A stretch of DNA of 32,000 nucleotides from Vibrio alginolyticus NBRC 15630 = ATCC 17749 (GTDB taxonomy: Bacteria; Pseudomonadota; Gammaproteobacteria; Enterobacterales; Vibrionaceae): positions 120,001-152,000 of the forward strand of contig NC_022349.1 in the NCBI RefSeq assembly GCF_000354175.2, read 5' to 3'. Position numbers and translations under genes: made by a program. Below are positions 1 through 32,000 of the stretch, piece by piece (the first letter of the stretch is position 1; the number at the start of each line of letters is the position of its first letter). The notes below the pieces were generated by a model. The model saw nothing but the letters and a program-made list of their open reading frames with translations. It searched no databases and was not told the DNA's origin.

Positions 1-528
1 ATGGCGAAGCTGTTCCAACGTGTGAACCCACATATCGATATGGGTCAACGTTCTCCTCAGGTTTTGGGTGAAGAGCTACTGGATTACCGTAACTACCTAG
101 AGCTAAGTGTAGAAGTGAACCGTGGTACAGATGGTTGGCTACAGGCTGAGTCTGGCGCGCTATCAACAGGTGAGGCGATCGGTACTGGTCAGTCAATCCT
201 ACTGATGGTTGTTCAAAGCTGGGAAGAAGAATCACGCCGCCTGCGCAGTAAAGACATTGTGCCTTGTCGTCTGCTGTTCTTAGATGAAGCAGCGCGTCTG
301 GATGCGAAATCGATCGCGACATTGTTCGAATTGTGTGACCGTCTGGATATGCAGCTTCTTATCGCGGCACCAGAAAACATCAGCCCAGAGAAAGGTACGA
401 CCTACAAACTGGTGCGTAAGGTGTTTAAAGACCACGAACACGTACACGTAGTGGGTCTGCGCGGTTTTGGTCAAACGGATAAGCCTAAGACCGAAGCACA
501 AGAGATGATTGAAGAGTTTGAATCGTAA
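1..528 (+). CDS. mukB: Chromosome partition protein MukB, C-terminal fragment (5' end lies upstream of the window)
   Basis: Frame 1 is open from base 1 to TAA at 526-528. The translation (...[51 protein letters not shown]...) matches the conserved MukB C-terminal head segment. The ATG at 1-3 is an internal Met, not the start. Confidence 0.9.
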
Positions 529-545
529 ACTTCGAATCTAACAAA

Positions 546-573
546 ACGCCCGCAATGAATGCGGGCGTTTTTG
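546..573 (+). terminator. Rho-independent terminator of mukB
   Basis: Perfect 9-bp stem ACGCCCGCA (546-554) / TGCGGGCGT (560-568) with a 5-nt loop, followed by TTTT. Confidence 0.8.
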
Positions 574-608
574 TATCTGTTTACGAGGCAGGCTTCGAAA
601 TACATAAG

Positions 609-644
609 ATAAGCCGAGACTGTAGGACGGCAGTCTCGGCTTAT
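609..644. repeat. Perfect 14-bp inverted repeat (hairpin), possible terminator for the small minus-strand ORF
   Basis: ATAAGCCGAGACTG (609-622) / CAGTCTCGGCTTAT (631-644) with an 8-nt loop. There is no clean T-run on either side, so its role is uncertain. Confidence 0.4.
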
Positions 645-671
645 TAACGGAACTTAATGAGGAAGCGACGT

Positions 672-824
672 TTATTCCTCTGGAATATCGTCCCTGACTT
701 CGATCATTTCAGCAAGCTCTTCAAGTGCTTGGACAGAAAGCTCAGACAAGCGTTGTAGGTGTTGGTCTAAGCTCTCTTGTTCTTCAAGCTCTGGTTCATC
801 ATTATTTGTTTCTTTTATTAGCAT
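672..824 (-). CDS. Hypothetical small acidic protein (50 aa), below the ORF-track size cut-off
   Basis: Hand translation of the minus strand gives MLIKETNNDEPELEEQESLDQHLQRLSELSVQALEELAEMIEVRDDIPEE-stop. GAGAGG lies 7 nt upstream of the ATG (824-822). The ORF sits between two terminator-like hairpins. I recognise no homologue. Confidence 0.3.
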   Translation of the reverse strand: MLIKETNNDEPELEEQESLDQHLQRLSELSVQALEELAEMIEVRDDIPEE

Positions 825-990
825 TTCCCAACCTCTCAAGTTGAGTAAGGGGAGCTCTCATCATACTCAAAAGGCAAAGTAGAAAAGAAACGATCTATGT
901 TGATTTTGTTAGCTCGATCATTGATTCAACTTATATATGAGAAGGATGTGTTTAATAAGGAGAGCAAGTGCAAGGTTTTTGGATGCGGGA

Positions 991-1024
991 ACAAAAACGC
1001 CAGTAATCATGACAATTACTGGCG
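991..1024 (-). terminator. Rho-independent terminator closing the minus-strand three-gene operon
   Basis: 10-bp perfect stem CGCCAGTAAT (998-1007) / ATTACTGGCG (1015-1024) with a 7-nt loop. On the minus strand it is followed by TTTTTG (plus-strand A-run 993-997), 27 nt after the stop at 1052. Confidence 0.8.
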
Positions 1025-1051
1025 AGTAATAACGAACATTAGGTCGGAGGG

Positions 1052-2020
1052 TTAGAACAACGGCTTCACACCGAACTGCTCTGCTGCGTAAGCGACGCGT
1101 TCAATCGGTTTTGGATACTCAGCAGGTGTGCCAAGGCTCTCTATGTGTTTCAAACGAGGAAGCAAGCCTGCACCATTAGCGATTTGGATTGCCAGACCAG
1201 GGCGAGCGTTAAGCTCTAAAACCATAGGTCCTTCATCTTTATCCAGCACCATATCCGTACCCATGTATCCCAAACCTGTCATTTCCCAGGCACTTGACGC
1301 AAGCTCCAGCAAGCGCTCCCAATGCGGTACTTGAAGGGTCGAAAGGTCTTTACCTGTATCAGGGTGATGAGTCACTGGATGATCGAACTGCACCGCTCTG
1401 ACGGCTTTACCTGTCGCGATGTCAATGCCTACTCCTACGGCACCTTGGTGAAGGTTTGCTTTGCCGTCGGAAGCCGCTGTAGAACAGCGCATCATCGCCA
1501 TAACTGGATAACCTTTAAATACGATGATCCGAACATCTGGTACGCCTTCATAACTGAAGCCATCAAAACAGTCATCAAACTTGATTAAGTTTTCAACCAC
1601 AGCAACGTCATTTTTACCACCAAGAGAGAAAAGGCCAGCAAGCGCATTACTAATGTGACGCTCGACCTCATCCCTACCAATTGTAGAGCCGGAGGGTTTG
1701 GTATATACCCCGTTTTTGTGAGACGTAACAACCAGAATGCCTTTACCGCCACTACCTTGTGCAGGTTTGATTACAAAACCAGGCCAGTTCTCAACCATTT
1801 TGTGGATAGTCTTAACTTCAGCTTGGTTATGAATGACACCGATCAGGGCAGGAACTGTTGCTCCTGCTGCCTGTGCAATAATTTTGGTCTTTAGCTTGTC
1901 ATCGACAAGTGGGTATTTAGAACGATCATTGTAACGGCCAATATAGCTGTGGTTACGCTTGTTCATCCCCATAATGCCTTTATGGCGAAGCTTAGACGGC
2001 GAAGTAAAACTTTCGAACAT
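1052..2020 (-). CDS. RimK-related ATP-grasp ligase (alpha-L-glutamate ligase-like protein)
   Basis: 322-aa ORF. The N-terminus MGMNKRNHSYIGRYNDRSKYPLVDDKLKTK and the core FVIKPAQGSGGKGILVV...VLELNARPGL are typical of the RimK-related ATP-grasp subfamily found next to 7TM/transglutaminase-like genes. Confidence 0.85.
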   Translation of the reverse strand: MFESFTSPSKLRHKGIMGMNKRNHSYIGRYNDRSKYPLVDDKLKTKIIAQAAGATVPALIGVIHNQAEVKTIHKMVENWPGFVIKPAQGSGGKGILVVTSHKNGVYTKPSGSTIGRDEVERHISNALAGLFSLGGKNDVAVVENLIKFDDCFDGFSYEGVPDVRIIVFKGYPVMAMMRCSTAASDGKANLHQGAVGVGIDIATGKAVRAVQFDHPVTHHPDTGKDLSTLQVPHWERLLELASSAWEMTGLGYMGTDMVLDKDEGPMVLELNARPGLAIQIANGAGLLPRLKHIESLGTPAEYPKPIERVAYAAEQFGVKPLF

Positions 2021-2023
2021 CGT

Positions 2024-3529
2024 TTAGTCCTCCGCTAGTGGTTTGAAGCGTCGTAGCTCAGTGAGGCGGTAACCTGTGTAAGTACCTAGTAATAGAATAC
2101 CGGCCAGAACAATCAACTGTAGACCAATGAAGTTAAAGGTTAAGTGTTGAATGTATGAGTTCGTCATTGCAAGGTAAACTAATACCGCTGTCAGCAATGA
2201 ACCACCACCTTGCAGAGCAACTTCCTTCGCACCTTCTTCTTCCCATAGGATTGACATACGTTCAATCGTCCAAGACAAGATTATCATAGGGAAGAAGGTA
2301 ATTGTTAGGCCTTCCGTTAAGCCCATCTTAAACGCAACAACGGTGAACACCGAGATGATCATGATAACGGTAATAATGACCGCAGATATCCTTGCTACCA
2401 GCAATAAGTTCAACCTAGACAAATAGCTTCGAATAATCAGGCCTGTACCTACAATTAGCAAGAAACCGACAATACCCGTTAATAGTTGAGTTTGAACAAA
2501 AGCAACGGCAATCAACACAGGCATGAAGGTACCGGATGTTTTCAGGCCGATAATCACACGCAAGAACACAACGATCAGAGCACCAATAGGGATGAGCATG
2601 ATGGTTTTGAACATCGCTTGCTCTTCCAAAGGTAAGCTATGAATTGAAATATTCAGTAATCCATCTGCTTCTATTTTGTTGTTTGTAGCTTGTTGTGGTG
2701 TCATTTCTTGCTTAATCATCGAGAAATGCACTTGGCTATTTTTACCACCAACAAGGTCAAGTAAGGATACGTTTGATTCATCCCACACTAACAAGTTGGG
2801 TTTCACTGCTTTTTGTTCGGATTTTGGCGAAAACAGTACCCAATCTTTACCTGACCAAACCTGAACCATTGGTTGAATTGTTTGGCGTCGACGACCATCT
2901 TCTAGTTCGATAACACCGACGGTTTTGCTTTGTATACCTGCGGTAAGCAAAATATTATGCAGTGCATCAGTACGGCTGAAATCGTTCAGTAGTAGCGACG
3001 AGTTTTGGCTATCTGGGTCATTAAGCGCTTTGATAAGCTCACGAGTAAACGTCACATTATCGGCTGAGCGACTCATCGCACGTTCGATAAGGGCATTTGC
3101 CGCTGCTGCTTGTGGTGCTGATAGCGTTGGTGGCGTAATGTCTTCCGTTGGCGGTAAAGGAGTGACTTTAGCCTGAGGGTCTACTAAGAACTGGGCTTTG
3201 TAGTATATGGTTTGTGGCCCTTGAGCTTGGCGAATTGACCATTCTGCACGACGGCCTGAATCGTCATTGATGTAGGAAACGCCATAACCTGATGAGGAAG
3301 CAGATTCACCGATAAGTGTGTAACCACTTTGTGTATGAGGTGCTGCAAGTGACGCTTTTACTTCGTTGCCGTTAGCATTGAACTCAATACGAGCTTCTAC
3401 ATCCCATACCTGGCGAGTTTCGCCTGGCGTCCAAGGCACGCCGTAGTTTTCATGTCTGAAAACACTCAGAGCAATGCCCGCAATCACCAATAAGATGATA
3501 GAAAGGTAAAACGGTATTTTTGACGTCAT
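2024..3529 (-). CDS. Membrane protein: N-terminal TM helix, large extracytoplasmic transglutaminase-like (inactive) domain, C-terminal ~7-TM block
   Basis: 501-aa ORF. It has one N-terminal hydrophobic helix (FYLSIILLVIAGIALSVF), about 290 soluble residues, then a dense run of hydrophobic helices (IMLIPIGALIVVFLRVIIG ... LQLIVLAGILLLGTY). It starts 11 nt after the upstream gene and ends 3 nt before the ligase gene. Confidence 0.8.
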   Translation of the reverse strand: MTSKIPFYLSIILLVIAGIALSVFRHENYGVPWTPGETRQVWDVEARIEFNANGNEVKASLAAPHTQSGYTLIGESASSSGYGVSYINDDSGRRAEWSIRQAQGPQTIYYKAQFLVDPQAKVTPLPPTEDITPPTLSAPQAAAANALIERAMSRSADNVTFTRELIKALNDPDSQNSSLLLNDFSRTDALHNILLTAGIQSKTVGVIELEDGRRRQTIQPMVQVWSGKDWVLFSPKSEQKAVKPNLLVWDESNVSLLDLVGGKNSQVHFSMIKQEMTPQQATNNKIEADGLLNISIHSLPLEEQAMFKTIMLIPIGALIVVFLRVIIGLKTSGTFMPVLIAVAFVQTQLLTGIVGFLLIVGTGLIIRSYLSRLNLLLVARISAVIITVIMIISVFTVVAFKMGLTEGLTITFFPMIILSWTIERMSILWEEEGAKEVALQGGGSLLTAVLVYLAMTNSYIQHLTFNFIGLQLIVLAGILLLGTYTGYRLTELRRFKPLAED

Positions 3530-3540
3530 AATCTACCTTA

Positions 3541-4287
3541 TTATTTTTTATCTTCGTCCGTTTGGATATAGGTACGACTTACATCGACAAGTGCTATGTC
3601 GCGCATAAATTCTCTACCCAGTAAAATAGGATGGTTCATATGTGAGCGATCTGCCAACGTAAATTGCGCTTTTTCATGAATTTTTCCAACGCGCACCCAA
3701 AGTTCTACCACAGCGCGGCGTTCTAACTCTTCACTGGTAACCTGGCGGATTTTGACGTAGCGAATGACAGGAGCTTCGATCCAAGTACTTTTCTCTTCTT
3801 CGGATTTACTGGTGTCTGCTAAGTGGAATCGGACCCATTTTTTGCCATTTCTTTCGAACTCTTCAATATCAACGGCATTTAAAGACGACGTCGCGGCACC
3901 AGTGTCGATACGTGCATCAAAAGTTTGCTTAATCGACTCTACAGTGACCTTTTCGATAGAGCCAAGGACAATATCGTGAGTTGGGGTTGGTTCCACAGGA
4001 GCGGGAGATTGGACAATAATCGGCTCTTTCGGTTTTTTTACTTCTGCCATTGCTTCATCGCGAAATGTAAGAAGTTCAACCTGTAGTTTATCGACTTGTT
4101 CTTCAAGGCTGTCGATATAGTCCGATTGGTTGCTGAGCTGTAGCTCTAGGTTGGTAATGCGATTATTGACATTCGCTTCTGAATTTTGAATCGCCGCTAA
4201 CGTTTCTTGGTGGTACTGTTCGCCTTTGGTTAGTGAGCATCCAGATAGTAAGGCGATGGCAACAATCGGGGTCAATCGTAATAACAT
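3541..4287 (-). CDS. Lipoprotein with coiled-coil N-domain and retropepsin-like aspartic protease domain (family usually annotated 'ATP-dependent zinc protease', DUF785)
   Basis: 248-aa ORF with a lipobox (IALLSGC-S), a heptad-like segment (NRITNLELQLSNQSDYIDSLEEQVDKLQVELLTF), a Pro-rich linker, and then FDARIDTGAATSSL, which carries the D-T-G-A aspartic protease signature. Confidence 0.8.
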   Translation of the reverse strand: MLLRLTPIVAIALLSGCSLTKGEQYHQETLAAIQNSEANVNNRITNLELQLSNQSDYIDSLEEQVDKLQVELLTFRDEAMAEVKKPKEPIIVQSPAPVEPTPTHDIVLGSIEKVTVESIKQTFDARIDTGAATSSLNAVDIEEFERNGKKWVRFHLADTSKSEEEKSTWIEAPVIRYVKIRQVTSEELERRAVVELWVRVGKIHEKAQFTLADRSHMNHPILLGREFMRDIALVDVSRTYIQTDEDKK

Positions 4288-4499
4288 TGAAAACCTTGGG
4301 ATTGGATTAAGTTGTTTATTTTTTAGGAGTTTAGCTTATATCGATAAAGCCTCACAAGTAAGAATGTTTCTCTATTACTTATTGTTTGAGGAATAGTGAT
4401 GAAAAGCCAAAAATCAAGGACATAAAAGCGCATCCTTATTTAGAGCGTGCTTATATTTTGACGTGAAAAATGGATTCAAAAATCAAACTCGCTCATTAC

Positions 4500-4543
4500 G
4501 AGGAAAGAGGGTAATGTCTTAACTCGTAAAATGAGTTAAGACA
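4500..4543 (-). terminator. Terminator of cmoB
   Basis: 11-bp perfect stem TGTCTTAACTC (4515-4525) / GAGTTAAGACA (4533-4543) with a 7-nt loop, 20 nt downstream of the cmoB stop. The minus-strand tail TTACCCTCTTTCC is only moderately T-rich. Confidence 0.6.
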
Positions 4544-4563
4544 ATGTCAGGAATCTCAGCGAA

Positions 4564-5535
4564 TTATGATTTGCGAGCGACAAGAACCGCGCGGCGAGGG
4601 GCAGGGTAGCCTTCTACAGTCTTGCTTGGGTCGTTCGGATCTAAGTAGTCAGGTAGAGAGTTATGCGTCATCCAATCTGTGGTACGTTGTTCATCTACGG
4701 ATGTGATGTTTTCATCAACGATACGAACATCTTCAAAACCGACCAATTCTAACCACACTTTTAGGGCTTTTGCTGAAGGGAAGAAATAGACATTACGCAT
4801 TTGCGCGTAACGAGAAGTCGGGACCAGTACTGCATTCTCATCACCTTCAATCACGAGTGTTTCCAATACGAGTTCACCACCAGATACCAATTGATCTTTT
4901 AGTTGCACTAAATGATCGAGAGGCGAGCGGCGATGGTAAAGCACGCCCATGCTGAATACCGTATCGAACGCTTCTAACTTAGGTAGTTGTTCAATACCCA
5001 ATGGCAATAGGTGTGCACGTTGGTCATCGCCCATTAGTTTACGAATTGCTTCGAACTGAATTAGAAACAGGTGAGATGGATCGATACCGACAGTTAAGCG
5101 TGCACCTTCGCCTAGCATGCGCCACATGTGGTAGCCGTTACCACAACCTACATCGAGTACGCTGCGATTTTTTAATGGTGAAATATGCGGAAGCACGCGG
5201 TCCCATTTCCAATCACTGCGCCACTCAGTATCAATATGGATGCCGTGTACGTTGTATGGGCCTTTGCGCCAAGGATGGAATGTACGAAGTAAGCTTTCTA
5301 GCTTTTTAAGTTCCCCTTGAGGCATGGGCTCATTGTTTGAAATCGTGACAGAATCAACAATGTCGATGTTGTCCGGTCTACCCGCTGGGATTTTGTTCAG
5401 GGCTTTCAACCAGCGACCAAAGTCACCGTGCTCTGCATTTTGCCAATCCGTTAGCTGTTGTGGAAGCACATTAAGCCAAGGTTGAAGACGAGTGTCTTGG
5501 GCAATCAATTGGTAGAAATTTGCAAAGTTAAACAT
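4564..5535 (-). CDS. cmoB: tRNA U34 carboxymethyltransferase CmoB
   Basis: 323-aa ORF colinear with E. coli CmoB ([12 protein letters not shown]...WRKGPY...DVGCGNGYH...), immediately downstream of cmoA. Confidence 0.92.
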
Positions 5536-5616
5536 AGTTAGTTAATCGCTGAGTTGATGGGTATAAATTATTAACAAAAGCCGAAATCGGTATAGTTCAG
5601 GCTTTGTATGCATGGT

Positions 5617-6435
<819 letters not shown>

Positions 6436-6447
6436 TCATGTGTTGCG

Positions 6448-7314
6448 TTAGAACATCTGTAACTGCGAGTTGCCATCGTCAGCTGGGAAAGGCGCTAACT
6501 CAGGGAGCGTGATACGTTTTTGTATGTCTTTATACAGGTTTGCAGCCAACTCTGGCGCAATTATATTGTCTGCGGTATGGATCATGACATATGGCTGTTT
6601 ACCTTCGGCAATCCATTGTGGCAACTTGCTGAGCCATGGTTTAAAAAACTCGTAATTTTGCTGTTCTTCTGGATGACCAATAAAGCGAATCAAAGGGTGT
6701 GAAGCGGTAGCAATGGCGTGGACAGGGACTCGTGGTTTTTTCATTTGCGCATCAATGATCGCCTCATTGTCGGGCTTAGCGGCAAAGACTGGGCGGCTAT
6801 CCATAATAATACGGTCAATATTATTCTCTACTAACCATTGGTTAAGTGCTCGCTCTTCTTCGCCTTTGGAGAAAAATGCCATATGACGAACCTCAACACC
6901 GAGAGGGAAGTTAGGTGGAAAGCTCGCACAGAACTTTTTCAGTCGATCAAGGTGCTCAGGACCAAATGCGGCTGGTAATTGAATTGTCCATTGGCCCACA
7001 CGGTCATGCAAAGGCTCCATGACTTTCATGAAGTCTCTCAGTTGTTCGCTGCAACCTCTTAGCATTTGCTCATGAGTGATGGCTTTAGGAAGTTTGAAAG
7101 TAAAGCGAAAATCATCGTGGGTTGCGGCTCTCCAGTTTTGCACTGTATTGAGCGTCGGTGTGGCATAAAATGTCGTGTTGCCTTCCACGGTATGAAACAC
7201 TTGCGCATACCTTTCTAAACGTTCAGCGGGCTTTGTCCCGCTGCCGTAAAAACTTTGTTGCCATTGATTGTGCGACCACATCGTCAATCCAAGTCGAAGA
7301 GGTAAGTTATCCAT
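6448..7314 (-). CDS. DUF72 (YecE-like) family protein
   Basis: 288-aa ORF. MWSHNQWQQSFYG...ERLERYAQVFHTVEGNTTFYATP is the typical DUF72 N-terminal pattern. Confidence 0.8.
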   Translation of the reverse strand: MDNLPLRLGLTMWSHNQWQQSFYGSGTKPAERLERYAQVFHTVEGNTTFYATPTLNTVQNWRAATHDDFRFTFKLPKAITHEQMLRGCSEQLRDFMKVMEPLHDRVGQWTIQLPAAFGPEHLDRLKKFCASFPPNFPLGVEVRHMAFFSKGEEERALNQWLVENNIDRIIMDSRPVFAAKPDNEAIIDAQMKKPRVPVHAIATASHPLIRFIGHPEEQQNYEFFKPWLSKLPQWIAEGKQPYVMIHTADNIIAPELAANLYKDIQKRITLPELAPFPADDGNSQLQMF

Positions 7315-7358
7315 TATTCTTTACTGCTTGCTACTCGTGTGAATACTTTACGAGAGTT

Positions 7359-7388
7359 TTGCTGAAATAGGTAATTTCACGCTATAAT
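7359..7388 (+). promoter_or_regulatory. Candidate sigma70 promoter for aspS
   Basis: TTGCTG (7359-7364), an 18-nt spacer, and TATAAT (7383-7388). It would give a leader of about 190 nt. Confidence 0.4.
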
Positions 7389-7587
7389 CCTCCCCAATTT
7401 TTTCGCTTTGGTGCGCTTTTGAACATTTGTTGTACTAAAAAGCACCAGTGAATGATAAAACACACGTAATTGTATGTTGAGTAGTCGATTTTCGTGGACA
7501 TTCAGCGTATAACTGAATCTTTACTCTGCTTAGCAATGAGGCTGACAGAGCGTAGTTAACAACATTTGAGAGATTGGGAATTTCATT

Positions 7588-9366
7588 ATGCGTACCCATT
7601 ACTGTGGTCACCTGAACAAGTCCCTTGCAGGACAAACTGTAGAACTTTGCGGCTGGGTTAACCGTCGTCGTGATTTAGGCGGTCTTATTTTTATTGATAT
7701 GCGAGATCGCGAAGGTATCGTTCAGGTAGTTGTTGATCCAGATATGGCGGATGCGTATGAAGTGGCGAACACACTTCGTAATGAATTCTGTATCAAACTA
7801 ACGGGTGAAGTGCGCGTTCGCCCAGAGAGCCAAGCAAACAAAGACATGGCAACAGGTGAAGTTGAGATCCTTGCGAAAGGTCTTGAAATCATCAACCGTT
7901 CTGATGTTCTGCCTCTAGACTTCAACCAAAAGAACTCTGAAGAGCAGCGCCTGAAGTACCGTTACCTAGATCTACGTCGTCCAGAAATGAGCGACCGCAT
8001 CAAGCTACGAGCTAAAGCGTCTAGCTTTGTTCGTCGTTTCCTAGATGACAACGGTTTCCTAGACATCGAAACACCAGTCCTAACAAAAGCGACTCCAGAA
8101 GGCGCTCGTGACTACCTAGTACCTAGCCGTGTTCACAAAGGCAGCTTCTACGCGCTTCCTCAGTCTCCACAGCTATTCAAACAGCTTCTAATGATGTCTG
8201 GTTTTGACCGTTACTACCAAATCGTTAAGTGTTTCCGTGATGAAGACTTGCGTGCTGACCGTCAACCAGAATTCACTCAGATCGATATCGAAACGTCATT
8301 CATGACGGCTGACCAAGTTCGTGCAACGACTGAGAAAATGGTTCGTGAAATGTGGCAAGAGCTACTAAACGTTGACCTAGGTGAATTCCCAGTAATGCCG
8401 TTCAGCGAAGCGATTCGTCGTTTCGGTTCTGACAAGCCAGACCTACGTAACCCACTGGAACTAGTAGACGTTGCTGACCTAGTGAAAGATGTTGAGTTCA
8501 AAGTATTCTCAGGTCCAGCAAACGACGAAAAAGGCCGCGTTGCCGTTATTCGCGTTCCAGGTGGTGCATCTTTGACTCGTAAGCAAATTGATGGCTACGG
8601 TGAATTCGTTGGCATCTACGGTGCGAAAGGTCTAGCTTGGATGAAGGTTAACGACCGTGCAGCGGGCATGGAAGGTATCCAATCTCCAGTCGCTAAGTTC
8701 CTAAATGAAGACGTGATCAACGGCATTCTAGATCGTACTCAAGCGGAATCTGGTGACATTATCCTATTTGGCGCTGATAAAGCGGGCATCGTTGCAGAAG
8801 CAATGGGTGCGCTACGTTTGAAACTAGGTAAAGACCTAGAGCTAACGGATGAGTCTGCATGGGCTCCACTATGGGTTGTTGACTTCCCAATGTTCGAAGA
8901 AGATGACGAAGGCAACCTACACGCGATGCACCACCCATTCACATCGCCTCTAGGTGTGACTGCAGAAGAGCTAAAAGCAAACCCTGTTGCGGCAAATTCT
9001 AACGCTTACGATATGGTTCTAAATGGCTACGAAGTGGGCGGCGGCTCTGTTCGTATCCACAACGCAGATATGCAAGAAGCCGTATTTGATATTCTAGGCA
9101 TCACACCTGAAGAGCAACAGCTTAAGTTCGGCTTCCTGCTTGATGCGCTGAAATTCGGTACGCCTCCACATGCTGGTCTTGCATTTGGTCTAGACCGTCT
9201 AGTAATGCTGCTATGTGGTACAGAGAACATCCGTGATGTTATCGCGTTCCCTAAAACAACAGCAGCTGCGTGTCTACTAACAGACGCACCAAGTATTGCG
9301 AACCCAGCAGCGCTAGAAGAGCTAGCAATCGCAGTAACTGCAGCGAAAGAAAAAGACGCAGAATAA
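7588..9366 (+). CDS. aspS: Aspartate--tRNA ligase
   Basis: 592-aa [46 protein letters not shown] plus the class II motifs ([34 protein letters not shown]). Confidence 0.97.
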
Positions 9367-9383
9367 GCGCACAACATTTGAAG

Positions 9384-9412
9384 AAAACTCCCGCAACTGC
9401 GGGAGTTTTTGT
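9384..9412 (+). terminator. Rho-independent terminator of aspS
   Basis: CTCCCGC (9388-9394) / GCGGGAG (9399-9405) with a 4-nt loop, then TTTTTGTTT. Confidence 0.85.
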
Positions 9413-9508
9413 TTAAATAAACCCAAGAAACTTCCAAAGCAATTTCCCAAGCAACGCTTTTAGAACATGTTTTGTTATTAAGCGTCAAAATACATTAAAA
9501 GGTGAATT

Positions 9509-10255
9509 ATGGCTGGTCATAGTAAATGGGCGAATATTCGTCACCGTAAAGCAGCGCAAGATGCGAAGCGCGGCAAAATCTTTACTAAATTAATCCGTGA
9601 AATCGTTGTTGCGGCAAAAGAGGGGGGCGGTGAGCCAGAAAATAACCCACGTTTGCGAGCAGCAATTGATAAAGCACTGTCTAACAACATGACACGTGAC
9701 ACTGTCAACCGCGCTGTCAGCCGAGGTGCTGGTGGTGAAGGCGACGACAACATGGAAACCGTGATCTATGAAGGTTATGGCCCAGGTGGTACGGCGGTCA
9801 TGGTCGAATGTATGACGGATAACCGAAATCGTACGGTATCTGGCGTACGCCATGCATTCTCAAAGTCAGGCGGTAATCTGGGGACGGATGGTAGCGTCAA
9901 CTATCTTTTCGACAAGAAAGGCGTGATTTCATATGGCCCAGGTTTAGATGAGGATGCGGTAATGGAAGTAGCATTAGAAAGTGGTGCTGATGACATTGAA
10001 ACGGCAGAAGATGGCTCGATTGATGTCTACACGGCCCCAGGCGATTTTGGACTCGTAAAAGATGCTCTTGATGCCGCAGGGTTTGAGGCAGAGAACGCGG
10101 AGGTGTCGCTGATCCCATCTACGAAAGCAGATTTGGACGCGGATACTGCGCCAAAACTACTTCGTTTGATTGACGCTTTGGAAGATCTGGACGACGTTCA
10201 AGAGGTTTATCACAATGGTGATATCTCTGACGACGTTGCGGCTACGCTAGATTAA
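9509..10255 (+). CDS. yebC: YebC/PmpR family protein
   Basis: 248-aa [35 protein letters not shown] is the hallmark N-terminus, and AAGGTG lies upstream of the ATG. Confidence 0.95.
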
Positions 10256-10312
10256 ACTCAAGGTGTCGGGAGCGGTATTTGCTCCGAAGTTAGCAAGTAA
10301 TAATAAAAAGAC

Positions 10313-10337
10313 TGAGGCCGAATTAGGCCTCATTTTT
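10313..10337 (+). terminator. Terminator-like hairpin between yebC and ruvC
   Basis: TGAGGCC (10313-10319) / GGCCTCA (10326-10332) with a 6-nt loop, then TTTTT. The ruvC RBS (AGGAA, 10338-10342) abuts the T-run. Confidence 0.7.
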
Positions 10338-10347
10338 AGGAACATTC

Positions 10348-10869
10348 ATGTCAATTATTTTGGGCATTGACCCAGGTTCGCGCATTACCGGCTATGGGGT
10401 CATTCGTCAAAATGGACGCCACTTGCAATACCTTGGTAGTGGCTGCATTCGTACTTCAGAAAAAGAACTTCCGGGTCGGCTTAAACAGATTTATGCAGGC
10501 GTCACGGAAATCATTACCCAGTTTCAACCGGACGTTTTCGCGATCGAGCAAGTGTTTATGGCCAAAAACGCGGATTCAGCGCTAAAACTTGGCCAAGCTC
10601 GTGGCAGTGCAATTGTTGCTGCGGTGAATGCGGAGTTGCCGGTATTTGAATATGCGGCTCGTCTTATTAAGCAAGCTGTCGTCGGCACTGGTGGCGCGGA
10701 CAAAGCGCAAGTTCAGCATATGGTTCAGCAGATGCTTAAATTGCCCGCCAAGCCTCAAGCGGATGCAGCCGATGCTTTAGGTGTGGCGATTTGTCATGCC
10801 AATACTAACAAGACTCTCGTTGCGTTAGCGGGCAAAGCAACCAGTGCCAGAAAAGGGCGCTACCGTTAA
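10348..10869 (+). CDS. ruvC: Crossover junction endodeoxyribonuclease RuvC
   Basis: 173-aa [22 protein letters not shown]...[23 protein letters not shown] matches RuvC. Confidence 0.95.
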
Positions 10870-10873
10870 AATT

Positions 10874-10893
10874 AACTGGATGTCTATCCAGTT
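10874..10893. promoter_or_regulatory. LexA (SOS) box upstream of ruvA
   Basis: AACTGGATGTCTATCCAGTT has CTG-N10-CAG palindromic arms (CTGG-N8-CCAG). It lies 44 nt upstream of the ruvA GTG, in the position expected for the SOS-regulated ruvAB operator. Confidence 0.7.
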
Positions 10894-10936
10894 CTTTATT
10901 ATCCTGTCGCAAATTCATTTCCAAAGAGTATTTATA

Positions 10937-11548
10937 GTGATTGGACGTCTTCGTGGCATACTGATTGAAAAGCAACCACCTGAAGTATTAATTGAAGTTA
11001 ATGGCATTGGCTATGAAGTCCAGATGCCAATGAGCTGTTTTTACGAACTGCCAAATGTTGGCGAAGAAGCCATTATTTATACTCACTTTGTTGTCCGTGA
11101 AGATGCGCAATTGCTATACGGTTTCAACACGGTAAAAGAACGAGCACTTTTCCGTGAAGTGATCAAAGCCAATGGCGTTGGTCCTAAACTCGGTCTTGGT
11201 ATTCTCTCTGGTATGACAGCAACGCAATTTGTTACTTGTGTGGAACATGAAGACGTTTCTACGCTGGTTAAGCTTCCAGGCGTTGGCAAGAAAACCGCAG
11301 AGCGATTGGTTGTTGAAATGAAAGACCGCTTGAAAGGGTGGGGCGCTGGCGATCTATTTACACCATTTACGGATGCTGCTCCTGCGGATTCTAGTGCGAC
11401 ATCCAACAACGCGGAAGAAGAAGCAATCAGTGCGCTTCTAGCTCTAGGTTACAAGCCGACTCAAGCGTCGAAAGTGGTATCTCAGATCGCTAAACCGGAC
11501 ATGAGCAGTGAGCAAATGATCCGTGAAGCTCTAAAATCAATGGTGTAA
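10937..11548 (+). CDS. ruvA: Holliday junction branch migration complex subunit RuvA
   Basis: The start was moved to the GTG at 10937 so that the product begins (M)[38 protein letters not shown], colinear with E. coli RuvA (203 aa). The ORF-track start at 10844 would read through the ruvC stop region and the SOS box. Confidence 0.92.
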
Positions 11549-11835
11549 CGCTGGTTGCACAGTGAACATTTGTTCAAGATAACTCATTCTCTAAGGTTAA
11601 TGCCAATCGCTTAACGATGTTTTTTTGTGTCATTTCAGCGAGCCTGGCGAGACTGGGAATCTAATAGCAGCACGCTGAGCGGTTAATGAAACAATTTGAC
11701 CATAAATCGCTCGGGTAGAAGATCCTGTATCACGCTCCTTCGTCGCTGTACAGGATGACGAGATATAGAAATATGCCACTTGCTGTTAAACGAGCGGCAT
11801 TATTCTCTCAGGTAACCATTTTTCAAGGTAAAAAG

Positions 11836-12840
11836 ATGATTGAAGCCGATCGTTTAATCGCGCCAGAAAACCCTGCCTTTCGTGATGAAGATGTCATTGA
11901 TCGTGCTATTCGGCCAAAAAAATTAGCGGATTACCAAGGTCAGGACCATGTCCGTGACCAAATGGAGATCTTCATTAAAGCTGCTCAGTTACGTAGCGAA
12001 GCACTTGATCACCTTTTGATTTTTGGTCCCCCAGGTTTGGGTAAAACCACACTTGCGAATATCGTTGCCAATGAAATGGAAGTGAACATTCGCACTACTT
12101 CAGGCCCTGTACTTGAGAAAGCAGGCGATTTGGCCGCGCTGTTAACCAACCTTGAAGAAAACGATGTGTTGTTCATCGATGAGATTCACCGCTTGAGTCC
12201 GATGGTTGAAGAGGTGCTATATCCGGCGATGGAAGATTATCAACTGGATATTATGATCGGTGAAGGTCCGGCCGCTCGTTCTATTAAGATCGATTTACCA
12301 CCATTTACGTTAATTGGTGCGACGACCCGAGCGGGCTCTTTAACGTCACCATTGCGCGACCGCTTTGGTATTACTCAGCGCCTTGAGTTTTATAAGATAA
12401 AAGACCTCCAAGATATCGTGCAGCGAAGCGCGGATTGTTTAGGTTTATCAATGGAACCTGAAGGTGCATTGGAAGTGGCAAGACGTGCGCGTGGCACACC
12501 ACGTATTGCTAACCGTTTGCTACGCCGTGTTCGTGATTATGCGGAAGTAAAAGGCAATGGTCACATTTGTGCCGATGTTGCTGATAAGGCGTTGAATATG
12601 CTTGATGTGGACGCCGAAGGCTTCGATTACATGGACCGTAAGCTACTACTCGCGATTATGGAAAAATTTGGTGGTGGTCCGGTCGGGCTCGACAACATGG
12701 CAGCGGCGATAGGTGAAGAAAAGGACACTATTGAAGACGTTCTTGAGCCTTATCTTATTCAGCAAGGTTATTTACAACGCACTCCGCGTGGAAGAATCGC
12801 GACAGATCGTGCGTATTTGCATTTCGGAATTGAAAAATAA
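11836..12840 (+). CDS. ruvB: Holliday junction branch migration DNA helicase RuvB
   Basis: The start was moved to the ATG at 11836 ([36 protein letters not shown]), matching the E. coli RuvB N-terminus. Walker A is [14 protein letters not shown] lies 7 nt upstream. Confidence 0.95.
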
Positions 12841-12848
12841 GATTCCCT

Positions 12849-12871
12849 CGCTGGGCCTTTGTTGCCCAGCG
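12849..12871 (+). terminator. Hairpin downstream of ruvB (weak terminator)
   Basis: CGCTGGGC (12849-12856) / GCCCAGCG (12864-12871) with a 7-nt loop. The tail CTTCATT is a poor T-run. Confidence 0.45.
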
Positions 12872-12945
12872 CTTCATTAAAGTTGACCAAACTCACATTT
12901 TTTGAATTTTTTCTCATACTGGTTTAGTAAGTAAAAAGCATTGAT

Positions 12946-12961
12946 TGTTAACTCGATGTTT
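12946..12961. promoter_or_regulatory. Possible ArcA-type direct repeat in the cyd control region
   Basis: TGTTA (12946-12950) and TGTTT (12957-12961) are spaced 11 bp apart, resembling the ArcA-P direct-repeat half sites. This is an eye match only. Confidence 0.25.
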
Positions 12962-13022
12962 GCTTGCAACTGGTTAATTTCTCTCCTGATTACTCTCTCT
13001 TAACATCCGTATCCAATACTGG

Positions 13023-13036
13023 TTGATCTAGATCAA
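13023..13036. promoter_or_regulatory. FNR-type box (perfect TTGAT-N4-ATCAA), distal
   Basis: The sequence TTGATCTAGATCAA is an exact consensus palindrome. Confidence 0.7.
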
Positions 13037-13072
13037 TGTGATGGATTTTTGTGCAAATTCCGCGCATAAACA

Positions 13073-13086
13073 TTGATGTATATCAA
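13073..13086. promoter_or_regulatory. FNR-type box (perfect TTGAT-N4-ATCAA), proximal
   Basis: The sequence TTGATGTATATCAA is an exact consensus palindrome, centred 50 bp from the first box and about 220 nt upstream of the cydA ATG. Confidence 0.7.
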
Positions 13087-13301
13087 AGCGCGTTACGGCT
13101 ATAAACCTTTTGAAACAATCTGTTTTTACAAGTAATATTAGTCCCAGCTATATTAGCTGATGCTTAACAATTAACTAACCAATGAAGCACATTTTTGCAA
13201 CAATGAGTTGTGATAATTCAACATTTTTCAAGTGTAAATAACACCTGAATATGGATTGCAATATGTAGAGAGTGTCATTCAGCCGACACATAGGAGTTAC
13301 C

Positions 13302-14888
13302 ATGATTGACGTAGTTGATCTATCGCGGTTGCAGTTTGCACTGACAGCGATGTATCACTTCCTATTCGTACCATTGACCCTTGGTATGGCCTTCCTTCTG
13401 GCCATTATGGAATCGATGTACGTAATGACGAACAAGCAAATCTATAAGGACATGACCAAGTTCTGGGGTAAGCTATTCGGTATTAACTTTGCACTTGGTG
13501 TGGCGACAGGCCTTACCATGGAGTTCCAGTTTGGTACGAACTGGTCTTATTACTCCCACTATGTAGGTGATATCTTCGGTGCACCGCTAGCGATCGAAGC
13601 ACTTGTCGCATTCTTCCTGGAGTCAACTTTTGTTGGTCTATTCTTCTTCGGGTGGGATCGTCTATCTAAACGCCAACACTTAGCGGTTACCTGGCTTGTG
13701 GCACTAGGCTCTAACTTCTCTGCTCTTTGGATTCTTATCGCAAACGGCTGGATGCAAAACCCAGTAGGCGCAGATTTCAACTTCGAAACCATGCGAATGG
13801 AAATGGTGAGCTTCTCTGAGGTTGTACTAAACCCAGTTGCTCAGGTTAAGTTCGTGCATACGGTTGCTTCTGGTTACACTTGTGGCGCAATGTTTATTCT
13901 AGGCATCAGTTCATACTACCTATTAAAAGGTCGTGACATTGCGTTTGCTCGTCGTTCGTTTGCTATTGCTGCTTCTTTCGGTATTGCAGCTATCTTATCT
14001 ACCATCGTTCTTGGTGACGAATCTGGCTACGAGCTTGGTGAAGTTCAAAAAGTGAAACTCGCTGCAATTGAAGCAGAGTGGCACACTGAACCTGCACCTG
14101 CCGCATTTACGTTATTTGGTGTTCCTAACCAGGAAACGATGCATACCGATTACGCAATTAAGATCCCTTACGTAATGGGTATTATCGCGACACGCTCTTT
14201 TGATGAGCAAGTAACAGGTCTTCGTGATTTACGTGATGAACACGTCGATCGTATTCGTGACGGCATGTACGCTTATGAACTTCTAGAGAAGCTTCGCGCG
14301 GGCGACAAGTCAGAAGAAAACATGACTGCGTTTGATGAAGTGAAAGGTGACCTAGGTTACGGTCTACTTCTAAAACGCTACACAGACAATGTTGTTGATG
14401 CAACAGAAGAGCAAATCCAAGCTGCTGCGGACGACTCAATCCCAACAGTATGGCCGCTATTCTGGTCATTCCGTATCATGGTTGCTTGTGGCTTCATCAT
14501 GTTGTTTGTCTTTGGTGCGGCGTTTATCCAAACGTGTCGTCAGAAGATTGAACAGAAACAATGGATTCTAAAAGCTGCACTATTTAGCATTCCACTACCT
14601 TGGATTGCAATTGAAGCGGGTTGGTTCGTCGCTGAGTACGGCCGTCAGCCTTGGGCTGTAGGTGAAATTCTACCAGTGCATGTTGCAGCTTCTGCGCTGA
14701 CTGCAGGTGAAATCTGGACTTCACTCTTCGCAATTCTGGCGCTATACACGGTATTCCTGATTGCAGAAGTTTACCTAATGTTGAAATTCGCTCGTAAAGG
14801 CCCAAGTAGCCTGAAAACGGGTCGCTACCACTTCGAGCAAAATGCTGACTCTGTTGAAGACAAAGTTAGTCGCCAAGTAGAAGCGTAA
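13302..14888 (+). CDS. cydA: Cytochrome bd-I ubiquinol oxidase subunit I
   Basis: The start was moved to the ATG at 13302 (RBS TAGGAG 13291-13296). [37 protein letters not shown] is nearly identical to E. coli CydA. Confidence 0.96.
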
Positions 14889-14905
14889 GGTAAGGAGATA
14901 ACAAG

Positions 14906-16042
14906 ATGTTTGATTACGAAATCTTGCGACTCATCTGGTGGGTACTAATCGGTGTTCTACTAGTTGGTTTTGCAGTAACAGACGGCTTCGATATGGGTGT
15001 AGGCGCGCTTGTACCTATCATCGGTAAAAACGACACGCAACGCCGTGTCATGATTAACTCAATTGCTCCTCACTGGGATGGTAACCAAGTTTGGCTTATC
15101 ACTGCTGGTGGTGCACTGTTCGCAGCTTGGCCTTTGGTTTACGCAACGTCATTTTCAGGCTTCTACTTAGCGATGATTTTGACACTAGCAGCGCTATGGC
15201 TTCGTCCTCTGGGTCTAGACTACCGCTCTAAAATCGAAGAACCAAAATGGCGCAATACCTGGGATATCTGTATCTCAATCAGTGGTTTTGTTCCGCCAAT
15301 CATCTTTGGTGTGGCGTTTGGTAACCTTCTACAAGGTGTACCATTCCAATTGAGTGAGTTCTTGATGCCAACATACCATGGCTCATTCTTTGGTCTACTA
15401 AATCCATTTGCACTGTTGTGTGGTCTAGTAAGCTTGTTCATGATTTTGATGCAAGGTTCTACTTGGCTACAAATGAAAACAACAGGCGAAGTGCATGTGC
15501 GTGCGCGCAACGTTGCTCAGTTGGCTGGTTTACTGACGGTTGCTGCGTTTGTAGCGGCTGGTTTCTGGATCCAAAATATCGATGGCTACGTCATTGTTGG
15601 CGGTATCGACACTAACGCTGCTTCTAACCCTCTAAACAAAGAGGTTATCCGTGAAGCTGGTGCGTGGATGAAGAACTTTGAAAACTACCCACTACTATGG
15701 GCTGCTCCTGTATTAGGTGTTGCAATGCCGCTTCTCGCTGTATTGGCATCTCGTCTTGAAAAATGTGCGATTTCGTTCATTACTTCAAGCTTGGGTGTTG
15801 CTGGTGTTATCTTTACTGCAGGTTTTGCGATGTTCCCATTCATCATGCCTTCAGACTTAATGCCAAGCCACAGCTTAACAATGTGGGATGCAACGTCATC
15901 TGAGCTGACTCTGAACCTAATGACAGGCGTTGCGTTTGTTATGGTGCCAATCATCCTTGGTTACACATCTTGGACTTACTACAAGATGTTTGGTCGCCTT
16001 GATGACCAGTACATTGAAGACAACAAAAACTCACTTTACTAA
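14906..16042 (+). CDS. cydB: Cytochrome bd-I ubiquinol oxidase subunit II
   Basis: 378-aa ORF (MFDYEILRLIWWVLIGVLLVGFAVTDGFDMGVG...), with GGAG upstream of the ATG. Confidence 0.96.
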   Translation: MFDYEILRLIWWVLIGVLLVGFAVTDGFDMGVGALVPIIGKNDTQRRVMINSIAPHWDGNQVWLITAGGALFAAWPLVYATSFSGFYLAMILTLAALWLRPLGLDYRSKIEEPKWRNTWDICISISGFVPPIIFGVAFGNLLQGVPFQLSEFLMPTYHGSFFGLLNPFALLCGLVSLFMILMQGSTWLQMKTTGEVHVRARNVAQLAGLLTVAAFVAAGFWIQNIDGYVIVGGIDTNAASNPLNKEVIREAGAWMKNFENYPLLWAAPVLGVAMPLLAVLASRLEKCAISFITSSLGVAGVIFTAGFAMFPFIMPSDLMPSHSLTMWDATSSELTLNLMTGVAFVMVPIILGYTSWTYYKMFGRLDDQYIEDNKNSLY

Positions 16043-16054
16043 GGGGCATTTACT

Positions 16055-16162
16055 ATGTGGTATTTCGCATGGATTCTAGGTGTACTACTTGCTTGTGCAT
16101 TCGGTATCATCAACGCTCTTTGGCTAGAGCACTCAGAAATGATGGATAAAGACAGTGAGTAA
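16055..16162 (+). CDS. cydX: Cytochrome bd-I oxidase small subunit CydX (35 aa; not in the ORF track)
   Basis: Hand translation gives MWYFAWILGVLLACAFGIINALWLEHSEMMDKDSE-stop. The first ~25 residues match E. coli CydX (MWYFAWILG.LLAC.FG...AL.LEH). It starts 12 nt after the cydB stop. Confidence 0.9.
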   Translation: MWYFAWILGVLLACAFGIINALWLEHSEMMDKDSE

Positions 16163-16457
16163 CCTCGCTGATAAGGTAGCGAAACTTCACGCACCAATGG
16201 ATAAGACTCTGCTACGAGTCTTATCTCTCATCCTTGGCTTTATGCACGTAGGATTGGTGATGTGGGACCCTGAAGCTTACCATCAAGCAATTGGTGGTTT
16301 TAACTCAATCGTCGCACCAGCACTGATTTGGTCTGTATGTTCAAGCATGGTGTATGGGGTGGGCTTCAAGCCAAGAAACTGGTACTGGCAAGTTTTGTTT
16401 AGTCCTTATTTCTCGTTAGCTATCTTAATTTATCTAACGGCACTTTATTTCATTTAG
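16155..16457 (+). CDS. ybgE: Cyd operon protein YbgE
   Basis: 100-aa membrane ORF with a GTG start at 16155 that overlaps the cydX 3' end by 8 nt. AKLHAPMDKTLLRVLSLILGF...WDPEAY...GVGFKPR parallels E. coli YbgE. An alternative start is the internal Met15. Confidence 0.8.
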   Translation: MSNLADKVAKLHAPMDKTLLRVLSLILGFMHVGLVMWDPEAYHQAIGGFNSIVAPALIWSVCSSMVYGVGFKPRNWYWQVLFSPYFSLAILIYLTALYFI

Positions 16458-16500
16458 GCTGAAATATGCTGTAATAAAGTCGGTTACTAAATCATCGAAT

Positions 16501-16534
16501 AAAAGCTAGGTATCTCGCCTAGCTTTTATTTTTC
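16501..16534 (+). terminator. Rho-independent terminator of the cyd operon
   Basis: AAAAGCTAGG (16501-16510) / CCTAGCTTTT (16518-16527) with a 7-nt loop, then ATTTTTC. Confidence 0.85.
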
Positions 16535-16628
16535 TACAAATTTCAAAAATATTTCCTTAGCTCGGTACCAATTGCTGTCGCTTCAGTTATAGTAATTACT
16601 TTAAAGAATTGAATATATTGGTACTCCC

Positions 16629-17048
16629 TTGCAAGGCACATCAAATCTCTTTCACTGGCCGATCACCGTGTACTATGAAGACACTGATGCGGGCGGTGTT
16701 GTATATCATTCTAATTATCTAAAATTCTTTGAGCGCGCACGGACAGAGATGTTACGTGCTAAAGGCATTTCTCAACATGTGTTACTGGAACAAAATATCG
16801 GCTTTGTTGTCCGACACATGGATATCGATTTTAACCAAGGGGCTAGGCTGGACGAGCATCTGACAGTCGTAACCCGAGTGTCAGAAATAAAACGTGCTTC
16901 TCTGCAATTCTGTCAAGAGTTGGTCAATGATCAAGGCAAGATATTGTGCAAGGCCTCGGTTAAGGTAGCATGTATCGATAATAAGAAAATGAAACCAATA
17001 GCTATTCCAACCTTTATAAATTCGGAGCTAACAAATAGTGACTGCTGA
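16629..17048 (+). CDS. ybgC: Tol-Pal-associated acyl-CoA thioesterase YbgC
   Basis: [36 protein letters not shown] matches YbgC (4HBT fold). Only a TTG (16629) is available as an upstream start and there is no clear RBS, so the start is uncertain. Confidence 0.85.
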
Positions 17049-17736
17049 TATTTCCATTTTAGATCTCTTTCTTCAGGCCAGTCTGTTGGTAAAGCTTGTG
17101 ATGCTGACGTTGCTTGGCATGTCAATTGTGTCATGGGCAATGATCATCAAGCGCAGCAAAGTGCTTTCTCAAGCATCAAAAAATGCAGAGCAGTTTGAAG
17201 ACAAATTTTGGTCGGGTACTGATCTTTCTCAGCTTTACCAAAAAGTAAAAGCGCGTAAAGACGAAATTGAAGGCACAGAAGAAATCTTCTACGCAGGTTT
17301 TACAGAGTTTGCTCGCCTACGTAAGAGCAACGCAAATTCACCAGCTTACATCATGGAAGGCACTGGCCGCGCAATGCGCGTTGCTGTTTCTCGTGAAGTA
17401 GATGAGCTAGAAACAAGCTTACCGTTTTTGGCAACAGTCGGTTCTATAAGCCCTTATATCGGCCTATTTGGTACCGTTTGGGGCATCATGCACGCCTTTA
17501 TTGCGCTGGGTGAAGTAAAGCAAGCTACGTTGTCTATGGTTGCACCGGGTATCGCCGAGGCACTTATCGCGACAGCGATGGGGCTATTTGCGGCTATTCC
17601 GGCAGTAATGGCGTACAACCGCCTAAGCAATAAAGTGAGTAAACTAGAGCACACTTACGCAACATTTTCTGAAGAATTCCACAGCATCCTTCATCGTCAA
17701 GCGATGGCTGGCCGAGACAGCGCGGATAAGGAATAA
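17038..17736 (+). CDS. tolQ: Tol-Pal system protein TolQ
   Basis: The GTG start overlaps the ybgC end by 11 nt. [39 protein letters not shown] and [18 protein letters not shown] are near-identical to E. coli TolQ. Confidence 0.96.
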
Positions 17737-17739
17737 AGC

Positions 17740-18183
17740 ATGGCGGGTTATCAACCTAAAAAGCGAAAAATGACAGCGGAGATCAACGTTGTTCCGTATA
17801 TCGACGTAATGCTCGTACTGTTGATCATTTTTATGGCGACCGCTCCATTTGTGACTCAAGGCGTCGACGTTGATCTTCCGAAAACATCGACCGCAGAATC
17901 TATGCAAGACCTTGCTGGCGAGACTGACAGTAGCTTTATTATCATCGAAATTGATAGCGAGGGTAATTTAGGCCTAAGCGTAAATGATGAAGAAGTTCAG
18001 CGAGGTTTGTCGTTGCAAGATGTTATTGTGCGAGTGAAAGCGGAGCGAGAGGTTAAGCCGGATTCACCAGTTGCGGTAGGTGGCGACGCGGCAACACCAT
18101 ATGCCGATGTTGTTCTATTGCTAGATGAACTAAGTCGAGCTGGTATCCCTAAGGTAGGTCTAATGACCGATATCAGGGAATAG
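17740..18183 (+). CDS. tolR: Tol-Pal system protein TolR
   Basis: 147-aa ORF. EINVVPYIDVMLVLLIIFMATAPFVTQGVDVDLP matches the TolR/ExbD family. Confidence 0.95.
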   Translation: MAGYQPKKRKMTAEINVVPYIDVMLVLLIIFMATAPFVTQGVDVDLPKTSTAESMQDLAGETDSSFIIIEIDSEGNLGLSVNDEEVQRGLSLQDVIVRVKAEREVKPDSPVAVGGDAATPYADVVLLLDELSRAGIPKVGLMTDIRE

Positions 18184-18196
18184 ACATCAATTATCT

Positions 18197-19264
18197 ATGA
18201 AAGATCACAAGAAGAAACCCAACCAATACGCCAAACCGATAGCAATATCGGTTGGTTTGCATGCAATTCTAGTTGCAGCCCTGCTTTGGGGGACGGACTT
18301 CAACATGTCTAAACCAGAGCCTACAGGGCAAATGGTTCAAGCTGTTGTCATCGATCCAAAACTTGTGCAGCAACAAGCGAAAGAAATTCGCCAGCAACGC
18401 GAAAAGGCAGCGAAAAAAGAACAAGAGCGTCTTGATAAACTGAGACGCGAAGCAGAGCAGCTAGAAAAAAACCGCAAAGCTGAAGAAGAGCAAATTCGCA
18501 AGTTGAAAGAGCAGCAAGCGAAAGATGCTCAAGCGGCGCGAGAAGCAGAAGCTGCACGTAAGAAAAAAGAGCAAGAGCGCAAGCAGGAAGAAGAACGTGT
18601 TCGCAAAGAAAAAGAGCGAGCTGCTAAGCTAGAAAAAGAGCGCAAGGCAAAAGAAGAAGCCGTGCGTAAAGCTGAGCAGGAGCGTTTAGCAAAAGAAGCG
18701 GCTATAGCAAAAGCTGAGCAAGAACGTTTAGCTCGCGAAAAAGCAGCAAAAGAAGCGGAAGAAAAAGCACGTCGTGAGCGTGAAGCTGCTGAAAAAGCTG
18801 AACAAGAGCGCATTGCAAAAGAGAAAGCGGCAAAAGAGGCAGCGGAGCGAGAGCGTAAAGCGAGAGAAGCAGCTGAGCGTGCCGAGCGTGAGCGTAAAGC
18901 TCAAGAAGCCGCGTTAGATGATATTTTTGCGGGTCTTGAGGATGAGGTCAGTAAAAACAGTGCTGCGCGCAATCAATTTATTGACGACGAACTTTCTCGT
19001 ATGTCATCCATCTATACTCAAAATATTCAGCAAAAGCTGATTAAGGATGACTACTTGCTGGGAAAGGAGTGTAGGGTAAACATCAAATTGATTCCGACAG
19101 GAACTGATATGATGGTCTCTGGTGTTACCGTTTTGAGTGGCGATACTCGAGTATGTGCTGCGGCGAAGCGAGCAATAGCTCAGGTAGGGACGTTCCCTAA
19201 ATCTTCAGAATCAGCGGTCAATGAAAGACTAAAAGACATCAACATAACTGTTGCTTTGGACTAA
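18197..19264 (+). CDS. tolA: Tol-Pal system protein TolA
   Basis: 355-aa ORF with an N-terminal TM anchor, a long K/E/A-rich helical domain II, and a C-terminal globular domain. Its position between tolR and tolB supports the call. Confidence 0.93.
   Translation: MKDHKKKPNQYAKPIAISVGLHAILVAALLWGTDFNMSKPEPTGQMVQAVVIDPKLVQQQAKEIRQQREKAAKKEQERLDKLRREAEQLEKNRKAEEEQIRKLKEQQAKDAQAAREAEAARKKKEQERKQEEERVRKEKERAAKLEKERKAKEEAVRKAEQERLAKEAAIAKAEQERLAREKAAKEAEEKARREREAAEKAEQERIAKEKAAKEAAERERKAREAAERAERERKAQEAALDDIFAGLEDEVSKNSAARNQFIDDELSRMSSIYTQNIQQKLIKDDYLLGKECRVNIKLIPTGTDMMVSGVTVLSGDTRVCAAAKRAIAQVGTFPKSSESAVNERLKDINITVALD
18390..18910 (+). repeat. Degenerate in-frame tandem repeats encoding TolA domain II (AEQERLAKE/AAKEAAERERKA-type units)
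   Basis: Related units recur, e.g. GCTGAGCAGGAGCGTTTAGCAAAAGAAGCGGC, GCTGAGCAAGAACGTTTAGCTCGCGAAAAAGCAGC and GCTGAACAAGAGCGCATTGCAAAAGAGAAAGCGGC. This is low-complexity coding sequence. Confidence 0.8.
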
Positions 19265-19276
19265 AAGGAATAAGAC

Positions 19277-20629
19277 GTGATTAGACGCCTTTTACTAGGA
19301 ATGTTTGTACTGTTTAGCAGTATGACAAATGTGGCGAATGCCGCATTAGAGTTGGTCATTACCGATGGTATTGATTCAGCACGACCAATTGCTGTTGTTC
19401 CGTTTAAGTGGGAGGGCACACAAGCGCTTCCAACGGATGTTTCTGCTGTTATCGCCTCGGATTTACAACGTAGTGGTAAATTCAGCCCAGTTCCAACGAG
19501 CAAAATGCCACAAACACCGTTCAGTGAATCAGAAGTTAATTTTGATGCTTGGACCAATTTAGGTGTGGATGCGCTATTGACTGGTTCAATCAAGCAAAAC
19601 GACCAAGGTGACTACGTTATCAACTATCAACTTGTTGATATTGTGCGTGGTCAGTTAACAGGTGGGAAGAGTAAGGCGCTTGGTAGTGACGGTGAATTGG
19701 TTCTGTCAAAAGATCATGTGCTGTTCAATAAAGTAGCCACTGTTCAAGGGCCTCGTATGCGTGAGTACGCTCACCGAATCTCTGATTTGGTGTATGAGCA
19801 GTTAACTGGCGACCGTGGCGCTTTCATGACTCGTATCGCATATGTGGTAGTGAACGATAAAGACCGTTTCCCTTACCAACTTCGAGTCGCTGATTACGAT
19901 GGCTACAATGAGCGTCTGGTTTTACGTTCTAAGCAACCATTAATGTCACCAGCGTGGTCACCAGATGGTAAAAAGCTTGCGTATGTTAGCTTCCAAAATG
20001 GCCAAGCAGAAATCTTCATCATGAACATCTACACCGGTGAACGTGAGAAAATTACTTCATACCCACGTCACAATGGTGCGCCAAGATTTTCGCCAGATGG
20101 CAATAAGTTAGCGATTGTTCTTTCTAAAACAGGCTCGCTTCATGTTTATACGTTTGACCTTAACACTCGTAAGCTGACGCAAATTACGCGTGGCAGATCA
20201 AATAATACGGAACCGTTCTGGCATCCGGATGGAAAATCGTTGATTTTCACATCGGATAGGGGTGGTAAACCACAGATTTATCAAGTAAATTTGGGCAGCG
20301 GTTCTATTGACCGTTTGACTTGGCAAGGCAGCCAAAATTTGGGTGGTCAGATTACTCCTGATGGGCGATTCCTAGTTATGGTGAACCGCAGCAACGCAGG
20401 ATTTAATTTGGCGAAACAAGATTTGGAAACTGGTGCTCTTCAAGTCTTAACTAAGACCTTGCTTGATGAGTCTCCTAGTATTGCCCCAAACGGTGGCATG
20501 GTTGTGTATAGCTCGATTTACAACAAGAAAAACGTACTATCGATGGTGTCAATTGATGGTCGATTCAAAGCTAGATTACCGGCAACAAATGGGCGTGTTC
20601 GAGCGCCTGCATGGTCACCGTTTTTGTAG
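19277..20629 (+). CDS. tolB: Tol-Pal system beta-propeller protein TolB
   Basis: GTG start with AAGGAA 6 nt upstream. The signal peptide ends ...[14 protein letters not shown], and WSPDG/FSPDG/HPDG propeller repeats are present. Confidence 0.96.
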
Positions 20630-20659
20630 TAATAAGTTTGATTAATAAAGGAAAATAAG

Positions 20660-21184
20660 ATGCAACTGAACAAGGTTCTAAAAGGGCTACTAATCGCGCT
20701 TCCTGTAATGGCTGTTACAGCGTGTAGTTCAAGCGACGACGCTGCTTCTAACACTGGTGCAGCAACAAACAACAATGGCGCAGTGGAAACAACAGTAGCT
20801 ACGCCAATTGATCAAAGCGGTCAGTTGACAGAGCAAGAGCTAAAAGAGCAAGCGCTACGTGAAACTCAAACAATCTACTTTGCTTTTGACAACTCAACAA
20901 TTGCAGCAGATTACGAAGAGATGCTAGCGGCTCACGCTTCTTACCTAAGCAAGAACCCAGCACTTAACGTAACTATCGAAGGTCACGCTGATGAGCGTGG
21001 TACTCCTGAGTACAACATCGCTCTAGGTGAGCGTCGTGCACAAGCAGTAGCGAACTACCTACAAGCACTAGGTGTTCAAGCTGACCAAATCTCAATCGTT
21101 AGCTACGGTGAAGAGAAGCCACTTCTTCTAGGTCAATCAGATGAAGTTTACGCTAAGAACCGTCGCGCGGTTCTAGTATACTAA
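20660..21184 (+). CDS. pal: Peptidoglycan-associated lipoprotein Pal
   Basis: Lipobox MAVTAC-SSS. The OmpA-like domain includes YFAFDNSTI...[20 protein letters not shown]. Confidence 0.96.
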
Positions 21185-21199
21185 TTCGAGGTAATCCTC

Positions 21200-21952
21200 A
21201 TGTTCAGTAACACTAAGCGCGCTGTTGCGCTTACGTTACTGGCAAGTGCAGCGAACTTTGCGTTCGCTGCACCAGCTCCAGTATCCGATCTCAACAGCAC
21301 ATCATCCGTCTCTAAGAGCCGTTCATCTGAAACGGAAGTAGAGCGTCTAGAGCGCTTGCTACAAAACCGCAATCGCGTTCAGCTCCAAATGCAACAGCAA
21401 ATTGACCAAATGTCACAAGAGATCAGTGAATTACGTGGTCAATTAGAGCGAAATAGCTACGAAATGAAGCAAATGTTGCAACGTCAACGAGAGTTGTTTG
21501 TCGAGCTGGATCGTGTTCGTGGAGAGATAAAATCCGCGCCTGCGCAAGAAGCGAAACCGGCTAAAACAGGTGGTCAGTACACACCAAATGTTGATGAGCA
21601 AACGGCATACCAAAATGCAGTCGACCTCATCCTCAAGAAACGTGACTACACTGGCGCAATTGCAGCGTTCCAGCAGTTCCAGAAAGATTATCCTGATTCT
21701 ACATATTCAGCGAATTCTCACTACTGGCTAGGTCAGTTGTACTTCGCTAAAAAGCAGGATGAGGATGCAGTGAAAAGTTTTGCCGCTGTTGTGTCTTATA
21801 AAGACTCCAATAAGCGAGCCGATGCGTTGCTTAAGTTAGGCGAAATCGCTGAGCGTAATAACAATGCAGCTCAAGCGAAAAAGTACTACCAACAAGTGGT
21901 TGATGAATACCCAGGTAGTGCATCTGCAAAACTTGCCAGCTCTAAGCTGTAA
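21200..21952 (+). CDS. cpoB: Cell division coordinator CpoB (YbgF)
   Basis: 250-aa ORF with a signal peptide, a coiled-coil N-domain and C-terminal TPR repeats (YWLGQLYFAKKQDEDAVKSF). It is the last gene of the tol-pal cluster. Confidence 0.92.
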   Translation: MFSNTKRAVALTLLASAANFAFAAPAPVSDLNSTSSVSKSRSSETEVERLERLLQNRNRVQLQMQQQIDQMSQEISELRGQLERNSYEMKQMLQRQRELFVELDRVRGEIKSAPAQEAKPAKTGGQYTPNVDEQTAYQNAVDLILKKRDYTGAIAAFQQFQKDYPDSTYSANSHYWLGQLYFAKKQDEDAVKSFAAVVSYKDSNKRADALLKLGEIAERNNNAAQAKKYYQQVVDEYPGSASAKLASSKL

Positions 21953-21966
21953 GACGTTATGTTTTG

Positions 21967-21996
21967 AAAAGGAAGCTTCGGCTTCCTTTTTCTTTT
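21967..21996 (+). terminator. Rho-independent terminator of the tol-pal-cpoB operon
   Basis: GGAAGC (21971-21976) / GCTTCC (21981-21986) with a TTCG tetraloop and A-run/T-run extensions, then TTTTTCTTTT. Confidence 0.85.
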
Positions 21997-22138
21997 CCAT
22001 TTTCTGTTGGTGCAGAACGGCTAAGTCGATAGCAATGATGCAGAGCCTCTGACCTTATGTTGCACCGAATTTAGCTACTCGGAAATGCTACCTGTAACAA
22101 AGATATACGGCTAGACCGCTAGAAATCCCCGCGACAAG

Positions 22139-22168
22139 TTGGTTTTTGAAAATTAACGAGGTTACAAT
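22139..22168 (+). promoter_or_regulatory. Candidate sigma70 promoter for nadA
   Basis: TTGGTT (22139-22144), an 18-nt spacer, and TACAAT (22163-22168), 36 nt upstream of the nadA ATG. Confidence 0.35.
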
Positions 22169-22203
22169 ACTCGGATTAAAGGAAGTTGCGTAGAGCAAGA
22201 GCA

Positions 22204-23265
22204 ATGAGCCATATATTAGATAAAATCGACACTGTTTACCCATTCCCACCGAAACCAGTTCCATTAAGCGAAGAAGAAAAAGCATCTTACATTGAGCGTA
22301 TTAAAAAGTTACTCAAAGAAAAAGATGCGGTACTTATCGCGCACTATTATACCGACCCTGAGATTCAAGCCCTAGCTGAAGACACTGGCGGGTTTGTTGG
22401 TGACTCGTTGGAAATGGCGAAGTTTGGTAATCGTCACCCTGCAAGTACATTGATTATTGGTGGTGTTCGCTTTATGGGCGAGTCGGCCAAAATTCTGACA
22501 CCAGAAAAGCGCATTCTAATGCCAACGTTGGAAGCGGAATGTTCGCTCGACCTTGGCTGTCCTGCGGATAAGTTCAGCGAGTTTTGTGATGCTCACCCTG
22601 ATCATACGGTTGTAGTTTACGCAAATACTTCAGCAGCGGTTAAAGCCCGTGCCGACTGGGTCGTTACATCGAGCATTGCGCTTGAAATCGTGGAACACTT
22701 AGACGCTGAAGATAAGCCAATTATTTGGGGACCAGACCGTCACCTAGGATCGTACATCGCTAACAAAACTGGCGCAGATATGCTGCTTTGGCAGGGTGAG
22801 TGTGTGGTTCATGATGAGTTCTCTGCTGATGCGCTACGAAAAATGAAGAGCGTGTATCCAGATGCGGCTATTTTGGTTCACCCTGAGTCACCAGCAAGCG
22901 TCGTAGAACTTGCCGATGCCGTTGGATCAACGAGTCAGCTGATCAAAGCAGCGAAAGAGCTTCCTCACAAACAAATGATCGTTGCGACAGACAAAGGCAT
23001 TTTCTTTAAAATGCAGCAACTTGTGCCAGAGAAAGAACTTATCGAAGCGCCAACCGCAGGTGCAGGCGCAACATGTCGCAGCTGTGCACACTGTCCTTGG
23101 ATGGCAATGAACGGTTTGAAAGCAATTGAGAAAGCGCTTAGTGAAGGTGGTGAAGAGCACGAAATTTTTGTTGATGAAGCGCTACGTGTGAAATCACTTA
23201 TCCCACTGAACCGCATGCTAGATTTTGCTGAGCAGCTAAATATGCAAGTGAAAGGTAATGCTTAA
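22204..23265 (+). CDS. nadA: Quinolinate synthase NadA
   Basis: The start was moved to the ATG at 22204 ([55 protein letters not shown]), colinear with E. coli NadA. The Fe-S cysteines ([24 protein letters not shown]) are present. Confidence 0.95.
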
Positions 23266-23293
23266 AAAGTAGGCGTAACTGAAAGTAAATCTC

Positions 23294-23323
23294 AAAAACC
23301 AGCCGAATATGGCTGGTTTTTTT
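23294..23323 (+). terminator. Rho-independent terminator of nadA
   Basis: CCAGCC (23299-23304) / GGCTGG (23311-23316) with a 6-nt loop, flanked by an A5 run and a T7 run. Confidence 0.85.
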
Positions 23324-23383
23324 GTGTCTTACTATCAATGAGTTACTATTGATGCAATCAATGAATATCGAGGTCATAAATTT

Positions 23384-24427
23384 ATGGCGGTGTGGTTAGT
23401 AGTTAAAAAGTGGCTTAGTTCCCACCTTTTTAAATTGAGCAACCGAAGCCTTCTCATCTTTAGTGGCTTATATGTGAGCCTTTCATGGTGGCTGCTGGTT
23501 CTCGCTGGTGAAACAGCATTAACAGACAGTTTCGCTAACTTTATCTATTACCTCATGGTTACGGCGAGTACGGTGGGTTATGGCGACCATTCTCCAGTAA
23601 CAGATATGGGTAAATGGGTTGTCGTACTATTTGTAATCCCCGGCGGTTTGAGCTTATTCGCCGCATTATTGGGGCGTGTCGCTGGAGCAGCGATGGACTA
23701 TTGGCGAGCGGGTATTTTAGGAAAACGGAGAGTAAGAGTGGAAAACCATATTGTATTGTTGGGCTGGAATGGATCGAGAACGATGCACCTTATTCGCATG
23801 TTACAACATGAAGAAGAGGGAAAGCGCCCGATTGTTTTATGCAGCCGTTCAGAAATAGAGAACCCGTTACCTGGCGAAATCAGTTTTATCAAAGTGACCA
23901 GTTATACCGATTCGCAAGAAATGAAAAACGCCAATATTGCCGAAGCCGCTTGCATTATTGTGGATAATCTCTCGGACGACATTACCTTGTCAGCCGCTCT
24001 ATACTGCGCATCTGTAAACCCTTCCGCTCATTTGGTCGCTTACTTTAAAGATGAAGCGCTAGGCCGACTTCTAAGTCAGCATTGCCCGAAAGCGGAATGC
24101 ATACCTGCTGTTGGCGCAGAAATGTTGGCAAAAGCGGCGGTTGACCCGGGCTCAAGTGCGCTTCATCAGGAGCTTTTGGCTTCAACACGAGGTATGACGC
24201 AATACTCAGTTATTTATCCTGAGGGGCAGTCTGCCACCACTATTGAGAATCTCTTCGTTTTTCTCAAAAGACGCCATCATGCCACGCTGATTGCTTTTGA
24301 TATTGGCGATGGTATTCAACTCAACCCAGATTTAGATGCTGAAGTACCCGCGAGTACCAAGCTGTTTTACATTGCAGATGAACGTATTGAAGATTTTGCC
24401 TGGAAAGAAATGAACAAGGAACAATAA
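23384..24427 (+). CDS. Two-TM potassium channel with C-terminal RCK/TrkA-N-like domain
   Basis: 347-aa ORF with two hydrophobic helices flanking a canonical K+ selectivity filter (TASTVGYGDHSP), followed by a Rossmann-like NHIVLLGWNGSRTMHLIRML segment. Confidence 0.88.
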   Translation: MAVWLVVKKWLSSHLFKLSNRSLLIFSGLYVSLSWWLLVLAGETALTDSFANFIYYLMVTASTVGYGDHSPVTDMGKWVVVLFVIPGGLSLFAALLGRVAGAAMDYWRAGILGKRRVRVENHIVLLGWNGSRTMHLIRMLQHEEEGKRPIVLCSRSEIENPLPGEISFIKVTSYTDSQEMKNANIAEAACIIVDNLSDDITLSAALYCASVNPSAHLVAYFKDEALGRLLSQHCPKAECIPAVGAEMLAKAAVDPGSSALHQELLASTRGMTQYSVIYPEGQSATTIENLFVFLKRRHHATLIAFDIGDGIQLNPDLDAEVPASTKLFYIADERIEDFAWKEMNKEQ

Positions 24428-24843
24428 TGCACATGATTGCTGGCCTGTTAGCAGGCTTCCCAAACTTTTTACTCTATTTCTCTGTTTCTATTATTTTTGT
24501 ATTGGCGTTTAAGTTCATCTACGTCAAGTTGACGCCATACGATGAGTGGCATCTGATTAAAGAAAAACAAAATACAGCAGCAGCGATTGCGCTAAGTGGG
24601 GCTTTCCTTGGTTACTGTCTCGCGATTTCGGGGGCGGCAAAAAACTCAGTCAATATCGTCGATTTTATGGTATGGGGCGTTGTCGCAATGCTTGCTCAAA
24701 TTATCGCATTTGCAATTGTACGCTTTATTTTACTTCCGAAAGTGGCAGAGCGTATCGAAAAAGATGAACTGCCAGCCGGTATTGTATTAGCAGCAGTTTC
24801 TGTTTCGGTTGGCGTATTGAATGCCGCGTGCATGACCTACTAG
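24427..24843 (+). CDS. yjfL: DUF350 family inner-membrane protein (YjfL homologue)
   Basis: 138-aa ORF with 4 predicted TM segments. KLTPYDEWHLIKEKQNTAAAIALSGAFLGY...NAACM parallels E. coli YjfL as I recall it. Its ATG overlaps the channel stop (TAATG, 24425-24429). Confidence 0.8.
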   Translation: MHMIAGLLAGFPNFLLYFSVSIIFVLAFKFIYVKLTPYDEWHLIKEKQNTAAAIALSGAFLGYCLAISGAAKNSVNIVDFMVWGVVAMLAQIIAFAIVRFILLPKVAERIEKDELPAGIVLAAVSVSVGVLNAACMTY

Positions 24844-24851
24844 GAGGAACG

Positions 24852-25421
24852 ATGAAGCGGAGTTCTAACGTTAAACGTTCTTCCATGGACAAAAGCTTAA
24901 AGATTGGGAAAATTCTTCCCTTTGCTGCCTTTGGTGGTATTTTCTTCTTTGCTACGTACGAGTCAAAAACAGAAGGGTACATTTTTTCTGATGCTGATGA
25001 GTGTAAATCTAACTCGCCTGAGTTTAGTGAACAGTGTGACATTGCATACCAAGAAGCTTTAGCTCGTGCCGAACAAAATGCCCCTCGCTACCGCAGCGAG
25101 TTCGAATGCGAGAATGATTTCTACGAGGATGATTGTTACTACAGTTCCAGTTCCCGAGCTTATGTACCTAACTTTGGCGGTTTTTTTTACAGTCGCTCAT
25201 TAAGCGGGTTGAAAGGTTATAACAAGAGCTATTACTCAGAGCCGATGTACCGTTATAAATCCAAATTCTATAATGGAGCAGGGCAATTCTTTGGCTCCTA
25301 CCGAAATCAGCCGACCAAAGTTGCGACGAATAGCCTTAATAAACGTGGTGGCGGCACCATTGGCAGGGCGATGTCTCGAGGCGGGTTTGGTAAAGCGGTG
25401 TCGGTCAGTCGAGGCGGTTAA
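24852..25421 (+). CDS. yjfM: DUF1190 family membrane-anchored protein (YjfM homologue)
   Basis: The start was moved to the ATG at 24852 (AGGAGG at 24842-24847). It has a basic N-terminus plus a signal-anchor (ILPFAAFGGIFFFATY), a four-Cys acidic segment, and a Gly/Arg-rich tail ending ...SVSRGG-stop. Confidence 0.8.
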   Translation: MKRSSNVKRSSMDKSLKIGKILPFAAFGGIFFFATYESKTEGYIFSDADECKSNSPEFSEQCDIAYQEALARAEQNAPRYRSEFECENDFYEDDCYYSSSSRAYVPNFGGFFYSRSLSGLKGYNKSYYSEPMYRYKSKFYNGAGQFFGSYRNQPTKVATNSLNKRGGGTIGRAMSRGGFGKAVSVSRGG

Positions 25422-25429
25422 AAAGCACT

Positions 25430-26596
25430 ATGTTTCGACGAGAAATACAAGAGCGCGAAAACTGGCGTGAATTAGCACGCCAGTTTGGTTTTGGTTTCCA
25501 TACCATGTATGACCAACCGTATTGGGATGAGAGTGCTTACTATCAATTCACGCTGGAGCAAATTGAGCGCGATATAGAAGCGCCCACTGAAGAGCTGCAT
25601 CAGATGTGCCTGGCTATTGTGGATGAAGTCGTTCGGAGTGAGCGGTTGCTGACGCAATGTGCGATCCCTGAATCTATGTGGGAGCAGGTCGCTTCTTCAT
25701 GGAGACGAAGCGAACCTTCGCTTTATTCGCGGCTGGATTTCGCGTACAACGGGACCTCGCCAGCAAAATTACTGGAAAACAATGCGGATACGCCAACCAG
25801 CTTGTTTGAAACTGGCTTTTGGCAGTGGGTGTGGCTAGAAGATGTTGTAAATAAAGGTCGAGTTCACCAGAGCGCGGATCAATTCAATATTCTTCAAGAC
25901 TTTTTGATCGAGCGCTTTGCCGAAATAGCAAAATACCAACCAGGACAAACACTTCACTTTAGCTGCTGCAAGTACACTGAAGAAGATAAAGGGACTGTCC
26001 AGTATTTAGAGGATTGCGCGCGAGAGGCAGGGTTAGCAACGGCATTCGTGCATGTCGAAGATATTGGAGTGACGGAAGATGGTCTGTTTGTGGATGCTGA
26101 CGACAGAGCGATTCGTTGGATGTTTAAGCTTTACCCTTGGGAGTTTATGTTTGAAGAGGAATATGCGAAGTACTTAGCGACTGCGAACGTAAACTGGTTA
26201 GAACCGATGTGGAAGTCGATTCTATCCAATAAAGCACTTTTACCGTTATTGTGGGAGCGCTTTCCTAATCACCCGAACCTTTTGCCCGCTTATTTTGCTA
26301 ACGATTCAAAAGCGAACACTATGAGAGATTGTGTCATCAAGCCACTATTTTCTCGAGAGGGCGCGAACATCGAGATCGTCATCGATGGAAAACGTTTTGT
26401 TAAAACGTCAGGGCCTTATGAATCTAAATTCAATATCGTCCAGCAATACCATCCACTACCTAAGTTTGGGCACAACCATACGTTAATTGGCAGTTGGTTG
26501 GTCAATGATAGAGCTGCCGGTATTTCGATTAGGGAAGACAGTAGCTTAGTGACTCAAGATATGGCGCGGTATATTCCACATGTAATTTTAACATGA
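25430..26596 (+). CDS. yjfC: Glutathionylspermidine synthase-like ATP-grasp amide ligase (YjfC homologue)
   Basis: 388-aa ORF. YWDESAYYQFTLEQIERDIEAPTEELHQMCL...LLENNADTPTSLFE...KLYPWEFM...WKSILSNKALLPLLW...KPLFSREGANI...LIGSWLV are the conserved blocks of the GspS pre-ATP-grasp/ATP-grasp family. Confidence 0.88.
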   Translation: MFRREIQERENWRELARQFGFGFHTMYDQPYWDESAYYQFTLEQIERDIEAPTEELHQMCLAIVDEVVRSERLLTQCAIPESMWEQVASSWRRSEPSLYSRLDFAYNGTSPAKLLENNADTPTSLFETGFWQWVWLEDVVNKGRVHQSADQFNILQDFLIERFAEIAKYQPGQTLHFSCCKYTEEDKGTVQYLEDCAREAGLATAFVHVEDIGVTEDGLFVDADDRAIRWMFKLYPWEFMFEEEYAKYLATANVNWLEPMWKSILSNKALLPLLWERFPNHPNLLPAYFANDSKANTMRDCVIKPLFSREGANIEIVIDGKRFVKTSGPYESKFNIVQQYHPLPKFGHNHTLIGSWLVNDRAAGISIREDSSLVTQDMARYIPHVILT

Positions 26597-26597
26597 T

Positions 26598-26628
26598 CAA
26601 AAAAGCTCTCCATTTGGAGAGCTTTTTG
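26598..26628. terminator. Bidirectional rho-independent terminator between convergent genes
   Basis: GCTCTCC (26605-26611) / GGAGAGC (26616-26622) with a 4-nt loop, an A-run on the left and a T-run on the right. Confidence 0.85.
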
Positions 26629-26669
26629 TCTATTCAGCCGTTCAATCTTGATGGTCGACAGCGTTGCGT

Positions 26670-27281
26670 CTATTGTTCTTCAGCTAATGCAACACCGCGC
26701 TGGGTAAGACCACATAACATCACTGGCATTGCATTGAAGATCTCTTCAAACTGCTCTAAGCCTTCCATACCTTGTTCGGCCAATGTTTCAATGGTTGTTT
26801 CTGGGTCGTAAAGCATAGTAAGAGAAAGTAAAACACCACCGAGTAGGGCATTATCTTCGCTATCCTCAGGCATCAACGTTTCCCAGTCATCACGCGCAAG
26901 TTGCCAGCCTTGTAATACACCTTCACAGAAATCGCGAGCCTGACTTGTTACAATGTCTTGCTCATCTAGCGCGCACCCTGCAGGCCACTGCCAAGTGCCT
27001 TCTAGGAGAGCGGGACGAGTTTGGTTCCACATTTGTACAATCTCGTCAATGTACTGCTCTAGTTGTTCACCGTCAGTAAATGGCGCTGTTTCTTCTCCAC
27101 CCCATAAGAATGGCAACCACTCTTGAGGCATTAATACGTTTGGCGCTGCAGCCATCGCTGTTACAAAGCCTTGAGTTTTTGCTAGGTTTAGTAGTTTACC
27201 GTCAAGTTCTGGGAGAGAAAGGATGTCTTGTAGTTTCAAAATAGAATACCATTTGTTAATGGGCTGGTTGATTGCGCTCAT
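26670..27281 (-). CDS. UPF0149 (YgfB/YecA N-domain-like) family protein
   Basis: An acidic protein of about 203 aa. GFVTAMAAAPNVLMPQEWLPFLWGGE...IVQMWNQ is typical of UPF0149. I prefer the ATG at 27281 to the TTG at 27293. Confidence 0.7.
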   Translation of the reverse strand: MSAINQPINKWYSILKLQDILSLPELDGKLLNLAKTQGFVTAMAAAPNVLMPQEWLPFLWGGEETAPFTDGEQLEQYIDEIVQMWNQTRPALLEGTWQWPAGCALDEQDIVTSQARDFCEGVLQGWQLARDDWETLMPEDSEDNALLGGVLLSLTMLYDPETTIETLAEQGMEGLEQFEEIFNAMPVMLCGLTQRGVALAEEQ

Positions 27282-27317
27282 CTTACCAATCAATTAGTGA
27301 TAAATCGATATTAGGGA

Positions 27318-29753
27318 ATGATTCACACATCTATGGAAATTCGCTCATCACTTAGAAAAAAAAGCATTCTCGCCCTAACACTTTACCTGTGCTTCTTTAT
27401 CGCCACTATCGGTTCTGTCGCCTATTTGGTTGTTGAGCCACCGGTTAGACAAAAGCTAGAGCAAAACCTAGAGTTACGTACCCAACTCCTGGCTCTTGAG
27501 ATAAAAGAGCCCCTCCTCAGTTCTACAGGTGTATTGAGCAGCTTAGTAGGGCTAGCCCAAGGGACTGAAAATATTCAATCTCTCAACACAATAATTCCAC
27601 ATATACTTCAATTGAGTGACAAGATGCTTGTTAGTGGTGGCGTATGGCCTAAACCCGAACTAAAAGCAGAACAATGGAGATATAAAAGTCTATTCTTCAA
27701 TAAAAACAGTGATAGTGGTATTGACCAAATTCACTCCTACAATAACCCCGAATCTGGCGGTTATGATAATGAAGCCTGGTATGTCGCTGCCGCCGATGCT
27801 CCGGTAGGTTCTGTTAGTTGGTCTACGGTTTACATCGATACCTTTACTCAGGTCCAGATGATTACCGCGTCTTCTCCGTACTACCAAAACGGTCGATTCG
27901 CTGGAGTTGTAACGGTAGACCTATCACTTGATGCACTTTTTCAGTTTATTCGAGAGCACACGAACCAGCATTCTTTGGGGGTAGTGGTTCGCGATGCTGA
28001 CTCAAACGTGATTATTGAACACAACTTTCAACTGACGGACGAAATTTATGTCAGCGAGCTTGATTTCGGAGAGTTCGATTGGCGCATGGAAGTTGTCAAC
28101 GCAAAAGCTAAAGTCGCCGATCAAGTGTTTGAACAAGTGATGAGCGTTGAGGGGAGGATCATTCCATTTTTGCTCTTGTGTGTCTTGGTCGGTTACTACT
28201 TACTGAATCGCTATATTGTTGAACCAATTGTTCGCATTGCCGCTAAGATTGATGACTCGAAAACTGGTGGGATCATAGATATTGACTACGATAGCGATGA
28301 CGAAATCGGACAGCTTATCGAGAAGTTCAATGAAAAGACGATCTATTTAGAGCAGGAGAGAATAAAAGCTCAGGCTTCGACAAACGCTAAAACGGCATTC
28401 TTAGCCACATTGTCCCACGAGATTCGCACACCAATGAACGGTGTACTAGGAACTGCCCAGATACTGTTAAAAACACCACTTACCGATGAGCAGCGTAAGC
28501 ACCTGAGAACACTTTATGATTCAGGTGATCACATGATGACATTACTCAATGAGATTTTAGATTACTCAAAAATTGAACAAGGGCATGTTGAGTTTGAAAA
28601 TAAGCCTTTCCCAATTGAGTCGATTATCGGCAGTATCAAGAGTGTTTATCAAACGCTATGTGCAGAAAAAGGTCTTCGCTTTAGAGTAGTCTCGCATTTA
28701 CCAACGGGTCGTTGGTACAACAATGACAAAGCCCGTTTGCGTCAAGTACTGTTCAATCTACTCAATAACGCTGTTAAGTTCACCGATCGTGGCATCGTAG
28801 AGGTAGAGCTAGCCGAGAAATCGAGTAAGGCTGGCACCAAGCTGATACTAAAGGTAAAAGATACAGGGATTGGTATTTCAAAAGAGGCACAAAAACGCAT
28901 TTTTCGTCCTTTTGAGCAAGCAGAGTCATCAACGACTAGACGGTTTGGTGGTACAGGGCTTGGTTTAGCAATAGTCAAAGAAATCGCGGAACATATGGGT
29001 GGGCAAGTGGTTGTAGAGAGTCAGGAGGACGCTGGAACGACTTTTACTGTCGAAATTGCCCTTACACCTTGCAAGCCGGGTAAAGTAGAGTCAATCAATA
29101 CACATAAATTGAACTGTAAAGGGTTGAAAGCACTCATTGTTGAAGACAACCGAACAAATGCGATCATTATGGAAACTTTCCTCCGAGCCAAGGGCTTTGA
29201 GTGCACAAGTGTCGAAAATGGTCAGCTTGCAGTCGATGAGGTTGCGATCAAACCATTTGATTTGATACTGATGGATAATCATATGCCTGTTCTAGATGGC
29301 GTTGGGGCCATATCAGCCATTCGAGCAATGAGTTCACCTGCTAAGTCGGTACTGATTTTTGGCTGTACAGCGGATGTGTTCAAAGAAACACAAGAGCGTA
29401 TGATTAATGTAGGAGCAGACCACATAATAGCGAAACCAATAGTGGAGTCTGAATTAAATGATGCACTGTATCTTCATGCGACACAGTTATATCAGTACCA
29501 ATCGGACTTTGATGGAAATGCAGCAGATAGCTTTAATGCTGAAAAGTGGTTACTCAACTTCTATGTCGCTCTAGATAATGGACATCTTAATGAAGCACTT
29601 GAGGCTATTTCAGCGATCATTGCGGAGGCTCCCCTTGAACTCAGTGGCGACGTTTCTTCAGTCGCCGAACGGATAAGAAGTAACTTAAAGCGTCAGCAAT
29701 CCCCGGACCAAGATGATATCGATACATTAACGATTTTGCTGGCCTCACCATAA
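27318..29753 (+). CDS. Hybrid sensor histidine kinase (TM - Cache-like periplasmic domain - TM - HisKA - HATPase_c - REC - C-terminal extension)
   Basis: 811-aa ORF. The H-box is FLATLSHEIRTPMNGVLG, the N/G boxes are LNNAVKFT and DTGIGI...GGTGLGLAIV, and the receiver domain is ALIVEDNRTNA...LILMDNHMPVLDG...KP. The start could instead be Met6 (27333), and the RBS is poor for both. Confidence 0.88.
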   Translation: MIHTSMEIRSSLRKKSILALTLYLCFFIATIGSVAYLVVEPPVRQKLEQNLELRTQLLALEIKEPLLSSTGVLSSLVGLAQGTENIQSLNTIIPHILQLSDKMLVSGGVWPKPELKAEQWRYKSLFFNKNSDSGIDQIHSYNNPESGGYDNEAWYVAAADAPVGSVSWSTVYIDTFTQVQMITASSPYYQNGRFAGVVTVDLSLDALFQFIREHTNQHSLGVVVRDADSNVIIEHNFQLTDEIYVSELDFGEFDWRMEVVNAKAKVADQVFEQVMSVEGRIIPFLLLCVLVGYYLLNRYIVEPIVRIAAKIDDSKTGGIIDIDYDSDDEIGQLIEKFNEKTIYLEQERIKAQASTNAKTAFLATLSHEIRTPMNGVLGTAQILLKTPLTDEQRKHLRTLYDSGDHMMTLLNEILDYSKIEQGHVEFENKPFPIESIIGSIKSVYQTLCAEKGLRFRVVSHLPTGRWYNNDKARLRQVLFNLLNNAVKFTDRGIVEVELAEKSSKAGTKLILKVKDTGIGISKEAQKRIFRPFEQAESSTTRRFGGTGLGLAIVKEIAEHMGGQVVVESQEDAGTTFTVEIALTPCKPGKVESINTHKLNCKGLKALIVEDNRTNAIIMETFLRAKGFECTSVENGQLAVDEVAIKPFDLILMDNHMPVLDGVGAISAIRAMSSPAKSVLIFGCTADVFKETQERMINVGADHIIAKPIVESELNDALYLHATQLYQYQSDFDGNAADSFNAEKWLLNFYVALDNGHLNEALEAISAIIAEAPLELSGDVSSVAERIRSNLKRQQSPDQDDIDTLTILLASP

Positions 29754-29829
29754 CTGAATCAATATGGCGCAACTGTAAATTGTTCTTACTATTCATACGT
29801 CATCCAGCGTCGTCACAAACTCTTCTAAC

Positions 29830-29860
29830 CTGCAATGAACAGGCTTGCAGTTTTACTTTT
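29830..29860 (+). terminator. Weak terminator candidate after the sensor kinase
   Basis: CTGCAA (29830-29835) / TTGCAG (29845-29850) with a 9-nt loop, then TTTTACTTTT. Confidence 0.35.
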
Positions 29861-30255
29861 ACGAGTAAAGCAGCAAGACCTTCTACTGTGATTATATCGG
29901 TAATACTCTGAATTTTCGCAGCTTGGTAGCATAAGCTATAGGAGTGACTGTTTACAGTCCGAGTTTTGTTCTAACTTTACGTCAAAATAATTATCGTAAC
30001 CCCTTTTTATGTAAGTGAAATCCGTGTTTTTGTACCATTTTTACGTAATTTTAGGCGTTTTTACTCGCCATTGGTGAAAAAAACTACTTTTACTTTAAAA
30101 GTTGGTTATAAATTTACAACTTAATTTTAAATACAGAGCCATAAGCTGGTTTTTGTGTGTTCTAATTGCATCATTAACTGGCTTGATGTCTTTTTAGTGG
30201 TTAATAGTTTTATTATTTTTATTAATTGCAGTGTTTGATTTTAAGGGTTTTGTAA

Positions 30256-30705
30256 ATGAAGTCTCGTGGACCATTTTGTATTCGTCACGCCGCAGCGGAT
30301 ACCTTTGCTATGGTTGTTTTTTGCTTTATCACAGGGATGATTGTCGAGATTTTGATTTCAGGGATGACATTTGAGCAATCTCTAGCATCGCGTACGCTAT
30401 CGATTCCAGTGAATATCGCCATTGCTTGGCCGTATGGGGTTTTTCGTGATTGGGTGCTGCATCAAGGTAGTAAGGTGTCGCCGTCTTCCTTTATGAAAAA
30501 CATCTCTGATCTGGTCGCTTATGTACTATTTCAATCTCCAGTTTATGCGGGTATCTTATTCGCGGTTGGCGCGTCTACAGATCAAATTGTGACCGCAGTG
30601 GCAAGTAACGCTGTTATTTCTTGTGGCATGGGTGTGTTGTATGGGTACTTCTTGGATATGTGCCGCCGTTGGTTCCGTGTTCCCGGTTATTCTCAAAGCA
30701 TGTAA
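30256..30705 (+). CDS. alaE: L-alanine exporter AlaE
   Basis: 149-aa [17 protein letters not shown]...[32 protein letters not shown]...[15 protein letters not shown]...[12 protein letters not shown] is colinear with E. coli AlaE (YgaW), which has the same length. Confidence 0.88.
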
Positions 30706-30780
30706 ATGCCCCAGTTTTGCTCAATTTAGTTACTTAGTGAGCAATCGATTCGAAAAGGGCGCTTTTTTTTATGTTTAGCC

Positions 30781-30809
30781 TTGACCATCAGGCACATAAT
30801 CATTAAATT
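30781..30809 (+). promoter_or_regulatory. Candidate tRNA promoter with GC-rich discriminator
   Basis: TTGACC (30781-30786), a 17-nt spacer, and TAAATT (30804-30809), followed by AGCGCC. It lies about 40 nt upstream of the tRNA. Confidence 0.45.
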
Positions 30810-30849
30810 AGCGCCTCGTTAGCCAATGATGCTAACCAAAATTTGATTC

Positions 30850-30937
30850 GGTGAGTTGTCCGAGTGGCTGAAGGAGCACGCCTGGAAAGTGTGTATACGG
30901 CAACGTATCGAGAGTTCGAATCTCTCACTCACCGCCA
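30850..30937 (+). tRNA. tRNA-Ser (anticodon GGA), class II with long variable arm, CCA encoded
   Basis: 88 nt. The acceptor stem is GGTGAGT/ACTCACC, the anticodon stem-loop is CACGC-CTGGAAA-GTGTG, the variable arm is TATACGGCAACGTATC, and the T-arm is GAGAG-TTCGAAT-CTCTC. It is nearly identical to E. coli tRNA-Ser(GGA) as I recall it. Confidence 0.95.
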
Positions 30938-30946
30938 CATTCTAAG

Positions 30947-30972
30947 AGGTCTGATTTATCAGGCCTTTTTTC
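30947..30972 (+). terminator. Terminator after tRNA-Ser
   Basis: AGGTCTGA (30947-30954) / TCAGGCCT (30959-30966), with one G-T pair and a 4-nt loop, then TTTTTTCGTTTTT. Confidence 0.75.
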
Positions 30973-31020
30973 GTTTTTAAGGCTTATTGAGATAACGCTA
31001 GCCCACACTGGAGCTAACAC

Positions 31021-32000
31021 ATGTTATCGAATCAAAGGCTATCTTCTAGAAAATCACTTTACCTTATTACCAGTAGGACGGGTGTTTTTACGTTCCGCTG
31101 GAATCTTAGAGTTAATGGTAAACACCACCAGCCAACATTGAGTCTAAAAACGAGAGACTACCTCCAAGCGGTTAAGCTCGCGTCAGAAATAGCAATTCGC
31201 ATACAGCAAATTACTCTCCCAACCTTAGAAGACATCAAGTCAATCTACAGCGACTTCAAAGGCTCTCAGTCCAAGCAAGCTCTTTTGCTTCAGAGTATTG
31301 ATATCTCTAATCATCTAACAGACCTCAGTATCAAAAGCCAAACAGAATACAGAAACTGTTGGAATAGCTTTGTTAGCTCTGTAAGCCCATCAACGACGCT
31401 AGACAGTGTCAGACAGTCACACATTGAGCAATGGAAGAAAACCCAAACTTGTAGCCTTACTACTATGAAGAAGAAGCTTAGATTGCTGTCTAGTTGTTTC
31501 GGGAGAGTTGGTCATAAAGTAGAACAAGATTGGCTTAAAGTAGCAGTTGAAAAGACACCAGTTAGACCCAAGCGAGCTATAACCAAGCAGGAGCTAGGAA
31601 AGCTACTGAAAGCCACACAGTGCTATAAAAAGAGCAAGGATGAGTGGAAGTATTATCTTCCTCGCATAGCGGCTCTAACAGGCTGTAGGCTCAATGAAAT
31701 AGCTCAGTTGAGGGTAAGTGATGTTCAATTGGGAGATGAGCCAACATTGAGCATAAATGACGAGCATGATGATAAAAAACTAAAGAATTCATCGAGTAAA
31801 CGAGCCTTGCCAATTACTAATCCTTTACTGAATTTACTCAATGAGTTGGTTGCAGGTAAAGGAAAGAATGAACACTTATTCACTCTTCCATACAGTAAAC
31901 AGAATGGCTACTCAGGAAAGCCTAGTAAGTACTTCTCAGTGCTTCTAAAGTCTTTAGATATAAGAGGTGTGTCATTTCACTCTTTACGCCACTACGTGAT
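31021..32000 (+). CDS. Tyrosine recombinase / phage-type integrase, N-terminal ~326 aa (3' end beyond the window; absent from the ORF track)
   Basis: Hand translation from the ATG at 31021 is open to the window edge: MLSNQRLSSRKSLYLITSRTGVFTFRWNL...LPRIAALTGCRLNEIAQLRVSDV (box I Arg)...KLKNSSSKRALPI...VSFHSLRHYV (box II H-x-x-R). The catalytic Tyr would lie downstream. Confidence 0.85.
   Translation, partial: MLSNQRLSSRKSLYLITSRTGVFTFRWNLRVNGKHHQPTLSLKTRDYLQAVKLASEIAIRIQQITLPTLEDIKSIYSDFKGSQSKQALLLQSIDISNHLTDLSIKSQTEYRNCWNSFVSSVSPSTTLDSVRQSHIEQWKKTQTCSLTTMKKKLRLLSSCFGRVGHKVEQDWLKVAVEKTPVRPKRAITKQELGKLLKATQCYKKSKDEWKYYLPRIAALTGCRLNEIAQLRVSDVQLGDEPTLSINDEHDDKKLKNSSSKRALPITNPLLNLLNELVAGKGKNEHLFTLPYSKQNGYSGKPSKYFSVLLKSLDIRGVSFHSLRHYV

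Follow-up and report, generated by a model that had tools for sequence, protein, structure and literature searches.

What does the gene of a K+ channel do at the head of genes for a DUF350 protein, a DUF1190 protein and a GspS-like ATP-grasp ligase in Vibrio alginolyticus NBRC 15630 = ATCC 17749? The four genes lie on the forward strand of the window (the whole stretch of DNA analyzed, 32,000 nt, numbered from its first letter), tightly packed between two strong terminators, and encode: (i) a 347-aa MthK-type K+ channel (23384-24427), (ii) a DUF350/YjfL-like 4-TM inner-membrane protein (24427-24843), (iii) a DUF1190 (YgiB/YjfM-like) envelope protein (24852-25421), and (iv) the ligase (25430-26596). 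The channel stop and the DUF350 start overlap in TAATG (24425-24429), and 8-nt gaps separate DUF350 from DUF1190 and DUF1190 from the ligase. The longest DUF1190 ORF reaches a GTG at 24828; the ATG at 24852, preceded by a GGAGG ribosome-binding site, agrees with the orthologue gene calls. Upstream, the unit is insulated by the intrinsic terminator of nadA (23294-23321, forward strand), a 12-pair stem followed by a T run (fold -16.2 kcal/mol, z -5.4), and this stem is kept across the loci of other Vibrio species. The closing terminator hairpin (about 26600-26627, no strand assigned; -18.5 kcal/mol, z -6.05) is common to the convergent UPF0149 gene; its counterpart lies behind the ligase in V. 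vulnificus L167 and immediately behind the channel in strain L085, where the trio is missing.

Separation by an internal promoter or terminator, a doubt raised in the first-pass annotation, finds no support within the unit. Promoter-like matches show no excess over shuffled sequence (11 versus 8.0 +/- 3.2), and the sole internal hairpin, a terminator-like 11-pair stem with a U-rich tail inside the 5' end of the ligase gene (25459-25486, forward strand; -18.1 kcal/mol, z -4.0), occurs only in Harveyi-clade loci of almost the same sequence, is absent from L084 and L168 and is probably incidental. The annotation had proposed a single compact, insulated unit, and folding bears out both bracketing terminators. 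These terminators, the stop/start overlap, the two 8-nt gaps and the lack of excess internal promoter-like sites support reading the four genes as one operon in a Harveyi-clade Vibrio, a reduced yjfI-yjfJ-channel-yjfK-yjfL-yjfM-yjfC module. The 60-nt leader/promoter region includes a 15-bp perfect palindrome read from the sequence, ATTGATGCAATCAAT (23348-23362), which lies 22 nt upstream of the channel ATG and is a possible operator; its arms are retained in the 96%-identical locus L086 and not in L087 or L084. Another ATCAAT is found at 23334-23339 in the same leader region.

The operon had been singled out as a candidate for an undescribed system, yet its exact combination has been described computationally as the 'third group' of PspA-associated polyamine operons (Ravi et al. 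2024, mSystems 9:e00847-23, PMC11237479), in which PspA is accompanied by an intracellular-ligand-sensing K+ channel, a 4TM DUF350 protein, a DUF1190 lipoprotein and a GspS-like ATP-grasp ligase (e.g., Alteromonas AMJ95269-AMJ95273). The published description is purely comparative-genomic. The window matches it in all four families and in their order, an arrangement reproduced by loci L004 to L078, but it lacks the CesT/Tir-like YjfI, the PspA-like YjfJ and DUF2491/YjfK, and its DUF1190 protein has no lipobox. The Vibrio unit is, in short, a reduced variant of a known, functionally unsolved module. New here are the invariant DUF1190-ligase core, the Gly-Gly tail of DUF1190 as a candidate substrate, and the occurrence of the channel subfamily in a spermidine-synthase-like/PspA operon.

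A ligase-centered census of 80 loci, one per species, comprises the architectures TMG (42 loci), LMG (10), IJCKLMG (10), MG (9), CLMG (6), IJKLMG (2) and G (1), where I, J, K, L and M stand for the yjf genes, C for the channel, T for tolC and G for the ligase. The DUF1190-ligase pair, present in 78 of the 80, is the invariant core of the module, and DUF350 directly precedes DUF1190 in all 28 loci that carry it. The channel accompanies the ligase in 16 loci and is missing from the other 64. The most widespread arrangement is yjfI-yjfJ-channel-yjfK-yjfL-yjfM-yjfC (IJCKLMG), which accounts for 45 of 64 channel-centered loci. This arrangement bears on the proposal, made in the first-pass annotation, that the K+ channel was swapped in for a PspA-like effector at the module head, the two being functional alternatives. 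E. coli indeed has yjfI-yjfJ (PspA-like) at the head of its yjf operon, then yjfK, and no channel, and the window has the channel but no yjfIJK, with no match to PspA, DUF2170 or DUF2491 anywhere in its 32,000 nt. Such a replacement is nonetheless contradicted by the census and quite improbable, given that channel and PspA pair stand together in IJCKLMG loci (the DUF2170, PspA_IM30 and DUF2491 families of L004 are confirmed by Pfam) and that LMG and MG loci have neither. By gene content, the channel was lost in E. coli and yjfIJK in Vibrio and at least four other lineages, the CLMG type being found at at least five separate places in the ligase tree; the window is a version that lost yjfI, yjfJ and yjfK together.

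The trio had been equated with E. coli yjfL-yjfM-yjfC, which holds for the families, the order and the short gaps. The DUF350 protein, with a full-length family match (Pfam 6.6e-41) and 42% identity to YjfL, is the only one of the three whose E. coli counterpart lies in the yjf operon; the ligase and DUF1190 are nearer YgiC (57% identity, versus 48% to YjfC) and YgiB (25%, E 7e-19) than YjfC and YjfM. The closest E. coli DUF1190-ligase pair is thus that of tolC-ygiB-ygiC. A channel gene heads the pair in both, but in E. coli it encodes the outer-membrane TolC rather than an inner-membrane K+ channel, and DUF350 is missing; this architecture is found only in Enterobacterales. A membrane-stress phenotype linked to tolC has been published for ygiBC/yjfMC: Dhamdhere and Zgurskaya are said to have observed in 2010 that loss of these genes worsens the tolC growth defect, with PspA induced.

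The ligase (388 aa) matches GSP_synth over its full length (Pfam 2.4e-158), and its PDB matches include YgiC (7uk8, 2.6e-154) and YjfC (7uk6, 6e-126). The E. coli glutathionylspermidine synthetase/amidase Gss (PDB 2io7) shares the ATP-grasp synthetase fold and the ATP/Mg2+/acyl-phosphate residues of the ligase; it joins spermidine, through an amide bond, to an activated C-terminal glycine carboxylate. Aligned to GspS, residues R101, D103, E116, N118, K268, K304, R309 and R368 of the Vibrio enzyme correspond to R316, D318, E330, N332, K498, K533, R538 and R598, and the ATP-grasp catalytic residues, whose absence would have told against the first-pass assignment, are retained. A true glutathionylspermidine synthetase, functionally unconnected to its neighbors, is a very improbable identity for the ligase: the Pfam family carries that name and an NCBIfam model of the bifunctional enzyme is partially matched (155 bits versus a cut-off of 882), but the N-terminal CHAP amidase domain is missing, the invariant DUF1190 pairing speaks against independence, and GspS residues S335, S337, C338 and D610, which we take to be glutathione-side contacts, are replaced by T121, T123, S124 and R380, as in YgiC and YjfC. 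Sui 2012 is cited (PMC11762307) for a lack of Gsp synthetase activity in YgiC, and neither YgiC nor YjfC makes glutathionylspermidine. The first-pass annotation knew of no demonstrated substrate, product or phenotype for the trio. This no longer stands: YjfC and YgiC now appear in RefSeq as peptide--spermidine ligases, after Pederick et al. 2023 (cited in PMC11762307), whose title presents them as ATP-grasp enzymes that ligate peptides to spermidine, and a tolC-linked growth phenotype is reported for ygiBC (review, PMC11762307). Family, PDB relatives, identity and catalytic residues strongly support orthology of the Vibrio ligase to YgiC and YjfC, the peptide-spermidine ligases of E. coli, with the activity drawn from the RefSeq names and PMC11762307.

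The neighbor that is present whatever else the locus holds is DUF1190 (Pfam 9e-26). The Vibrio protein has a basic N-terminus, a hydrophobic anchor without a lipobox Cys, a folded four-Cys domain and a disordered basic tail ending in ...SRGGFGKAVSVSRGG-COOH. While the mean column identity of the family is about 21-30%, C51, C62, C86, C95, P106, R176, G178 and G180 are invariant and G177, F179 and G188 nearly so, and RGGFG and the terminal Gly-Gly are its most conserved features. Three sequence sets have 72 of about 79, 48 of 48 and 95 of 120 members with a C-terminal Gly-Gly, an ending of the form RGGFG...Gly-Gly occurs in about 90% of sequences, and E. coli YgiB retains an RGGFG...MGG-COOH tail. 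The constraint is at the level of protein, not of a ribosome-binding site, since the third positions of the Gly-Gly codons vary freely and Gly-Gly is retained even at gaps of 48-143 nt to the ligase. In the AF2 model, residues 39-165 form a confident domain (pLDDT 84-94), from which the disordered tail (172-189) hangs; structure comparison found no fold neighbor in the PDB. Because this ending is conserved as protein and the DUF1190 gene directly precedes that of the ligase in nearly all loci, the C-terminus is a candidate for the native acyl substrate of the adjacent enzyme. Two observations speak against this: ligase columns show no covariation with the G or S that ends DUF1190, and the topology is unfavorable. 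Nearly all DUF1190 proteins have a lipobox, in place of which those of Vibrio have an N-in signal anchor, and the hydrophobic motif in mid-protein, which AF2 models as a beta-strand, is too polar for a TM segment. The tail is thus most likely periplasmic, the ATP-dependent ligase is cytoplasmic, and modification of the tail would therefore have to precede export.

The channel combines a 2-TM pore bearing the TVGYGD filter (Ion_trans_2, 4e-14) with a C-terminal RCK domain of both lobes (TrkA_N, sub-threshold at 1.7e-3). It has the length and architecture of MthK, the Ca2+-gated K+ channel of Methanothermobacter (PDB 1lnq/8djb), to which it aligns end to end (residues 48-320 to 44-311, E 3e-17). 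Pfam profiles and this alignment agree with all four families of the first-pass annotation. The AF2 model is of low confidence (pLDDT 61), with secondary structure that fits a pore followed by a Rossmann-like fold. Unlike in MthK, two of the three Ca2+-site residues differ (D184/E210/E212 correspond to D194/Y220/K222), and the internal Met from which MthK makes its soluble RCK subunits is not kept, M104 being Ile in the consensus. With GWNGSR in place of GxGxxG as its glycine motif, the RCK domain lacks a dinucleotide motif as well as the Ca2+ triad. Orthologues from other orders share 32-47% identity with the channel, and DPGSS (254-258) is invariant or almost invariant among them, including a nearly invariant S258. 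The full-length MthK alignment and these orthologues strongly support its assignment to the RCK-gated K+ channels of MthK type, in a subfamily that is for the most part dedicated to this module.

Whether the channel acts with the trio is less certain. Adjacency of channel and module extends beyond close relatives, a point on which the first-pass annotation had let its case depend, and is seen in Alteromonadales, Cellvibrionales, Ketobacteraceae and one alphaproteobacterium. Within Vibrio the two can be separate, and the channel is an accessory component rather than an obligate one: V. cholerae L083 and V. vulnificus L085 (one strain each) have the channel by itself in the syntenic position, and the V. 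mimicus trio is at another locus without it. An ordinary RCK-gated channel, functionally independent of the trio and adjacent through shared regulation or operon history, is accordingly a possible, if doubtful, reading; it also fits the clean presence/absence of the trio between V. vulnificus strains, the lack of the channel in E. coli, Oceanisphaera and many LMG, MG and TMG loci, and the solitary state of five strong channel homologs and of all 36-38%-identical ones. By contrast, 48 of 53 strong metagenomic homologs are inside the module, across several orders and in three positions (flanked by yjfJ and yjfK, immediately ahead of DUF350 or, in L148, behind the ligase), and retention through such repeated rearrangement argues for a functional link. 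The subfamily also recurs in a second, non-homologous operon (L108), with 7TM-spermine-synthase-like, 8TM-DUF350, DUF2170 and PspA genes, which suggests a polyamine link of the channel that is independent of the ligase.

An unlikely alternative is that the ligase makes a small soluble peptide-polyamine conjugate, and that this conjugate or a depleted free polyamine pool is the RCK ligand, by analogy with KefC, which is gated by glutathione and its adducts. The peptide-spermidine ligase names of its homologs, the missing Ca2+ triad and dinucleotide motif, and DPGSS as a potential ligand site would suit such gating; it leaves the invariant DUF1190 neighbor and its conserved tail unexplained, and gating cannot be the general role of a ligase most of whose loci have no channel.

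The explanation judged best, and held to be rather probable, is a reduced envelope-stress/polyamine operon with the DUF1190 tail as ligase substrate and an accessory channel. GspS-type enzymes activate a carboxylate as an acyl phosphate and amidate it with a polyamine. The Vibrio ligase may do likewise, probably with norspermidine or spermidine as amine, on the disordered RGGFG...Gly-Gly-COOH tail before export, where the terminal glycine carboxylate would be the group to react, as that of glutathione is for GspS. The product would be an envelope protein whose tail carries a polyamine cap and is strongly cationic, and the DUF350 4-TM protein may be the membrane partner of this polyamine chemistry. 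The RCK ring of the channel would sense a cytoplasmic cue other than Ca2+ or a dinucleotide, perhaps polyamine or conjugate status, and the channel would then move K+, re-setting membrane potential and cation balance in the same envelope or polyamine stress. On this reading the widespread module links envelope stress to polyamines.

The unit consists of four consecutive forward-strand genes: a K+ channel gene (23384-24427, 347 aa), a DUF350 gene (24427-24843, 138 aa), a DUF1190 gene (24852-25421, 189 aa, counted from the ATG preceded by a GGAGG site) and a ligase gene (25430-26596, 388 aa). In Pfam searches the encoded proteins match (i) Ion_trans_2 (4e-14) with a weak TrkA_N hit, (ii) DUF350 (6.6e-41), (iii) DUF1190 (9e-26) and (iv) GSP_synth (2.4e-158, residues 12-386), respectively. 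A TAATG is common to the channel stop and the DUF350 start, while the two remaining junctions are 8-nt gaps. Hairpins flank the unit, with folding energies of -16.2 kcal/mol upstream (z -5.4) and -18.5 kcal/mol downstream (z -6.05). The first-pass annotation, which was made from the sequence alone, had described a packed, same-strand unit of these four families between strong hairpins, and the open reading frames, junctions, folding scores and profile matches all agree with it.

That annotation also presented the unit as the best candidate in the window for an undescribed system, which does not hold, as these genes have been reported together before and enzymes of this class have been characterized in vitro. 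Ravi et al. 2024 (PMC11237479) list the combination of a PspA dyad, K+ channel, 4TM DUF350, DUF1190, GspS-like ATP-grasp and DUF2491, and suggest that systems of this kind keep track of polyamines in order to change membrane structure. The window shares the channel, DUF350, DUF1190 and ligase order and strand of group 3 of their PspA-polyamine operons, whereas the CesT/Tir-like YjfI (DUF2170) and PspA-like YjfJ dyad and the DUF2491 protein of that group are missing; no ORF of the 32-kb window matches YjfI, YjfJ or YjfK by phmmer. The window unit is a reduced variant (no PspA dyad, no DUF2491 and a non-lipoprotein DUF1190) of a known module of unsolved function.

The genes upstream are tol-pal, cpoB and nadA, and the upstream hairpin is the conserved nadA terminator. 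While nadA is called from a TTG (22186-22206), the ATG seven codons downstream (MSHILDK...) is the likelier start and gives 353 aa, as in other Vibrio genomes. Downstream (26670-30705), a convergent UPF0149 (YecA-like) gene, a hybrid sensor kinase gene (811 aa; dCache/PDC, HisKA, HATPase and REC) and alaE are kept across Vibrio; no link of these three with the module was found outside Vibrio. The host belongs to the Harveyi clade of Vibrio, and its channel protein shares 97% identity with a cluster of 702 members that bears the name V. chemaguriensis. The promoter region lying between the nadA terminator and the channel gene includes (23334-23362) a perfect 15-bp palindrome (ATTGATGCAATCAAT) with a third ATCAAT half-site beside it. 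The palindrome may be an operator; a conserved operator was rejected, as the palindrome is kept in a 96%-identical relative only. A terminator-like hairpin in ligase codons 10-19 (25459-25486; 11-bp stem, -18.1 kcal/mol, z -4.0, U-rich tail) could reduce ligase expression. A conserved attenuator was rejected, since the hairpin is not conserved in the compared loci L084 or L168 (the latter from V. mimicus), and its restriction to Harveyi-clade loci makes it probably incidental. None of the four proteins matched the PADLOC defence-system models at E <= 0.01.

The first gene is predicted by homology to encode an RCK-gated K+ channel. The TVGYGD filter (residues 63-68) is invariant in 20 orthologues, residues 48-320 align to MthK 44-311 across both RCK lobes (phmmer, E 3e-17), and RCK-only MthK chains match residues 117-320, which bears out the canonical filter and RCK-like domain recognized on first reading. 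The AF2 secondary structure comprises M1, a pore helix and M2; the model itself is of low confidence (pLDDT 61) and for this reason was dropped from the fold search. The architecture is like that of MthK in having a TVGYGD pore with two TM segments and an RCK domain with two lobes. By contrast, the Ca2+ triad of MthK (D184/E210/E212) corresponds to D194, Y220 and K222; with two of the three residues lost, the channel should not be classed as Ca2+-gated. The glycine motif is GWNGSR instead of GxGxxG.

The fourth gene is predicted, from homology to assayed E. coli enzymes and from its catalytic residues, to encode an ATP-dependent peptide-polyamine ligase. The protein is 57% identical to E. coli YgiC (PDB 7uk8; 2.6e-154) and 48% identical to YjfC (PDB 7uk6; 6e-126), both of which are named 'peptide--spermidine ligase' in RefSeq. 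Residues R101, D103, E116, N118, K268, K304, R309 and R368 align with R316, D318, E330, N332, K498, K533, R538 and R598 of E. coli Gss; these are the ATP-grasp catalytic, Mg2+ and nucleotide residues of GspS structures, and all eight are present in the window protein. While GSP_synth (PF03738) is matched over its full length, the idea that the ligase is a true Gsp synthetase can be given almost no weight: a CHAP amidase domain was not found in its 388 aa, the alignment covering only Gss ~195-619; Gss S335/S337/C338/D610, presumably the glutathione contacts, are replaced by T/T/S/R exactly as in YgiC and YjfC; and the score against the NCBIfam Gss equivalog is 155 bits, below the 882 cut-off.

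The E. coli homologs point the same way. In a 2025 review (PMC11762307), YgiC is cited as lacking Gsp synthetase activity (Sui 2012) and as having peptide-spermidine ligase activity (Pederick 2023), and ygiBC is associated with a tolC-mutant growth defect; the physiological substrate of YgiC is still unknown according to this review. In addition, ygiB is Cpx-regulated and adds to Citrobacter fitness. Together with the RefSeq names, these reports put out of date the earlier statement that no demonstrated substrate, product or phenotype was known for the E. coli trio.

The distribution of the module was surveyed in a ligase-centred scan of one genome per species, which gave 80 loci. Their genes were identified with phmmer by comparison with proteins of the window and of E. 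coli, and each is denoted by one letter (T, TolC; I, YjfI; J, YjfJ/PspA; C, channel; K, YjfK; L, DUF350; M, DUF1190; G, ligase). The architectures include: (i) TMG, which accounts for 42 of the 80 loci and is that of Enterobacterales, (ii) LMG (10/80), (iii) IJCKLMG (10/80), which is noted in Alteromonadales, Cellvibrionales, Corallincola and, with the dyad inverted, the alphaproteobacterium Jiella, (iv) MG (9/80), (v) CLMG, the window type (6/80; Glaciecola, Cellvibrionaceae and Ketobacteraceae), (vi) IJKLMG, the E. coli yjf type (2/80), and (vii) G alone (1/80). DUF2170, PspA_IM30 and DUF2491 were confirmed by Pfam in one representative locus. DUF1190 is directly upstream of the ligase in 78 of the 80 loci, irrespective of the other genes, and the DUF1190-ligase pair is the core of the module. 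Two ligase loci lack a normal DUF1190 partner: in L073, DUF1190 is not detectable upstream of the ligase, and in L005 the DUF1190 ORF ends ...STLA and overlaps the ligase gene, which may be a MAG frameshift.

In a channel-centred metagenome scan, 64 loci extended at least 1.5 kb past the channel gene on its downstream side; yjfK follows the channel in 45 of them and DUF350 in 4, and in 15 no module gene follows. Strong channel homologues reside inside the module in 48 cases and stand alone in 5, while homologues of 36-38% identity form a separate stand-alone group; the stand-alone homologues L136, L139 and L144 have unrelated neighbours (a two-component system, an O-methyltransferase and a solute-binding protein). 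The channel-DUF350-DUF1190-ligase order is found on the same strand in 16 loci from genomes and roughly 50 from metagenomes. The genome loci extend to Alteromonadales, Cellvibrionales, Jiella and others, so the adjacency of channel and module reaches beyond close relatives, a point on which the first-pass annotation had made its claim depend. The same annotation proposed that the K+ channel had taken the place of PspA at the head of the module. This replacement is very improbable, as the commonest channel-bearing architecture, IJCKLMG, carries PspA and the channel together. CLMG occurs at no fewer than five separate places on an unbootstrapped neighbour-joining tree of the ligase, a scatter that fits repeated joint loss of I, J and K. 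From these gene contents, E. coli appears to have lost the channel, and the Vibrio lineage to have lost yjfIJK. In one locus (L148:1790-6897) the order is yjfI-yjfJ-yjfK-DUF350-DUF1190-ligase-channel; the channel, now last, was retained despite having moved.

Vibrio genomes show three arrangements. In V. cholerae (L083), and likewise in a strain of V. vulnificus (L085), the channel gene lies between nadA and UPF0149 with no trio. A second strain of V. vulnificus (L167) carries the complete set of four at this same nadA locus; the two strains differ by a clean presence or absence of the trio, ending at the same terminator. In V. mimicus (L168/L169), DUF350-DUF1190-ligase is located elsewhere, between a glycosyl hydrolase gene and an OmpA-like gene, with no adjacent channel. 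The channel and the trio can thus each occur alone, which makes any coupling between them accessory. The four genes are one compact unit conserved as a block. The L083 and L085 channels and the V. mimicus trio also favour the alternative that the channel is independent of the trio, which we regard as possible, if on the unlikely side. A metagenome contig (Ga0105355_10004525, L108:1-7026) carries a channel of the same subfamily (46% identical to the window channel) at the end of a different operon, in the order 8TM double-DUF350, 7TM plus Spermine_synth, DUF2170, PspA_IM30, two unannotated ORFs and channel. The operon of a further locus, L098, looks similar. Channel, DUF350 and PspA thus accompany two polyamine enzymes that are unrelated to each other, which connects the channel with polyamine chemistry in a way that does not depend on the ligase.

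The DUF350 protein is a 4-TM YjfL homologue (42% identity), and the window DUF1190 is nearer to YgiB than to YjfM. Mean column identity in the DUF1190 family is only ~21-30%, yet there is little or no variation at four cysteines, one proline, an RGGFG motif and the C-terminal glycine; the window protein carries C51, C62, C86, C95, R176-G180 (RGGFG) and a terminal GG, and its native C-terminal tail peptide is SRGGFGKAVSVSRGG. In the AF2 model, residues 39-165 (24966-25346) form a compact alpha/beta domain (pLDDT 84-94) that includes the four invariant cysteines, while the N-terminus and the tail (residues 172-189) are disordered. A Foldseek search of this domain against the PDB gave no match better than E = 1.9, and the predicted domain may be a fold without a solved representative. 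Charge is divided across DUF1190 proteins, with an acidic Cys-rich domain (median net -7) and a strongly basic tail (median +11).

The terminal Gly-Gly is present in 72 of ~79 genome loci, in 48 of 48 complete metagenome copies and in 95 of 120 database cluster representatives; most of the exceptions are truncated, carry a frameshift, or have Gly-Ser or, following WGG, a run of Ser at the C-terminus. A by-product of the ligase ribosome-binding site was considered and rejected as the source of this motif. The codons are GGC GGC (17), GGT GGC (16), GGT GGT (10) and others, with GGAGG in only 12 of 71, and Gly-Gly is kept even where the ligase gene is 48-143 nt away. Freely varying third positions and retention at long gaps place the constraint at the level of the protein, not of the Shine-Dalgarno sequence.

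A lipobox, L[SA][AG]C, is found in most other DUF1190 lineages, whereas the lipobox Cys is absent from the window protein (...FFFATYESK; N-terminus 24852-24970) and from all Vibrio/Enterovibrio homologues. The Vibrio and Enterovibrio proteins are probably not lipoproteins and would instead stay in the inner membrane through a signal anchor that is not cleaved. A second TM helix at FFMPxMAGFM, which would make the tail cytoplasmic, was rejected: the median 19-residue Kyte-Doolittle value is 0.8 (0.12 in the window protein), and AF2 puts the motif in beta-strands of the confident domain.

GspS-family enzymes activate the carboxylate of a C-terminal glycine. Given this chemistry and the peptide-spermidine ligation by YgiC and YjfC, it is simplest to suppose that the ligase uses the DUF1190 tail as its native acyl substrate, a proposal we hold tentatively. 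The main objection is topology. With a lipobox (most DUF1190) or signal anchor (Vibrio) and no second TM helix, the tail should be periplasmic, while the ligase is expected in the cytoplasm; modification would thus need to precede export. Precedent exists in autotransporters, which are glycosylated in the cytoplasm before Sec export. Covariation of ligase columns with the terminal G/S of DUF1190 revealed nothing cleaner than phylogeny. In its full form the proposal is more doubtful: DUF1190 proteins would be ribosomally made substrates of a previously unrecognised modification, in which the invariant C-terminal glycine is amidated with spermidine or norspermidine by the adjacent ligase before export, leaving a polyamine-capped basic tail on an envelope-anchored protein.

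Norspermidine is the characteristic triamine of Vibrio. Among the cations of the cytoplasm, K+ and polyamines predominate, and the block of K+ channels by polyamines is a classic effect. In the mechanism proposed here, the ligase would cap the DUF1190 C-terminus with spermidine or norspermidine, DUF350 would serve as a membrane partner, and the channel would adjust K+ and membrane potential on a cytoplasmic ligand tied to the same stress. In the boldest version, suggested by the polyamine block of K+ channels, the tethered polycation may regulate whichever channel the first gene of the operon encodes, TolC in enterobacteria and the RCK K+ channel in the window. A Kef-like alternative, in which a soluble conjugate gates the RCK ring, is unlikely.

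If the tail hypothesis fails, the locus is another copy of a catalogued operon. Three points are worth carrying forward: the hypothesis of the Gly-Gly tail as substrate, the finding of the channel in polyamine/PspA operons of two types, and the natural Vibrio genotypes. DUF1190 and the ligase, as a minimal invariant unit in which the disordered RGGFG...Gly-Gly tail is the best-conserved part of DUF1190, make the substrate question more tractable, and the Vibrio genomes provide ready-made comparisons between a channel with its trio, a channel by itself and a trio located elsewhere. The dedicated MthK-like channel, found in the commonest channel-bearing form of the module and in another type of polyamine/PspA operon, suggests a connection of polyamines with K+ or membrane potential in a system, YgiBC/YjfLMC, that is conserved across Proteobacteria and tied to TolC, PspA-type membrane stress and polyamines.
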